In this document: piece after piece, positions 1-60,268 of the stretch
Numbering within the stretch: the first letter of the stretch is position 1
Layout of the letters: every line of letters starts with the position of its first letter
DNA from: an uncultured Planctomycetia bacterium
GTDB taxonomy: Bacteria > Omnitrophota > Gorgyraeia > 1-14-0-20-64-10
Reading direction: 5' to 3'
Assembly: GCA_964597545.1 (NCBI GenBank)
Contig: CAZQXN010000011.1
Span: 1 to 60,268, forward strand
DNA: 60,268 nt
The notes under the pieces: model-generated
The model's input: only the letters and a program-made list of their open reading frames with translations
What the model was told of the DNA's origin: nothing
Database searches by the model: none
Program-made: the position numbers and the translations under genes

Positions 1-215
1 AGCAGCTTCAACCGTCGAGGGAGAGTCAGCCCTGCATGTGTATAAATCTTCTGCAATGCTTTCTCAGACATGCGAAACCGCTCCCGTTGCCAATCGCGCA
101 GCGTACGCGGGTGTACATGGCATACTTCAGCGATCTCATCGAGACCAGAGTAATGAGCTAACGCTCTCTCGATCAGTGCCTTCTGGGTTCCATCTAAACA
201 GTCAAGTCGTGGCAT
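1..215 (-). CDS. Partial ORF (first 71 codons; runs off the window edge), small HTH-like DNA-binding protein
   Basis: ATG at 215-213 on the reverse strand opens a frame that stays open to position 1. My translation is MPRLDCLDGTQKALIERALAHYSGLDEIAEVCHVHPRTLRDWQRERFRMSEKALQKIYTHAGLTLPRRLKL. The EIAEVCHVHPRTLRDWQRER stretch resembles a helix-turn-helix. It is absent from the ORF track because no stop lies inside the window. Confidence 0.3.
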   Translation of the reverse strand, partial: MPRLDCLDGTQKALIERALAHYSGLDEIAEVCHVHPRTLRDWQRERFRMSEKALQKIYTHAGLTLPRRLKL

Positions 216-267
216 GACTCAAGAAGACCCTCAACAAAACCCTCACTGTAGTACATAGAAAGAAAAA

Positions 268-355
268 CGGAGGGGGTAGGATTCGAACCTACGGAGGCCA
301 CAAGGACCTCTGCAGTTTTCAAGACTGCCCCGATCGTCCTCTCCGGCACCCCTCC
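268..355 (-). tRNA. tRNA-Ser (anticodon UGA), long variable arm
   Basis: Reverse complement reads GGAGGGG-TG-CCGG-AGAGGACGA-TCGG-G-GCAGT-CTTGAAA-ACTGC-AGAGGTCCTTGTGGCCTCC-GTAGG-TTCGAAT-CCTAC-CCCCTCC-G. It folds as a cloverleaf with a 7-bp acceptor stem, a TTCGAAT T-loop, a long variable arm and anticodon TGA. CCA is not encoded. Confidence 0.9.
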
Positions 356-361
356 CGAAGC

Positions 362-1027
362 TCATGGGTGGAAAAGTTGATTAAAGACTGCGCTGCAGAC
401 CCAGACCGCCTGCCGAAAGCCCTCCTGTAGGTAGCGAACAAAGTGAATCTCTGGGATGACCAGCGCCATAACGGCTACCGCCAGGGCCAAATTTACCCAG
501 TAGATGATTCCCAGAGAAAGCAAGGGTCCTGCAACCTCAAGATCGGTCTGCTTCTGCTTTAACACGTTTACCGTAAAGACCAGGTGAAGCGCAAGGGTAA
601 AGCCAAGCCCTAAAAAGAACCAGGTGATCCACGGCGAGATGTCCCAAAAGAGCTTGGCCGCCCCAAAGAGCAGAGCCCATAAGACCGTATAGATCGGCAC
701 CAGATACGGAGCCAGCGCGATAAAACCAGAGATCCGGTCGGTCTGGACAGCCCCCGACTTCTCTCCCGCCTGAAAACCTTTCACTGCCCCGCCGGAGATC
801 CAGGTGGCCAACGCATGCATCAACTCATGCCCAAAAACATAGATTCGGGTGGGCGAGCCCACCAGCGCATGAAATGCAAGGTAAGCGGTAATCCCCAAGA
901 GAATCGAAAGCTCTGGACCGCGAACCTGCTTTAAGCCGACCAGGAGGCCGTAGAAAGCTACTGAGTAACCTATGGCAAGCGGAATAAGGGCTAAGCCCAG
1001 CAGCAGGCGAATCAGCTTCCCTAACAC
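362..1027 (-). CDS. Polytopic membrane protein with HExxH motif (putative membrane-embedded zinc metalloprotease, M50/DUF3267-like)
   Basis: 221-aa ORF with several hydrophobic helices. FGHELMHALATW carries an HExxH signature. The family assignment rests on this motif only. Confidence 0.6.
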   Translation of the reverse strand: MLGKLIRLLLGLALIPLAIGYSVAFYGLLVGLKQVRGPELSILLGITAYLAFHALVGSPTRIYVFGHELMHALATWISGGAVKGFQAGEKSGAVQTDRISGFIALAPYLVPIYTVLWALLFGAAKLFWDISPWITWFFLGLGFTLALHLVFTVNVLKQKQTDLEVAGPLLSLGIIYWVNLALAVAVMALVIPEIHFVRYLQEGFRQAVWVCSAVFNQLFHP

Positions 1028-1030
1028 GGC

Positions 1031-2311
1031 TTAATCGGGCGACACCAGCTTCTCAAGCCCGTCCATGAAGGGGCGCAGCGCTAAGGGCAAAACCACGCTG
1101 CCGTCGGCATTCTGGTGCTGCTCCAAAAGAGCTATCACGGTTCGAGCCAAAGCCACCCCTGAACCGTTTAGGGTATGCAGGGGCTGGACCTTGCGGGTCT
1201 GGGGATCCCGGAAGCGGATGTTGGCTCGCCTAGCCTGAAAATCCACGAAGTTGCTGCAGCTGGAGACCTCGAGCCAGGTGTCTGTTCCTGCGGAGTGGGC
1301 CTCGAAATCATAGCATTTGGCTGCCGCAAAGCTTAAGTCACCTGTCGCAAGCGCCACTACCCGATACGGAAGCTCTAAGAGCTGCAGCACCTCCTCAGCA
1401 TCCTGAACCAGCTTCTCCAGCTCCTCGTAGGAGTGCTCTGGGTGAACAAACTTGACCAGCTCCACCTTGTCAAACTGGTGCACCCGATTGAGGCCCTTGG
1501 TCTCCTTGCCGTAAGAGCCGGCCTCCCTTCGAAAACAGGCGGTGTAGGCCGTGCGATAGATCGGCAGCTGCTTGCCGTCTAGGATCTCCCCGGCATAGAT
1601 GTTGGTGATCGGCACCTCGGCGGTGGGAATCAAAAAGAGGTCATCATCCTTAAGACGGTACATGTCCTCCTCGAGCTTGGGCAGCTGTCCGGTGCCGGTC
1701 ATGCTGGCCCGATTGACCAGGTAAGGGGGTGCCATCTCGGTGTAGCCGTGTTTTTTGATGTGCAAATCCAGCATGAAGTTGATCAGGGCCCGTTCCAGGC
1801 GGGCACCCGCACCAGTGAAAAGAACGAAGTTGGACCCGGTAATCTTGGCGGCCCGAGCGAAGTCAATCAACCCCAAGTGCTCGGCCAATTCCAAGTGGGT
1901 CTTGGGGGCAAAATCAAACTTTTTGGACTCACCCCATGTCCGGACCACCTGGTTGGATTTGGCATTCGGGCCCACCGGCACCGAATCGTGCGGAATGTTA
2001 GGAATCTCCAACAGCTCTCCTCGGATGCTGCGCTCCAACTCTGAGGCCTCTTTGTCCAAAGCAGCCTCTTGCTCAGAGACCTTCTTAAGGGCTGCAAGCT
2101 GCTTTTTGACGTCGCTCCCCTCACGCTTTAACTTACCCACATCGTCGGATGCCTTGCGTTTCTGATGGCGCAGCTCGTCGATTTGCTGAGTCAGCTTGCG
2201 CAGTTTTTGGTCCTGCTTGAGGAGCACATCCAGCTTAAAGGTAAGATTCCGGTCGGAGATCGCCTTCTTGACCTTGTCGGGCTCTTCTCGAATGAGTTTG
2301 ATGTCTAACAT
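1031..2311 (-). CDS. serS: Seryl-tRNA synthetase
   Basis: 426 aa. N-terminal coiled-coil arm ([16 protein letters not shown]...). Class II core motifs [17 protein letters not shown] and [13 protein letters not shown]. Confidence 0.95.
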
Positions 2312-2347
2312 ATGAGATCTCTCGCTTCCCTCAAAATGGCGGTTACG

Positions 2348-3808
2348 TTATCCCTTGATCACCCCGATCGGCCGCATCCGGCAGATCCGACGGGAAAGGC
2401 CCGCGTCATGGACCACTCGAACCACATCGTTGACATCCTTGTAGGCAGCCGGCTGCTCTTCATCCAAAGCATTCCTGCCCCGCCCCATGGCAATGATTCC
2501 TTTGTCCTCTAGCTCCTGGCGGATGTCCCGCCCCTTGGAGGAACGTACCGCCGCTGTCCTGGACATCACCCGCCCTGCTCCATGGCAAGTACTTCCAAAA
2601 GAGTGTGTCATCGAACCTTCTGCACCCAAAAGCAAGTAGGAGTTACGCCCCATGTCTCCCGGAATGATCACCGGCTGCCCATAGGGGCGGTACTTCGCAG
2701 GCAGTTCCGGGTGGTTCGGCGGGAAAGCCCGAGTAGCCCCTTTACGATGAACACACAGGGTTTTCTGCTTGCCCCTCACCTCGTATTGTTCCATCTTAGC
2801 TATATTGTGGGCAACATCATAGATTAAAGACATCCCCAGCTTTTCCCAGGGGCGCCCAAAAACTTGCTCAAAGACCTGGCGGGCACGATGCAGGAGGAGT
2901 TGTCGGTTGGCCCAGGCATAGTTGGCTGCAGAGCGCATGGCACCCAAATAAGCTTGTCCCTCTGGCGAGTGCACTGGGGCGCAGGCCAACTGTCGATCTG
3001 GAAGATCGATGCCGTACTTGGCGCTAGCCCGGGCAGTTGCCTGCAGGTAATCGTCGCAAACCTGGTAGCCGAATCCCCGGGAACCGGAGTGAATCATGAC
3101 CACCACGGAGCCCACGCCCAAACCAAAGAGCTCTTGGGCCGCTTTCTCGTCAAAAACCTGATCCACCACCTGGATCTCCAGGAAGTGGTTCCCAGAGCCT
3201 AAGGTCCCGACTTGGGATTTTCCTCGCTCGTAGGCTCGATCTGAAACCTTGTCCGGGTCGGCCCCCTCCAAGCAGCCGCGCGCCTCAGTATGCTCAATAT
3301 CCTCTGGGGTGCCGTAACCCTGCTTGACAATCCAAGCAGAGCCTTCGGTTAAGATCTTGCGCTGCTGGCTCTGGCTGAACTTGATGTCTCCACCCTTGCC
3401 TACCCCGCAAGGGACATTGGAAAAAAGGGCGGAAACCAAGGTCTTAAGTTTGGGTCGGATCTCTTCTTCGGTAAGCCGAGTTCGGACGAGTCTGACGCCA
3501 CAATTTATGTCGAAGCCGACTCCTCCTGGGGAAATCACCCCGTCCGCTTCGGGATCGGTCGCAGCCACTCCCCCTATCGGGAAACCATACCCCCAGTGGA
3601 TATCGGGCATCGCCATGGAGGCCTTAACAATACCAGGCAGGGTTGCGACATTGGCTACCTGCTCAACAGATTTGTCCTGGGCAATGCCTTCGAGGAGGTG
3701 CTCGTCAGCAAAGATCCACCCAGGCACCCGCATACCGGGCTTAAAGCCCTTCGGGATCTCCCAGCGGGTCTCGTCCAGTTGCTTTAGAGGGATATCGGTC
3801 GTCGGCAT
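2348..3808 (-). CDS. rtcB: RNA 3'-phosphate ligase RtcB
   Basis: 486 aa with the RtcB hallmark segments GSGNHFLEIQ, HSGSRGFG, IPGDMG and STCHGAGR. Confidence 0.95.
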   Translation of the reverse strand: MPTTDIPLKQLDETRWEIPKGFKPGMRVPGWIFADEHLLEGIAQDKSVEQVANVATLPGIVKASMAMPDIHWGYGFPIGGVAATDPEADGVISPGGVGFDINCGVRLVRTRLTEEEIRPKLKTLVSALFSNVPCGVGKGGDIKFSQSQQRKILTEGSAWIVKQGYGTPEDIEHTEARGCLEGADPDKVSDRAYERGKSQVGTLGSGNHFLEIQVVDQVFDEKAAQELFGLGVGSVVVMIHSGSRGFGYQVCDDYLQATARASAKYGIDLPDRQLACAPVHSPEGQAYLGAMRSAANYAWANRQLLLHRARQVFEQVFGRPWEKLGMSLIYDVAHNIAKMEQYEVRGKQKTLCVHRKGATRAFPPNHPELPAKYRPYGQPVIIPGDMGRNSYLLLGAEGSMTHSFGSTCHGAGRVMSRTAAVRSSKGRDIRQELEDKGIIAMGRGRNALDEEQPAAYKDVNDVVRVVHDAGLSRRICRMRPIGVIKG

Positions 3809-3825
3809 CGGCTTATTATAACAAA

Positions 3826-3838
3826 GGGGTCAGACCCC
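3826..3838. repeat. Single GGGGTCAGACCCC palindrome between rtcB and archease
   Basis: ggggtcagacccc overlaps the archease stop codon. Confidence 0.85.
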
Positions 3839-4257
3839 TAGATATCGAAAATGACTTGGGCTACCCAAACCCCTTCGGGGTTCTGGGAGAGTGCCAGATC
3901 GCAGTAGGTGACCGCTTTGATCTCCTTGTCAACCGGGTGACGCTTCAGATCTAGGGTTTCGCCGGCAACAGATGCGGTCAGTTGTGTTGGGGTAAGGGTT
4001 TGAATCTCAAAGGTGCGGCCTAAAAAGTGCTGGGTATCGAAACGGTAGAGCAGCTCCCTCAGCCACGCCACCAAGAGCTGCTCCCAGCCCTTGGCCTGAA
4101 CGGTGAGGGAGATGGTTTGGGTGGAGGAAACCGACTCTGGGGGCACAATCAAGCTGAACATCCCTTGGGCCATGTGGGCAAAGAGTTCTTCGCGGGAGTG
4201 GCCGAAGGCCTTTATGCCGACATCGGCAGTGTGATCAACAACCTCGTAGGGGATCAT
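3838..4257 (-). CDS. Archease (RtcB activator)
   Basis: 139 aa. The N-terminal YEVVDHTADVGIKAFG is the archease signature. It lies directly upstream of rtcB on the same strand. Confidence 0.9.
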   Translation of the reverse strand: MIPYEVVDHTADVGIKAFGHSREELFAHMAQGMFSLIVPPESVSSTQTISLTVQAKGWEQLLVAWLRELLYRFDTQHFLGRTFEIQTLTPTQLTASVAGETLDLKRHPVDKEIKAVTYCDLALSQNPEGVWVAQVIFDI

Positions 4258-4287
4258 GGCGGTTCAAATGGGCCGAATGAGTAAAGA

Positions 4288-4406
4288 TGGTGGGCCGACA
4301 AGGAGCCGATCGCGCTGCGCGCTCTCGGCACTTCCTTCGCCGACCACGCCTTTGGCGCGGTGCCCGGCTCGGTCGCTCAACCCTTCGGGTTCTCGTCCTT
4401 GTCCGG
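4288..4406 (-). ncRNA. Candidate structured ncRNA, possibly small (4.5S-type) SRP RNA; the 3' end duplicates the tRNA-Lys 3' end plus CCA
   Basis: On the reverse strand the 5' CCG(G)ACAAGG pairs with the 3' CCUUGUCGG. The interior GGUCGGCGAAGGAAGUGCC resembles E. coli 4.5S helix-8 GGUCCGGAAGGAAGCAGCC. Total length is about 115-120 nt, with GC-rich helices GAGCCG/CGGCUC and GGCAC/GUGCC. The match to the SRP symmetric loop is imperfect (AGUG instead of AGCA, and one extra loop nucleotide). The only ORFs here are Arg-rich overlapping artefacts. Confidence 0.4.
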
Positions 4407-4426
4407 AATAGCGCATTGAGTTTAGA

Positions 4427-4498
4427 TGGGCCGACAAGGACTCGAACCTTGCTCAACGGATTAAAAGTCCGCTGCTCTGCCAGATGAGCTATCGGCCC
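4427..4498 (-). tRNA. tRNA-Lys (anticodon UUU)
   Basis: Reverse complement GGGCCGA-TA-GCTC-ATCTGGCA-GAGC-A-GCGGA-CTTTTAA-TCCGT-TGAG-CAAGG-TTCGAGT-CCTTG-TCGGCCC-A forms a canonical cloverleaf with anticodon TTT. CCA is not encoded. Confidence 0.9.
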
Positions 4499-4568
4499 TT
4501 GGTGAGTATTCTAGCGGGTTTTACTGTTGGTTGCTATCTGTTGTTGCGGGTAGAGCAACGAAGGAATG

Positions 4569-7500
4569 TTACACAAACTGGCCTAGGTAATCCTGCACAA
4601 CCCCCAGAACCTCTCTTATCGCCTGAGGTAGGTCCCAGGGTTTCAAGCCTAGGCGGCGCAGGCCGTTTTGTCGGTTATCAATCTTCACCTGCTCAGAGTA
4701 CTCCCGGAGGAACTGCCTGGTGGCTCGCCGGCCGATGGCGTAGGGGCCTAAGGCCCCCCTCTGATCCAACGCAGCAAGTAACTCATCCAAAGCTTCTGCT
4801 TCCGGTCCATCGTAGTCCACCGCTACTGCCCAACCCCATCGAACAGCCAACGGCACGAGATCAAAGGTCTCTGCGTCAGTAAAAACGAGCACCTGGGCAA
4901 CGTTAACCACCGAGAGAACTGTAGAGAACCGCTCCAAAGCGGCCACTGCAAGATCACATGAGACGGCCAACTCTCGCTCCTCCAAACCAACATCCGGCAT
5001 GGAGGATCGACGCTTCGGTTTTCGCAGAACAGTAAATGGTTCGGCTAAGTGAAAGTTCAAGCTGGAGACACGCAATGAGTAAGGGAACGGGGCCGCTGAC
5101 ATAGGATCGAGGAGATGGTTGTTGGCTTGTTGGATTGCCTCAATTGTTTCTGTGGAATAGCGGGATTTGCTCAAGTAGTTTCGGTAGCCCCGCTTGCGCA
5201 GCTGCGCGGCAAGCTCAGGATCATGGAACACGATAACGAAATCGCCCGGTGCCAATCTTGGTTCAACTTGGGCCAAAAACTGCTGTATCGACTTGCCTTT
5301 CCCATATTCCCTCAAATTCTTAATGACCACGCTGGCCGAACCTTGCTGATGCGCTTCTTCTAGGAATTGATCGATTGCTGAAATCGCATGTCTGCTCGAA
5401 AATGCGTATGGAACCACTTGGATTCGTTTGAGTGCTGCGCCAACGCCTTTGATTTTCAGGCCCACATCAGCTTCAAGAGTGATCTCTGTCATGGTTAATC
5501 TATGCATGCCGGACAAACTCAGCTTTGGGTCAATTCCCAAAACCTCTTCCGCGACAAGGGCCGGTACAAAATCTGTCCCTATAGCAGGGTAAATGATGTG
5601 CCGTGCAACACCTATCGCCTGAAGGAACTTCCACTGGTTTTCGTATGTTCGATATCGCAGTTGAACCTTCTGTTTATCCGGACCTTTGATTTTCAAAACC
5701 CTTTCCCTGAATCGCGCTGCTTGGGTCAAAACCTTGTTAGCCCGCTTCGCGATTAGGTTTTCCTCCTGGCCGGCATGAGGTGACTCTAGCCGGATCAGAT
5801 AAACAGTATCCCTTTCAAGGGTGGCTAAGGACAAGCTCCCGGTCCCCGACTGGTGGGGAGAGCTAATGAGTGTCCGAACCGCCACGTAAGTAACCTCGCG
5901 CTGTCCTAGCGCCTTCAGTTGCCGAGCGCCTGGCAGCCTGGTGATTTCAAAGAAACCGTTCTCTTCCCAGTCGTAGGCGTCAATTTCCAGAATGTCTCCC
6001 ACCCGAAGGTCGCCTAGATCCTGCACGCGCCCTCTTCGGAGCGAAGCCAAGCGCGCAAACGGCATGTGCATGGCTCCTGCATCCAGAGTACTGAGCTGGT
6101 AGGTTGGGTAAACACCTTCGATTCTGCCCTGCCCTGCTGGGCGCAGCCGCAATGACCCGCTTCTTGCGGCAACATCCACAGAGGTAAGTCTTGCTATTTC
6201 AAAGATGCCTTCTCCCGGCAGGAAGAGGAAATCCCCTTCCTGCAAGGAGGTTTCCTTGCCAATCAACTGCCACCCTTCTTCTTGGCCGGCACGAGGAGCA
6301 TGTGTAAATTCCAGAATGAAAACCCGCGTTCCCAGAGCGCCGCTTGCCGAACGAAGAAAAGAAACGTTGTTTGCCCTTTCAATGGTCTTCTGGAACCGCA
6401 AGTAAAGGGTGCCTTTGCCAGCAACCTGGGGAAAGAATATTTCCTGCTGAAAGCGAGTCCGCATCTGCAGTTCCTGGCTCTGGGCAAACCGCTCAATCTC
6501 TGGAATGCCGGCCCATTCAGGAACTGCAAGCAAGATTTCCCCATTTTCTTTAAGCAGCGCCGGGGCCTTTCGCAAAATCTGCTCGATCATTGCCCTGCCC
6601 GTTGAACCACCATCGCTGGACATGTTGACGATGCCTGCTTGATCTGGCATGCGATCAATGTGGAATTTTCGCATAGCGTCTGTAAAGGGCACCGCTGCCG
6701 GATCCGAAACAATGAGGTCATATAGTTTTCTTTTGCGCTTCAAGGGCTCTGTGAGGTTGCCGCGGATAATCGAAACATTGTGGAGCTTGTTCCTTTTTAT
6801 GTTCTCTCGTCCCAGTCGCAGCAAATCGAGATTCAGCTCTACGCCATCGACCGAGCGCACTCGATCCGCTATGCCAACAGGAATCATCGCGCTCGCCGTC
6901 CCCAAATCAAGCACATCCCACTCTGGCTGCAGAAAACCCTCCTCCAGGAGGAATTCCAGCAATGCTTCGGAGTGCAGAAATGTCCTCTGACCAAAGAGTG
7001 TCTGAATCCACCGTCCCCCGCCAACGTGCAAAAGGAGATCGTCACCCTCTCTTCGCTCTTCCCAGAGGGGTGTCTCCTCCTGGCCGGCGGCGGAATCGAT
7101 TGCTTCCAACAGCTTATTGGCCTCGCCCCGCAGTGCACCAGCATGCCGCGACTTTTCTGCGTATGCGACTAAGATGCCATCCCTCATAATGAGATCAAGC
7201 TCTTCGGACACGCTTTGTTCGTCGACATGCTTGGCAATGATCGCAGCTGGCTTCTGCCAACCTCGCGCTTTGAGCCAGTCGAGCAGCTGGTAACCATTCA
7301 CGCGCGGCATGCCCAGATCAGAAATAACAGCGTCGATACCTTCTCCTTGAGCCTCAATCATATCTTGCGCAGCCTTTCCATCCTCCGCCGTGATCACCTT
7401 CGTACCTGGACGCAGCGCCCGTATCGCTTTAACGGTCGCAGCCAACTCATCGGAATCATCATCCACAACAAGGAAAGTTTGTTCCTCCTGGCCAGTACGG

Positions 7501-9080
7501 GGAATAGGTGCAAACTCCAGAACGAAACCCCGTGTCCCCAGAGCGCCATCTTCGGAACGAAGAAAAGGAACGTTGTTTGCCCTCTCAATGGTCTCTTGGA
7601 ATCGCAAGTAAAGAGCGCTCTTGTCAGCGTCCTGAGGAAGGAATACTTCTTGCCGAAAGCGAGTCCGCATCTGCATTCCCTGGCCCTGAGCATACCGCCC
7701 GACCTCTCGAATGCCGGCCCATTCAGGGACTGCAAGCAAGATTTTCCCATTTTCTTTAAGCAGCGCCGGAGCCTCTTGCAAGATCTGCTCAATCATGCTC
7801 CTACCATGCGGTCCGCCATCACTACCCATGTTGATGATGTCCGCCCGCTCCGGCATGCGATCGATGTGGAATCTTCGCATCTCGTCTGTAAAGGGTGCCG
7901 CTGCCGGATCCGAAACAATGAGGTCGTATCGTTTCTCTCGAGCTTTCAAGGGTGCTGTGAAATTCCCTCGAAAGATCTTAACGTTACCGAGACCATTCCT
8001 CTCCACGTTCTCTCGTCCCAAGCGAAGCAAATCAAGATTCAGCTCTACGCCATCGACCGAACGCACAAGATCAGCGATGCCAACGGGAATCGTCGCACCC
8101 CCCGTCCCCAGATCAAGGACATCCCACTCCTGCTGCAAAAACCCTGGCTTGCGGAGGAATCCCAACAGTATCTCGGAATACGGAGCCATCCTCTGATTTA
8201 GCACCGGCTGAATCCATCGACCCCCTCCAACGTGCAAAAGGAGATCGTCACCCTCTCTTCGCTCTTCCCAGAGGGGTGTCTCCTCCTGGCCGGTGGGAGT
8301 TTTAAGAATGAGCAGACTGGACCTGTCGAAAAAGAGAGGGGTTTCATCAGAGTAGAGCTCCAGCCATATCGGCTTGTCATCCTCATCCTTGACAAGATGA
8401 AAAGTGAATCTGTCCCATGCTCCAAAACGAAGTGGCTCATGAGACAGACCGAGTCGGGTACCGCTGTCAATACCTACGTTCCTTATATTCAGAGAAAGGC
8501 CCAAGACATCCTGCCCTAAGCTCAGTACCCATTTTTCTAAATCGGGGCCCTGATCAATCTCAAGCGCTCCCCGCTCAAGCAGATTGACCAACCGATTCCA
8601 TGGAATCCGTATTCCCTCCTTCCTTCCGCGCTTGGGCCCGTTGGCAACTTGAACATATCGAGCGTCATAATGGACGGCGGGGGTCAGCGCTGCCTCATCC
8701 ACATCTGTCAGCGCCGGCTCAACCTGCTCCCCAAGCTTCTCCAGCACCCAGTTGCCCCAGGCCCGCACATTATCCGCAGCCAAAAGACCTCGTATCTTAG
8801 GAATGGCCTTCCGGATTTCCTCGGGCGCGGTATCGGCAAGGGCACCCAACTGCCTCAGCGCTTCAATCTGAGCTCTTGGGTCTGCATCCAACTGGCTCAT
8901 CAGTCCTTGGACTTTCGCCTCCATCTCCTCCTGGCCGGTGGAGAGGGCTTCCTGAAGCTGGGCTTCGGCGTTGCTTTCAAGCCCGGCTTGGGCCTTGAGG
9001 GCCCATGCAGAGTGTGGCGCGGCTAGAGGAATGGCCAGCCAGAGAGCGATGCTGCGGATAGCTAACTGAAGGTGTTTCAT
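4569..9080 (-). CDS. 1503-aa mosaic protein: Sec-type signal peptide, HEAT-like N-region, two HemK/PrmC-like methyltransferase modules flanking a receiver (REC) domain, and a large uncharacterised C-terminal region
   Basis: One uninterrupted ORF. The N-terminus MKHLQLAIRSIALWLAIPLAAPHSAWA looks like a cleavable signal peptide. Two 266-aa modules carry VLDLGTGG/VLDLGTAS (SAM motif I) and DLIVSDPAA[AV]PF where NPPY would be. A REC-like segment has FLVVDDDSDE...AVISDLGMP. Six [T/A]GQEE motifs are present, five of them at module boundaries. Confidence 0.8.
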   Translation of the reverse strand: MKHLQLAIRSIALWLAIPLAAPHSAWALKAQAGLESNAEAQLQEALSTGQEEMEAKVQGLMSQLDADPRAQIEALRQLGALADTAPEEIRKAIPKIRGLLAADNVRAWGNWVLEKLGEQVEPALTDVDEAALTPAVHYDARYVQVANGPKRGRKEGIRIPWNRLVNLLERGALEIDQGPDLEKWVLSLGQDVLGLSLNIRNVGIDSGTRLGLSHEPLRFGAWDRFTFHLVKDEDDKPIWLELYSDETPLFFDRSSLLILKTPTGQEETPLWEERREGDDLLLHVGGGRWIQPVLNQRMAPYSEILLGFLRKPGFLQQEWDVLDLGTGGATIPVGIADLVRSVDGVELNLDLLRLGRENVERNGLGNVKIFRGNFTAPLKAREKRYDLIVSDPAAAPFTDEMRRFHIDRMPERADIINMGSDGGPHGRSMIEQILQEAPALLKENGKILLAVPEWAGIREVGRYAQGQGMQMRTRFRQEVFLPQDADKSALYLRFQETIERANNVPFLRSEDGALGTRGFVLEFAPIPRTGQEEQTFLVVDDDSDELAATVKAIRALRPGTKVITAEDGKAAQDMIEAQGEGIDAVISDLGMPRVNGYQLLDWLKARGWQKPAAIIAKHVDEQSVSEELDLIMRDGILVAYAEKSRHAGALRGEANKLLEAIDSAAGQEETPLWEERREGDDLLLHVGGGRWIQTLFGQRTFLHSEALLEFLLEEGFLQPEWDVLDLGTASAMIPVGIADRVRSVDGVELNLDLLRLGRENIKRNKLHNVSIIRGNLTEPLKRKRKLYDLIVSDPAAVPFTDAMRKFHIDRMPDQAGIVNMSSDGGSTGRAMIEQILRKAPALLKENGEILLAVPEWAGIPEIERFAQSQELQMRTRFQQEIFFPQVAGKGTLYLRFQKTIERANNVSFLRSASGALGTRVFILEFTHAPRAGQEEGWQLIGKETSLQEGDFLFLPGEGIFEIARLTSVDVAARSGSLRLRPAGQGRIEGVYPTYQLSTLDAGAMHMPFARLASLRRGRVQDLGDLRVGDILEIDAYDWEENGFFEITRLPGARQLKALGQREVTYVAVRTLISSPHQSGTGSLSLATLERDTVYLIRLESPHAGQEENLIAKRANKVLTQAARFRERVLKIKGPDKQKVQLRYRTYENQWKFLQAIGVARHIIYPAIGTDFVPALVAEEVLGIDPKLSLSGMHRLTMTEITLEADVGLKIKGVGAALKRIQVVPYAFSSRHAISAIDQFLEEAHQQGSASVVIKNLREYGKGKSIQQFLAQVEPRLAPGDFVIVFHDPELAAQLRKRGYRNYLSKSRYSTETIEAIQQANNHLLDPMSAAPFPYSLRVSSLNFHLAEPFTVLRKPKRRSSMPDVGLEERELAVSCDLAVAALERFSTVLSVVNVAQVLVFTDAETFDLVPLAVRWGWAVAVDYDGPEAEALDELLAALDQRGALGPYAIGRRATRQFLREYSEQVKIDNRQNGLRRLGLKPWDLPQAIREVLGVVQDYLGQFV
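6288..7085 (-). other. Methyltransferase-like module 2 of the mosaic protein (aa 666-931), paralogous to module 1
   Basis: Same length (266 aa) and same motif order as module 1. The first 28 residues are identical. Confidence 0.6.
7021..7087. repeat. 67-nt perfect direct repeat, copy A (start of module 2)
   Basis: ccaacgtgcaaaaggagatcgtcaccctctcttcgctcttcccagaggggtgtctcctcctggccgg is identical to 8227-8293. Confidence 0.9.
7086..7493 (-). other. Receiver (REC)-like domain of the mosaic protein (aa 530-665)
   Basis: GQEEQTFLVVDDDSDELAATV...IDAVISDLGMPRVNGYQLLDWLK has an acidic pocket (DDD) and a phospho-acceptor-like Asp in SDLGMP. Confidence 0.65.
7494..8291 (-). other. Methyltransferase-like module 1 of the mosaic protein (aa 264-529)
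   Basis: Starts GQEETPLWEERREGDDLLLHVGGGRWIQ. Contains VLDLGTGGATIPVGIA, DLIVSDPAAAPF, GSDGGPHGRSMIEQIL and LKENGKILLAVPEWAG, an arrangement parallel to PrmC/HemK motifs. Confidence 0.6.
8227..8293. repeat. 67-nt perfect direct repeat, copy B (start of module 1)
   Basis: Identical to 7021-7087. The flanking module sequence has diverged. Confidence 0.9.
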
Positions 9081-9169
9081 GGGATTACACGTTGATATTA
9101 CAAGCTTACACGAAGAAGGAAGATAGCGGCAAGTAAAATAACTAGCTATGGATTATGATTAATGAGTCC

Positions 9170-9226
9170 TTCGACAAGCTCAAGATGAACGGGGAACGTT
9201 CGTGGTTCGACAGGCCCACCATGAAC
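9170..9226. repeat. Two degenerate direct copies of a 21-nt unit (ttcgacaRGCYCAMSatgaac) in the frr / mosaic-gene intergenic region
   Basis: ttcgacaagctcaagatgaac (9170-9190) and ttcgacaggcccaccatgaac (9206-9226), offset by 36 nt. Confidence 0.6.
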
Positions 9227-9236
9227 AGTGGAGCGA

Positions 9237-9824
9237 TTAGACGGTTTTTAGATCCGCCTCTTTGGCTCCCAGAATCTCATCTACCTTCTTGTGGTAGCGG
9301 TCGGTGAGTTTCTGGAGATCGTCAAGGCCTTTGAACTTCTCGTCCTCGGGGACCGACTTGTCCTTGAAGAGCTTCTCAATCCCCTCCTTGGCGCTGTGCC
9401 GGATAGTGCGGATGGAGATGCGCCCCTCCTCTGCCTGCTTGTGGGCAAGTTTGGAGAGCTCCTCGCGCCGCTCGGTGGACAGCGGCGGAATGGAGATGCG
9501 AATGTGCTTGCCATCGTTCAAAGGGGCCAACCCCAGCTCTGATTTGGCGATCGCTCGCTCGATGTCCGGCAAGACATTGGGATCCCAGGGTTGGATCACC
9601 AAGAGCTTAGGATCCGGTGTGTTGATGCTGGCCAACTGCTTTAAGGGGGTGGGGGTGCCGTAGTACTCCACCTTGATGCCTTCCAGTAAAGCAGAGCTGG
9701 CACGGCCGGTCCGGATGGTGGCAAACTCGCGGCTGACGGCATCTAAGGCCTTGGCCATCTTGCCCTCGGTTTCCTTCAAGATTCCTGAGATGGTGGTCGC
9801 GGTGACTTTGGCTTCTTGGCTCAT
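9237..9824 (-). CDS. frr: Ribosome recycling factor
   Basis: 195 aa. MAKALDAVSREFATIRTGRAS...PPLSTERREEL...IRTIRHSAKE is the typical RRF pattern. Sits in the conserved frr-pyrH-tsf-rpsB neighbourhood. Confidence 0.93.
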   Translation of the reverse strand: MSQEAKVTATTISGILKETEGKMAKALDAVSREFATIRTGRASSALLEGIKVEYYGTPTPLKQLASINTPDPKLLVIQPWDPNVLPDIERAIAKSELGLAPLNDGKHIRISIPPLSTERREELSKLAHKQAEEGRISIRTIRHSAKEGIEKLFKDKSVPEDEKFKGLDDLQKLTDRYHKKVDEILGAKEADLKTV

Positions 9825-9850
9825 CGAAACGTCAACTCCTGTGGTTTGGG

Positions 9851-10588
9851 TTAATGAATGACGGTGCCGATGCGCTGTCCCAGGATTACACGCTTGATGT
9901 TCCCTGGGCGCGTCATGTTGAAGATGACAATGGGCAGCTTATGGTCCATGCAGAGGCTGATGGCAGTAGCGTCCATCACCTTGAGACCCTTTTTAAGCAA
10001 ATCGATGTAGTTGAGCTCAGTGAAGCGCTTTGCATTGCGGTTGCGCACGGGATCAGCAGAATAAACCCCGTCCACCTTGGTGGCCTTTAAGATCGCTTCA
10101 GCGTCAATCTCGATTGAGCGCAGCGCCGCCGCGGTGTCGGTAGAGAAGTAGGGGTTACCCGTGCCGGCGGCAAAAAGGACGACTCTTCCCTTCTCCAAGT
10201 GCCGGATGGCTCGCCTGCGGATGTACGGTTCGGCCAATGCCTCCATATGAATGGCTGTTTGGACGCGGGTGACGCAACCGATCTTCTCGAGGGCATCCTG
10301 GAAGGCCAAGGCATTGATGATGGTCGCGAGCATCCCCATGTAATCGGCGGTCGTGCGGGCGATGCCTTGGGCGCGGGCGGTGACTCCAGTGCCTCGGAAA
10401 ATGTTGCCCCCACCAATGACCACGCCCACCTGAACACCGAGACTTTGGATCTCTTTGATCTGGCGGGCGATGCCGTGGGTAACTTTTGCGTCGATGCCGT
10501 AGCCTTTGGGTCCAGCTTGAAGGGCTTCTCCGCTGATTTTTATGACTACCCTTCGGTAAGCAGGACGTAAGGCTTTGGACTTAGGCAT
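9851..10588 (-). CDS. pyrH: UMP kinase
   Basis: 245 aa. Motifs [19 protein letters not shown] and [18 protein letters not shown]. Confidence 0.95.
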
Positions 10589-10590
10589 CG

Positions 10591-11139
10591 TCAGGGGGAG
10601 GCGCTAGAGGCCTCCTCTCCGAGGCTGAATCGGACGAAACGACGGATGCGCAGGTTCTCCTTGAGGCTTGCGACCGCCTCATGAAGAAGATCCTGGATGG
10701 TCTTGGAAGAATCCTTGACGTAAGGCTGGTTGAGGAGGACCTGCTCCTCGTGGTGCTTGCGCTCTTTCGCAGAGATGCTTGAAGGAATGTCATCGGCGCT
10801 GACGTAGCGGGGGTTCATGGAAGCCACCTGAAGGCAGATCTCATGGACAAAGGCCTTAAATTGATCGGTGCGAGCTACGAAGTCGGTCTCACAGTTGACC
10901 TCGACCAAAACACCGATCTTGCCGCCATGGATGTAGGAACCCACCGCACCTGCGCGGGTCTCTCGCAGAGCCTTTTCCTTGGCAACATCGGCTCCCTTGG
11001 CCCGCAGCGCCTTCAATGCCTGCTCCACTTGGCCGCCCGCTTCCTGGAGGGCCTTCTTGCACTCCATGATGCCGGCACCTGTGCGCTCCCGAAGATCCTT
11101 AATCTGCTCGGTGCCTACAGCGGTTGCTGCTTTAGGCAC
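10591..11139 (-). CDS. tsf: Elongation factor Ts (short form); likely GTG start overlapping the rpsB stop
   Basis: [16 protein letters not shown] and [19 protein letters not shown] are EF-Ts signatures. The longest ORF (to 11337) would overlap about 200 nt of rpsB. A GTG at 11139-11137 gives [21 protein letters not shown] and overlaps the rpsB stop by 8 nt. The start is not certain. Confidence 0.85.
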
Positions 11140-12211
11140 TGGGCGGTTCCTCTTTCTTCTTGTCCCCTTTGGGCTTCTTTTTGTCATCTTCCTTCTTCTG
11201 TTCCTTTGCTTTGGCAGCAGCGCGCTTTTTAAGTTCCTCTTCCTCTCCCTTGATGGCGGTCTTGAGCAGCGCCTCTGGAACAATCTCCTCCTCGGGCTCA
11301 GGAGGGGGAACGACTTCCTCTGTGACTGCCGCATCACTTTGAGGTGTTTCGGCTTCTGAAGCTATTTTGTCGGCGGCTGCTTTATCGGCGGCTGCCTGCT
11401 GTTCAGCAGCGACTTTATCGGCGGCGGCCTTCTCGGCTGCAGCCTTCTCGGCGGCGGCCTGCTGAGCGGCTTGGGCTGCGGCCTCTGCCTCAGCCTTCTT
11501 GCGCGCCTCTTCCTGGCCGGCCAGATAGAGTTGATACCCTTCGCGGATGCTGTCCGCCAACAAAGAGGTTACCAGTCCAATGGAGCGGATGGCGTCGTCG
11601 TTACCGGGAATAACGTGGGTAATGGGGTCGGGATTGCTGTTGGTGTCCACCAGGGCCACAACAGGAATCTCCAATCGAACCGCCTCTCGAATGGCGGTCT
11701 CTTCCCGCTTGGCATCCACCACAAAAACTGCCTTCGGCAGCTTAGGCATCTCAATGATACCGCCTAACACCTTCTCCAGACGAGCCAGCTCGCTGTCTGC
11801 CCGGGCCCTTTCCTTCTTGGTCATCCGCTCAAAGGTGCCGTCTTCGTGCCAGTTACGGATGGTTTTGAGACGCTCGATTGATTTGCGGATGGTCTGGAAG
11901 TTGGTGAGCAGCCCGCCCAGCCAACGAAGATTCACATAGAACTGGCCGCAGCGGGTGGCCTCTGCGGCAATGATCGGTTGGGCCTGTCGCTTAGTGCCCA
12001 CAAAAAGGATGGGACCACCCTCTGCGGCAATGGAGCGCAAAAAGGCCTTTGCCTCTTCAACGCCCTGGGCGGTTTTCTGGAGGTCCAAAATGTAGATGCC
12101 GTTCTTCTCCCCGAAGATGAAGCGTTTCATCTTGGGATTCCAACGGTGGGTTTGGTGCCCGAAGTGGACTCCAGCTTCCAGTAGGTCTTTAACGAGTGGT
12201 TCAATCATCAT
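11132..12211 (-). CDS. rpsB: 30S ribosomal protein S2 with a roughly 110-aa Ala/Lys/Glu-rich C-terminal extension
   Basis: [19 protein letters not shown] and the rest of a standard S2 core, followed by [39 protein letters not shown]...[16 protein letters not shown]. Confidence 0.93.
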
Positions 12212-12237
12212 GAATCGTTTAGTATACCAGAAAATCC

Positions 12238-14025
12238 TTAAGGCGCAACTTGTAATTCATAGAGCCGTCGATAGATAGGAGAACTGGCCAACAGTTCATC
12301 ATGCCTTCCGGTCTCAGCCACCCTGCCCTGATCCAGCACCACAATCCGGTCGGCCCTGCGGATGGTGGACAATCGGTGGGCAATCACAAAGGCGGTCCGA
12401 TTCTTCATCAGGCGATCCAGCGCTTCCTGGACCAAGGCCTCTGACTCGGAATCCAACTGGGAGGTGGCTTCATCCAAGATCAAGATGGGGGGATCTTTCA
12501 AGAGGGCGCGAGCAATGGAGAGGCGCTGACGCTCTCCCCCTGAAAGCTTAAAACCCTGCTCGCCCACCACGGTGTCATATCCAGAGGGTAACCGCTGGAT
12601 AAAGGGGTCTGCATTGGCCGCTTGGGCCGCCTTCTGCACGCGCTCGAGGCTTGCGTTCGGCTCACCAAAAGCGATGTTGGCGCGAACGGTATCGTGAAAC
12701 AGGAATGGGTCCTGAGTCACCAGGCCAATTTGGCGGCGCAGGGACTCCAGGGTGACGGATTTCAGATCCACCCCGTCGATGGTCACCCGCCCCTCAACAG
12801 GATCAAAAAAGCGCAGAACCAGATTCACCAGGGTGGTCTTGCCGGCGCCGCTCGCCCCAACCAAAGCGACCACTTCGCCTTTGCGAACCGTAAGATTGAC
12901 CCCATCCAACACAAACCGCTCGTCATACCGGAACCGCACATCTTTCAGGCAGACTTCGCTCTGAAACGGCGCCAACCGAGCCGCATCCGGGGCCTCCTCT
13001 GCTGAGGGGGTCGCCTCCAAGATGTCCACGACACGCTTGGCGGCGGCCAGCGCCTGCTGGTGGACGCCATAAAGGCGGCTGAGCTTCTTAAAGGGTGGGA
13101 CCAGAGAGACCAGGGCAGCCAAGAAGAAAACAAAGAAGCCGAGGGTCAGCTCCCCCTGGAGCACCGAACGGCCCCCCAGCTCCAGCACAAAGAGGATGCC
13201 AACGATACCGATGAGCTCAGTCACCGCTGCGAGCCCCTCCCTGCGCTTGACCGTGCGGATGTTGGCCTTGTAATACTGCTGATTGATGGAACCAAACCGC
13301 CCCGCTTCATGATCCTCGGCGGTAAAGGCCTTGATGATCCGAATCCCCTGGAGGGTCTCGATGATGCGGACGTTGAGGTCTGCCATCCGCTCCTGGACCA
13401 GATAGCCCAACTTTCTCAGCTTCTTGCCGATGCGGACAATCGGGAAGCTGATCGCCGGCAGCAGGATCAGGGTGATCGAAGCGAGCTTCCAATGAATGGA
13501 GAAGATGACCGCTGTAAAGATCAACACCTGCGAGGTTTGATAGACAAGATCGGCGATACCCTCGGTAATGGAGTTTTGCAGAACCGAGACATCGTGCGTG
13601 ATCCGGGAGGTCAATTCCCCTGTTCGCTCGCCGCTTAAGAAACCGACTGAAAGGCGGTGATAGTGGCGGTAGAGTCCGTTGCGGATGTCGCGCAAAAAGC
13701 GCAGGGCTGTGTCATTCATCAGAACCGTCTGGGTAAACTCAAAAAGGTTCTTTAAGATAAACAACACCACCACCACACCCACCACCCAGTGCAATTTAGA
13801 CAAGGGATTGAGCGCCAGGAAGCGTGAGGCAAAAGCCGCCACGGGTGCCGGCAGCCATGCCGGCAGGGTTGCAGACTGATCCAGCACCACCTGGTCCAGC
13901 AGGGGCACAATCATGCTCAACTGCACCCCCTTGAGCAGGCTCGAGATCACCATACAAACGGCAGCCAGCCCCAATAACAGCAGGTGGGGCTTTAGGTAAG
14001 GTATGAGCTTTAAGTAATTTCTCAT
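12238..14025 (-). CDS. msbA: ABC transporter, fused permease/ATPase, lipid A exporter MsbA-like
   Basis: Six-helix TMD plus NBD with Walker [10 protein letters not shown], signature LSGGERQR and Walker [10 protein letters not shown]. The start is set at [11 protein letters not shown] (14025), because the upstream 15 codons overlap the divergent gene region. Lies in a lipid A gene context. Confidence 0.8.
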
Positions 14026-14038
14026 GGCAGAAAAAGGG

Positions 14039-14068
14039 GCCAGGTACCGAACATTTACGGTACCTGGC
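14039..14068. repeat. Perfect 11-bp inverted repeat (GCCAGGTACCG-N8-CGGTACCTGGC) in the divergent msbA / oxidoreductase control region
   Basis: gccaggtaccg aacattta cggtacctggc. It lies between the two divergent start codons (14025 and 14105) and shares the GGTACC core with the elements at 16.2 kb and 52.7 kb. Confidence 0.8.
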
Positions 14069-14104
14069 AAGCATTATTGTATCATGTTATACTACCATTC
14101 ATCT

Positions 14105-15037
14105 ATGAACAGCAAACCAACTAAGGTTGCGGTTATCGGCGTGGGGCATTTGGGCTCAATCCACGCTCGAATATATTCGCAACTTCAATCAGCGCAACTA
14201 GTTGCAGTATGTGATCTGCAGCCGGAACGGGCACAGCAAATCGCTCAACAGCATGGCTGCCGGTGGGTCACAGACCATCGGGAACTCATTGGAGAGGTGG
14301 ATGCGGTCTCCATCGCCGTGCCGACACAGGCTCACTTCCCTGTCGCCAAAGATTTTCTCTCCCACGGCATTCATACCCTGATCGAAAAACCGATCACCAG
14401 CACCCTGCGCGAAGCAGATCAGCTTCTAAAGCTCTGCCGCAGGCGCCGCATCATCCTGCAGGTAGGCCATGTGGAGCGGTTTAATGCGGCACTGCGCAAA
14501 GTGGCCGATACCCTGAGCAACCCCCGGTTCATTGAGGTCCACCGGCTCGCTCCCTTCCAGCCCAGAGGAACTGAGGTAGGGGTGGTGTTAGATTTGATGA
14601 TCCATGACATTGACATTCTCTTGGGGCTCATCAAAGCCAAGGCGCGCCGGGTCGAGGGACTGGGCGTTAAGGTGTTGACACCCTTTGAGGACATTGCCAA
14701 CGCCCGCATCTGCTTTTCCAACGGCGCGGTTGCAAATCTCACTGCCAGCCGTATCTCCAAGGAGCCGATGCGCAGATTCCGGATTTTTCAGGCTTCGACT
14801 TACATCTCGATCGACTTCCTAGAGCAAGCGGTGGAGATCTTCCGCCATGAGAAGGGCCAGCTCAAACATGAAAAGATCGCCATCACTGAAGGAGAAGAGC
14901 CCCTAAAGGCAGAACTGTCTGCCTTCCTGGAGTCGATTCAACATCACCGTCCGCCGCCGGTCTCTGGCCGCCAGGCGCGCGATGCGCTGGCCATGGCCTT
15001 GAAGGTCACCCGCCTGGTCCACCGCAACCATCCATAA
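14105..15037 (+). CDS. Gfo/Idh/MocA-family NAD(P)-dependent oxidoreductase
   Basis: Start chosen at MNSKPTKVAVIGVGHLGS (Rossmann GxGxxG close to the N-terminus). LIEKPITS is the family EKP motif. No obvious SD. TG-n-TATACT (14085-14093) about 11 nt upstream suggests a very short leader. Confidence 0.8.
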   Translation: MNSKPTKVAVIGVGHLGSIHARIYSQLQSAQLVAVCDLQPERAQQIAQQHGCRWVTDHRELIGEVDAVSIAVPTQAHFPVAKDFLSHGIHTLIEKPITSTLREADQLLKLCRRRRIILQVGHVERFNAALRKVADTLSNPRFIEVHRLAPFQPRGTEVGVVLDLMIHDIDILLGLIKAKARRVEGLGVKVLTPFEDIANARICFSNGAVANLTASRISKEPMRRFRIFQASTYISIDFLEQAVEIFRHEKGQLKHEKIAITEGEEPLKAELSAFLESIQHHRPPPVSGRQARDALAMALKVTRLVHRNHP

Positions 15038-15067
15038 CGCAGACGAACAATTGAACAAGGTGTAGGG

Positions 15068-16213
15068 ATGGGCAAAAAGATATTCATGATTGCCGGAGAA
15101 TCTTCCGGCGACCTCCACGGCAGCTCACTGGCCAAAGCCCTGCAATCCGCCTCTCCTGATTTGACTTTGCTGGGTTTAGGGGGCAGTCAGATGCGGGAAG
15201 CGGGGGTAAACATACTGGCTGATCCCACAACCTTGGCGGTAGTGGGACTGGTTGAGGTGCTCCAGCACCTGGGTGCCTTCCGCGATCTCTTTAACCTTGC
15301 CGTCCGCGCCCTGGACGAACACAAACCAGAGCTGGTCATCCTGATCGACTACCCCGGCTTCAACCTGCGCTTCGCCCGAGAGGCGAAGCGCCGCGGTATC
15401 CGCTTGGTCTACTACATCTCTCCTCAACTTTGGGCTTGGGACCATGGCCGCATCGCTCAGATCAAGGCCACAGTGGACCGCATGATAGTTGTCCTGCCCT
15501 TTGAGCAGAAGCTTTACGAACAGCACGGAGTGCCGGTCACCTTTGTGGGGCACCCCCTCTTAGATCAGGTTAAGCCCGAGCTTAACCGCCTGCAAACATT
15601 GGAGCGGCTGGGGTTAGCGGATGGCATGCCGGTCGTGGGGTTACTCCCTGGCTCCCGGGAAGGAGAGGTCCGGCGGCTCCTTCCGGCATTTCTGGCTGCC
15701 TGCGACCGCCTCCAGAAGAACCTGCCCTCTACAACCCGATTCCTGCTGATCAAGGCACCCCACCTGCCCTGGAAGCTGTACCGAGATGCCTTGAAGCACG
15801 CATCGGTTGAGCCTAAGGTGTTGGAGCGGTGGGACTACGACAGCCTCTATGCCTGCGATCTGGTGTTGGTGGCCTCGGGCACGGCGACGCTGGAGTGCGC
15901 CCTCTTAGAGCGGCCGATGCTGATCATCTACAAAAGCAATTGGCTGACCTATTTGATCGGCCGAGTGCTGGTTCGCATTCCCACCATTGGGTTGGTCAAT
16001 ATTGTGGCAGGCTGCTCGGTGGTGCCGGAGCTCGTCCAGCATGATGCCTCACCGGCAAGAATTGCCAGAGCCACTGATGCCCTATGGGCAAGCGCTGAAC
16101 GGCGAGAAGCAATGAAGGTGGCTTTTCGGAAAATCCGCGCTTCCCTGGGTACCCCAGGGGCATCTAAGCGCGCTGCGCAAGCAGTGCTTCAGGAGCTAGA
16201 ATCGGTACCGTAG
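15068..16213 (+). CDS. lpxB: Lipid-A-disaccharide synthase
   Basis: 381 aa. KIFMIAGESSGDLHGSSLAKAL is the LpxB N-terminal signature, and the length is typical. Confidence 0.9.
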   Translation: MGKKIFMIAGESSGDLHGSSLAKALQSASPDLTLLGLGGSQMREAGVNILADPTTLAVVGLVEVLQHLGAFRDLFNLAVRALDEHKPELVILIDYPGFNLRFAREAKRRGIRLVYYISPQLWAWDHGRIAQIKATVDRMIVVLPFEQKLYEQHGVPVTFVGHPLLDQVKPELNRLQTLERLGLADGMPVVGLLPGSREGEVRRLLPAFLAACDRLQKNLPSTTRFLLIKAPHLPWKLYRDALKHASVEPKVLERWDYDSLYACDLVLVASGTATLECALLERPMLIIYKSNWLTYLIGRVLVRIPTIGLVNIVAGCSVVPELVQHDASPARIARATDALWASAERREAMKVAFRKIRASLGTPGASKRAAQAVLQELESVP

Positions 16214-16238
16214 AATCGGTACCGTAGAATCGGTACCG
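16197..16238 (+). repeat. Three perfect tandem copies of a 14-mer (TAGAATCGGTACCG) spanning the lpxB stop codon
   Basis: tagaatcggtaccg x3. Copy 1 encodes the last lpxB residues (L)ESVP. The TAG of copy 2 is the stop codon. Confidence 0.95.
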
Positions 16239-16283
16239 GGTACACTTATTAACAACGCCTGTTTAAATGTGTACCCGGTACCG
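16231..16283. repeat. 15-bp perfect inverted repeat (CGGTACCGGGTACAC-N23-GTGTACCCGGTACCG) between convergent lpxB and glnA
   Basis: Arms at 16231-16245 and 16269-16283. No U-tract on either side, so it is not a classical intrinsic terminator. Confidence 0.85.
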
Positions 16284-16293
16284 GGGTTAGGGG

Positions 16294-17643
16294 TTACAGC
16301 ACCGAGAGGTAGGTCTTCTTTTCGAAGTCGGTCACGCTTGAGCAGAACCGTTCCCATTCAATCCGCTTATTGTTGATAAACGAATCGAAGGCGTGATCCC
16401 CCAGCGTACGGCGCAGCAAACCAGAGTGCTGAGCCGCCTCAATCGCCTCTCCCAAATCTCGAGGCAGCATCTTAACCCCGCGCTGAGTTCGCTCTTTGTC
16501 TGAAAGAGCAAAAACATTAGTCTCTGTCGCCGGAGGAAGTTTTGGAGCGCCCTTGCCTTTAAGCCCATCCAGCCCTGCCGCCAAAATAGCGGCAAAGGCC
16601 AAATAGGGATTGCAAGCTGGATCTGGTGATCTCAACTCCAGGCGGAAGGCCGACTCCTTGCCTGGCTTGGTCCGCGGAATCCGGACGAGATCCGACCGGT
16701 TGGTCAACGCCCAGGTAATGTAGACGGGTGCCTCAAAACCCGGCGTCAACCGCTTGTAGGAGTTCACCCACTGGTTGGTCACCGCGGTAAATTCCTGGAC
16801 ATGATCCAATACCCCTGCCAGGAAACCCTTACCTACCCCAGAGAGGTGATGCGGATCCTTGGGGTCGAAAAAGGCGTTCTTCTCTCCCTTAAAAAGAGAG
16901 ATGTTGACATGCATTCCGGAGCCATTCTGATCTGAGATGGGCTTGGGCATAAAGGTGGCATGGACTCCGTGGCGCAGGGCGATCTCCTTGACCACCAGCC
17001 GGTAGGTCATCACGTTATCGGCCATGGTCAAGGCATCCGTGTAGCGGAAATCAATCTCATGCTGGGAATGGGCCACCTCGTGATGGCTAAACTCAATGCC
17101 TACACCCAGCTCCTCCATGGCCAGAATGGTCTCCCGGCGCATGTCGCTGGCCAGATCCATGGGGGTTAAGTCGAAGTACCCTCCGGTATCTAGCGGCTTG
17201 GGATCCTCTGCCGAGGTGAAGTAGAAAAACTCCAGCTCCGGCCCCACATAGAAGGTGTAACCCAGCTTAGCGGCACGCTTAAGGTTCTGTTTTAAGATGT
17301 AGCGGGGATCTCCCTCAAAGGGTTTTCCTCCGGGCTTGACGATATCGCAGAACATCCGGGCAACCGAATGCTCCGTCGGCCGCCACGGCAAAATGACAAA
17401 GGTGTTGGGGTCGGGCATCGCCACCATGTCCGACTCCTCGACACGGGTGAAGCCCTCAACCGAGGAACCGTCGAAGCCGACCCCCTCCACCAGCGCCTGC
17501 TCAAGCTCCTCAACGGTGATGGCGACATTCTTCAAAAACCCCAAGATGTCGGTAAACCAGAGCCGAATGAACTTCACACCCTGATCGCGGGCAGACTTTA
17601 AAACATATTCCTTGTCCTTGCGAAAGGTCTTCTTCTCTCTCAT
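16294..17643 (-). CDS. glnA: Glutamine synthetase, type I (shorter paralogue)
   Basis: FDGSSVEGF, GPELEFFYF, HHEVAHSQHEIDF, QNGSGMHVNISL and NSYKRL. The start is taken at MREKKTF (17643), because the longer ORF would overlap the upstream GS gene. Confidence 0.9.
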   Translation of the reverse strand: MREKKTFRKDKEYVLKSARDQGVKFIRLWFTDILGFLKNVAITVEELEQALVEGVGFDGSSVEGFTRVEESDMVAMPDPNTFVILPWRPTEHSVARMFCDIVKPGGKPFEGDPRYILKQNLKRAAKLGYTFYVGPELEFFYFTSAEDPKPLDTGGYFDLTPMDLASDMRRETILAMEELGVGIEFSHHEVAHSQHEIDFRYTDALTMADNVMTYRLVVKEIALRHGVHATFMPKPISDQNGSGMHVNISLFKGEKNAFFDPKDPHHLSGVGKGFLAGVLDHVQEFTAVTNQWVNSYKRLTPGFEAPVYITWALTNRSDLVRIPRTKPGKESAFRLELRSPDPACNPYLAFAAILAAGLDGLKGKGAPKLPPATETNVFALSDKERTQRGVKMLPRDLGEAIEAAQHSGLLRRTLGDHAFDSFINNKRIEWERFCSSVTDFEKKTYLSVL

Positions 17644-17656
17644 GGGTCGCTCTCCT

Positions 17657-19204
17657 TTAAACGTCGAAGTACAGCTGGAACTCCCAGGGGTGGGGCCGGA
17701 GTCGCACGGCATCTACTTCGCGCGTCCGCTTGTACTCAAGCCAGGTATCAATAACATCCTGGGTAAAGACACCCCCTTTCAACAGAAAGGCATGATCCTT
17801 CTCCAAAGCATCCAGGGCACGCCTCAAGGAACCGGGGACCTTCGGGATCTTGGACAGCTCCGAGGGCTTCAACTCAAACAGATCCTTCTCCAGCGGCTCT
17901 CCCGGCTCAATGCGGTTCTGGATACCGTCTAAGCCCGCCATCAACAATGCTGCAAAGGCAATATACGGGTTGGCCGCGGGATCCGGAGGACGGAACTCAA
18001 TCCGCTTGGACCTAGGATTCGTCGAGTAGACCGGAATCCGGATGGCCGCTGAGCGGTTCCTCTGGCTGTAAACCAGGTTCACCGGCGCCTCAAACCCAGG
18101 CACCAACCGCTTGTAGGAGTTGGTGGTGGGCGCGCAGAAGGCCATCAAGGCCCGACCGTGCTTGATGAGGCCGCCTATGTACCAACGGCAGATCTGGGAG
18201 ATCAACCCATACCCCTTGGCATCGTAGAAGAGGGGCTTGTCCCCGTTCCACAGCGACTGATGGGTGTGCATGCCGGAACCATTGTCGTTGAACAGGGGCT
18301 TGGGCATGAAGCTGGCAACCAAGTTGTGGGCCCGAGCCATGTTTTTTACGATGTACTTGTACAGCATCACCCTGTCCGCCACGCGAACGAGGCTGTCGAA
18401 CTTCATGTCGATCTCACACTGGCCGGCGGTCGCCACCTCGTGGTGGTGAACCTCGATGGGAATCCCCGCCCGCATAAGTTTTAAGGTGATGCGGCTTCGG
18501 ATATCCTGCAGGGAGTCGTGCGGCGGCACCGGAAAATAGCCCTCCTTGAACCTCGGCTTGTAGCCTAAGTTCGGCTTCTCGTCCCGGCCGGTGTTCCACT
18601 CCCCCTCCATGGAATCGAGGTAATAGTAACCGGACTGCTCGTTTTGGTCGTAGCGAACGTCGTTGAAAAGGAAGAATTCGCACTCCGGACCGAAGTAGCA
18701 GTCGGTAGCGATCCCCGTAGCCCTGAGATAGTCTTCGGCCTTCTTGGCGATGTAGCGGGGATCCCGGGAATAAGGCTTGCGGGTCAGTGGATCGTAGATG
18801 TCGCAGACAACCGACGCTGTCGGTGTCTCGCAGGCAGGATCCACAATGACGGTCGTGGGATCCGGAATCAAGATCATGTCCGACTCATTGATCTTCTGGA
18901 AACCCCGAATCGAAGAGCCGTCAAACCCGATGCCGTCCACCCAGATGGAGGTGACCAAATCATCCATGTGGGTCATCTCTGAAACCGGGATGGTGAAGTG
19001 CTGCCACAGGCCGGGAAGATCGTTGAATTTCAAATCAACCATCTCGATCCGGTTGTCCTTAAGGATCTTGACCGCCTTGCGCACATCATCCTCATCGACC
19101 CGGATGTGGCCGACGGTGTCATTGGCGCGGACCGCGCGCGGCGCTGCGCGCGCAGGTAATTTCTTCGGATCTGTCTTGACCTTCCTTTTGGCCATCGCCT
19201 TCAT
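17657..19204 (-). CDS. glnA: Glutamine synthetase, type I (longer paralogue with a basic N-terminal extension)
   Basis: FDGSSIRGF, GPECEFFLF, HHHEVATAGQCEIDMKF, NGSGMHTHQSLW and NSYKRLVPGFEAP. The position matching the E. coli adenylylation Tyr reads KDLFEL (Phe). The start could instead be the second Met (19195). Confidence 0.9.
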   Translation of the reverse strand: MKAMAKRKVKTDPKKLPARAAPRAVRANDTVGHIRVDEDDVRKAVKILKDNRIEMVDLKFNDLPGLWQHFTIPVSEMTHMDDLVTSIWVDGIGFDGSSIRGFQKINESDMILIPDPTTVIVDPACETPTASVVCDIYDPLTRKPYSRDPRYIAKKAEDYLRATGIATDCYFGPECEFFLFNDVRYDQNEQSGYYYLDSMEGEWNTGRDEKPNLGYKPRFKEGYFPVPPHDSLQDIRSRITLKLMRAGIPIEVHHHEVATAGQCEIDMKFDSLVRVADRVMLYKYIVKNMARAHNLVASFMPKPLFNDNGSGMHTHQSLWNGDKPLFYDAKGYGLISQICRWYIGGLIKHGRALMAFCAPTTNSYKRLVPGFEAPVNLVYSQRNRSAAIRIPVYSTNPRSKRIEFRPPDPAANPYIAFAALLMAGLDGIQNRIEPGEPLEKDLFELKPSELSKIPKVPGSLRRALDALEKDHAFLLKGGVFTQDVIDTWLEYKRTREVDAVRLRPHPWEFQLYFDV

Positions 19205-19285
19205 GCCTCCAAGTGGTTGTATGCGGCTAGTATGGGATGCGGCAGTTACTGGCAGATTACAGAAATGTTAAATCTGGATTACAGG

Positions 19286-19339
19286 ACAAAAATGGGGACG
19301 GTCCATAAAGGGACACACCACCTCATATGGACTGTCCCC
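19286..19339 (-). terminator. Intrinsic terminator downstream of the secretin gene (end of the T2SS-like operon)
   Basis: Reverse-strand RNA GGGGACAGUCCAUA-18 nt loop-UAUGGACCGUCCCC (13 bp plus one A.C mismatch), followed by AUUUUUGU. Confidence 0.6.
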
Positions 19340-19353
19340 AAATGGAACGTCCC
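19294..19353 (-). repeat. Roughly 60-nt GGGAC-rich repeat element, copy 1
   Basis: The reverse complement gggacgttccatttggggacagtccatatgaggtggtgtgtccctttatggaccgtcccc aligns with 58153-58211 read on the plus strand. The first 21 nt and ggtgtgtccctttatg are identical. Confidence 0.8.
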
Positions 19354-19357
19354 TAGG

Positions 19358-21415
19358 TTATTCGCCGTACTGGATGGGGATCTTAAAGGTCTTGGGTTCC
19401 TGGGTGAGGCGATCAGGAAAAGGAGGATATGGAGAAGCCTGTCGGACTGCCCGTATGGCCAGGCTGTTGAGGCGATTATTCCCGCTTTCGGCCACCTTCA
19501 CCCGTCCTTGGAGGCGGCCATCGGGCCTCAAGGTGAAGAGCAGCGCTACTGTTCCACTGACCCTGGGCGGCACCTTCTGCGCTGAGACAGCAGTTTGGAT
19601 CTTGTTGCGCAATTGAAGGAAGTAGCTGTCCATGCCTGCCGGCTTACGCTGTGCTGTGCGCATCGGCCCTGCGGGTTCAGGAGCCGCTTGTCTTGGGGGC
19701 AAAGCACGCGCACGCTCAACTCTACTTTCTGTGGCCCGCTTGGGCTGAATGTTGCTGATCGGTCGAGGCGCAATGGCTCTGGGCTTACGCGCAGCGGCGG
19801 GAGCAGGTTGCTGGACATGCGGCCGGGTCACCACCGGCAGGGTCGGTACCCGCTCAGTCGGAGTAAACTCACCCCGGCGGCCTGAAACCGTGCGGGCGGT
19901 CATAAAGACCACGGTCTCGGTCTTCTCGGTCTCCTCGTCACTGGAGCGGAAGAGGTAGCCCAAGAGCGGAATATCTCCCAAGAAAGGAATCCGCCTGTGC
20001 GCAACCGCCTCGGTATCCTGAATGAGCCCGCCCAAGATTACGGTTCCGCCGTCCTCGAGCAGAAGCACTGTCTCGGCCTCGGCGGTCTCAACGATCGGAA
20101 TCGTGTTGCCCTCGGAAGTCAACAACTCTCCGGTCTTGGAGCTGACCTTGGGAGCCACCTTCATCTGAATGAAGCCGTCCCGCGTAATGGTGGGGGTGAC
20201 AAAGAGCTCTACCCCGACATCAATGAAGCTGACCGACTCTGAGGTTACCACGGTGGTGTCTGACTGCGACTGCGAGGTGGTGACATAAGGATCCCGGGTG
20301 GCCACCAAGAACTTGGCCTCCTGGTTGTTGGCCACCAGCACCCGGGGCTCTGAAATGATCTCAGTGTCTCCAAAGGTCCGGAGGGCCTCAATGGCAAATT
20401 GATAATCCCCGGTGTTGCTCAAAGAGGCCGTGGCGATATCTAAGGCAAGGCCCCGCGTCAGATTCAACGCCCCCAAACCTTGCAGGGTGATTTTTTCGCG
20501 CGCTAAGAGATCCCAGTCAATCCCTAATTGAAATTCATCCCCCAAGGTCACCTGAAAGATCTTAGCCTCAATCAAAACCTGGGTGGTGCGCTCATCAAAG
20601 GCCTCGACTATCCGCGCAATGGCGACCTGTTTCTCAGGGTAGTCGGTCACCACTACTTGGTTGGTCCGTTCATCCACCACCATGACCCCCATGCCCTTGG
20701 TCAGCGTCTCATCCAGCAGAGGTGCCAAATCCTTGACGGCTCCATAATTGAGGCTGAAGATCTGGGTCTCCACCGGACGATCCATGCCCTCGACAAGCCC
20801 AACCATCTCACGGACAGTGTCTGCGCTGTCCATGAGGATTAGGGTGTTGGTCGACTCATCGGCGATCACCCGGCCCAAGTTGGTCTTGATCTGCGAAAGT
20901 GCCCGGCTTAAATCCGCTGCCTTGGCATACCGGGGGGTGAGAGACTTCAAAACGCGGGCGTCCTGGAAGGGTTCTCCGTGCAGAGTCTCATAATCCCTGC
21001 GGGTCATGATGGTAAGAATCTCGCCCTTGCGTTCATAGGCCAGCTCGTTGGCCGCTAAGATCACCTCCAACGCTTCCCAGGGATCAACATCCTTCACAAA
21101 GAGGGTCACCTTGCCTGAGACATTGCGCCCCGCCACAAGATTCAAGCCGGCCTGCTCAGCTAAGATCTTGAGGACCTCAACCACATCAATTCCCTGGAGC
21201 TGAAGCGTGATCGGAGCAGTATCAGAGGCCTTCTCTGCGGCCTGCGCCTGGCAAAGAGAGCCTCCCAGGCTTAAAACCAACCCCAAAACCAACACGAGAG
21301 CAACGGTGCCCTTACATTCTGGGATCCCTCGCTTCGCTCGGGATGGAATTCGGCCAGTGAACTTACGTTCGCCTGGCTCCGTAAGTCCAGGCCTCATTTC
21401 ACATCTGAAGTTCAA
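19358..21415 (-). CDS. gspD: Secretin (GspD/PilQ family) with a Pro-rich linker and a C-terminal TonB_C-like domain
   Basis: 685 aa. Signal peptide, N0-like domain (ITLQLQGIDVVEVLKILAEQAGLNLV) and secretin core (ISEPRVLVANNQEAKF...IPFLGDIPLLGYLFR). After about 90 aa of Pro/Ala/Arg-rich linker the last 91 aa match the TonB C-terminal pattern. Confidence 0.85.
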   Translation of the reverse strand: MNFRCEMRPGLTEPGERKFTGRIPSRAKRGIPECKGTVALVLVLGLVLSLGGSLCQAQAAEKASDTAPITLQLQGIDVVEVLKILAEQAGLNLVAGRNVSGKVTLFVKDVDPWEALEVILAANELAYERKGEILTIMTRRDYETLHGEPFQDARVLKSLTPRYAKAADLSRALSQIKTNLGRVIADESTNTLILMDSADTVREMVGLVEGMDRPVETQIFSLNYGAVKDLAPLLDETLTKGMGVMVVDERTNQVVVTDYPEKQVAIARIVEAFDERTTQVLIEAKIFQVTLGDEFQLGIDWDLLAREKITLQGLGALNLTRGLALDIATASLSNTGDYQFAIEALRTFGDTEIISEPRVLVANNQEAKFLVATRDPYVTTSQSQSDTTVVTSESVSFIDVGVELFVTPTITRDGFIQMKVAPKVSSKTGELLTSEGNTIPIVETAEAETVLLLEDGGTVILGGLIQDTEAVAHRRIPFLGDIPLLGYLFRSSDEETEKTETVVFMTARTVSGRRGEFTPTERVPTLPVVTRPHVQQPAPAAARKPRAIAPRPISNIQPKRATESRVERARALPPRQAAPEPAGPMRTAQRKPAGMDSYFLQLRNKIQTAVSAQKVPPRVSGTVALLFTLRPDGRLQGRVKVAESGNNRLNSLAIRAVRQASPYPPFPDRLTQEPKTFKIPIQYGE
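19361..19633 (-). other. TonB C-terminal-like domain fused to the secretin
   Basis: ...VSGTVALLFTLRPDGRLQGRVKVAESGNNRLNSLAIRAVRQASPYPPFPDRL...FKIPIQY follows the TonB_C pattern (G-V-hydrophobic strand, DG, SG, L-aliphatic-A-A, P-F-P). Confidence 0.65.
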
Positions 21416-21884
21416 AGGTCTTCTCTCCTCGCATCAGAATAACGGTTCGCTCCTGAATTTCTTTGACCTCTGCCTCGCCGACCTGCTCCCCTTCCCTCAC
21501 CCACATGGTCTGACCGGAGTCTGAATCTTCCAAAAAGGCCCGCTTGCCCCCGGCCATGATGACCCCCTTCAAAACCCAAACCCGTTCCCGCTCTACTGTT
21601 GCAGGGGCGACAGGAGCCGGGGGTAGCTCTGTCTTGAGGGGCTCAAAGAGTGTTTCTGGAAATTCCACTGTTGGCACCGCCGGCATCGGCTTTGAGATCG
21701 GCTCCAAATCCGGCAAGAGAGGTCGAATCGGCTGCTGCAACTGCACCCCCCACTGAACCAAATCCCCGGAAACCAATACCAGCAAGACCGGCAACAGCCA
21801 AATTAGAATCCGCTGGACCGTCAGCAGGCGCCGCTGTTCCCGATCTAGGCGCAGGAGAGACTCTGTCGACGCCGGAACGCTCAT
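21399..21884 (-). CDS. Single-pass inner-membrane protein, GspC HR-domain / PilP-like secretin-coupling component
   Basis: 161 aa. One TM helix (ILIWLLPVLLVLV), a Pro-rich spacer, then WVLKGVIMAGGKRAFLEDSDSGQTMWVREGEQVGEAEVKEIQERTVILM, which is typical of PilP/GspC beta-domains. Translationally coupled to its neighbours. Confidence 0.55.
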   Translation of the reverse strand: MSVPASTESLLRLDREQRRLLTVQRILIWLLPVLLVLVSGDLVQWGVQLQQPIRPLLPDLEPISKPMPAVPTVEFPETLFEPLKTELPPAPVAPATVERERVWVLKGVIMAGGKRAFLEDSDSGQTMWVREGEQVGEAEVKEIQERTVILMRGEKTFELQM

Positions 21885-22417
21885 TCCGAGAAAACCCCCT
21901 TGGCAACAGAGATCCGAACCACACCCTGGATCCTGTCCTCCTCTGCCGGGGTTAACCGCACGCTGTCCAGATGAACCCCTGGAACGGCCTCAGGCAGCCG
22001 CTGGAGAAACTGTCCGATGGCATTCAGTGGGCCCACCACCTTGGCATCCAGCCGAACCCGTTTTGAGCGGTTCCTGCGCCCTAGGGCCTCAAGGGGCTTA
22101 AGCTCATCGATCGAAAGGCCCGAAGCTTCAGCAACCTCCTGAACGCCCTGCAGGGTGACCCAGTTTAAATCAACGGAGCCTGAGCGCAGCGCACCCAGCA
22201 GCTCACCCCTTTTGGAGTTGACCTGCTCGCCAACCTCAATCCAACCGTGCAGCCGGGAGAGTTTCCCCTTCGCCAACTGAAGCTGTCCATCCTGCTGCTG
22301 CCAGAATTGGATGCCGGCCTCAGCCAGTCGAACACCGCCGACCACCAAGCCGAACCACAGGACCGCAATGCCAACGTTCAGCCAAGGGGACCTGCCCTGC
22401 GCAGCAGCACCCTGCAT
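21881..22417 (-). CDS. GspM / PilO-like inner-membrane assembly protein
   Basis: 178 aa. An N-terminal TM helix followed by coiled-coil and ferredoxin-like regions. Assigned by its position in the operon. Sequence evidence is weak. Confidence 0.5.
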   Translation of the reverse strand: MQGAAAQGRSPWLNVGIAVLWFGLVVGGVRLAEAGIQFWQQQDGQLQLAKGKLSRLHGWIEVGEQVNSKRGELLGALRSGSVDLNWVTLQGVQEVAEASGLSIDELKPLEALGRRNRSKRVRLDAKVVGPLNAIGQFLQRLPEAVPGVHLDSVRLTPAEEDRIQGVVRISVAKGVFSE

Positions 22418-23853
22418 CAGGGAGCGATACCGCTGGGCTGAAGCTGCAGCTCAAATTCCACGATTTCTCCCTCGTCCTTTTCCCTGGTTTTGGCGGAACG
22501 CAGGAAGACCCTGTCCCAAACCGCCTTTTCTCTGAGGGTAGCTGAAAATCGGGTCACATGACGCAAATCCGGCGCCAGACCCCGAAGGGTCAAGCCCTTG
22601 TTCGCTTCCAACCCAAAGAACTGCAGGGTCATCTCGGGCTCAAGGTAACGCACCGCCTCTGTCAAAAGGGACAACTCAAGAGCATAGGCTTGGCGGGCAG
22701 CGGCAAGGGCGCGGATAGAATCAAAGGACCACTGGATGCGGTTGACCCGGGGCGTAAGAGATTGAATCTGGTATTGCACCTGCTTGAGCTGCCACCCCGT
22801 CCCGCCAATCCGAGCGCCCGCCCAAACACAAGCCAAGGCTGCCCAAATCGCAACCAACAGAACAACCCTCCCAACTCGATGAGTAAGGGCTTGATGCTTT
22901 TGGTGGAGGCGGGTTTCAACCGGCAGCAGATCCAATTCCAGCAAGCGCGGTGCCGCCACCACACCCAAGAGCTCGGTAAAGGAGATCTCAGGGGCAAACT
23001 CTTTGACGGTGACGGCAAGGGATTCTCGGAAGGGGGAGTTCTCCAGGGGGTCCACTCGACGGACAGGCAGCTCCAGCAAATGCTCCAACTGTTCAACGGT
23101 TGCCCCCCTGCCCTCGAGCCAGCCGCTCACTGTGGCATGCGCCACCTGCGGTCCGATCCGTTCTCGATGATAGGCCTGGATGGTTTCTTGGAGTCGCCCG
23201 GCCATGTCGGTGACGCTGCCCGCAAGCCCAGACACATGGCGCATGTAAATGAGGGAACCTTGATCCAATACGCCAATATCCATTCCCTCGGAGGTCAGCT
23301 CTGCAAAAAGCCAAGCCCCGGCAGGCAGCTTCTCTCCTCCCGGGCTGCAGGCCTTGTGCCACTGGCCAATTGCTTCACTGGAAACAGCGATCTCGGTGAG
23401 GTCCAATCCGGCTTGAGCGCAAATCCGCACCAGCCGCTCGACAGTCGGCCGATGGGCGGCTGCCACCAAAACGCGAGTGGCCTCTCCTGCGGGTCCCACC
23501 ACCTTGACTGAAGTGACGCATTCATCCACCGGATAGGGCAGCACACCCTCCAGTTGATAGAAGGCCATCCCTTGAAGCTCATCCAGCTTGTCGGACGGAA
23601 GGGTGAGATAGCGCGTGAGAATCTCCCGCTTAGAAAGCAGGCCCACGACCTCCCGCGAGGATTCCGGAAGATCCCTTGCCAACTCCTTAAGGGCGGAGGC
23701 CAGCGCCACTTCGCTGGCATCCTTCACCTGGCGGGACTTCATCCCCAGCAGTTTAGGGATCCCTTTGCCGGTCCATCGGGCCTGAACCAACTGCACTTGG
23801 GTTTCTGTAACGCTGACCGCGGTCACAATCTGGGCCGTTTGACTACCCTTCAT
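22417..23853 (-). CDS. GspL-like protein (PilM-type actin-like cytoplasmic domain fused to a PilN-like TM/periplasmic domain)
   Basis: 478 aa. The N-terminal roughly 300 aa are cytoplasmic, followed by one TM helix (VVLLVAIWAALACVWAGA) and a periplasmic tail. It lies between gspK and the gspM-like gene. Confidence 0.6.
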   Translation of the reverse strand: MKGSQTAQIVTAVSVTETQVQLVQARWTGKGIPKLLGMKSRQVKDASEVALASALKELARDLPESSREVVGLLSKREILTRYLTLPSDKLDELQGMAFYQLEGVLPYPVDECVTSVKVVGPAGEATRVLVAAAHRPTVERLVRICAQAGLDLTEIAVSSEAIGQWHKACSPGGEKLPAGAWLFAELTSEGMDIGVLDQGSLIYMRHVSGLAGSVTDMAGRLQETIQAYHRERIGPQVAHATVSGWLEGRGATVEQLEHLLELPVRRVDPLENSPFRESLAVTVKEFAPEISFTELLGVVAAPRLLELDLLPVETRLHQKHQALTHRVGRVVLLVAIWAALACVWAGARIGGTGWQLKQVQYQIQSLTPRVNRIQWSFDSIRALAAARQAYALELSLLTEAVRYLEPEMTLQFFGLEANKGLTLRGLAPDLRHVTRFSATLREKAVWDRVFLRSAKTREKDEGEIVEFELQLQPSGIAP

Positions 23854-24718
23854 GCCATCCTCCTATGGTCGCTTGGGCTTGGGCCGACTCCCGGTTCAAT
23901 ACTGCCCTGACCCTTTGGCGAAGCGCGTGCCGCTTACTTACCCCCTCTGCCTCAATTTGAAACCAAGAAGAAGCCACTCCAATCACGCCGGATTGGATCT
24001 CGTCTGAGAGCACAGCTCTGTCCCCTGCAGGCAGTATAACTCCAGCTGCCTCCATATCGATCAGAATTGTGCCTGTTTCCTCAAATATCCTATCATCTTC
24101 GGTTCCCAAAACACCATCACTGCCTTTTCGATACGCCCCCACCAAATCCACCCCAGTTGCAGAGATCCCAAGCGCACTTAACACCTCAGGGTACACGGTA
24201 TTGAGATTCATGGGGCCCACTCCATGCACAGTCACCAGGGGCGCAAGCGTCTCTAAGTCATCGGCAGAAAGACCAAAAACCTTCAGTTCCGCCAAATGCG
24301 CAATCGGTTTTGGCGTATCGGGATCGGTGATCCGCGCGATGAGATCGGCTGCAATCTGCGCGTCAAAACCAGGCAATGCTTGAAGGAGATCGAGATTGGC
24401 TGCATTGAGCGGAATGTGGGCTTGAAGATCAGAGATCTCGTACTGGAAGGAACCTGAGGCCAAGGAGATGGGCTCCTCAGGGGTTTCCCGCCACCAGGGT
24501 TCAGCCGGAGCGTCAAAACCAGCGGCTGTATCCAAAAGCATGCGGGCAGCAGCCGCCTGGACCGCCGTGTGAGCCAAATGCCAAGCTTGGCGTGACTCTC
24601 GAAGCCGGCCCACCCATTTGACTTCCAAAGCAACACGGGTGGCCTGCGTGATGCCGAGAATGGTCAGTACCGCCGCGCCCCACAAGCTGAGGATCAGCAC
24701 AGAGCCCCTCTGCCGCAT
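23843..24718 (-). CDS. gspK: Minor pseudopilin GspK-like
   Basis: 291 aa. MRQRGSVLILSLWGAAVLTILG is the GspK-type N-terminus (no Glu+5). Helix-hairpin-helix-like repeats follow. Confidence 0.65.
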   Translation of the reverse strand: MRQRGSVLILSLWGAAVLTILGITQATRVALEVKWVGRLRESRQAWHLAHTAVQAAAARMLLDTAAGFDAPAEPWWRETPEEPISLASGSFQYEISDLQAHIPLNAANLDLLQALPGFDAQIAADLIARITDPDTPKPIAHLAELKVFGLSADDLETLAPLVTVHGVGPMNLNTVYPEVLSALGISATGVDLVGAYRKGSDGVLGTEDDRIFEETGTILIDMEAAGVILPAGDRAVLSDEIQSGVIGVASSWFQIEAEGVSKRHALRQRVRAVLNRESAQAQATIGGWHEG

Positions 24719-24719
24719 C

Positions 24720-25334
24720 TTACGCCTCCTCCGGCGGAATCAAAACACCGTGTGGAAGCCAGAAATCCCGCGTCACGTCATGCGCCCTTCCCTCGGCATC
24801 CTCGGCGGCAAGCCGCACTCGAAGGAACTTAGGTAACGCATCGTCCGGCTGCCATGTATCGAGATACAGCAGCTCGCCCGGTGCCTCGCCCTGATAGGCG
24901 TATGTCATAGAAAAACGGCTGACTCGACCTACCAGCCTTTGGGTCACCACCTCCTCCTCCTCTGTCTCAGGAAAAGCCAACCCTTCCCGAATGAGGACTG
25001 AATCTTCCCCCACACCCTGGAGCGCATAGCGCACCTGCCGCAGCCCAGTCGCCCCCTCGCTCTTTAAGAAAACCATCTGCCCGGCTTCGCCCACAAAGGG
25101 TGAATCGGCCAGGACGACGGCGTTGCGCAGCTCCTCTGCCATCCGGTTAAGTCCGCGCTCCACCACAAAAAAGATCTGGAGCCGCCCATCCGCCCGCTGC
25201 CAGGCAGTCAGCCCCCTCCCCAATACCAGCACCGCTGCAACGCCGATCACAACAGCCAGAGAGGTCGCGACAACCAATTCCAATAAGGTAAATCCCTTGC
25301 AGCCAGCTCCAAGGCGCCTCGGCCGCCGGGTCAT
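24720..25334 (-). CDS. Minor pseudopilin, GspJ-like (prepilin-type N-terminus)
   Basis: 204 aa. KGFTLLELVVATSLAVVIGV carries a prepilin cleavage/methylation motif. Confidence 0.65.
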   Translation of the reverse strand: MTRRPRRLGAGCKGFTLLELVVATSLAVVIGVAAVLVLGRGLTAWQRADGRLQIFFVVERGLNRMAEELRNAVVLADSPFVGEAGQMVFLKSEGATGLRQVRYALQGVGEDSVLIREGLAFPETEEEEVVTQRLVGRVSRFSMTYAYQGEAPGELLYLDTWQPDDALPKFLRVRLAAEDAEGRAHDVTRDFWLPHGVLIPPEEA

Positions 25335-25723
25335 TGCGTCCCCGCTTCCGGCGAAAGCCCCGTGGCAATCCGAACAGAACGTTCATGCCCCCGAAATCCC
25401 CAAAAAACCTGGGTGGTAATCTTTTGAAGGGTTTGCTCTGCCTCTATGGGCTCAGGCGCTGAAACCTCCCAGCGGAAGATCCCCTCTTGGCCTTCAGTTT
25501 CAACGGGGAGTTGCTGCGTATGGCGCGCGAGTGCCGCGATTGTCTCGCGATCTGCAAGGGCAGAGGCAGCTAAGGTATGGTCTAAGAGGCGTGTGACATT
25601 CAGATGGCGGCTGAAGACTGCAGCCCCTAGGATGAGGGCGGTTACGAGGATAGCGAATGCTACTAAAACTTCGATGAGGGTGAACCCGAGTGGGGCCCTG
25701 CGCCCCATCGGATTCAAAATCAT
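25331..25723 (-). CDS. Minor pseudopilin, GspI/GspH-like (prepilin-type N-terminus)
   Basis: 130 aa. LGFTLIEVLVAFAILV carries the prepilin motif. Confidence 0.65.
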   Translation of the reverse strand: MILNPMGRRAPLGFTLIEVLVAFAILVTALILGAAVFSRHLNVTRLLDHTLAASALADRETIAALARHTQQLPVETEGQEGIFRWEVSAPEPIEAEQTLQKITTQVFWGFRGHERSVRIATGLSPEAGTQ

Positions 25724-26169
25724 GGAGAGGCGCCCGAGCCCCCTTCCCAGTTGCCGATGTCGTCGCTGGTCCCCTCAGTACCATCGGGCCCAACCGAGAA
25801 GAGGTCGTAATCGCTTGGGTTCTGCGTTCCCGGAGTTTGATAATGATAAGGACGCTTCCAGGGATCTAGGGGGGTACTTTTAAGGTACGGACCCCGCCAG
25901 TTTTCTACATCCGCCGGGAGGGCTCGCAGGGCCTCCAACCCCTGCTCTTGGGTGGGGTAAGCGCCGGTATCTACCTCAAAGAGATCCAGCGCCAAGGGGA
26001 TATTGGCCTGCACATCTGCCGTGGCCCGAGCAATCCGAGCCTGCTGAGTCCGCCCGGCAAGCCGAGGGACCACCATCGCCACTAAGACGCCCAGGATGGT
26101 GACCACGATCAGAAGTTCTACCAGGGTAAATCCTCTTTCGTCATTGCGAGCGAAGCACAGCCATCCCAT
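25720..26169 (-). CDS. gspG: Major pseudopilin GspG
   Basis: 149 aa. ERGFTLVELLIVVTILGVLVAMVVPRLAG, then DLFEVDTGAYPTQEQGLEAL and GPYL...DPWKRPYHY, typical of GspG. Confidence 0.85.
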   Translation of the reverse strand: MGWLCFARNDERGFTLVELLIVVTILGVLVAMVVPRLAGRTQQARIARATADVQANIPLALDLFEVDTGAYPTQEQGLEALRALPADVENWRGPYLKSTPLDPWKRPYHYQTPGTQNPSDYDLFSVGPDGTEGTSDDIGNWEGGSGASP

Positions 26170-26177
26170 TCTGCGTA

Positions 26178-27389
26178 TTATCCTACATTAAAATTTAGTT
26201 GAAAGATAGGCAGTAGCATCGAGAAGACAATGCCGCCCACCACCAGGCCTACCAGCAGGATCATCACCGGTTCAATCAAGCTACTCATGGTTTTGACTGA
26301 TCGATCCACTCCCTGGTGGTACCGCTCTCCTGCTTGGGCAAAGGCCCGGGCCAAATCCCCCTGGGCCTCTCCCATGGCGACCATGGTCAGCAAGAAAGCC
26401 TCTCCAACTCCGCCTCGCCTTAAGCTCGCTGAGAGGGCCATCCCCTCCATCACATCCCGCTCACTGCGCTTCATCTGTGCCCTGAGCCGGCTTAAACCGA
26501 CTGTGGCGCCACTCAAGCGAAGGGCCTCCGGAAGGGGCAGCCCATGGGCCAGCAAAAGCCCGAGTGTCGAGGTGAGCCGAGCCATCTCCCCCTGTTCTGC
26601 CAAGCGGCCAAAGAGAGGAATATGGCGCAAGAGGTTCATTCCCCAGGCCCCAATCGGAATCTTCAGCCAGCCGGATCTTACTGCCAACCATCCGGCAATC
26701 AGCAGCAGCAATCCCAGGCCCGCCGCCCACACCAACCCCTGGCCGGATTGAATCATCATATTCGTCATCCAGGGCAAGGGCTGGCCGGTCTCTTCAAAGA
26801 GAAGCCCAAGCTTGGGTACAACAAACCAAATGAGCGCACTGACGGTAGCCAGCCCCACCAACATGACAAAGGCCGGATAAACCAAAGCCCCGCGCACTTT
26901 GGAGACAAGCTCGGACTCAGCCTCTACCTGCCGGGTCAGGGCCTCTAAGACCTGCTCCAACGCCCCGCCGGCCTCTCCGGCCTGAATCAAGGCCACAGCG
27001 ACTGGCGGGAAGGAAGCGCTTACCTGCGTCATCCGCATGGCATCTGCCAGATTGGCCCCACCGGTAACTTGGGCCTCCAGAAAGGCGGCCACCCGCCCCA
27101 CAGGACGTCCGGATTCCTGCTCTGCCAACAGGTGCAGTGCCTGGGTCAGGCTTAAACCGGCCTGCAAACCCTGACCAATGGTGCGGGCCCACAAGGCAAG
27201 ATCGGCTTGGCCGAGCGCTCGACGCCCAAGTGCCCCGGCGGGTGCCCCCTTTTGCTCCAAGGGAACAACCTCCAAGGGAAACAAACCCATTTGCTTAAGG
27301 TGCTGAACAGCAGCAGTCCGATCCATCGCCTCCACAACCCCTGAGGCGTCGGTTCGCTTATCCTGCTTGGCTCGGTAGGTAAATTGCAT
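26178..27389 (-). CDS. gspF: T2SS inner-membrane platform protein GspF
   Basis: 403 aa. Duplicated T2SSF-type domains and three TM segments. Sits between gspE and gspG. Confidence 0.88.
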   Translation of the reverse strand: MQFTYRAKQDKRTDASGVVEAMDRTAAVQHLKQMGLFPLEVVPLEQKGAPAGALGRRALGQADLALWARTIGQGLQAGLSLTQALHLLAEQESGRPVGRVAAFLEAQVTGGANLADAMRMTQVSASFPPVAVALIQAGEAGGALEQVLEALTRQVEAESELVSKVRGALVYPAFVMLVGLATVSALIWFVVPKLGLLFEETGQPLPWMTNMMIQSGQGLVWAAGLGLLLLIAGWLAVRSGWLKIPIGAWGMNLLRHIPLFGRLAEQGEMARLTSTLGLLLAHGLPLPEALRLSGATVGLSRLRAQMKRSERDVMEGMALSASLRRGGVGEAFLLTMVAMGEAQGDLARAFAQAGERYHQGVDRSVKTMSSLIEPVMILLVGLVVGGIVFSMLLPIFQLNFNVG

Positions 27390-27392
27390 ACG

Positions 27393-27429
27393 GGGTCAGA
27401 CCCCTTTGGGTCAAAAGGGGTCTGACCCC
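27393..27429. repeat. Two copies of the GGGGTCWGACCCC palindrome (gspE-gspF intergenic)
   Basis: ggggtcagacccc (27393-27405) and ggggtctgacccc (27417-27429). Confidence 0.9.
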
Positions 27430-27438
27430 TTTGAGGGG

Positions 27439-29076
27439 TTATTCATTTTCAAGCTCCGTGACGCGAAGGACCTCTTCCTCGGTGGTAAGACCCATCTCGA
27501 CCTTTTTCATGCCGTCTTCCCGGAGGGTCCTCATCCCCTTGGACCGGGCAAGCTTGACAATCTCCCCTGCAGGCGCCCGATCGGTAATGAGCTTTCGGAT
27601 GTCATCGTCCAAAATAAGGAACTCTGAGATCGCGGTCCGCCCTTTGTAGCCGGTCTTGCGGCACTCTTGACATCCCTTGCCCCGGCATGCTGTACAGGTG
27701 AGCCGAACCAACCGCTGGGCAATGGCGCACTCCAGGGAGGAGGCCACCAGGTAGGGCTCAATCCCCATGTCCAACAAGCGCGTCATGCAGCCGGCTGCAT
27801 CGTTGGTGTGCAGGGTTGAGAAAACCAGGTGACCGGTCAGTGCCGTACGGATCGCAGTCTCAGCGGTCTCAAAATCCCGAACCTCACCCACCATAATGAC
27901 GTCGGGATCATGCCGGAGAATGGATCTGAGCGCCGAGGCAAAGGTAAAGCCGATCTTGGGGTGCACCTGCATTTGCGTGATGCCGGAGATCAAATATTCA
28001 ATGGGGTCTTCAATGGTGATCATCTTGCGCTTGCGGTCGTTGATGTGGGAAAGGCACGCATACAGAGTGGTGGTCTTGCCGGATCCGGTAGGCCCGCTCA
28101 CAAAGATGATGCCATGGGGCTTGGTGACCAAACGCTCCAAGATCTTGCGGTGGTCTTCAAACAACCCCAACTGCTCTAACCCCAAGAAGATGTTGGTGCT
28201 TAAGATCCGGATCATCGCCGCTTCGCCAAAGGGAGTAGGTAAAACCGAGATTCTTAAATCCAGCTCGCGGCCCGCCACCTTGACCTTGGCTCGACCATCC
28301 TGGGGCAGCCGGTGCTCAGCCACATTGAGCCGCGCCATCACCTTGATCCTGGAAACAATCCCCGGATGAAACCGCCTGATGCCGTCGGGAACCGGGATAT
28401 CGTACATCACCCCGTCGATCCGAACGCGAATCATCAGGGTCTTCTCATAGGGCTCCAAGTGAATGTCGGTGGCGCTGTCCCGAATGGCCTCTAAAAAGAG
28501 CTGGTTGACAAACTTGATGGTGGAGGCCTCTCCCCCGATCTTGTCCAGATCAGAGACCGCCTCCGAGAGGGTTGTGGCGGTGGCAGAGAGTTCCTCTGTC
28601 GCCACCATTGCTTCAACCGTCTCGGCCCCGACACCGTAATGCTGACGAATGGCCTCTGAGAGCTCGTGAGAGCTCACTGCCGCCGGCTGGATCTCGGCAT
28701 GGGTCAACATGCGAAGCTCATCCACCACACTGGTATTTAAGGGGTCCTCCATGGCAACGATCAGGGTTTTGCCTTGGCGGGCCACCGGAAGGACATGGTA
28801 GCGAGTGACAATCCGGGCTGGAACCTGCTTAATGAGCTCTGGATCAACGGGGCGCTGCTTGAGGGAGACAAAGGAGATGTTGAGCTGTTCGGCTAAAACC
28901 GGCAAGAGTTTCTCTTCCGAAGCCACCCCCATTCGGGCCAAGGTTTGGCAGATGGGGGGCACACCCTTGTTCTTCTTCTGGCGCTCCAGGGCATCCTCCA
29001 GCTGCTTCTCGGTGATCACCCCGGCCTCGATCAAGAGCTTGCCGATCTTCTTGTTGTGCCGCTTTAAAACCATCAT
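27439..29076 (-). CDS. gspE: T2SS/T4P assembly ATPase GspE
   Basis: 545 aa. N-terminal T2SSE_N-type domain, Walker [14 protein letters not shown], Asp and His boxes, and a tetracysteine motif CTACRGKGCQECRKTGYKGR. Confidence 0.92.
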   Translation of the reverse strand: MMVLKRHNKKIGKLLIEAGVITEKQLEDALERQKKNKGVPPICQTLARMGVASEEKLLPVLAEQLNISFVSLKQRPVDPELIKQVPARIVTRYHVLPVARQGKTLIVAMEDPLNTSVVDELRMLTHAEIQPAAVSSHELSEAIRQHYGVGAETVEAMVATEELSATATTLSEAVSDLDKIGGEASTIKFVNQLFLEAIRDSATDIHLEPYEKTLMIRVRIDGVMYDIPVPDGIRRFHPGIVSRIKVMARLNVAEHRLPQDGRAKVKVAGRELDLRISVLPTPFGEAAMIRILSTNIFLGLEQLGLFEDHRKILERLVTKPHGIIFVSGPTGSGKTTTLYACLSHINDRKRKMITIEDPIEYLISGITQMQVHPKIGFTFASALRSILRHDPDVIMVGEVRDFETAETAIRTALTGHLVFSTLHTNDAAGCMTRLLDMGIEPYLVASSLECAIAQRLVRLTCTACRGKGCQECRKTGYKGRTAISEFLILDDDIRKLITDRAPAGEIVKLARSKGMRTLREDGMKKVEMGLTTEEEVLRVTELENE

Positions 29077-29198
29077 ATGCCTCTATGATAAGTATTCCAC
29101 ATTGCGGCATGCTCTGCACCAAAAATTTTCCTGGAAACGCAAGCCCTGTCCCTGTACACCCCGGGGGTGTATAGTCGGCAGCTTGGGCCGGCTTGAGA

Positions 29199-32100
29199 TC
29201 ACCGCACCCGGATCTTGAAGCGCCGCTTGGGGGAAACGCCCCCTTTGGAATCGATCGCTTCCACAGACCCACTATAGAGCCCTCGTCTTGGGTAGCGGTA
29301 CCAGAAGTAGCAACGGGTCTTTGTCCTCTTCCTGCCGTCCCCAAAATCAAAGCGATAGCGGATCCGATCTCTATCGGGGTCGGTGGCCCAAACGTAGAAC
29401 AAGGCCCAGCGCCCCCACCAAGACCCACACCAGAAGTACCGGATGACCGGAGGGTCGTTGGCAGGGAGAACCCGGACGCTTCTGGTCTCTTCGGTCTTGC
29501 GGGTAAAGCCGTAGACCGATTCGGTCACGGTGAGCTTGACCGGGTAGGTTCCCGGAGAGGCATAGGCGTGGCGGGCAATCCGCCTGGTGGAGGTGATGCC
29601 GTCGCCGAAGTTCCACAGATAAGTGATCGGATCATCCTCGTCATCATAAGCAGATACCGCAAATACGCCCTCCTCCCCTTCGGCTACCTGCGCGGGCGTG
29701 CGGACCGAAGCGATCTGGGCCTGGTTGTTGAGGGCCCCGATAACCGTCAGAACATCCAAAGTAGTCAAGAACCTGTCACCGTTGACATCATAGTACGGAG
29801 GCGGTCCGAATTCGTTGGTAACACGCGGCAGTTTCCCTCCGGGTGGCAGGCGCCCGCCCAAAGAGGAGTTTACCGCGCTCACTAAGATGAGCACATCCAA
29901 GGTGGTCAGCATGCCGTTTCCGTTGATATCGAGAGGATTGTCCGGGTTCTGCCAGGGATGAGGGTTCTCGTAGATGACGAGGGTCTGATCTGCGCTGACA
30001 TCGCTGCGCGTTGTTGTGCCGCCGCTCGGCCAGTGGACAACAACGCTATCAGCCGTCAGATGGTTGCCGAGTCCGAAATGCATCGGGCTTTCCTCAAGAT
30101 CATCGCTGTTGCGCATCGTTTTGGCCTGCTCCAGGCCTTCAGCGGCAACAATGACTCGAGCCCCCAAACCGAAGCTATTGCTTGCATGTCCATCAAGTTG
30201 AATTTTCAGCCAGTGGTTTTTCGGATCTCCGAATATGTCGGAATAACGATTCTCATACAAGCTAAGATACCCCTCCATCTGGTGAGCGTTCAGGATGTCC
30301 AGATCACCGTCGTTATCATAGTCGGCGTAGGCGACAAAACTGCCGAAGTTGCTTCCGTAAGCTCCCGACTCAAATGTCCGGTCAGTAAAGGAAACCCCCT
30401 GCTCATTATGCAGGAGATAATTCCCCCCGACTCCTCCAGTCAAGTAGAGATCCAGAAACCCGTCGTTGTCGTAATCTAGAAATTGCGCTCCCTGGGGTCC
30501 GATCACCCCTAAACCCCCCATCTCAGAAAACATCCGGTCTGTATAATCCCAAAAGGACCCGTCACCACAGTTCTGGTAAAGGCGCGTAATGCGTTTAATC
30601 CGTTCAAAACCTTCGTACTTATATACCCATATACCCGCAAGGAAAAAATCTGGAAATCCATCGTTGTTATAATCCCCTACGGCAATTGCGCTAGGCCTAT
30701 TCATTTTAATTCCAAAGCAGACCTTTCGGAAACCTCCATCCCCCTGGTTCATATAAAATTGCAACCCATTCACCCCCGCGGGCGCCCAGGCACCAATGAT
30801 TAAATCCATAAAGCCATCCACATTGAAATCAATCACTTGAGTGTTGGCATAGGCATAACCCATTGCGCCCGAAAGACCAGCTCGGCTCGTTACGTCCTCG
30901 AAGCGATTGTTCCCCAAATTCCGCATCAGCGTAACAGGCGGAGCGGGCAACAGAATGTCCACATACCCATCGTTGTCATAGTCAAAAAACACTGGGGTTA
31001 GGGGACACTGTTCAAAAACCGGCAATCCCGACGATGCCGTGATGTCGGCGAAGCCCCCGCCGCCGCTGTTCCTTAAAAGGCGGGGTCTATCTTCATCAGA
31101 CGGAATGACCAAAAGATCGAGATCTCCGTCATTATCAATGTCCGCAGCCTTGCTCTGCCAAAACGGTCTGGGAAAAACAGATGTCGCTTCAAACTTCCCT
31201 GCCGCCGGGTTAAACAGGTAGCGATGCTCCGGGCTGGCGATCAGGTCAGCATACCCATCCTGATTGACGTCGGCAAAGGTGACACCCCAACTGCCGGAAT
31301 AGATGCTGTAGAGAAATGTGATGCCTTTCTCCTCCGCGACATCCTGAAAGAAAGTGGGTTGCAGACGAATAGCGCCCTCTGAGCGCAGAATCGTCTCGCC
31401 CTGAGAATCTGTCGCCCTCAGCGTGAATCTGATCTCGTCAGAGAATGCCGCACCGCTGTTTAATCGAATACGAAATGGATCGGATGCGTTCTCGGCGGTT
31501 TCACCGGAAGCGATTTCACCAAGCAGCCACTCGCCCTCCTCCACGGCAACTTCCGGATGCGTAGCTTCCAGGAAAACTTGAACGCCGTCAGCATCCTCAA
31601 AGATGCTGTGCAGGCGCACAATCAGTTCGAATGTCTCTCCCGGGAGCACCTCTCCCTTGAATCTGTACTCCTCCAGGACAAGCAGGGGCTGGCTCTCGAC
31701 CGCAAGGGCGCGCTCTATATTGAGCCGCCCGGCTCCCATGAACCCTGCGCAGTCGCCCAAAAGCGAATCGATCGAATCCGCTCCCAAGCGCAGGCGGGCA
31801 TGAATTTCATCCGGGGAGGCGCTGGGATACTGGCTCAAAAGGATGGCAGCGGCCCCAGCCACGTGAGGGCCGGCCATGGAGGTACCGGCCAAACGAGCGT
31901 AGCCGGGGGCGACAATAAGATCTTCCCGTTTAGCAATGATTTCCAAACTGCTTGGAATTGCAGAGAGGATGTTACGGATGTCGCGCCCACGGCCACTCCC
32001 GGGAGCCGAGACATCAACCGCCAGTCCAAAACTGGAGAAAAAAGAGCGCTGATCGTCCTGAGCGGTTGAACCAACCGTAATAACCGTTTCCAAGCTCGCA

Positions 32101-33470
32101 GGCACCGCTACCGAGATCGAAACGTCATCGTTACCGGCAGACGCCACAGAGGTCATCCCAAGCCCGTGGGCATACACGAAGGCATCCTGCAAGGTCCGGC
32201 TGACATCTACAATACCCCATGAGTTGTTGGAAACGCCGGCACCGTTCTCTGCCGCATACGCAATAGCAATGACGAGATCTGAGACCATCGCGGCAACAAA
32301 CTCTTGAACGGTTCCCTCAACAATACCTTCATCGCTGAACACCTTCAGCGGCATGATCTCGGCCCCCGGCGCCACGCCAACCACGCCAAGACCGTTGTTT
32401 CCCGTCGCCGCGATCGTGCCGGCCACATGGGTCCCATGGCCGATCTCCTCGTCCATCGGGTCATTATCATCAGCCCAGAAATTCCAACCCCGCACATCAT
32501 CAACGTAACCGTTGCCGTCGTTATCAACGCCGTCGCCGGGAATTTCCCCTGGATTGGTCCAGATGTTGGCTTCTAAATCTTCGTGCATGTAATCAACCCC
32601 AGTGTCAATAACTGCTACCGTGACACCCTCTCCTTGCGCCGTCTGCCAAGCCTCGGGAGCGCTCACCTTCAAAATTCCCCAAAGGTCCTCGTATTCCTGC
32701 CCCCAAGCCCCTTCGGTCCAGCTCCCGTCAGGGGCCGCATAGGTATCGTTGGGTGGTGTCTCCGGAAAGGCGTGCAATCGAGCGAGAAAGTCGGGCTCAG
32801 CGTACTCCACAGCCGGATCAGCGTTATAGCGGGCGATCATGGGGGTCAAGTCTTCTGACTCTTCAACCTGAATAACATAAACCTGATCCAAATTGGAAAA
32901 CGCCCCTTCGCCCTGCTCCTGAAGACGCTCTACCCGGCTCACCAGCTTCTCTTGAATCTCTACCTGGCGGTCCAAGAGCGCCTTCTCTCTGGCAACCCTG
33001 GCCTCATAATCCTTAGACTCTTCGGAATCCTTATCCTTCCACCAGTACCAACGGCCATGGGATTGTCCGCTCACCAGCTCCGCTCGCATACGGCGAAGAA
33101 CATTAAGTCGCCCTGAAAGAGAGAGACGTTCGGGCAGCAATCGATTGACCGCGGTTGCCCCAAACTGCGTATTGAGCTTCGATAAACTCGAGAGAGACTG
33201 CCCTTCTTTGAGTTTGACGATGATCCGGCCAGGGACAAAACGAGGCCTATCGTGAACCGCAACTGTCGCCTGCTCGTTGTTCGCCCCATCATCAGAGCGG
33301 AGAGGGTCCAGCGGTAGAATCCAAGGCACTCGCCTGTCTGTCTGGCCACCGGCATCAGAAGTATTCTGGTTTTCCTCTGAAGCGGCCAATAGTGCCGTTG
33401 GGGTTTGCAAAAGCGTAATAGAAATAGCCAAAATAATAGCTGCGGCTCTATGGATTGTTCTACTTCTCAT
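29199..33470 (-). CDS. 1423-aa secreted multidomain subtilisin (S8): propeptide, S8 catalytic domain, FG-GAP/VCBS repeats, two dockerin-like repeats, a PKD domain and a conserved C-terminal module
   Basis: Signal peptide MRSRTIHRAAAIILAISITLLQTPTALLAA. Catalytic triad contexts AVIDTGVDYMHEDL, GHGTHVAGTIAA and GTSMAGPHVAGAAAIL. Repeated DxNxDGxxD motifs (DVNQDGYADL, DIDNDGDLDL, DYDNDGYVDI). DINGNGMLTTLDVLILV and DVNGDRFLTTLDVLTVI are dockerin-like. WNFGDG...HAYASPGTYPVKLTV is PKD-like. Confidence 0.88.
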   Translation of the reverse strand: MRSRTIHRAAAIILAISITLLQTPTALLAASEENQNTSDAGGQTDRRVPWILPLDPLRSDDGANNEQATVAVHDRPRFVPGRIIVKLKEGQSLSSLSKLNTQFGATAVNRLLPERLSLSGRLNVLRRMRAELVSGQSHGRWYWWKDKDSEESKDYEARVAREKALLDRQVEIQEKLVSRVERLQEQGEGAFSNLDQVYVIQVEESEDLTPMIARYNADPAVEYAEPDFLARLHAFPETPPNDTYAAPDGSWTEGAWGQEYEDLWGILKVSAPEAWQTAQGEGVTVAVIDTGVDYMHEDLEANIWTNPGEIPGDGVDNDGNGYVDDVRGWNFWADDNDPMDEEIGHGTHVAGTIAATGNNGLGVVGVAPGAEIMPLKVFSDEGIVEGTVQEFVAAMVSDLVIAIAYAAENGAGVSNNSWGIVDVSRTLQDAFVYAHGLGMTSVASAGNDDVSISVAVPASLETVITVGSTAQDDQRSFFSSFGLAVDVSAPGSGRGRDIRNILSAIPSSLEIIAKREDLIVAPGYARLAGTSMAGPHVAGAAAILLSQYPSASPDEIHARLRLGADSIDSLLGDCAGFMGAGRLNIERALAVESQPLLVLEEYRFKGEVLPGETFELIVRLHSIFEDADGVQVFLEATHPEVAVEEGEWLLGEIASGETAENASDPFRIRLNSGAAFSDEIRFTLRATDSQGETILRSEGAIRLQPTFFQDVAEEKGITFLYSIYSGSWGVTFADVNQDGYADLIASPEHRYLFNPAAGKFEATSVFPRPFWQSKAADIDNDGDLDLLVIPSDEDRPRLLRNSGGGGFADITASSGLPVFEQCPLTPVFFDYDNDGYVDILLPAPPVTLMRNLGNNRFEDVTSRAGLSGAMGYAYANTQVIDFNVDGFMDLIIGAWAPAGVNGLQFYMNQGDGGFRKVCFGIKMNRPSAIAVGDYNNDGFPDFFLAGIWVYKYEGFERIKRITRLYQNCGDGSFWDYTDRMFSEMGGLGVIGPQGAQFLDYDNDGFLDLYLTGGVGGNYLLHNEQGVSFTDRTFESGAYGSNFGSFVAYADYDNDGDLDILNAHQMEGYLSLYENRYSDIFGDPKNHWLKIQLDGHASNSFGLGARVIVAAEGLEQAKTMRNSDDLEESPMHFGLGNHLTADSVVVHWPSGGTTTRSDVSADQTLVIYENPHPWQNPDNPLDINGNGMLTTLDVLILVSAVNSSLGGRLPPGGKLPRVTNEFGPPPYYDVNGDRFLTTLDVLTVIGALNNQAQIASVRTPAQVAEGEEGVFAVSAYDDEDDPITYLWNFGDGITSTRRIARHAYASPGTYPVKLTVTESVYGFTRKTEETRSVRVLPANDPPVIRYFWCGSWWGRWALFYVWATDPDRDRIRYRFDFGDGRKRTKTRCYFWYRYPRRGLYSGSVEAIDSKGGVSPKRRFKIRVR

Positions 33471-33511
33471 CTCATTGTCTCCCTAGAGGTTAAGCTTAAG
33501 CTCCTGGACCG

Positions 33512-33550
33512 AAAATAAAAAACCCATGGTTTTTTCCGCAAAACCATGGG
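33512..33550 (-). terminator. Intrinsic terminator inside the 5' leader of the 1423-aa S8 gene (riboswitch expression platform)
   Basis: Reverse strand CCCAUGGUUUU-GCGG-AAAAACCAUGGG followed by UUUUUUAUUUU. It lies about 40 nt upstream of the start codon and downstream of the aptamer. Confidence 0.75.
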
Positions 33551-33573
33551 CTTCCTGCATTCTTGTCTGATCT

Positions 33574-33645
33574 GGCAACCCGGCTGGCCCTATGGGCCCC
33601 GTGGCTTTGCGGCCCCCGGTTTCCCGGGGTGTGCCTTTTACAGGT
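33574..33645 (-). promoter_or_regulatory. c-di-GMP-I (GEMM-I) riboswitch aptamer, leader of the 1423-aa S8 gene
   Basis: Reverse strand AAAAGGCACACC-CCGG-GAAA-CCGG-GGGCCGCAAAGCC-ACGGGGCCCAUAGGGCC-AGCCGGGUUGCC. Compare V. cholerae Vc2: GGGCAAACC-AUUC-GAAA-GAGU-GGGACGCAAAGCC-UCCGG...GCGGGGUUACC. Confidence 0.75.
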
Positions 33646-33665
33646 ATATCAATTGCTACACACTA

Positions 33666-33695
33666 AGTATGGCTGATCCTCATCAAAAAAGTCAA
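33666..33695 (-). promoter_or_regulatory. Candidate sigma70 promoter of the 1423-aa S8 gene
   Basis: Reverse strand TTGACT (33695-33690), 18 nt, CATACT (33671-33666). It lies about 20 nt upstream of the aptamer. Confidence 0.45.
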
Positions 33696-33735
33696 GGGGA
33701 CCGTAACTTTTTTGGGTTCCGGTAGTTAGGATCAC

Positions 33736-36700
33736 TCATCGCCACGCCCGGATCTTGAAGCGCCGCTTGGGGGAGCGGTTCCCCTTGGAGTCAACGGCTT
33801 CGAGAAAACCGCTGTAGACGCCCCGCTTTGGATACCGGTGCCAGGTCCCGTGCTGGGCAGTGCTTCGGCTTGTACCGTCTCCGAAGTCAATGTGATATCG
33901 GACAGAATCGCCATCCGGATCGATCGCCCGGAATCGAAAGAGCGCCCAGCGGCCAAAGCTGCGCACCCGGAAATGTTTGATCTCCGGAGGTCGATTTAGG
34001 GTAGGGCGGCGGAAGACGGTTACACGCGCTTTTTGTGAAGCGGAATACTCACCATCGCTCACTGAAAAAGTTACGGTGTGCTCCCCAATATCTCCTCTTC
34101 CGGGTTTGAGAATCACCAAAGCACGCCCTTCCCCAAAATCACGCAAGCGCATGAAACGGGGTAGATCTACTGCCGAGAAGGTCAGGGGGTCGCCATCCGG
34201 GTCGGAGGCCGAGATCACCTGGAAGTAGACCTGCCCTACCTGAATCTCTCGATTTGCAATGGGATTTAAGACCGGGGGGCGGTTAACAGGGTTGGTAACG
34301 GTAATGGCGAGCTTCTTTCGGTCGGCCAGACCGGCATCATCGAAGGCGTAGAAGAGAACTGTGTATTCTCCGGCCTGTCCAGGGTCTGGGGTCCAGGAGA
34401 AGCGTCCGGTTGGGCGATCAAAAGAAGCGCCCTCCGGAAGATCTCCTGCCCACAGATAGACGGGGTCTCCATCCGGGTCGGTGGCGGTGACGGTAAACTC
34501 CAGGGGTTCTCCCTCTTTGACCTCCTTGTCGCCGATGGGGTCTAAGACCGGGGGGCGGTTGACGTTCACCACGGTGATGTTGATGGTTTCTGAGTCGGAG
34601 AGGGGAGGAGTGATGCCACGAGGTGGCATGATGATGTCGTCGGGGGTACGGGGTGGAACAAGACCCGGGTTCGGCAGAGGCATGGGGTCCGGCACAGGGA
34701 TGGGGATTAAGTTAATTTCGGTGGCGGTAAATGTGACTCTGTAGAGGCCAGCTTGTGTGAAGTCGGGGGTCCAGGAGAAGAGGCCGGTTCTGGAAAAGGT
34801 GGCTCCGGCAGGAAGACCTTTTGCCCCCAGGAAGATGAGGCTGTCTGGATCGCTGGCTGTAACAGTGAAAGAGAGACGCTCTCCCTCCTTGACCTCCTTG
34901 TCGCCGATGGGATCTAAGACCGGGGGGCGGTTGACGTTATGGACGGTGATGTTGATGGTTTCTGAGGTGGAGAGGGGAGGGGTGATATCGCGAGGGGGCG
35001 CGTCGATTACCTCAGGGATGTCAGCCAGAATGGTGCCAGGACTCGGCAGAGGAGGAAAGGGATCCGGTACAGGGAGAAAAATCAGGCCGAGCTCGTTGGC
35101 AGTAAAGGTGACTTCGTAGGCGTCGGCCTGGGAGAAGTCCGGGGTCCAGTAGAAGCGGCCGCGGACGCCCATATATCCTTTATGCACGTCATAGACAGGA
35201 GTCCAATCGAAGGTAGCTCCTTCAGGAAGCTCCATGTTAATAAATTCGAGAAGGTCTCCATCCGGGTCGGTGGCGGTGACGGTAAACTCCAGGGGTTCTC
35301 CCTCCTTGACCTCCTTGTCGCCGATGGGATCTAAGACCGGGGGGCGGTTGACGTTATGGACGGTGATGTTGATGGTTTCTGAGGTGGAGAGGGGAGGGGT
35401 GATATCGTGAGAGGGAATGATGATGGATTCCCGCTCAAGGGGAAGCGGACCCGGCAAGGGGAATTCGGGGTCGATGGGATCAATGGGGAACAGGCCAAAT
35501 TCGGTGGCGTGGAAGGTGACTTTGTAGGCGTCGGCTTGGGTGAAGTCCGGGGTCCAGGAGAAGCGTCCGGTGGGGCGATCGAAAGAAGCGCCCTCCGGAA
35601 GATTTCCTGCCCGAAAGAAGATGGGGTCTTGATCCGGATCGGTGGCGGTGACGGTGAATTCCAGGGGCTCTCCTTCTTTAACCTCCTTGTCGCCGATGGG
35701 GTCTAAGACCGGGGGGCGGTTGACGTTATGGACGGTGATGGTGATGGTTTCTGAGTCGGGGAGGGGAAGAATGATAATGATAGGTTCCCGCTCGGGGGGA
35801 ATCGGACCCGGCAAGGGGAATTCGGGGTCGATGGGATCGATCGGGCTAAGATCGCTGGCGAAGAAGGTGACTTCGTAGGCGTCGGCTTGGGTGAAGTCGG
35901 GGGTCCAAGAGAAGAGGCCGGTTGGACGATCGAAAGAAGCGCCCTCCGGAAGATCTCCTATCCACAGATAGATGGGGTCTTGATCCGGATCACTGGCGGT
36001 GACGGTAAACTCCAGGGGTTCGCCCTCTTTGATCTCCTTGTCGCCGATGGGGTCAAGGATGGGGCGGCGGTTGACGTTGTGGACGGTGATGTTGATGGTT
36101 TCTGAGTTGACCAACTCGCCATCTGTTACTTCAAAATGGACACCATCGTAAAACCCTGATTGTTCATAGGTCGGTATCCAAGTGAAAGCGCGCGTATTCG
36201 GATCGAAATTGGCCCCTTCAGGCAGATTGCCGGCCGAGAAAATCAATTCATCCCCGTCAAGGTCTATAGCAGTCACCGTGAAAGCAAGGCTCTCTCCCTC
36301 GGGGACCGTCTTGTCGCCAATTGGACCCAACACCGGCCGTCTATTGGCAGGAACAGAGGGCGGAGCAAAAGCGTAGAAACCGGTCCGCTGGGGATCGTGG
36401 CGGAACATCGGCCACTCCATGCTGTCTTCTCTGTAGCTCTTTGGAAATTCCAGGACGCTGACATGTGTCACTCCCCATTCAGCGTTAAAGTGAGAGGTAT
36501 ATCGGAGGGTGACAAGATCCACCAACCCGTTGCCATCCAAGTCGGTAATGACCGTCTGACCTCCTTCGGGACCAACGATCTCCCTGGGTAACTTGATTGG
36601 GAATCCTTCTACAAGCGTTCCATCATGATGCCAGGCCTGCAGAAACGCCATGCCTCTATCCTCGGGGGGGATGTAGCTCTGGTTAGGCGCCGAAGACCCC

Positions 36701-39700
36701 AAGATCACTTCTTGATCTCCATCCGCATCTATATCTCCAACGACTACGCTGGTCTTCCCCGAACTGGGGAGCCGGATTAAACCGTGATAAGGGACAGGCC
36801 ATCCCGAAACAGGCGTTCCATCGTGATGCCAAGCGCCAACCGTTCCCGGTGAGTCCGGGAATTGGTCAAGGGTTGCTGCGAGGACTTCCAAGTCCCCGTC
36901 TCCGTCCAGATCAGCCGGCACAACCGCCTGGCCGATGAAGGCAGCTTTCTGCCCAGCAGGAGGAGGGATAAAGGTCATCTCCGAACCATTTTCCCGATAG
37001 AGATGGATTCCGGGCCCGGTGGAACGGCCGCCGGTCGTCATGATCTCTGAACGACCGTCGCCGTCTACATCTGCCATTGCCATCGGGGCTCCCCGGGAAA
37101 TATAGGAAACCTCAACAGGCCAACCGCTGTGAACCGACCCATCCGGCTCGAGGACAGTGATTCTCGAGTCGTTGCCCCCAAGCTCACTGAGGAACGCGAC
37201 CTCACCCAATCCATCTTTGTCGATGTCTCCCACCGCCGGATGGGAAGAGTAATAATCTAAATGATCGTCCAACACCGGCCAGCCGGGAAGCGGATCCCCT
37301 TGCCAGTCGTAGGCGCCGGCGAACTCCTGACTGGTCACCACAATTTCCAGCTGGCCATCCTGGTCGAGATCAGACAGGGAGGCGAAGGCCAGCCCCATCT
37401 CTGGATGAGCTATTGGAAAACCGGGCAGGAGAGTCCCATTGAGACGATAAGCATAGACCTTCGATTTCCCATAGCTGTCGGGGCCCGTGACAATGATCTC
37501 TTTGAGGCCGTCCTGATCAATGTCTCCCGCTGCCGCTGAGTTGAGTCCATTTCCTGAGGAGGGGGTTGGATTCACAGGCCAGCCAGGTAACATTTGTCCG
37601 GTCGAATCGAGGACAGCAAGCTTTCCGGGGTTCTCCCCGGGAAAGCTTACTCCGATCAAAACAATCTCTTTCGTTCCATTATTATCCAAGTCGTCGACAA
37701 GCTGCGGACGGAGAGCATTGACCCCCTCAATCCGTGACACCCACTTCAGGTATCGGGTGACGACGAGAAGCTCAAAGGAATGGTTCAGGGTGTACCCCGC
37801 GTTCGTCTCAACGTTCAGATTAAAGGGGATGGAGTCGACGCTGTCAGGGATATCCTCCAAGACCTGGATAGAAAAGGGATTCTCCTCGTTCGTTGTCGCA
37901 TCCGACCAACCCAAATCCCCTAGAGAAGAAAAGCTCTCCTTAAGGATAACGTAGGGACTGGAACTGGTCAGGGTTGCTTTGATGCCCTGAGCGGGGATGC
38001 CGCGGTTGGCCAAAGAAAAATGGACTGCCACCGTCGCCCCTGCCTGAAGAGGGTTATCCGGTTCAATCTGAGTGACTCTTAGAACAGGATGGGGCGTTGC
38101 GGTCAACGCCTGGTAGGCATTCACCCTGCCGCCTCCCAAAAAGCCCTCGAAGCCGGGGTTGGTTTCATCGATGTTATCCGCCGTGGAGGCAAGCGTCCCG
38201 GCAATCTTCCCATTCGAAGCGGTTGAATCGTTGCCAATCAGAAGAGCGGCCAAGCCGGCCAGGTGGGGACAGGCCATGGAGGTACCGTTAAGCAGCCGAT
38301 ACCCCGAGGGGTCCCCCAAACCGCCCGAAGGGGGAACGGTTGAAAGGATGCCAACACCAGGAGCAGCCACATCGACCCACGACCCATAGCTGGAGAAGGA
38401 GGCCTTTTGATCTTGAGAATCGGTAGCGGCAACCGACATCATTCTCTGATAACCGGCTGGATAATGGACGCTGGAAGAATTGGAATTCCCCGCGGAGGCA
38501 ACCAGGAAGACTCCTTGGGCGTAAGCGTCTGCGATGGCTCCATTGAGTGTTTCGGAAAAACCGCCACCGCCCCAACTGTTGGAGATGACATCTGCCCCCT
38601 GATCAACCGCATAACGGATCGAGGCAACCGCTCCTGCCAACCCACCATATCCCGTCGAGCTTAAGAACTTTACCGCCATGATCTTGCAATCCCAAGCCGC
38701 TCCTGCGACGCCTGTGCTGTTGTTGGTCGCTGCCGCCGCGATACCGGCGCAGTGGGTGCCGTGGCCGTAATCATCAAACGGATCTCCATCGTAGTTGTAA
38801 AAATCATAGCCATAGACATCGTCCACATAGCCGTTGCCGTCGTCGTCGATGCCGTTACCGGGGGTTTCACCGGAATTGGCCCACATATTGGCAGCCAGAT
38901 CCTCATGACCGTAATGCACACCTGTATCCACGATGGCAATCACCACATCGCTGGAGCCGGTGGTGATGTCCCAGGCTCGTTCTGCTTGAACTTTCGTGTG
39001 CGCCCATTGTTCACGGTAACGGGCGTCGTTGGGTACGAGAAAAGCACGAATGACGTGGTCGGGCTCCGCATATTCTACTGCAGCGCTCGCTTCGTAAGCT
39101 GCCACTACGGAAGGAACGCCGTCCGAAGCATCGAATTCAAGTAGATACGTCTGATCCAAGGCAACAGGAGCGACGCCCCCCGGTGCGCGTTGCTGGCGGC
39201 GTTCCAGGCGGGCAATCAGCTCCTCTTGGGCTTGGATCTGTTGATCTATTTTGACTCTTTCCGCTTCGATTTTGGCCTGGTACTCCCGGTGCTCTTTGGA
39301 ATCTTTGTCCTTCCACCAATACCAGCGGGAATGGGTCGTTGAACCCAGTCGGGCGCGCTTCTGTTTGAGGGCTTCCAAACGCTCTTGGGGGGTGAGATGT
39401 TTGGGGAAAAGATCCTGAACCGAGGTGACGCCGAAACGCTGGTTGAGGGGTTCGAGGTCTGCCAGGGCAGCACCCGTCTTGAGCTTGACGATGATCCGGC
39501 CGGGGGTGTAGTCCGGCTCGGCTTCCTGGGTTGGGTCCGCAGGGTGATCCGCATCCAAGTGGTAAGGGGGGCTCTCCGCGGGAATCTGAGTTGACTCTGG
39601 TTCATCTAAGACCACGCCGGAAGCGGGAATCTGGGCCATCAGAAAGGCAAGGATAAAGGCGGAAAAGATGCCGAGTGGACCAATTCTAAGCATTTTTTTC

Positions 39701-39702
39701 AT
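33736..39702 (-). CDS. 1988-aa secreted multidomain subtilisin (S8): propeptide, S8 catalytic domain, FG-GAP/VCBS repeats, seven Ig-like (He_PIG / cadherin-like) repeats with Pro-rich linkers, and a conserved C-terminal module
   Basis: Signal peptide MKKMLRIGPLGIFSAFILAFLMAQIPASG. Triad contexts AIVDTGVHYGHEDL, GHGTHCAGIAAA and GTSMACPHLAGLAALL. FG-GAP-type motifs GDIDQDGLKEI, SDLDQDGQLEI, GDIDKDGLGEV and ADVDGDGRSEI. Seven repeats of NRPPVLDPIGDKEVKEGEPLEFTVTATDPDGD...FSWTPDFTQA..Y.VTF. Confidence 0.88.
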   Translation of the reverse strand: MKKMLRIGPLGIFSAFILAFLMAQIPASGVVLDEPESTQIPAESPPYHLDADHPADPTQEAEPDYTPGRIIVKLKTGAALADLEPLNQRFGVTSVQDLFPKHLTPQERLEALKQKRARLGSTTHSRWYWWKDKDSKEHREYQAKIEAERVKIDQQIQAQEELIARLERRQQRAPGGVAPVALDQTYLLEFDASDGVPSVVAAYEASAAVEYAEPDHVIRAFLVPNDARYREQWAHTKVQAERAWDITTGSSDVVIAIVDTGVHYGHEDLAANMWANSGETPGNGIDDDGNGYVDDVYGYDFYNYDGDPFDDYGHGTHCAGIAAAATNNSTGVAGAAWDCKIMAVKFLSSTGYGGLAGAVASIRYAVDQGADVISNSWGGGGFSETLNGAIADAYAQGVFLVASAGNSNSSSVHYPAGYQRMMSVAATDSQDQKASFSSYGSWVDVAAPGVGILSTVPPSGGLGDPSGYRLLNGTSMACPHLAGLAALLIGNDSTASNGKIAGTLASTADNIDETNPGFEGFLGGGRVNAYQALTATPHPVLRVTQIEPDNPLQAGATVAVHFSLANRGIPAQGIKATLTSSSPYVILKESFSSLGDLGWSDATTNEENPFSIQVLEDIPDSVDSIPFNLNVETNAGYTLNHSFELLVVTRYLKWVSRIEGVNALRPQLVDDLDNNGTKEIVLIGVSFPGENPGKLAVLDSTGQMLPGWPVNPTPSSGNGLNSAAAGDIDQDGLKEIIVTGPDSYGKSKVYAYRLNGTLLPGFPIAHPEMGLAFASLSDLDQDGQLEIVVTSQEFAGAYDWQGDPLPGWPVLDDHLDYYSSHPAVGDIDKDGLGEVAFLSELGGNDSRITVLEPDGSVHSGWPVEVSYISRGAPMAMADVDGDGRSEIMTTGGRSTGPGIHLYRENGSEMTFIPPPAGQKAAFIGQAVVPADLDGDGDLEVLAATLDQFPDSPGTVGAWHHDGTPVSGWPVPYHGLIRLPSSGKTSVVVGDIDADGDQEVILGSSAPNQSYIPPEDRGMAFLQAWHHDGTLVEGFPIKLPREIVGPEGGQTVITDLDGNGLVDLVTLRYTSHFNAEWGVTHVSVLEFPKSYREDSMEWPMFRHDPQRTGFYAFAPPSVPANRRPVLGPIGDKTVPEGESLAFTVTAIDLDGDELIFSAGNLPEGANFDPNTRAFTWIPTYEQSGFYDGVHFEVTDGELVNSETINITVHNVNRRPILDPIGDKEIKEGEPLEFTVTASDPDQDPIYLWIGDLPEGASFDRPTGLFSWTPDFTQADAYEVTFFASDLSPIDPIDPEFPLPGPIPPEREPIIIILPLPDSETITITVHNVNRPPVLDPIGDKEVKEGEPLEFTVTATDPDQDPIFFRAGNLPEGASFDRPTGRFSWTPDFTQADAYKVTFHATEFGLFPIDPIDPEFPLPGPLPLERESIIIPSHDITPPLSTSETINITVHNVNRPPVLDPIGDKEVKEGEPLEFTVTATDPDGDLLEFINMELPEGATFDWTPVYDVHKGYMGVRGRFYWTPDFSQADAYEVTFTANELGLIFLPVPDPFPPLPSPGTILADIPEVIDAPPRDITPPLSTSETINITVHNVNRPPVLDPIGDKEVKEGERLSFTVTASDPDSLIFLGAKGLPAGATFSRTGLFSWTPDFTQAGLYRVTFTATEINLIPIPVPDPMPLPNPGLVPPRTPDDIIMPPRGITPPLSDSETINITVVNVNRPPVLDPIGDKEVKEGEPLEFTVTATDPDGDPVYLWAGDLPEGASFDRPTGRFSWTPDPGQAGEYTVLFYAFDDAGLADRKKLAITVTNPVNRPPVLNPIANREIQVGQVYFQVISASDPDGDPLTFSAVDLPRFMRLRDFGEGRALVILKPGRGDIGEHTVTFSVSDGEYSASQKARVTVFRRPTLNRPPEIKHFRVRSFGRWALFRFRAIDPDGDSVRYHIDFGDGTSRSTAQHGTWHRYPKRGVYSGFLEAVDSKGNRSPKRRFKIRAWR
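34881..34990. repeat. 110-nt perfect direct repeat, copy 1 (inside the Ig-like array)
   Basis: ctccctccttgacctccttgtcgccgatgggatctaagaccggggggcggttgacgttatggacggtgatgttgatggtttctgaggtggagaggggaggggtgatatcg is identical to 35298-35407. Confidence 0.9.
35298..35407. repeat. 110-nt perfect direct repeat, copy 2
   Basis: Identical to 34881-34990, offset by 417 nt (in frame). Confidence 0.9.
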
Positions 39703-39750
39703 CTAAGCGTAACCCCCTGCTACACTCTGTCAATCGCTCAAAGATCTGGT

Positions 39751-39788
39751 GAAATAAAAAATGCCCGGCTGCCCTTTGGCAGCCCGGC
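39751..39788 (-). terminator. Intrinsic terminator inside the 5' leader of the 1988-aa S8 gene; its 5' arm overlaps the aptamer 3' strand
   Basis: Reverse strand GCCGGGCUGCC-AAAG-GGCAGCCGGGC (one internal mismatch or bulge) followed by AUUUUUUAUUUC. Confidence 0.75.
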
Positions 39789-39860
39789 GGTCTCTAAGAT
39801 CACTGGATCCGTGGCGTTGCGTCCCGCCCTTGCAGGCGGTTTGCCTTTATCGGGGTACCG
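39778..39860 (-). promoter_or_regulatory. c-di-GMP-I (GEMM-I) riboswitch aptamer, leader of the 1988-aa S8 gene
   Basis: Reverse strand AUAAAGGCAAACC-GCCU-GCAA-GGGC-GGGACGCAACGCC-ACGGAUCC...GCCGGGCUGCC. The GGCAAACC / GNRA-capped hairpin / GGGACGCAA-GCC core matches the Vc2-type consensus almost position for position. Confidence 0.8.
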
Positions 39861-39874
39861 AATCTCTTATTATA

Positions 39875-39903
39875 AGAATACACGGTACGCTCAAGCATGT
39901 CAA
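39875..39903 (-). promoter_or_regulatory. Sigma70-type promoter of the 1988-aa S8 gene
   Basis: Reverse strand TTGACA (39903-39898), 17 nt, TATTCT (39880-39875). Confidence 0.6.
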
Positions 39904-39991
39904 GACCGCACGCTTAAAACTGCGTTACTACTAACCGTTCCTTGGTAGTTTCCAAGTCGTAGCGCACAAGAACTGCGGGCGTTAGGCAACC

Positions 39992-40672
39992 TCAGAGGGA
40001 ACCGAGGAACTTGTAGCCGACGTTTCGGACGGTATCGATGAGGGCGGTGTGCTGCGGGCCCAGCTTTAAGCGCAGGCGGCGGATGTGGACGTCCACGGTC
40101 CGGGTACCGCCAATGAAATCATAGCCCCAAACCTGGTTTAAGAGTTGATCCCGGCTGAAAACTCGGTTGGGATGGGTAGCTAGAAACTTAAAGAGCTCAA
40201 ACTCCTTGTAGGTCAGCTCCAGGGGTTTTCCGTCTAAGAGCACCTCATATTGATCGGCATTGAGCTCCAGGGTGCCGAATCGCACACCGGCTCCGGGAGA
40301 GAGGTGGTTGAGGCGCTTTAAGAGGAACTTCAGCCGCGCTTCAATGACCCCAGCATCAGCCGGGAGAACCAAGAAATCCTCAAGCCCAACAACCGTCTCG
40401 AGCTCATGAAGCTGCCCTGCTTCAATCAGGACCATGAGAGGAAGGTCCTTTACCGTTTCTTGATCGCGGATCTCAGCCACCATGGTCGAGAGGCGTCCTG
40501 CCCCGCTCGCATCCAGGACTCCTAAGACAAAACGGGATTTTGAGCTTTCCAGGCGGTCCAAATCCGTAAGCTCACAAGCGGTCACATTGAAACCCCGCTT
40601 GACCAACTGGCCCTTTAAGCGTTTGAGTGGCGCCGCTTCGGATCCAACCAAAAGGAGTGATTCCATGGGCAA
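39992..40672 (-). CDS. OmpR/PhoB-family winged-helix regulator with a degenerate (pseudo-)receiver domain
   Basis: 226 aa. The C-terminal LTYKEFELFKFLATHPNRVFSRDQLLNQVWGYDFIGGTRTVDVHIRRLRLKL is a canonical OmpR-type wHTH. The receiver has LLLVGSEAAP in place of the acidic DD/DE pocket and LVLP where the conserved Lys-Pro is expected. An Asp is retained in VLGVLDASG. No cognate kinase is present in the window. Confidence 0.8.
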   Translation of the reverse strand: MPMESLLLVGSEAAPLKRLKGQLVKRGFNVTACELTDLDRLESSKSRFVLGVLDASGAGRLSTMVAEIRDQETVKDLPLMVLIEAGQLHELETVVGLEDFLVLPADAGVIEARLKFLLKRLNHLSPGAGVRFGTLELNADQYEVLLDGKPLELTYKEFELFKFLATHPNRVFSRDQLLNQVWGYDFIGGTRTVDVHIRRLRLKLGPQHTALIDTVRNVGYKFLGSL

Positions 40673-40674
40673 CC

Positions 40675-42414
40675 CTACCGACCTTCTCGGTATCGATTGG
40701 TGATGGGCATGCGCCGGTCCCGCCCAAATGCTACAGGGGTAATCTTAATCCCTGGTGAGGCTTGCCGCCTCTTGTATTCATTGAAATCGATCATCCCGAC
40801 CACCTGAGCCACTACCTTGGGTGGAACCTTGAGTTTGCGTCGGATCTCGGCAGGGGAGGCATGTTCCTCTACATAGGCCCGCATGATGGCATCCAACTGG
40901 CGGTAGGGCGGCAGGGTATCCTGATCCTTCTGGTTGGGGCGCAACTCTGCTGTAGGAGGGCGCCTCAAAACTGAAGCTGGAATCACCTGCTTGCCAAAAT
41001 ACCGGTTGGCGGTGCGAGACAGCTGCACCACCCACCCCTTAGGTAGATCCTTCATAACCGCAAACCCGCCCACCATGTCGCCGTACAAAGTGCAGTACCC
41101 GGTGGAAAGCTCCGACTTATTGCCGGTGGCAAGCACCAACCACCCAAACTTGTTGGAGAGGGCCATCAGCAGCGTGCCGCGAATTCTCGCCTGGAGATTC
41201 TCCTCGGTGGCATCCGCCCGCGCTCTGCCAAAGACTGGACGAAGCGTACCGAGGAAGGTCTGGAAGACCCGCTCAATGGGAAGCTCCATAAAGTGCACCC
41301 CCAAGGCGCGGGCCACTCGGCGGGCATCGGCCTGGGTTCCTTGAGAGGAATAGTGCGACGGCATGGAAACGCAGTTCACCGCGCGGGGTCCCAGGGCTGC
41401 CACCGCCAGGGCAGCGGTTAAACTCGAGTCAATTCCTCCGGAGAGCCCCACCACCACCTGTTTAAAGTTATTCTTGGTCACATAGTCTTTGAGCCCCAAG
41501 AGTAACGCCTGAAAGATCTCCTGATGGGACTTAAGCAGCTTGGCAGAGGGTGTGGACGCCCAGTGTCCGGAGGCAAACTTCTGGCGCACTGGAACCGTTG
41601 GGATCCCATTCTCCCGCTGGGCGGGGCCTTGCGGAGAAAGGGGAATTTCGACGAAGTTAACCCCTTCCTTGAATTGACTTGCCCGGAAATGAATGCGCCC
41701 AGAGGGGCGGACAACGAGTGAGGCACCGTCAAAGACCAGCTCATCCTGCCCCCCTGCCAAGTTGACATAGGCAATCCAGCTCTTAAGGGCCTTGGCGCGA
41801 CGGCTAAGGAGCTGTTCACGCTCTCGGTGCTTACCGGCATGATAGGGAGAGGCAGAGAGATTCAAAATCAGGTCTGCTCCAGCCTTCGCCTCCATGCGAC
41901 AGGGCCCTTCGCGCTCCCAGATGTCCTCGCAGATGGAGATTCCCACGCGCAGGATCATGGGGTCTGACCCCTTTTTACCCGGGGTCTGACCCCATTGGGT
42001 AATAAGTTCCAGTAGAAGCGGTTTCTCGCCGGGGGCAAAATGCCGCTTCTCATCAAAAACCCCGTAGTTAGGAAGCAGCATCTTGCGGTAGCGACCCACC
42101 ATGCGGCCATGGCTTATAACGGCTGCAGCGTTGTAGAGCTTGCCGGAGGAACCCTGATCCACGAAGCCCATGACAGCGGTTAAGCCCTGGGTGTGCAGCA
42201 GGAGGGATTCAAGTGTTTTTAAGTTTTCCCGGATGAAGCTGGGCTTAAAAAGGAGGTCCTCCGGAGGATAGCCGGTAATCACCAGCTCCGGGAAGAGTAC
42301 CAAATGGGCTCCGCGCTTCTTGGCCAGGCGCAGCGCATCCGCAATCTTGGTGCGATTACCCGCGAAATCACCGACCGTTGCATTGAGCTGAGCTAAAGCT
42401 AAACGCAATTTCAT
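40675..42414 (-). CDS. nadE: Glutamine-dependent NAD+ synthetase
   Basis: 579 aa. N-terminal CN-hydrolase domain (LVLFPELVITGYPPEDL, ISICEDIW) and a C-terminal NAD synthase domain with the P-loop GLSGGIDSS. Confidence 0.92.
   Translation of the reverse strand: MKLRLALAQLNATVGDFAGNRTKIADALRLAKKRGAHLVLFPELVITGYPPEDLLFKPSFIRENLKTLESLLLHTQGLTAVMGFVDQGSSGKLYNAAAVISHGRMVGRYRKMLLPNYGVFDEKRHFAPGEKPLLLELITQWGQTPGKKGSDPMILRVGISICEDIWEREGPCRMEAKAGADLILNLSASPYHAGKHREREQLLSRRAKALKSWIAYVNLAGGQDELVFDGASLVVRPSGRIHFRASQFKEGVNFVEIPLSPQGPAQRENGIPTVPVRQKFASGHWASTPSAKLLKSHQEIFQALLLGLKDYVTKNNFKQVVVGLSGGIDSSLTAALAVAALGPRAVNCVSMPSHYSSQGTQADARRVARALGVHFMELPIERVFQTFLGTLRPVFGRARADATEENLQARIRGTLLMALSNKFGWLVLATGNKSELSTGYCTLYGDMVGGFAVMKDLPKGWVVQLSRTANRYFGKQVIPASVLRRPPTAELRPNQKDQDTLPPYRQLDAIMRAYVEEHASPAEIRRKLKVPPKVVAQVVGMIDFNEYKRRQASPGIKITPVAFGRDRRMPITNRYREGR
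41959..41993. repeat. Two GGGGTCTGACCCC palindromes inside the nadE coding sequence (in frame)
   Basis: Copies at 41959-41971 and 41981-41993. On the coding strand they translate as ...QWGQTPGKKGSDPM..., immediately before ILRVGISICEDIW. Confidence 0.9.
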
Positions 42415-43214
42415 AACGCCACCACTACAAAACCTTTTTGGTCTGCCTGCTGGATGAACTGGGGACGCTCAAAGAGAAGTGTGCGCCCCGCCTCGATCCC
42501 AAGGCAGCGCATTTGAGCAGCCTCCATAACCTCCAAGGTAGCCTGCCCTACCACCGGAATATCAAAGCGCATATCATGGCGGCGGCCGCACGCTTTAACC
42601 ACCATGCAGCCCGGTCCGGCAATCTCCCCTGCCCGGCGAATCATGGCGTCGGTCCCCTCGATCCCCTCCACGGCCACCACAGCTTTGGCTTTAAGGGCGA
42701 TCGCCTGCCCTATTCCTAATTGGTCCAGCTGGCGGGCCAGTTTCAAACCATGCGCAAGATCCGCAGACTCGGTATCGTTGGGCTTGCGCTGGGTCAGCAC
42801 CCCTTTGTTGGGAATCCAATCTTTAAGGAAGGTTCCGGATTCCAGCACCCGGAATCCCTGCGATTCCAGGTAACGAACTGCCATCTTCATGGCAGAAGAT
42901 CCGGAGCGGTCCGGGGCAAATTTCAGGAGGGTCTTGACCACCCCATTAAAGTTCTTCTCATCCTTGAAGAGGCGCTCGGGTTTGATCTGGCCGGCCAGAA
43001 CCACTTCTTTAACGCCGTCGGCTTTCAAGAGCTCAGGCACACGGGAGATTTCCTTGAAATCGACCCAATGCATCCGGTCCACCTCCCCCTCCAGGACAGC
43101 GTCAGTCTCTTCACGCAACCCCGCTGCAATCACCTCGAAGCCTAGCCCCCTGGCAGCGCGGGCAACGTAAATCGGAAAGGTTCGGTTTCCGGCAATCAAT
43201 CCCAGTTTTTTCAT
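42411..43214 (-). CDS. lpxI: UDP-2,3-diacylglucosamine pyrophosphatase LpxI (DUF1009 family)
   Basis: Start taken at MKKLGLIAGNRTFPIYVARAA (43214). The 39 upstream codons of the long ORF are just a translation of the palindromic repeats. The family call rests on the N-terminal LGLIAG pattern, the length and the lipid A context. Confidence 0.7.
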   Translation of the reverse strand: MKKLGLIAGNRTFPIYVARAARGLGFEVIAAGLREETDAVLEGEVDRMHWVDFKEISRVPELLKADGVKEVVLAGQIKPERLFKDEKNFNGVVKTLLKFAPDRSGSSAMKMAVRYLESQGFRVLESGTFLKDWIPNKGVLTQRKPNDTESADLAHGLKLARQLDQLGIGQAIALKAKAVVAVEGIEGTDAMIRRAGEIAGPGCMVVKACGRRHDMRFDIPVVGQATLEVMEAAQMRCLGIEAGRTLLFERPQFIQQADQKGFVVVAL

Positions 43215-43238
43215 CGCAATGTGCTCATGAAATGACAA

Positions 43239-43300
43239 GGGGTCAGACCCCATCCCATGGTGCTTGGGGGTCTGACCCCTATGCAGCGGGGTCTCACCCC
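43239..43300. repeat. Three copies of the GGGGTCWGACCCC palindrome (lpxC/fabZ-lpxI intergenic)
   Basis: ggggtcagacccc (43239-43251), ggggtctgacccc (43267-43279) and the variant ggggtctcacccc (43288-43300), which abuts the lpxC-fabZ stop. Confidence 0.9.
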
Positions 43301-44667
43301 TACAACGCTTCTTCTCCCTCCAGGAGAGCAAACATCATCTCGGCCTCTGCCACCACCTGCCCTTCGACAAGCGCGCGGGTCTGCATCTTCCCGGTCTTGG
43401 AGCGCAGCTTCAGGACATTGGTCTCAAGGACCAAGGTGTCCCCTGGCAGCACGGTGCGGCGGAACTTCACATTGTCCATGCCGACGAAATAGGCGTACTT
43501 GCCCAAATTCTCGGTTTTGTTCAGCATCAAAAGACCGGAAAGCTGAGCCAGCGCTTCAATGATCAGCACGCCAGGCATAACCGGGCGCTTGGGGAAGTGC
43601 CCGGAGAAATACTGTTCGTTGATGGTGACGTTCTTGATGCCGACCGCCCGTTTGTCCGGAATAAGTTCAACCACCCGGTCCACCAGCAAAAAGGGATAGC
43701 GGTGAGGCAATATCTTTTCGATCGTCTGGATCTCCAGAGCGGTCGCCTCCGGCTCCACGTAGGTGGCCCGGATACCACTCTCCTGCGCTCGATCCAAGGC
43801 CTGCCTGAGTCGTTGGAGGAGGCGCAGATTCAACAGGTGGCCTGACCGAATGGCTACTACATGCCCCTGCAGAGGGCGCCCCAACAGGTACAGATCACCG
43901 ATCAAGTCCACGACCTTGTGCCGAACATACTCATCCGGGAAGCGCAAGCGGTTCTTGATGACCCGTCCGCTGTTGTCTACAACCACCGTATTCTCATAGG
44001 TCGCACCCTTGCCCAAGCCAATCTTGCGCAGGGCTTCAACTTCCTGTGCGAGGCAGAAAGTGCGCGAAGGGGCCAACTCCTTTTCGAAAGTGCCGGGGGT
44101 GATCTCGTCGGCAAAGAATTGGGCGCCCAATCCCGGGATCGGATAGCTCAGAAGATACGACACGCGCAAGGTGTCGGACGGAAAGATGGCCACAATGGAC
44201 TCGCCCTCCTCCACCCAGATCGGCTCCCGAACCGCAATGGGGCGGCGGACCAGCTCCTGCTTGCGAATGCCGGCCTGCCTTAACACCTCCACAAAGGGAT
44301 GGGAAGAGCCGTCGAGCCCCGGTATCTCTTCACCGCTCAATTCCACCAAGAGATTGTCGATCCCAACGCCAAAGCAGCTGGCCATCAGGTGCTCGATGGT
44401 ATGCACCTCGACGACTCCGTTGCCCACAGAGGTGCGACGAGCCCGGCGCATGGGATCCAAAATGGTGGAGATCGAAGCGGTGATCGGTTTGGAGCCGGCC
44501 AAATCTGTTCGAAGGAAGGTGATGCCGCTTCCGGGAGGTGCCGGCTTGAATTTGGCTCGAACCAATTGTCCGGTATGGAGCCCCACCCCTTCGATTCGAA
44601 CCGGCCGGTCGATGGTCTGCTGCGGAATAAAGGGCTGCGTCTTATTGGGAGATTTTGCTGTAGACAT
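43300..44667 (-). CDS. lpxC-fabZ: Bifunctional UDP-3-O-acyl-GlcNAc deacetylase / 3-hydroxyacyl-ACP dehydratase (LpxC-FabZ fusion)
   Basis: 455 aa. The N-terminal half is LpxC-like (RIEGVGLHTGQLV, HTIEHLMA). The C-terminal half is FabZ-like (ILPHRYPFLLVDRV, FSGHFPKRPVMPGVLIIEALAQ). Confidence 0.92.
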   Translation of the reverse strand: MSTAKSPNKTQPFIPQQTIDRPVRIEGVGLHTGQLVRAKFKPAPPGSGITFLRTDLAGSKPITASISTILDPMRRARRTSVGNGVVEVHTIEHLMASCFGVGIDNLLVELSGEEIPGLDGSSHPFVEVLRQAGIRKQELVRRPIAVREPIWVEEGESIVAIFPSDTLRVSYLLSYPIPGLGAQFFADEITPGTFEKELAPSRTFCLAQEVEALRKIGLGKGATYENTVVVDNSGRVIKNRLRFPDEYVRHKVVDLIGDLYLLGRPLQGHVVAIRSGHLLNLRLLQRLRQALDRAQESGIRATYVEPEATALEIQTIEKILPHRYPFLLVDRVVELIPDKRAVGIKNVTINEQYFSGHFPKRPVMPGVLIIEALAQLSGLLMLNKTENLGKYAYFVGMDNVKFRRTVLPGDTLVLETNVLKLRSKTGKMQTRALVEGQVVAEAEMMFALLEGEEAL

Positions 44668-44676
44668 GCGCGCTGC

Positions 44677-45804
44677 CTAAGTTTGAGGACCCTTTTTGTG
44701 GCTGCGTTTCTCCAGCGCCTCAAGCCGGCGGCGAAGATCTTCCACCGCCTGATACAATCCGGGCAGTCTCTGGGTGGCGGCGTTGACTTTTTTGACATGG
44801 CGCAGTTCCCTCGCCGGAGTGCCCCAATATTGCGCGTTGGGTGGTATCGGCTTGAGAACACCCGCCTGCGCCCCCACCATGGCGTTATCGCCGATCGAGA
44901 TGTGGCCGACGACACCGGCCTGGCCGGCAAGGACCACGTGATCCCCAAGGGTGGTGGAGCCTGAGATTCCTGCCTGAGCCACCAAAATGCAGTTGGCACC
45001 CGTTACCACGTTGTGGGCAATCTGGACGAGATTGTCGATCTTGGTCCCTTTTCCGACGCGGGTCTTGCCGAAACGGGCCCGATCGATGGTGACGTTGGCG
45101 CCGATCTCCACATCATCCTCAATGACGACAGTTCCGATCTGCGGGATCTTGTGATGGACCCCTTTGACCTTCGCGAAACCAAAACCATCAGAACCGATCA
45201 CGGTGCCGGCGTGAATGATCACCCGGTGGCCGATCTCGACCTTGTCTAAGATGGAGACATTGGGATAGACAGCGCAATCGTTTCCAACTCGGGCCAAGCG
45301 CCCCAGGTAAGACCCGGCATAAATCACCGTTCGGTCCCCGACGGCGGCGTTATCCTCAATCACCGCACCAGGTCCAACCGCCGCCCCGCGCCCTAAGCGA
45401 ACCCCCTTGCCGATCACGGCCCTGGGGCTGACACCCCTGGGGTGGGCGTGCGCAGTTTTATTCATGACACCGGCCAGCTTCGCAAAGGCAAGGGAAGGGT
45501 TCTCGGTGTGGATCACCGGCATGGGAGCCGAGGTCACCTCGGGTGAGGCAATCACGGCGGAAGCACGGGTGGTCTTGAGCAAATGCAGGTAGCGGGAATT
45601 GGCGATAAAGGACAAGTCCCCTGGCCCGGCCTCCTTGATGCCGGAGATGCCTGTAATAACGGTGTTGCCGTCGCCCATAACGGAGCCTGCCACAAGCTTG
45701 GCAAGCTCTTTAAGCTTTCGAGGGGCCGATCCGTTGAAAACGGATCTGGATGGCGCAGCGCGCTTGAGTCTCTTCTTGGGTTTGGCCTTTGGCATCCTGT
45801 TCAC
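44677..45804 (-). CDS. lpxD: UDP-3-O-acylglucosamine N-acyltransferase
   Basis: 375 aa. [36 protein letters not shown], followed by a long left-handed beta-helix of hexapeptide repeats. Has a basic roughly 28-aa N-terminal extension. Confidence 0.9.
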
Positions 45805-46367
45805 CGGCCCTTCTTGTCGCTTTGATTCAGAAGGGCAAGAATCTCATCGGTCAGATCGATGGTCTCGCTGCCGTAGAGCACGGTCTGATCGGTCAAAACC
45901 AAGTCATAACCCTGCTTCTTGGCGAAAGTTTCGACTGTGCCCTCAATCTCCTTCAAGATGGCCTTGACCGACTCGGCCTGCTTGGAACGCAGATCCACTT
46001 TGGCCTTTTCGTCAAAGGAGGCCAACCCCTTCATTTTCTCTTCGAGCACGCCGCGCTGCTTGAGGCGATTCTCTTCGTTGAGCAGAATGAACTCGTCACG
46101 GAGAGAGCGAATTTCAGAGACAATCTTTTCGCGCTCTGCATCCTGGGTGGCGGTTAACTTTTCAAGCTTTTCTTCAGAGGTTTGGGTGCGATTGTAGCCC
46201 TCAAAAACCCGGCGCAGATTGACCACCCCTATCTTTTTGATGTTGGTCTCTTCCTGCGCCAACGCAATCGGCTGAGGCCCCAACAGACAAAAAGCAGCGA
46301 GCAGAATAAGGCTGCTCGGGAGGAAGAGGGTTTTGGTGTGCATGCGATGAATCACTTTGGACCTCAA
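45801..46367 (-). CDS. skp: Periplasmic chaperone Skp (OmpH family)
   Basis: 188 aa. Signal peptide, then [14 protein letters not shown] and a long coiled-coil rich in E/K. Lies between bamA and lpxD as in the classical cluster. Confidence 0.85.
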
Positions 46368-46373
46368 AACAGG

Positions 46374-48674
46374 CTAAAACGAACGGCTGGCGGAAAAGTG
46401 CAGGCGTCCGGTCTCTTTTTCCCCGGCATCTGGGTTGAGCGGCCATCCATAGTCGAGCTTCACCGGACCGAAGGGAGTCTTGACCCGCACCCCGGCTCCG
46501 ACGCCCGATTTAAACCCGCCGGTAGCAAAGTTCTCCAAATCGTCCCAAACGTTGCCCACATCAACGAAGGCCGCGCTCTTGAGGAAGTCAACCACCGGCA
46601 CCGTGTACTCTGCATTGAACACTGCCATCGACTCACCGCCGATGGGGTCTCGGGTGGACGAATCACGGGGGCCCACACGCCGCTCCTTGTAGCCGCGGAT
46701 CGAATCGGCGCCTCCGGCGAAGAATCGTTCAAAGATCGGAACGGCGTTGGAATCACCGAAGGGTTCTGACAACCCCACGGTCGCGCGCAGCTCCAACACC
46801 TGTTTGGCGACCAACGGCTCAAAGAAGATCGAGCCGGTACCGGTCCACTGCCAGAAGTCTCGATCGCCGCCTAAGACAGAGCCGGCCACGCGAATTCCGG
46901 CGTTGGAAAAATATCCCCTGCGGGGGTTGAAGATGTTGTCCCGGGTATCGCGCGTATAGCTGAACAACACCGAGGAGATGGAGTTGTCCCCCGCCTCATC
47001 CTGCAGCGCCTGTGAGGCGCTATCGGCAAGATCACTGACCCGGTCAGATTCCAATCGGTAGGTAAAATCTACGCGATCAAAATCTCCGAAGGCCCGACCG
47101 AGCCTGAGCGCTCCACCGCGGCGCTTGAGCTCAAAGCTGTACCCTTCACCGCGCGTCCGGGTGGTGTTGTACAGGTCAAAGCCAAACAGGTAGGGCCGAT
47201 TAAATACCCAGGGATCTGTGAAGGACAGTTCCAGGTTTCTGCGGCGGGTACCGGCCATCACCTGAAACCGAAGCTCCTGCCCTGCCCCCACGAAATTCGG
47301 CCAGTTGAACAGATCGAAGTTTCTCTGGACCACTTCACCAAAACCGATGAAATTGTCAACCGAGCTAAAACCCCCGCCAAAGGAGAGCTCACCGGTCTTC
47401 GCCTCCTTGACCGAGACCACAAGATCGCGGCGCTCGGCGCTCTTGGCCGGAACCGTCTCCATCGATACCTCTTCAAAGAACCCTAAGTTGTAGAGGCGCT
47501 CCTTGGATCGGCGCAGCTTCTCTCCGTCAAACTGCTCCCCTGGAGCGATGCGCAGTTCCCGGCGGATAACGGCATCCTTGGTCTTGACGTTGCCGCGCAC
47601 CAGGATCTGACCGACGAAAGCGACCGCACCCTCTGAAATGGTGAAGGTGACTTCAATGTGATTGTTCTTGCGATTTAAGACCGTGGCCGGCACAGCCTCT
47701 GCGGCCATGTACCCTTGAGCAAAGTAGGCCGATTGGATCGCCGCAACATCCGTATACAGCTTTTCCTGGCTGAAGGGTTCGCCGGTTTTAAGCTCTAAAT
47801 CCTTTTCAAATTGTTCGGGCCCCAGTTCGCGCATGCCGCGGAAGGTGATCTCGCCGACAAGATACTGCGTCCCCTCAGTGACCCCCACCAAGACCGAGAG
47901 CCACCGCCTGCTCTCATCAAAAGAAACCTCTGAGTAAGCCTCTACATCGCTGTAGCCCTCAGAGCGGTAGAGTCCCTTGACCCGCTCCACATCTTCCTCT
48001 AAGACCTCCGGCCGGTAATAACCTGAAGTAAACCACCACCAGGCCTGCTTGGTGGCCATCGCCTTGCGCAAGCGCCCGGCAGAGAAGGCCTCGTTGCCTT
48101 CAAAGCGGATGGATCGCACCCGGATCTTCTGGCCCTCGGTGACGGTGAGGTAGACCGTTGCCTTGTTGGTCTCTTCGTCTACCTTGACCTCCTGGGCAAT
48201 GTCAGCCAGATAAAACCCCTTGGTCCGGTAAAGCTGCTTGATCCGCTCCAAATCCTGCTTGAGCTCCCTGCGGTCTAAGAGCTGCTGCTCTTTGGTATTG
48301 ATGGTCTCGCGCAGCTTCATCTCGCGAAAATGGCGTGCTCCGGTGATCACCACTGAACCCACCAGGGGCCGCTCCTTGACCCGGAAACGGACCATCTTTC
48401 CACCCTTGTAGTCCCGGATCTCAGCGGAGGCGTCGGTGAAGAAACCGGTGGCATAGAGGCGCTTAATGTCTTCGTTGACTGTCTGCTGGTTTAAGCGGTC
48501 TCCGGGGCGTGTCTTGATCTTGGTGAGGATGGTGTTGGTGGAGACAACGGAGTTGCCCTCCACCTCTATGGCAGTGATTGAATCGGGTGCCTGGGCGAAG
48601 CTCAAAGGACACAACCCCAAGGCAGCCAGTAAGATACAGAGTGTTAAGAAATGATGCTTAGAGCTCATTGTCAA
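46374..48674 (-). CDS. bamA: Outer membrane protein assembly factor BamA
   Basis: 766 aa. Signal peptide, five POTRA-like repeats (e.g. ITAIEVEGNSVVS, VVITGARHF, IRFEGNEAFS, ITFRGMRELG, ILVRGNVKTKD) and an Omp85 beta-barrel ending ...GRLHFSASRSF. Confidence 0.93.
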   Translation of the reverse strand: MTMSSKHHFLTLCILLAALGLCPLSFAQAPDSITAIEVEGNSVVSTNTILTKIKTRPGDRLNQQTVNEDIKRLYATGFFTDASAEIRDYKGGKMVRFRVKERPLVGSVVITGARHFREMKLRETINTKEQQLLDRRELKQDLERIKQLYRTKGFYLADIAQEVKVDEETNKATVYLTVTEGQKIRVRSIRFEGNEAFSAGRLRKAMATKQAWWWFTSGYYRPEVLEEDVERVKGLYRSEGYSDVEAYSEVSFDESRRWLSVLVGVTEGTQYLVGEITFRGMRELGPEQFEKDLELKTGEPFSQEKLYTDVAAIQSAYFAQGYMAAEAVPATVLNRKNNHIEVTFTISEGAVAFVGQILVRGNVKTKDAVIRRELRIAPGEQFDGEKLRRSKERLYNLGFFEEVSMETVPAKSAERRDLVVSVKEAKTGELSFGGGFSSVDNFIGFGEVVQRNFDLFNWPNFVGAGQELRFQVMAGTRRRNLELSFTDPWVFNRPYLFGFDLYNTTRTRGEGYSFELKRRGGALRLGRAFGDFDRVDFTYRLESDRVSDLADSASQALQDEAGDNSISSVLFSYTRDTRDNIFNPRRGYFSNAGIRVAGSVLGGDRDFWQWTGTGSIFFEPLVAKQVLELRATVGLSEPFGDSNAVPIFERFFAGGADSIRGYKERRVGPRDSSTRDPIGGESMAVFNAEYTVPVVDFLKSAAFVDVGNVWDDLENFATGGFKSGVGAGVRVKTPFGPVKLDYGWPLNPDAGEKETGRLHFSASRSF

Positions 48675-48685
48675 ACTTTCATGTC

Positions 48686-48757
48686 ATTCCCGCGAAAGCG
48701 GGAATCCCCGCTTGAGTGGATGGTCCTCGCCTTCGCGAGGATGCCGGTGAAACCGGC
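48686..48757. repeat. Three consecutive short GC-rich hairpins (REP-like) between dnaB and bamA
   Basis: attcccgc-gaaa-gcgggaat (48686-48705), tcctcgc-cttc-gcgagga (48724-48741) and gccgg-tgaaa-ccggc (48743-48757). Confidence 0.7.
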
Positions 48758-48811
48758 ACTTAGCCGTTTAATTGCAGTAGATTAACACAGTGAAAGCGCA
48801 ATAACAACCTT

Positions 48812-51400
48812 CTACGTGGGCCGAGCAGAGCGGTTTTCAAACCGGGTGAACTCCCTTAAGAAGATCATCGGCACAGACCCCACGGGACCGTTCCTCTGCT
48901 TGGCAATGTTGACATCAGCCAAACCCCGGTTCTCATCCGTAGGCCGATACACCTCTTCCCGGAACAGCAGCATGACCAGGTCGGCGTCTTGTTCAATAGC
49001 CCCACTGTTGTGAACAACAATGTTGTTGGCAACAAAATTATGTGTTTCCGGAATGACAAGATCGTATGTCATTTCTTCGCCGTCTGGCTCAATGCTCACT
49101 ATGGTATCCCACAAAACATCGCTCCGGGCAAGCCGCTGAAGATCGGTCGCCTCCAGAGTGACCGCTACCCGTTCTAATGTGGATCTATCCATCTCTTTTC
49201 GTTGGCAACGATAGCCCAGTTCGCTCCATGAAAACCCTTGGGTTTTCGCTCGATGCTGCACAACTTCCGTTACCAGCAAAGGCAAACGGTCCAGGTGGAG
49301 GTTCGATCTGGGAACATTAAACCAGGCCGCGGCATCCTGCAAGCGCTTCCCTTTTCGTCCGGGTATTGTGATGGCATCTGCAAACCGGGCAATCTGCTCA
49401 CGACCATCAATCGCTAATGTCGCAATGTCTACGGTGGATTTTGTGTGTCGGGTGGGCCTTCCAAGGGACGAAAGGATTCCCAAGCGGAGCAGCAACTGCT
49501 GCACGTCGTGAAGCAGCTTCATGCTCGTCGATACATACTTTATCGTATACCGATTGGACCGCCGCACAACAGAACCATCTCCCGCATAGAGACCGCCTAA
49601 GAATGCCGAGACAACGCAAGGGGATCCCCTGAGAATAACATCGGGCACCTGCTTCTGGGCAGTCAACTGGCCATGGATGCCCAGCGTTCTTAGCCAATTA
49701 ACGAGGGGATTCTTTCCGGGCCCGAAACCATTCGGAACAGTAAATTCTAAATGCGCTGTCCCGGACCAATGTGTTTTATGCCGCGCGGGAATGTGAAATT
49801 CCTTCTGGGAAATCTGTTCCGCATCCCGTATGACATCAGGATCATCATTGGCAAGGCTAACACTTCGCCAGCGGCCATAGGAACCATCGCTTAACAGATA
49901 GCCCAGCAGCCTTGCCCGATCCAGGGAAATCTCTCCATTGCCTGCAACCGGAAGCTGTCTCGGGACTGCAATGCGCACGCCAGAAGCTAAATCCTTGAGA
50001 GGCCTCCATCCGGCAATGGTAAGGAACGGATGATTGTCTGATGCTCGAATAACTCGACCCGTTGCGGTTCTTAGGCGATAAACCCGCTTGATGCCCGATT
50101 GAACTATTTTCTCGGGAATCGTCTTCTCCAGCTTCCAACCCTGTGTCAAAGTGAATACTGGAATGCGAATAGCCCTTTCATACATCTCCTGAATCTTGTA
50201 TGCCTGGCCTGTCTCGGCATGAGTCAGCAAGGTATCTCCTGAGAGACATTCCCTCAGGTCCGACAACTGAGGGCGGCGGTCTTCGCGGCTCTCTGGAGCG
50301 CGGGAGAGCTGGCTGATGGCAATGACCGGCACGTTGAGCTCCTTGGCCAAAGCCTTTAAGGACCTGGAGATTTCAGACATTTCCTGCTGGCGGTTCTCAG
50401 AACGGAAGGAGCCCCGCATCATCTGCATGTAGTCCACAATGATCAAACCCACCTGATGCTGGTTGGCAAGGCGCCGTGCTTTGGCCCGCAGCTCCAGGGC
50501 GGTCAGGGATGGACTGTCATCAATCAAGATCGGAGCCTCAGAGAGCTTTCCGGCAGCATTGGTCAGCCTCGGCCAATCGGCCTGCGCCAAGAAACCGGTC
50601 CGAGCCTTGTGGACATCCACCCGGGCATGCGCACACAGCATCCGGTGCACCAACTGCTCCTTGGACATCTCGAGGCTGAAGATCACCACCGGGGTCCGCT
50701 CGACGACCCCGACATGCTCTGCGATACAGGTGGCAAAAGCGGATTTCCCCATGGAGGGGCGTCCCGCCACGATGACCAAATCCGATGGCTGCAGCCCTGC
50801 AGTCTGGACGTCCAGATCATGGAGCCCCGTGGGAATACCGGTGACCACCTCCTTGCGCTGATAGAGCTTCTCCATCGTCTCGATGGACTCGCGAAGCATC
50901 TCCTTGACCATGATCGCCTTCTGATCCTGGGAGCGAGTAGCAATCTCAAAGAGCAGCTGCTCGGCCTTGTCCAGGAGGGTATCTACATCATCCTGATTCT
51001 CGTAGCACTCCCCTACAATCTGTGTACCGGTAGCAATCAGGGTGCGCAGGACGGATTTTTCTCGAACAATCTTGGCGTAGTACTGAATGTTGGCTGAGGT
51101 GGGCACGATGGTCGTGAGCGACGCCAGGTAGTGCGCTCCGCCGATGGCCTCCAGCTCGCCCGCTGCTTTCATCTCTTCGGTTAAGGTCACCAAGTCAACC
51201 GGCTTTTGGCGGGCGAAGAGATTGGTCATGGCCCGGAAGATCTTCTGGTGGGAATCCCGGTAGAAATAAGCCGACTGCAGCATTTCCATGCCGATCGGGA
51301 CGGCCTGTTCATTCATCAGGAGGGAGCCCAAGACCGCCTGCTCTGCTTCCAGGTTCTGCGGCGGGACCCGCTCAATCAGCTGTTCAGTTGTCGGCGACAA
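48812..51400 (-). CDS. dnaB: Replicative DNA helicase DnaB, interrupted by an intein
   Basis: 862 aa. The extein has a DnaB N-domain (PPQNLEAEQAVLGSLL), Walker A AGRPSMGKSAFA, and IIVDYMQMM. ...SQLSRAPESREDRRPQLSDLRE is followed by a 414-aa insert, then SGAIEQDADLVMLLFREEVY. Confidence 0.93.
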   Translation of the reverse strand: MSPTTEQLIERVPPQNLEAEQAVLGSLLMNEQAVPIGMEMLQSAYFYRDSHQKIFRAMTNLFARQKPVDLVTLTEEMKAAGELEAIGGAHYLASLTTIVPTSANIQYYAKIVREKSVLRTLIATGTQIVGECYENQDDVDTLLDKAEQLLFEIATRSQDQKAIMVKEMLRESIETMEKLYQRKEVVTGIPTGLHDLDVQTAGLQPSDLVIVAGRPSMGKSAFATCIAEHVGVVERTPVVIFSLEMSKEQLVHRMLCAHARVDVHKARTGFLAQADWPRLTNAAGKLSEAPILIDDSPSLTALELRAKARRLANQHQVGLIIVDYMQMMRGSFRSENRQQEMSEISRSLKALAKELNVPVIAISQLSRAPESREDRRPQLSDLRECLSGDTLLTHAETGQAYKIQEMYERAIRIPVFTLTQGWKLEKTIPEKIVQSGIKRVYRLRTATGRVIRASDNHPFLTIAGWRPLKDLASGVRIAVPRQLPVAGNGEISLDRARLLGYLLSDGSYGRWRSVSLANDDPDVIRDAEQISQKEFHIPARHKTHWSGTAHLEFTVPNGFGPGKNPLVNWLRTLGIHGQLTAQKQVPDVILRGSPCVVSAFLGGLYAGDGSVVRRSNRYTIKYVSTSMKLLHDVQQLLLRLGILSSLGRPTRHTKSTVDIATLAIDGREQIARFADAITIPGRKGKRLQDAAAWFNVPRSNLHLDRLPLLVTEVVQHRAKTQGFSWSELGYRCQRKEMDRSTLERVAVTLEATDLQRLARSDVLWDTIVSIEPDGEEMTYDLVIPETHNFVANNIVVHNSGAIEQDADLVMLLFREEVYRPTDENRGLADVNIAKQRNGPVGSVPMIFLREFTRFENRSARPT
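49007..50248 (-). mobile_element. DnaB intein (414 aa) with a LAGLIDADG homing-endonuclease domain
   Basis: Begins with Cys (CLSGDTLL) and ends ...NNIVVHN, followed by Ser. Internal LLGYLLSDGSY and FLGGLYAGDGSV are LAGLIDADG motifs. The insertion point is close to that of the Synechocystis DnaB intein (before ...IEQDADL). Confidence 0.88.
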
Positions 51401-51830
51401 CGGACACCTTTAAAGAGACGGTAACTTCTGGATGAAGCTTAACTGGAACTTCGACCAAACCCACCTGCGCAATGGGCTTTTCCAGGGCAATCTGCTGCTT
51501 GTTAAGCGCAATACCTTGAGCCTGGAGATTGTCTTGGATGTCTCCAGCTGTTACTGCCCCGTGCAGCTTCCCCTGCGCGCCAACCGCAACAGGGATCGTG
51601 CAGGTCACCCCTTCAAGCTGTTTGCTCAATAGATCGGCTTTGGCCCGGGTTTTCTCGAGCGTGCGCAGTTTGGCCACAGCCTGCGCATCGGCCTGGCGCC
51701 GATTGGAGCCGGTTGCTGGCAAAACCAGGCCCTTAGGGATCAGGTAATTGCGGGCATAGCCGTCCTTGACGCTAACCTTCTCTCCGGCCTTGCCCAGGCG
51801 CGGAACATCCTGAACTAAGATTATTTCCAT
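51384..51830 (-). CDS. rplI: 50S ribosomal protein L9
   Basis: 148 aa. MEIILVQDVPRLGKAGEKVSVKDGYARNYLIPKG is the L9 signature. Confidence 0.93.
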   Translation of the reverse strand: MEIILVQDVPRLGKAGEKVSVKDGYARNYLIPKGLVLPATGSNRRQADAQAVAKLRTLEKTRAKADLLSKQLEGVTCTIPVAVGAQGKLHGAVTAGDIQDNLQAQGIALNKQQIALEKPIAQVGLVEVPVKLHPEVTVSLKVSVVADN

Positions 51831-51883
51831 CTCAATCTCTCTTGTGTGTATGGGTCAGACCTCTGCGTACAACAATGTACGAA

Positions 51884-51942
51884 AGGGTCAGGCACTTTGA
51901 TACAGGAATACAGGCCCAGCAAGCACAAAAGTGCCAGACCCT
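51884..51942. repeat. 15-bp imperfect inverted repeat (AGGGTCAGGCACTTT-N29-AAAGTGCCAGACCCT) between rpsR and rplI
   Basis: Arms at 51884-51898 and 51928-51942 with one mismatch. The second arm overlaps the rpsR stop. The arms look like a diverged relative of the GGGTCAGACCC word. Confidence 0.7.
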
Positions 51943-52204
51943 ACGCAGTTGCCAGATAAGGCATGAGTGCTACCGCCCTGGCTCTTTTCACGGCCCGAGC
52001 CAACTGCCGCTGGTGCCGAGCGCAGGCTCCGGAGACGCGCCGCGGAAGAATTTTTCCCCGCTCAGAGGTCAATTTTGAGAGCCGAACGGTATCGCGAAAA
52101 TCGATCTCCTTGATTTTGTCTGCACAAAACTTACAACTCTTGCGCCGGAAAACGCGGTTGCGCGGAGCGGACCGTCTGGGTTTTCGCTTAAAGGGAGAAG
52201 GCAT
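51941..52204 (-). CDS. rpsR: 30S ribosomal protein S18
   Basis: 87 aa. [53 protein letters not shown]. Confidence 0.93.
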
Positions 52205-52674
52205 TAGAAGGGCACCTCCTCACTGGGATCAGCCGCTGGTGGGTTGTCCGGAGCCGCTTGGGCAGGATCCGGCTCAGCTACCGGAGCCGCTTGCGACCCC
52301 TCTGCTTCGGCCGGCCGCGAGGCTTCATCCGTGGTTCGGGAGCCCCCCCTGCTCAAAAACTGAATGTTCTGCGCCACCACCTCGATGGTAGAGCGCTTCT
52401 GGCCATCCTGCGCTTCCCAGCTGCGGCTCTGCAGCCTGCCTTCCACAAAAACAGGGGAACCCTTGGAAAGGTACTCGCCGCACAGTTCTGCCTGGCGACT
52501 CCATGAGACCACCCGAACGAAACAGGTCTCTTCCCGCTTCTCGCCGGATGCCAATGTGTAGGCCCGGCCGGAAGCCACCGTAAAGGTCGCCACCGCCGTA
52601 CCGCTGGGAATGTACCTCAACTCCGGATCCCGGGTGAGGTTACCGATCAAAAATACTTTGTTCAAATTCGCCAT
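52204..52674 (-). CDS. ssb: Single-stranded DNA-binding protein
   Basis: [34 protein letters not shown] forms the OB fold, followed by a Pro/Ala-rich tail ending EEVPF. The start is taken at the second of two adjacent ATGs, 6 nt after GGAGG. The long ORF adds 19 implausible codons. Confidence 0.9.
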
Positions 52675-52696
52675 CATACGCCTCCAAACTAAGGTC

Positions 52697-52775
52697 TTGG
52701 TACCTGGTGCCGAAATTGGTGCCGGGTACACTTGCTGTACCCGGTACCGGGCTTAGGTTCTGGTACCTGGTACCG
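52697..52775. repeat. Composite GGTACC-based palindromic element between ssb and rpsF
   Basis: ttggtacctggtgccg ... ccgggtaca-cttgc-tgtacccgg (9-bp hairpin, 52722-52744) ... ggtacctggtaccgat. The last word encodes the S6 C-terminus ...SVPGTRT. Confidence 0.8.
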
Positions 52776-53121
52776 ATTTCAGATTTTTATCTTCCGGCTT
52801 GGTAGAAACCTCGGGTACAGCAGGTGCACCCTGAATCACCATTAAACGCAGGATAGAATCCATAAGAGCAGTTACCTTGCGTAATTCCTCTACTCCCTTC
52901 GGAGGAAGCTCCATCTGAGCCTGGAAGTAATTGCCTTCGGAGAAGCGCTTGATCTTGTAGGTCAGCCTGCGCTTGCCGAGGGCGGTCCAATCCACCATCT
53001 TCCCTTCCAAGCGCACAACCGCTTGATCCAATGCGGCCTTAAGCTTGGTCAGTGCCTCCTCGTTTAAACTTGGACTTGCTATGACGATGCCTGTATAACG
53101 TCGGAGAGAATCTGCCATCAC
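52753..53121 (-). CDS. rpsF: 30S ribosomal protein S6
   Basis: 122 aa. RRYTGIVIASPSLNEEAL...GKRRLTYKIKRFSEGNYFQ. Sits in the conserved rpsF-ssb-rpsR-rplI order. Confidence 0.9.
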   Translation of the reverse strand: MMADSLRRYTGIVIASPSLNEEALTKLKAALDQAVVRLEGKMVDWTALGKRRLTYKIKRFSEGNYFQAQMELPPKGVEELRKVTALMDSILRLMVIQGAPAVPEVSTKPEDKNLKSVPGTRT

Positions 53122-53699
53122 TCGCTTTTCACCTTTTGATTGAATTGATTCATGGCGGCTGTCATGCCCTGTGACAACCAGGCCTCAGCGGCCTCGGTCG
53201 CCAATGTCAACCCTTCAGCCAAAGGGCCTTTTTCTGTTTCCAGGAAACATTTCAGTACATAATCGGCCCAATCGGCCGACTGCCCTGCCTCAGCCCCCTG
53301 GATGCCCACTCGGAGTCTCGGAATTGCCTCGCTCCCTGCGGCTGCCAGGATGTCGGAGAGACCCAGGTGGCCTCCGTCGGAACCTTGAGCCCGCAGGCGA
53401 ATCATCCCCAGCGGCAGCGAAAGATCATCGCAGATGACCAACATGTCCGTCGGCTCCGCCGACCAAGATTCCAGCAGGCAGCGCGCCGCTTCACCGGAAC
53501 GGTTCATCCACGTCTGGGGTTGGGCCAAGCATACCGCCTGATCGCATGCCTCGCCCTTGCCAATCTTCGAGCGGCAGCCTTCCGAATCGAGGGCAATGGA
53601 CCAACGCTGGGCAAGCTTTTCGACAACCATAAACCCAACGTTGTGGCGCGTTCCGCAATAGTCAGAGCCTGGGTTGCCTAATCCTACGATCAGTTTCAA
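53118..53699 (-). CDS. pth: Peptidyl-tRNA hydrolase
   Basis: 193 aa. MKLIVGLGNPGSDYCGTRHNVGF signature. Confidence 0.93.
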   Translation of the reverse strand: MKLIVGLGNPGSDYCGTRHNVGFMVVEKLAQRWSIALDSEGCRSKIGKGEACDQAVCLAQPQTWMNRSGEAARCLLESWSAEPTDMLVICDDLSLPLGMIRLRAQGSDGGHLGLSDILAAAGSEAIPRLRVGIQGAEAGQSADWADYVLKCFLETEKGPLAEGLTLATEAAEAWLSQGMTAAMNQFNQKVKSE

Positions 53700-53717
53700 C
53701 TTAGCTTCGCTGCTGCC

Positions 53718-54479
53718 TTATTCCTTCTTCGCTTCTTTCTTCTTATCCTCGGCCTCGGCCTCACCCTCTTTGGCCTTGGCTTCGGCGTCTTCAGCCGCAA
53801 TCTCCTCAGGGGACTTCTGCTTCAAGACCTCAGGCTCCTCCCCTTCGGCAGCCTCCTCGGCAGCAGGTGCCGGCTCTTCCTCCACCCGTGGCGCCACGCA
53901 AGCAACCACCGGCTGCTCCGGATCGGTCAACAGCTGCACCCCAGGAGGCAAGGCAACGTCTTTGACATGGAGGGACTTGCCCAAAGCCAGATCATCGATG
54001 GGAACGATGATCTCCGCAGGAATTTCGGTCGGCAAACACTCCACCTCAAGCTCCCAGCGCAGGTGCTCCATGACACCCCCTTCCTGCTTGACGCCGATCG
54101 CCTCACCCTTAAAGTTCAAGGGAACATTAACGGTAATCTTCTTCGTCAGGGAAACCCGGTAGAAATCGGCATGAATGACCCGGCGGGAGACCGGGTGGTG
54201 CTGAAGATCCTTGATGAGCACTGCCGCCTCCTTCGCATCCTTCTTCTTCGTGGCAGCATCGAGCCTGAGGGTAAGCAAGACATTCTCTCCGGCCTTGGTG
54301 TGCAGTGCCCGGTCCAGATCACCGGCCGATATCTGAATCGGCAAGGAAGCCTTCTTGTCGCCGTAGACCACTGCAGGGATCAATCCTTCCCTGCGCATGA
54401 CCTTGGCCGGCCCCTTACCCGAAGTGGACCGTGTGGACGCCTCTAAAACAACTTTCTGCTCTTCTTTTTTTGTTGCCAT
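53718..54479 (-). CDS. rplY: 50S ribosomal protein L25 / general stress protein Ctc, with an acidic/Lys-rich tail
   Basis: 253 aa. GKGPAKVMRREGLIPAVVYG...HPVSRRVIHADF, followed by the tail EEPAPAAEEAAEGEE...KKKEAKKE. Confidence 0.9.
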   Translation of the reverse strand: MATKKEEQKVVLEASTRSTSGKGPAKVMRREGLIPAVVYGDKKASLPIQISAGDLDRALHTKAGENVLLTLRLDAATKKKDAKEAAVLIKDLQHHPVSRRVIHADFYRVSLTKKITVNVPLNFKGEAIGVKQEGGVMEHLRWELEVECLPTEIPAEIIVPIDDLALGKSLHVKDVALPPGVQLLTDPEQPVVACVAPRVEEEPAPAAEEAAEGEEPEVLKQKSPEEIAAEDAEAKAKEGEAEAEDKKKEAKKE

Positions 54480-54503
54480 GATGAGTGGGTCAGCTCCTTG
54501 TGT

Positions 54504-55553
54504 TTATGAAGTGCGAACGGCTCTTTTGGAAGTCTTGGGGTTCTTCGATTTTGCCTTAAGTCTACGGGGCGCCTTGGGGGAAATCTTTTTGGATTCCTCC
54601 TCCCACTGCTCATGAAAGAGGTGGCTGACCGACTGCTCCTCATGAATGGAGCGAATGGCCTCGGCAAAGAGGGGTGCAACCGAGAGCACCTTGAGCTTTT
54701 TAAAGCGGCGCTCCCGAGCAACCGGAATGGTATCGGTCACCAACAGCTCCTTTAAGGGGGCTGCAGAAAGACGTTCGGCGGCCGGACCGGACAAGATCGG
54801 ATGGGTGATGGCCGCTGAAACCTCTTTGGCCCCGGCATCCACCAGGGCGCGCACCGCACCGGCCAGTGAGCCGGCGGTGGAGACCATGTCGTCAACGATC
54901 AATGCCCGCTTGCCGTCAACCTCTCCCATGATGTCCATGACCTCGGCATCCATGTGGTTGACCCGGCGCTTGTCCACCATCGCCAGGGCTGCGCGCAAGC
55001 GCTTGGCGTAGGCGCGCGCTGTCTTGATCCCGCCAACATCCGGAGAAACCACAACCAAATCCTCGCTGGACCCCTTGGAGAAATGCTCCACAAAGACGTT
55101 GACAGCAAAGAGGTGGTCCAAGGGAATGTCGAAGAAACCTTGGATCTGACCGGCATGCAGGTCCATGGTGAGCACCCGATCAGCGCCAGCCTCGGTGATC
55201 AGGTTGGCGACCAACTTGGCGGTGATCGGAACCCGCGGCTGGTCCTTGCGGTCCTGCCGGGCATAGCCGTAGTAAGGGAGGACTGCGGTGATCCGTCGGG
55301 CGGAAGCACGGCGCAGGGCATCCAGCAAGATCAACAGCTCCATGAGGTTCTCATTGACCGGCGGGCAGGTCGGCTGAATGATAAAGACATCCTTGCCCCG
55401 GACATTTTGCCGGATCTTGACTCGAATCTCCCCTTCGCTGAAACGGTCCACCAGGGCGCGGCCCAAAGGAACCCCCAGCGCCTCCGCCACCTTCTGGGCA
55501 AAGGTTGGGTGTGCATTGCCTGTAAAGAGAACCAGATCGTCACTTATGCTCAT
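54504..55553 (-). CDS. prs: Ribose-phosphate pyrophosphokinase with a basic C-terminal tail
   Basis: 349 aa. LVLFTGNAHPTFAQKVAEALG, DLHAGQIQGFF and VDDMVSTAGS, with a tail KKISPKAPRRLKAKSKNPKTSKRAVRTS. Confidence 0.93.
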   Translation of the reverse strand: MSISDDLVLFTGNAHPTFAQKVAEALGVPLGRALVDRFSEGEIRVKIRQNVRGKDVFIIQPTCPPVNENLMELLILLDALRRASARRITAVLPYYGYARQDRKDQPRVPITAKLVANLITEAGADRVLTMDLHAGQIQGFFDIPLDHLFAVNVFVEHFSKGSSEDLVVVSPDVGGIKTARAYAKRLRAALAMVDKRRVNHMDAEVMDIMGEVDGKRALIVDDMVSTAGSLAGAVRALVDAGAKEVSAAITHPILSGPAAERLSAAPLKELLVTDTIPVARERRFKKLKVLSVAPLFAEAIRSIHEEQSVSHLFHEQWEEESKKISPKAPRRLKAKSKNPKTSKRAVRTS

Positions 55554-56779
55554 GGGTTTGTCCTCAGTGCGCTGCCGGCCCGAACCACCCCTTTGGCCGG
55601 AATAGAAACCGGACCCAAGAAGAGAGATCCTCCCTCAATCTTGGCCCCCTGACCAATGCGAATTTTCGCCGAAGGTTTAAAACCGTTCGTGCCGGGTTCA
55701 AAAGCAGTAACCGTCGCCACCCCGACCTGAACCTTCTGTCCAATCCGTGCATGAGAAATAAAGCTGTGCTGAAGAATGGTGGCTTCATTGCCCACTCGGC
55801 AATCGGAGAGTTCCGAGAAATTACTCACCCTGACCCGATCACCCAGTGTCGTCTCCGCCCCCAACCTGCAGAAGGGTCCCAGCTCACAACCGCGGCCCAC
55901 CTTGACCCCAGCTTCAATGACGGTATGGGGGTAGACCACGGTATCCTGCCCAATCTGTGCGGAGTCATCGATGTAAGTGGTGTAAGGATCCATGATCGTC
56001 ACACCGCCCAACATGAACCGCTCTAAGACCCGGCTGCGCATGACCGTCTGCACTCGGGCCAAATCCGCCCGGGTGTTGATTCCCAAAAACTCTCCCACCG
56101 AGCGGGTAGAGGCCGAAGCCATGGGAGCTGAAGATTTGACGAGGAAGGCAACCGTGTCGGTCAGGTAATATTCCCCGTTGGGAGCCGGCTTCAAGGTTTT
56201 TAAGGCGCCCCTGAGGGCCTTTAAGTTAAAGCAGTAAGCCCCGACATTGATCTCTTCAATCGCCCGTTCCGCCTGGGAGGCATCCGCATCCTCCACGATC
56301 CGAACAATTCGGCCGGTTTGATCCCGGACGATTCGTCCGTAGCCGGTAGGCTCCGGCAGGTGAGCAGTCAAGAGGGTGCAGGCTGCTTTTTCTCTGCGGT
56401 GCACATCAATCAATCCACGCACCGTCTGAGGGGTGATCAGCGGCGTATCCCCATAGAGAACCACCACATCCCCCTTACAACCCCGCAGCTTGGGCAGGGC
56501 CTGCATCACGGCATGTGCGGTCCCCTTCAAGGAGCGCTGAACCACCGTCTCAACCTCTGCGTCCAACTGGCTGCGCACCAGATCCGAACGATACCCCAAG
56601 ACCGCGACAACGCGGCGTACCCCGGCCTTGCGCACGGCATCAAGGACATGGCCGATCAGAGGCTTGCCGTAGAGGGAGTGCACCACCTTGGGGATGCGCG
56701 AGAGCATCCGGGTTCCATCCCCGGCCGCCAAGATAATTGCCGCCAGTGAAGCTGGATTACGCAACGGCCTTCTTCCCAT
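55550..56779 (-). CDS. glmU: GlmU-type bifunctional GlcNAc-1-P uridyltransferase / GlcN-1-P acetyltransferase (short form)
   Basis: 409 aa. [12 protein letters not shown] nucleotidyltransferase motif, then a C-terminal left-handed beta-helix. Shorter than typical GlmU, so bifunctionality is inferred. Confidence 0.8.
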
Positions 56780-58013
56780 CGGTAAAGACCAAAACCGGCG
56801 GTGTTCCCTTCTTCACGGAGTCGCTGGTTATGATGCATTCGGTCACATCGCGCCTCTCCGGAAGGTCAAACATCACCTCCAGCATGATCTCTTCAAGGAT
56901 CCCGCGAATCGCTCGAGCCCCGGTTTTCTTGTTGATGACCTTCTGCGCGATCTCCCGGAGGGCATCGGCTTCGACGGTCAACTTGACATTCTCGATCTCA
57001 AAGAACTTCTGATATTGCCGAACAATGGCGTTCTTGGGCTTGAGCATCACATCGACCAGCTCATCCTCAGAGAGAGGCTTAAAGGGAGAGACCACCGGTA
57101 AGCGCCCCACAAATTCAGGGATCATGCCAAACTGGATCAAGTCCTCCGGTTCAGCCTGAGACAAAATCGCCCCGAGCTCCGCTCGGGTCTCGGCCGCCGA
57201 ATGGGGGTGGTGGTGAAAGCCCATCACCTTGCGCCCTACCCTGCGGCTGATGATCTTCTCCAGCCCCGTGAAGGTCCCGCCGCAGATAAAGAGGATGTCC
57301 GAGGTATCGACCTGCAGATACTCTGACTGTGGATGCTTGCGCCCCCCTTGGGGTGGAACATTGGCCGTGGTTCCCTCTAAGATCTTGAGGAGCGCCTGCT
57401 GCACCCCTTCCCCGGAGACATCCCGGGTAATGGAAACGTTCTCCTGGGTCTTGCCGACCTTGTCGATCTCATCGATGTAGACGATACCGGCCTGAGCCTT
57501 TTTCACATCGTACTTGCAGGCCTGCAGGAGCCTTAAGAGCACATTCTCTACATCCTCCCCCACATAACCTGCCTCAGTAAGCGGGGTCGCATCACAGATG
57601 GTAAAGGGAACATCTAAGATCTTCGCGAGGGTCCTCGCCATCAAGGTTTTGCCGGATCCGGTCGGGCCGATCAGCAGGATGTTGGACTTTTCCAGCTCCA
57701 CACCATCATCCTTGGGAGCAGCCCAAATCCGCTTGTAATGGTTGTAGACCGCTACAGAGAGCTGGCGCTTTGAGCGCTCTTGGCCGACGATGTACTCATC
57801 CAACCGCTGCTTGATTTGCGTAGGCTTAGGCAGCTCTTGGAGCGTAGGGGTCTTCTGGGGGGCCTCAACCAAATCCTCCTCTTTGGTCAGGATCTGGCCG
57901 CAGAGCTTAACGCACAGGTCGCAAATGTAGACCCCACCCGGCCCGCTGAAGAGCTTCTTGATGCGCTCGCGGCCGCGGCCGCAAAAGGAGCATCTTTCCC
58001 GCATATTTGGCAT
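56757..58013 (-). CDS. clpX: ATP-dependent Clp protease ATP-binding subunit ClpX
   Basis: 418 aa. Zinc-binding CSFCGR...YICDLCV, Walker [10 protein letters not shown], and IVYIDEIDK. Confidence 0.95.
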
Positions 58014-58102
58014 ATTTTTTCCTCTAACTCACACGCACAAAAGGAGAAACGAACAAAGGAGTGCATGGATATCGATGGACGCGCAAGGGCGCGGCAGACA
58101 AA

Positions 58103-58132
58103 TATTATATGCTCAGCCACCCCCGGTTGACA
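58103..58132 (-). promoter_or_regulatory. Candidate sigma70 promoter for clpX
   Basis: Reverse strand TTGTCA (58132-58127), 18 nt, TATAAT (58108-58103), about 90 nt upstream of the clpX ATG. Confidence 0.45.
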
Positions 58133-58152
58133 AGCCTAAATACGTGGAAAGA

Positions 58153-58211
58153 GGGACGTTCCATTTGGGGACACTCCATCTTACGCGGTGTGTCCCTTTA
58201 TGAAGCACCCC
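58153..58211 (+). repeat. Roughly 60-nt GGGAC-rich repeat element, copy 2 (opposite orientation to copy 1)
   Basis: gggacgttccatttggggacactccatcttacgcggtgtgtccctttatgaagcacccc. It overlaps the last codons and the stop of the cobA/hemD gene. Confidence 0.8.
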
Positions 58212-59622
58212 TAATTAAGGGAGCCTTTTTCCCCCTCTTTTGAGGCTCGACAATCGCAGCCACATGCCCATCGCGGGCAATCTCGGCATGCGTCTCCTCA
58301 CCCATGCACCAAATTTCCTTTTCAAAGGCCCCCTGGCCATAGGCATTGCGGTAGGCGCGCACCCCTGCGGGGCTGACAAAGTAGATCACATCGTGTCCCT
58401 GCAGTGACCGCCCCAAACCAGGGTGCGGCGCCACCTGATCCAACGCAAGGCAGATGACGTCACAGCCGCGCTGCTGAATTCCCTCTGCCAATCCTCGAGG
58501 AAGGTGACTGCCCTGAACCAGGAGCACGGAGCTTTCCGGCCTCCACTGGAGCGCCTTGAGGATGCCGCCGGCCCCTGGTCGGGCTACAGTGACATCGGCA
58601 TGCAGCCCCCACTCCGCCAGCTTCTCAGCAACCCCCTCACCGGCAACCGCGATCTTTGTTTTGGAAAAGATTCGTCCGTCCCATCCAGAGGCCTCGAGGG
58701 CCGTCAACAATGAGGTCACACCCAACCGGTTCGTAAAGATCGTCCAATGGTAAATCGCCTCCTCAAGTTTGCGGATCACCTCTGGCAGAAGCTGATAACC
58801 GGCTTCCCGGCGCTTGACCTCAAGCGCAGGCCAGTGGATGAGATCTCCGAGTATCCGAAAATTGCTGGGGTCCAAACCGGTAAAGAGGATGCGCGGCTTA
58901 TCCGACAAGGCCGGATGGAAAGCGGCTGCGGGCCCGACAACCAGTATGCCGGGGGATGCAATCTGTTCTTGCTGTGCCAAAGCAAACATCTGAGCCAGCG
59001 GGCCTGTGATTCGCCGTTCCCACGGCAGTGTGGCTCGCTCAACAACCGCAGCAGGGGTATCGGGCAGCCAGCCATCGGCAAGCAATTTCTCGACGACCTC
59101 TGCCAACACGGCGATCCCCATCAATACGACCAGGTTGTCGGCCCGGGGATAGGAGTGGGTCACTTCCCCGCCGGCCCCTCTGGCGCTGACCACAGCAAAA
59201 GAGCGGCTTTCACCGCGCCGCGTCAGGGGCAAGGAAGCGGCTGCCGGACCTGCGGTAAAAGAGCTGATTCCCGGCATAAACTCGCAGGGGATTCCGCGCG
59301 CCGAGAGAAACTCTGCCTCTTCCCCTCCCCGACCAAACACCAAGGGATCCCCTGCCTTGAGGCGCACCACCGTTTTTCCCTCATGCGCCGCAGCCCCCAT
59401 GAGATGATTGATCTCATCCTGGCGCTTGTGCTGCTCGTCGGCACCCAGCCACTCAATCACCTTGCCCCGAACAGAAATGCCCAGCTCGTCCAAAAACGAA
59501 CTGGGCAGTAAAGCATCCATGATGATCAGATCCGCGCGCCGCAAACAGGATTTCCCGCGCAGGGTGATTAGATCCGCGGCACCCGGACCGGCACCCACAA
59601 AATAGACCCTTCCCGTGCTCAA
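58198..59622 (-). CDS. Uroporphyrinogen-III C-methyltransferase fused to a uroporphyrinogen-III synthase-like domain (CobA/HemD fusion)
   Basis: 474 aa. The N-terminal half has VYFVGAGPGAADLITLRG...GDPLVFGRGGEE (tetrapyrrole methylase). The C-terminal roughly 230 aa are HemD-like by length and pattern (RILFTG...). Confidence 0.75.
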   Translation of the reverse strand: MSTGRVYFVGAGPGAADLITLRGKSCLRRADLIIMDALLPSSFLDELGISVRGKVIEWLGADEQHKRQDEINHLMGAAAHEGKTVVRLKAGDPLVFGRGGEEAEFLSARGIPCEFMPGISSFTAGPAAASLPLTRRGESRSFAVVSARGAGGEVTHSYPRADNLVVLMGIAVLAEVVEKLLADGWLPDTPAAVVERATLPWERRITGPLAQMFALAQQEQIASPGILVVGPAAAFHPALSDKPRILFTGLDPSNFRILGDLIHWPALEVKRREAGYQLLPEVIRKLEEAIYHWTIFTNRLGVTSLLTALEASGWDGRIFSKTKIAVAGEGVAEKLAEWGLHADVTVARPGAGGILKALQWRPESSVLLVQGSHLPRGLAEGIQQRGCDVICLALDQVAPHPGLGRSLQGHDVIYFVSPAGVRAYRNAYGQGAFEKEIWCMGEETHAEIARDGHVAAIVEPQKRGKKAPLIRGAS

Positions 59623-59634
59623 CGAAACCCTCTG

Positions 59635-60153
59635 CTAACGGCGCAGCTTCAAGGAGGCAATGCGGTCCCGCGCCCGCCTGGAAGCACCGCAGTCCCGCCC
59701 GTCGGAATGAACGGCAACTGTGAGCCCACCGCCTCTGTGCACGGCAGGAAAAATCACCCGGGAAGACCGCCCGGGCGAAACCACACAGGAAAGAATCTTC
59801 TGGGCGTCAGCCGCTTTGCCCACGCGCACATTGAGGCTGGGGTCATCGGTGGCTGCAACGACAAAGCGGTATCCCTGAAGGTGCCTCGGGGCATACCGGG
59901 CCTCTTTCCATGTGATTCGGCCCTTCCGAATGAGCTGGCGCAACTGCCCAGACACCTGGGGAGACAGTACCGTGATGCGCGCTCCACCCTTCAAGAGGAT
60001 TGCGGTTTTACGGGTTCCCTGACGGCCTCCGCCGACCACCAAACAGCGCCATCCCGCCAGATCCAAACCCAACGGCACATAGCGGCGACCTGCACCGCTG
60101 CGCTTGCGGCGTTTACGAACTGTTGTGTTTGTATTACGGCGAACCGACGTCAT
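59635..60153 (-). CDS. Precorrin-2 dehydrogenase / sirohydrochlorin ferrochelatase (SirC / CysG N-terminal domain-like)
   Basis: 172 aa. The Rossmann segment CLVVGGGRQGTRKTAILLKGGARITVLSP is typical of the siroheme synthase N-domain. Adjacent to cobA/hemD. Confidence 0.65.
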   Translation of the reverse strand: MTSVRRNTNTTVRKRRKRSGAGRRYVPLGLDLAGWRCLVVGGGRQGTRKTAILLKGGARITVLSPQVSGQLRQLIRKGRITWKEARYAPRHLQGYRFVVAATDDPSLNVRVGKAADAQKILSCVVSPGRSSRVIFPAVHRGGGLTVAVHSDGRDCGASRRARDRIASLKLRR

Positions 60154-60217
60154 GGGATGTAAGCTTTATATTAGCGCGCTTAGGCTGTCTCTGTAACCGC
60201 TTCTTTACAAGATTGTG

Positions 60218-60268
60218 CAAGCAAAATTAAAATGTCCGGTTTTCAGCAAAGTTAAAATGTCCGGTTTT
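60218..60268. repeat. Tandem repeat of about 25 nt (two copies, cut by the window edge)
   Basis: caagcaaaaTTAAAATGTCCGGTTTT then cagcaaagTTAAAATGTCCGGTTTT. The 17-nt core is identical (60227-60243 and 60252-60268). Confidence 0.8.

Follow-up and report, generated by a model that had tools for sequence, protein, structure and literature searches.

A canonical class I c-di-GMP riboswitch (GEMM-I) coupled to a minimal, pbuE-style transcriptional ON platform is the probable control element of a 1988-aa gene on the minus strand of the window, that is, of the whole 60,268-nt stretch of DNA analysed here. The 3′ strand of its aptamer is at the same time the 5′ arm of a terminator, and the ON direction is a well supported prediction of this arrangement, with c-di-GMP as the predicted ligand. 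The element would tie a 6-kb secreted subtilase/adhesin gene of a poorly studied, uncultivated lineage, probably of the Omnitrophota, to c-di-GMP signalling. Each of its elements has a precedent, from aptamer class and pocket to the terminator-based ON logic and the kind of target gene, and we regard it as a further example of a known design.

Aptamer fold, binding pocket and family

Read on the minus strand, the leader contains a predicted sigma-70-like promoter at 39875..39903 (TTGACA-17-TATTCT; -35 at 39903-39898, -10 at 39880-39875), followed in that order by AAAGGCAAACC, a GCAA-capped hairpin and GGGACGCAACGCCACGG. The promoter string given by the first-pass annotation is indeed found at 39903-39875 of the minus strand with 10/12 consensus matches, its aptamer core strings lie where it had placed them, and the open reading frame of the 1988-aa gene that it named as the target is present at 39702-33736. 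As a scan of 6.7 kb should yield about 3 such sites by chance alone, the promoter candidate takes its weight from its position, with 21 nt between the end of the -10 and the aptamer, rather than from the consensus match. Transcription is predicted to start near 39868, about 14 nt upstream of the aptamer.

The aptamer itself (39774..39854, minus strand) matches an Rfam covariance model over its full length (model positions 1-80) with 59.2 bits and an E value of 1.9e-11 computed for the whole window. Its core consists of AAAGGCAAACC, the GCAA-capped hairpin, GGGACGCAACGCC and ACGG, and the corresponding core pattern matched the two riboswitches of the window and none of 100 shuffles. The P1/P2/P3 junction is present, with a fold that is weaker than in typical members. 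P2 (39844-39819) has 8 pairs and is capped by the GNRA tetraloop GCAA at 39833-39830. P3 pairs 39815-39806 with 39792-39782 through 8 standard and 2 non-standard pairs, the latter being C39816.U39781 at the base and A39808.C39790 in the upper stem. P1 is minimal, with two or three pairs: G39851-C39778, a C.A mismatch, C39854-G39774 and possibly C39855-G39773. One pairing proposed earlier is wrong according to the Rfam structural alignment, where the partner of GCCGGGCUGCC is not GGCAAACC but GCC-A-CGG, with which it forms P3. Within GCCGGGCUGCC, C39779 is the unpaired, ligand-contacting equivalent of C92, and only C39778 belongs to P1, with G39851 as its partner.

In the Vc2 aptamer, G20, A47 and C92 contact the ligand, and the interhelical Watson-Crick pair C44-G83 is universally conserved (PMC4744006). 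Using a mapping of model columns to Vc2 numbering made in this analysis, we find G at 39845, A at 39818 and C at 39779 (all minus strand) as the equivalents of the three ligand contacts. The interhelical pair is C39821-G39788, at model columns 34 and 66. The element hence shares with Vc2 of Vibrio cholerae, which is of the RF01051 type, the three-helix architecture, the GNRA-capped P2, the G20/A47/C92 pocket and the interhelical C-G pair. It differs from Vc2 and RF01051 in its minimal P1 and in its short P3, which is devoid of the 11-nt tetraloop-receptor motif, and from most members in the C.U mismatch at the base of P3 (GCAACGCC), found in a minority of natural members. The GEMM-I identity assigned at first pass is therefore supported both by the match to clan CL00126 and by the conserved pocket nucleotides, the identity of the ligand and its affinity being predictions.

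The best-scoring Rfam family at this locus is nevertheless not RF01051 but RF03167 (c-di-GMP-I-GGC), whose gathering score of 59 is just passed with 59.2 bits. The Rfam comparison reports the best clan member per locus; two lower-scoring clan matches at the two loci of the window also reach their own gathering scores, and very probably these belong to RF01051 (gathering score 35). The consensus cores of both families differ at a single place, GACGC-A-AAgCc in RF01051 and GACGC-G-AAgCc in RF03167 (column 37, equivalent to Vc2 A47). In this variant-defining column both copies of the window carry A and not the G of RF03167. Reportedly, in the naming of Weinberg 2017, 'GGC' stands for positions 20, 47 and 92. 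We then searched species-representative genomes with a core-scaffold pattern that allowed A or G at position 47. The scaffold was found in at least 120 genome stretches from many phyla, with A at position 47 in 124/124 matches. Among 17 relatives with the canonical pocket that were run against Rfam, 13 were labelled RF03167 (62-80 bits), and the RF01051 label was given only to those carrying the CUAAGG...CUAUG receptor in P3 (58-86 bits). The label thus tracks a short, plain P3 and not the pocket, which makes it an artefact of clan competition: RF03167 outscores RF01051 here because P3 is short and plain and has no 11-nt tetraloop-receptor motif.

If the label were taken at face value, the element would belong to the c-di-GMP-I-GGC class and sense a ligand other than c-di-GMP. 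RF03167 is the top-scoring family for both copies (59.2 and 67.7 bits), P3 is similarly short, and P1 is 3 bp. However, the only discriminating core column is A in both copies, the same label falls on 13/17 relatives with the canonical A, and G was found at position 47 in 0/124 scaffold matches even though the pattern permitted it. We rejected the GGC-variant reading on account of the A at the defining column, and consider it very improbable. Judged by its pocket nucleotides, the element belongs to the canonical c-di-GMP-I aptamers, whatever its RF03167 label suggests. The labelling has a wider bearing, as clan competition tags many canonical A47 aptamers as 'GGC' (13/17; loci L003-L122) and could mislead ligand assignment.

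A further candidate ligand is 3′,3′-c-AMP-GMP, as in GEMM-Ib riboswitches, which have the same fold, are also terminator-based and also control extracellular proteins (PMC7266159, PMC9481103). An A at Vc2 position 20 marks the c-AMP-GMP variants (PMC9481103; G20A: PMC7288161), whereas this specificity position is G39845 in our element, so that a GEMM-Ib type switch is extremely improbable and c-di-GMP is kept as the predicted ligand.

Some caution on the aptamer is warranted by its score and its energetics. Its 59.2 bits are at the low end of the family (canonical relatives, 58-86 bits), and its fold, at -17.7 kcal/mol, is not the minimum free energy (MFE) structure: even before the terminator 3′ arm exists, a competing MFE structure of -28.2 kcal/mol, which contains GGAUC-CAGU-GAUCU, is available. 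The aptamer could have decayed and be non-functional, leaving the hairpin as a constitutive attenuator or terminator that perhaps also ends read-through from the upstream response-regulator gene. A score lying on the gathering threshold, the two P3 mismatches, the weak P1, an aptamer fold that lies 10 kcal/mol above the MFE while the terminator has yet to be transcribed, and a closest relative that has no orthologous leader all speak for such decay. On the other hand, all ligand-contact and tertiary-contact nucleotides and the GNRA loop are intact. The odd features recur in other natural aptamers, GCAACGCC with its C.U mismatch at the P3 base in L041, L125, L142, L174, L182, L189, L220 and L223, and CCGCCGGG in L031, L045, L074 and L078. 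Furthermore, a constitutive terminator placed 60 nt before it would leave a 6-kb gene silent in spite of its own promoter, and the platform is a design seen 85 times elsewhere. We hence judge decay unlikely and retain the reading of a functional c-di-GMP-I aptamer.

A strand shared by aptamer and terminator

The shared strand GCCGGGCUGCC (39778..39788, minus strand) is the 3′ strand of the aptamer and the 5′ arm of the terminator. It is followed by the loop AAAG (39777-39774), which is also the 3′ strand of P1, by the terminator 3′ arm GGCAGCCGGGC (39773-39763), identified by repeat search and folding, and, directly 3′ of the hairpin, by the U-tract AUUUUUUAUUUC (39751..39762). The hairpin at 39788-39763 has a folding energy of -21.5 kcal/mol and the structure (((.(((((((....))))))).))), and runs into AUUUUUUAUUU; its arms are 11 nt long with 10/11 positions paired (91% complementary) and one G.G mismatch. 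This agrees in full with the hairpin GCCGGGCUGCC-AAAG-GGCAGCCGGGC followed by AUUUUUUAUUU that had been read from the sequence at the outset. The shared strand supplies the aptamer with the G83 equivalent G39788, the 3′ strand of P3, C92 and the first nucleotide of P1. In the terminator fold the C92 equivalent pairs with G39772, and nucleotides 39774-39772 have a double use as well, serving both P1 and the terminator loop and 3′ arm. As 11 nucleotides of the aptamer, the C92 and G83 equivalents among them, are the terminator 5′ arm, the bound aptamer and the hairpin cannot coexist, and the mutual exclusivity suggested by the first-pass annotation stands.

At -36.6 kcal/mol, P2 together with the terminator exceeds the aptamer fold (-17.7 kcal/mol) in stability by about 19 kcal/mol, and in the MFE structure of the full leader (-52.4 kcal/mol, z=-4.2) the terminator forms and P3 does not. 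Termination is therefore the expected default state. Since only an aptamer locked by its ligand would prevent it, we predict a kinetically controlled ON switch. In the sequence of events that we propose, transcription would probably start near 39868 from the TTGACA/TATTCT promoter, and the terminator 3′ arm would begin to emerge just 1 to 2 nt after completion of the aptamer (39854-39774). In the absence of ligand, GGCAGCCGGGC would capture GCCGGGCUGCC, depriving the aptamer of P1, of the interhelical G, of C92 and of the 3′ strand of P3, and RNA polymerase would be halted by the hairpin with its U-tract. Binding of c-di-GMP would instead lock the shared strand in the aptamer, the hairpin could not nucleate, and the polymerase would read through into the 1988-aa secreted subtilase/adhesin gene. 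The 4-nt terminator loop is among the shortest of the compact platforms described below (5/85), and with so extremely short a decision window the switch may need high c-di-GMP or a pause.

The element could also work in the opposite direction (OFF), or c-di-GMP could act through translation or RNA stability rather than termination. An aptamer does not by itself reveal the direction, Vc1 and Vc2 work with no obvious terminator (PMC4744006), and the adjacent second copy appears to be OFF. But the 11 shared nucleotides bar the coexistence of bound aptamer and hairpin, an alternative antiterminator is neither needed nor apparent, and the SD-like AGGGGG, some 45 nt downstream of the terminator, does not pair with the aptamer in the MFE structure. 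These alternatives are therefore very improbable, and the terminator-based ON switch is the reading that we carry forward.

In the pbuE adenine riboswitch the 3′ strands of the aptamer are the 5′ arm of the terminator, the bound aptamer acts as the antiterminator, and control is kinetic. Our element resembles this ON platform in that its aptamer 3′ strand doubles as the terminator 5′ arm, and differs in aptamer class and ligand. Within the c-di-GMP-I class, the closest precedent for the predicted behaviour is Bc2 of Bacillus thuringiensis, a validated terminator-based ON switch located before a collagen adhesion protein gene (PMC4933901). In Bc2 the terminator forms without ligand and c-di-GMP leads to read-through, following a repression/de-repression model (PMC4933901). 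Like Bc2, the window element is predicted to be terminator-based and ON, and it precedes the gene of a large surface/adhesion protein. It differs from Bc2 in phylum and in target gene, and its platform is minimal, the terminator 5′ arm being the aptamer 3′ strand and the 4-nt loop being the 3′ strand of P1.

In the full-leader MFE structure the terminator is lengthened into a long imperfect hairpin (39740-39810, minus strand), in which the U-tract and flanks pair with the region of the P3 loop, through GGAUC/GAUCU, GUGA/UCAC and UAGAGA paired with the U-tract; this extension is weak, as a repeat search recovers no more than the 11-nt arms. The local hairpin GGAUC-CAGU-GAUCU competes with P3.

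Recurrence of the compact platform

No orthologous leader was found, the best protein homologs of the 1988-aa gene being at most 42% identical, and the contigs of homologs P0001 and P0003 showed no synteny with the window. As no orthologous leader was at hand, we tested the recurrence of the design itself with a DNA pattern. The pattern consisted of the aptamer P3, CCGGGYUGCC, a loop of 3-10 nt and a roughly complementary GGYARNCNGG, and did not require a U-tract. It recovered 102 metagenome stretches and 2 genome loci which, together with the window, amount to 93 distinct sequences. A U-tract, defined as at least 5 U in the 8 nt right after the hairpin, was present in 85/93 (91%), against a background of 6% at random positions of the same contigs and of 10% after other matches to the 3′-arm motif. 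Clear cases of the same design in genomes include L072 (Omnitrophica), L049 (Planctomycetales), and L105 and L015 (Brevibacillus). Among compact platforms the hairpin of the window is slightly weaker than the median (-21.5 vs -23.6 kcal/mol).

We then compared aptamer column 72 (Y) with its partner in the terminator (R). The pairs observed were C:G in 57 sequences, U:A in 29, U.G in 4 and C.A in 3, a covariation with a Fisher p value of 1.6e-16 in a test that ignores phylogeny, the sequences coming from many distinct groups. The 85 compact-platform sequences and the covariation between aptamer and terminator reinforce the predicted ON direction. They also indicate that the minimal platform is a recurrent, selected design among environmental GEMM-I riboswitches.

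The genes downstream of compact-platform switches are diverse, and an S8 giant gene follows only the copy of the window. About 25 of these switches precede a conserved protein of about 106 aa (MQTTIYYSEEDAYLMEQVDAKGRRERRSRSAVLLSILEEYFEREKRLGEILVDLG...), at loci that include L131:684-1001(-), L143, L146, L152, L186, L188, L190, L195, L219, L138, L145 and L206. This protein has no match in Pfam; its N-terminus looks ribbon-helix-helix-like, and its RLGEILVDLG resembles the N-terminal motif of MshEN/GspE. Another small protein that recurs (SLVxMLQSGxYxEWLGC; for example L162, L198 and L124) has no Pfam match either. As in the window, class I c-di-GMP riboswitches occur in twos or threes, a few kb apart at most, on several contigs, namely L174 (271-327 and 1593-1648, minus strand), L024, L010, L113 and L009. 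A different coupling of aptamer and terminator is seen in the Omnitrophota MAG locus L003 (6302-6440, plus strand), where the aptamer 3′ strand is duplicated downstream (ACCGCCGGGCUACC), and this duplicate is the terminator 5′ arm, pairing with GGCCCGGC and followed by AUUUUG.

Predicted target gene, second riboswitch and genomic context

The 1988-aa gene (33736..39702, minus strand; SD-like AGGGGG at 39718-39713) encodes a protein with a signal peptide, a fervidolysin-like prodomain, an S8 subtilase domain, FG-GAP repeats, He_PIG/Big_9/cadherin-like Ig repeats and PKD. This is typical extracellular/adhesion cargo of c-di-GMP regulons, and the position of the element in the 5′ leader of an extracellular or surface-protein gene is shared with the c-di-GMP-I class. 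In the literature we found nothing relevant linking GEMM elements to subtilases or to Omnitrophota. Just upstream of the leader lies the gene of a 226-aa regulator (39992-40672, minus strand), whose only match is to the OmpR-type DNA-binding domain (Trans_reg_C, residues 148-222), while residues 1-147 gave no receiver domain at E<=0.001.

A second class I c-di-GMP aptamer (copy 2; 33644-33570, minus strand; 67.7 bits, top label RF03167, A at position 47) sits 6 kb downstream of copy 1, before a paralogous 1423-aa gene (33470-29199, minus strand) encoding S8, FG-GAP, PKD and dockerin domains. Copy 2 has a similarly placed promoter-like site, TTGACT-18-CATACT (33695-33666, minus strand), and a 17-bp terminator found by folding (33556-33517, minus strand). 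Its aptamer and this separate terminator coexist in the MFE structure. Before the terminator 3′ arm is made, however, a core strand of the aptamer pairs in the MFE structure with the 5′ arm and loop of the terminator, the key antiterminator pairing being that of CCGCAAAGCCA with UGGUUUUGCGG. The duplex 33613-33593/33556-33535 has an energy of -28.8 kcal/mol, compared with -20.2 +/- 2.4 kcal/mol for shuffles, only 3/2000 of which were as good. Copy 2 is thus predicted from folding to be of the classical antiterminator OFF design.

With copy 1 predicted ON and copy 2 OFF, the paralogous genes may respond oppositely to c-di-GMP. We tentatively propose a reciprocal toggle, a possible but doubtful arrangement in which high c-di-GMP would turn the 1988-aa gene ON and its 1423-aa paralog OFF, the whole being a lineage-specific cassette, probably in an Omnitrophota genome, that swaps secreted protease/adhesin isoforms next to a GspE with an MshEN c-di-GMP receptor domain. 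In such a toggle the aptamer of copy 1 would itself be the antiterminator, whereas the bound aptamer of copy 2 would free its separate terminator, at which polymerases heading for the type II secretion genes further downstream may stop as well. The adjacent pair of predicted ON and OFF switches before paralogs offers testable opposite outputs of one second messenger and, together with the secretion module linked to MshEN and the misleading Rfam label, is among the most useful by-products of this analysis.

The type II secretion module (24720-29076, minus strand) lies directly downstream of both giant genes and comprises GspE with an MshEN domain match (27439-29076), GspF (26178-27389) and GspG (25720-26169), all on the minus strand, as well as pseudopilins. 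The N-terminus of GspE, KIGKLLIEAGVITEKQLEDALERQ, is similar to the MshEN motif that binds c-di-GMP, except that R is replaced by K. A GspE bearing MshEN means that c-di-GMP may act on expression and on secretion both.

All named top matches of the NadE protein encoded in the window belong to Candidatus Omnitrophota, so that the contig is probably from this phylum. The closest relative, L225 (1-2601; JGI 3300009105 contig Ga0117905_1038777), shows 86% NadE identity and 85% nucleotide identity over 42207-39985 of the window. The synteny of NadE and the response regulator is kept in L225, and all similarity stops just past the stop codon of the response-regulator gene. No GEMM element was found on the L225 contig, and the riboswitch and S8 genes are absent at this site. 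Such a loss of similarity indicates that the promoter, the riboswitch and the S8 genes are lineage-specific here, and the promoter-riboswitch-S8 block is possibly an acquired cassette. Upstream of NadE the window encodes LpxI and an LpxC-FabZ(FabA-like) fusion (42411-44667, minus strand), which point to a diderm lipid A pathway, and a tRNA gene is located at 4427-4498 (minus strand).
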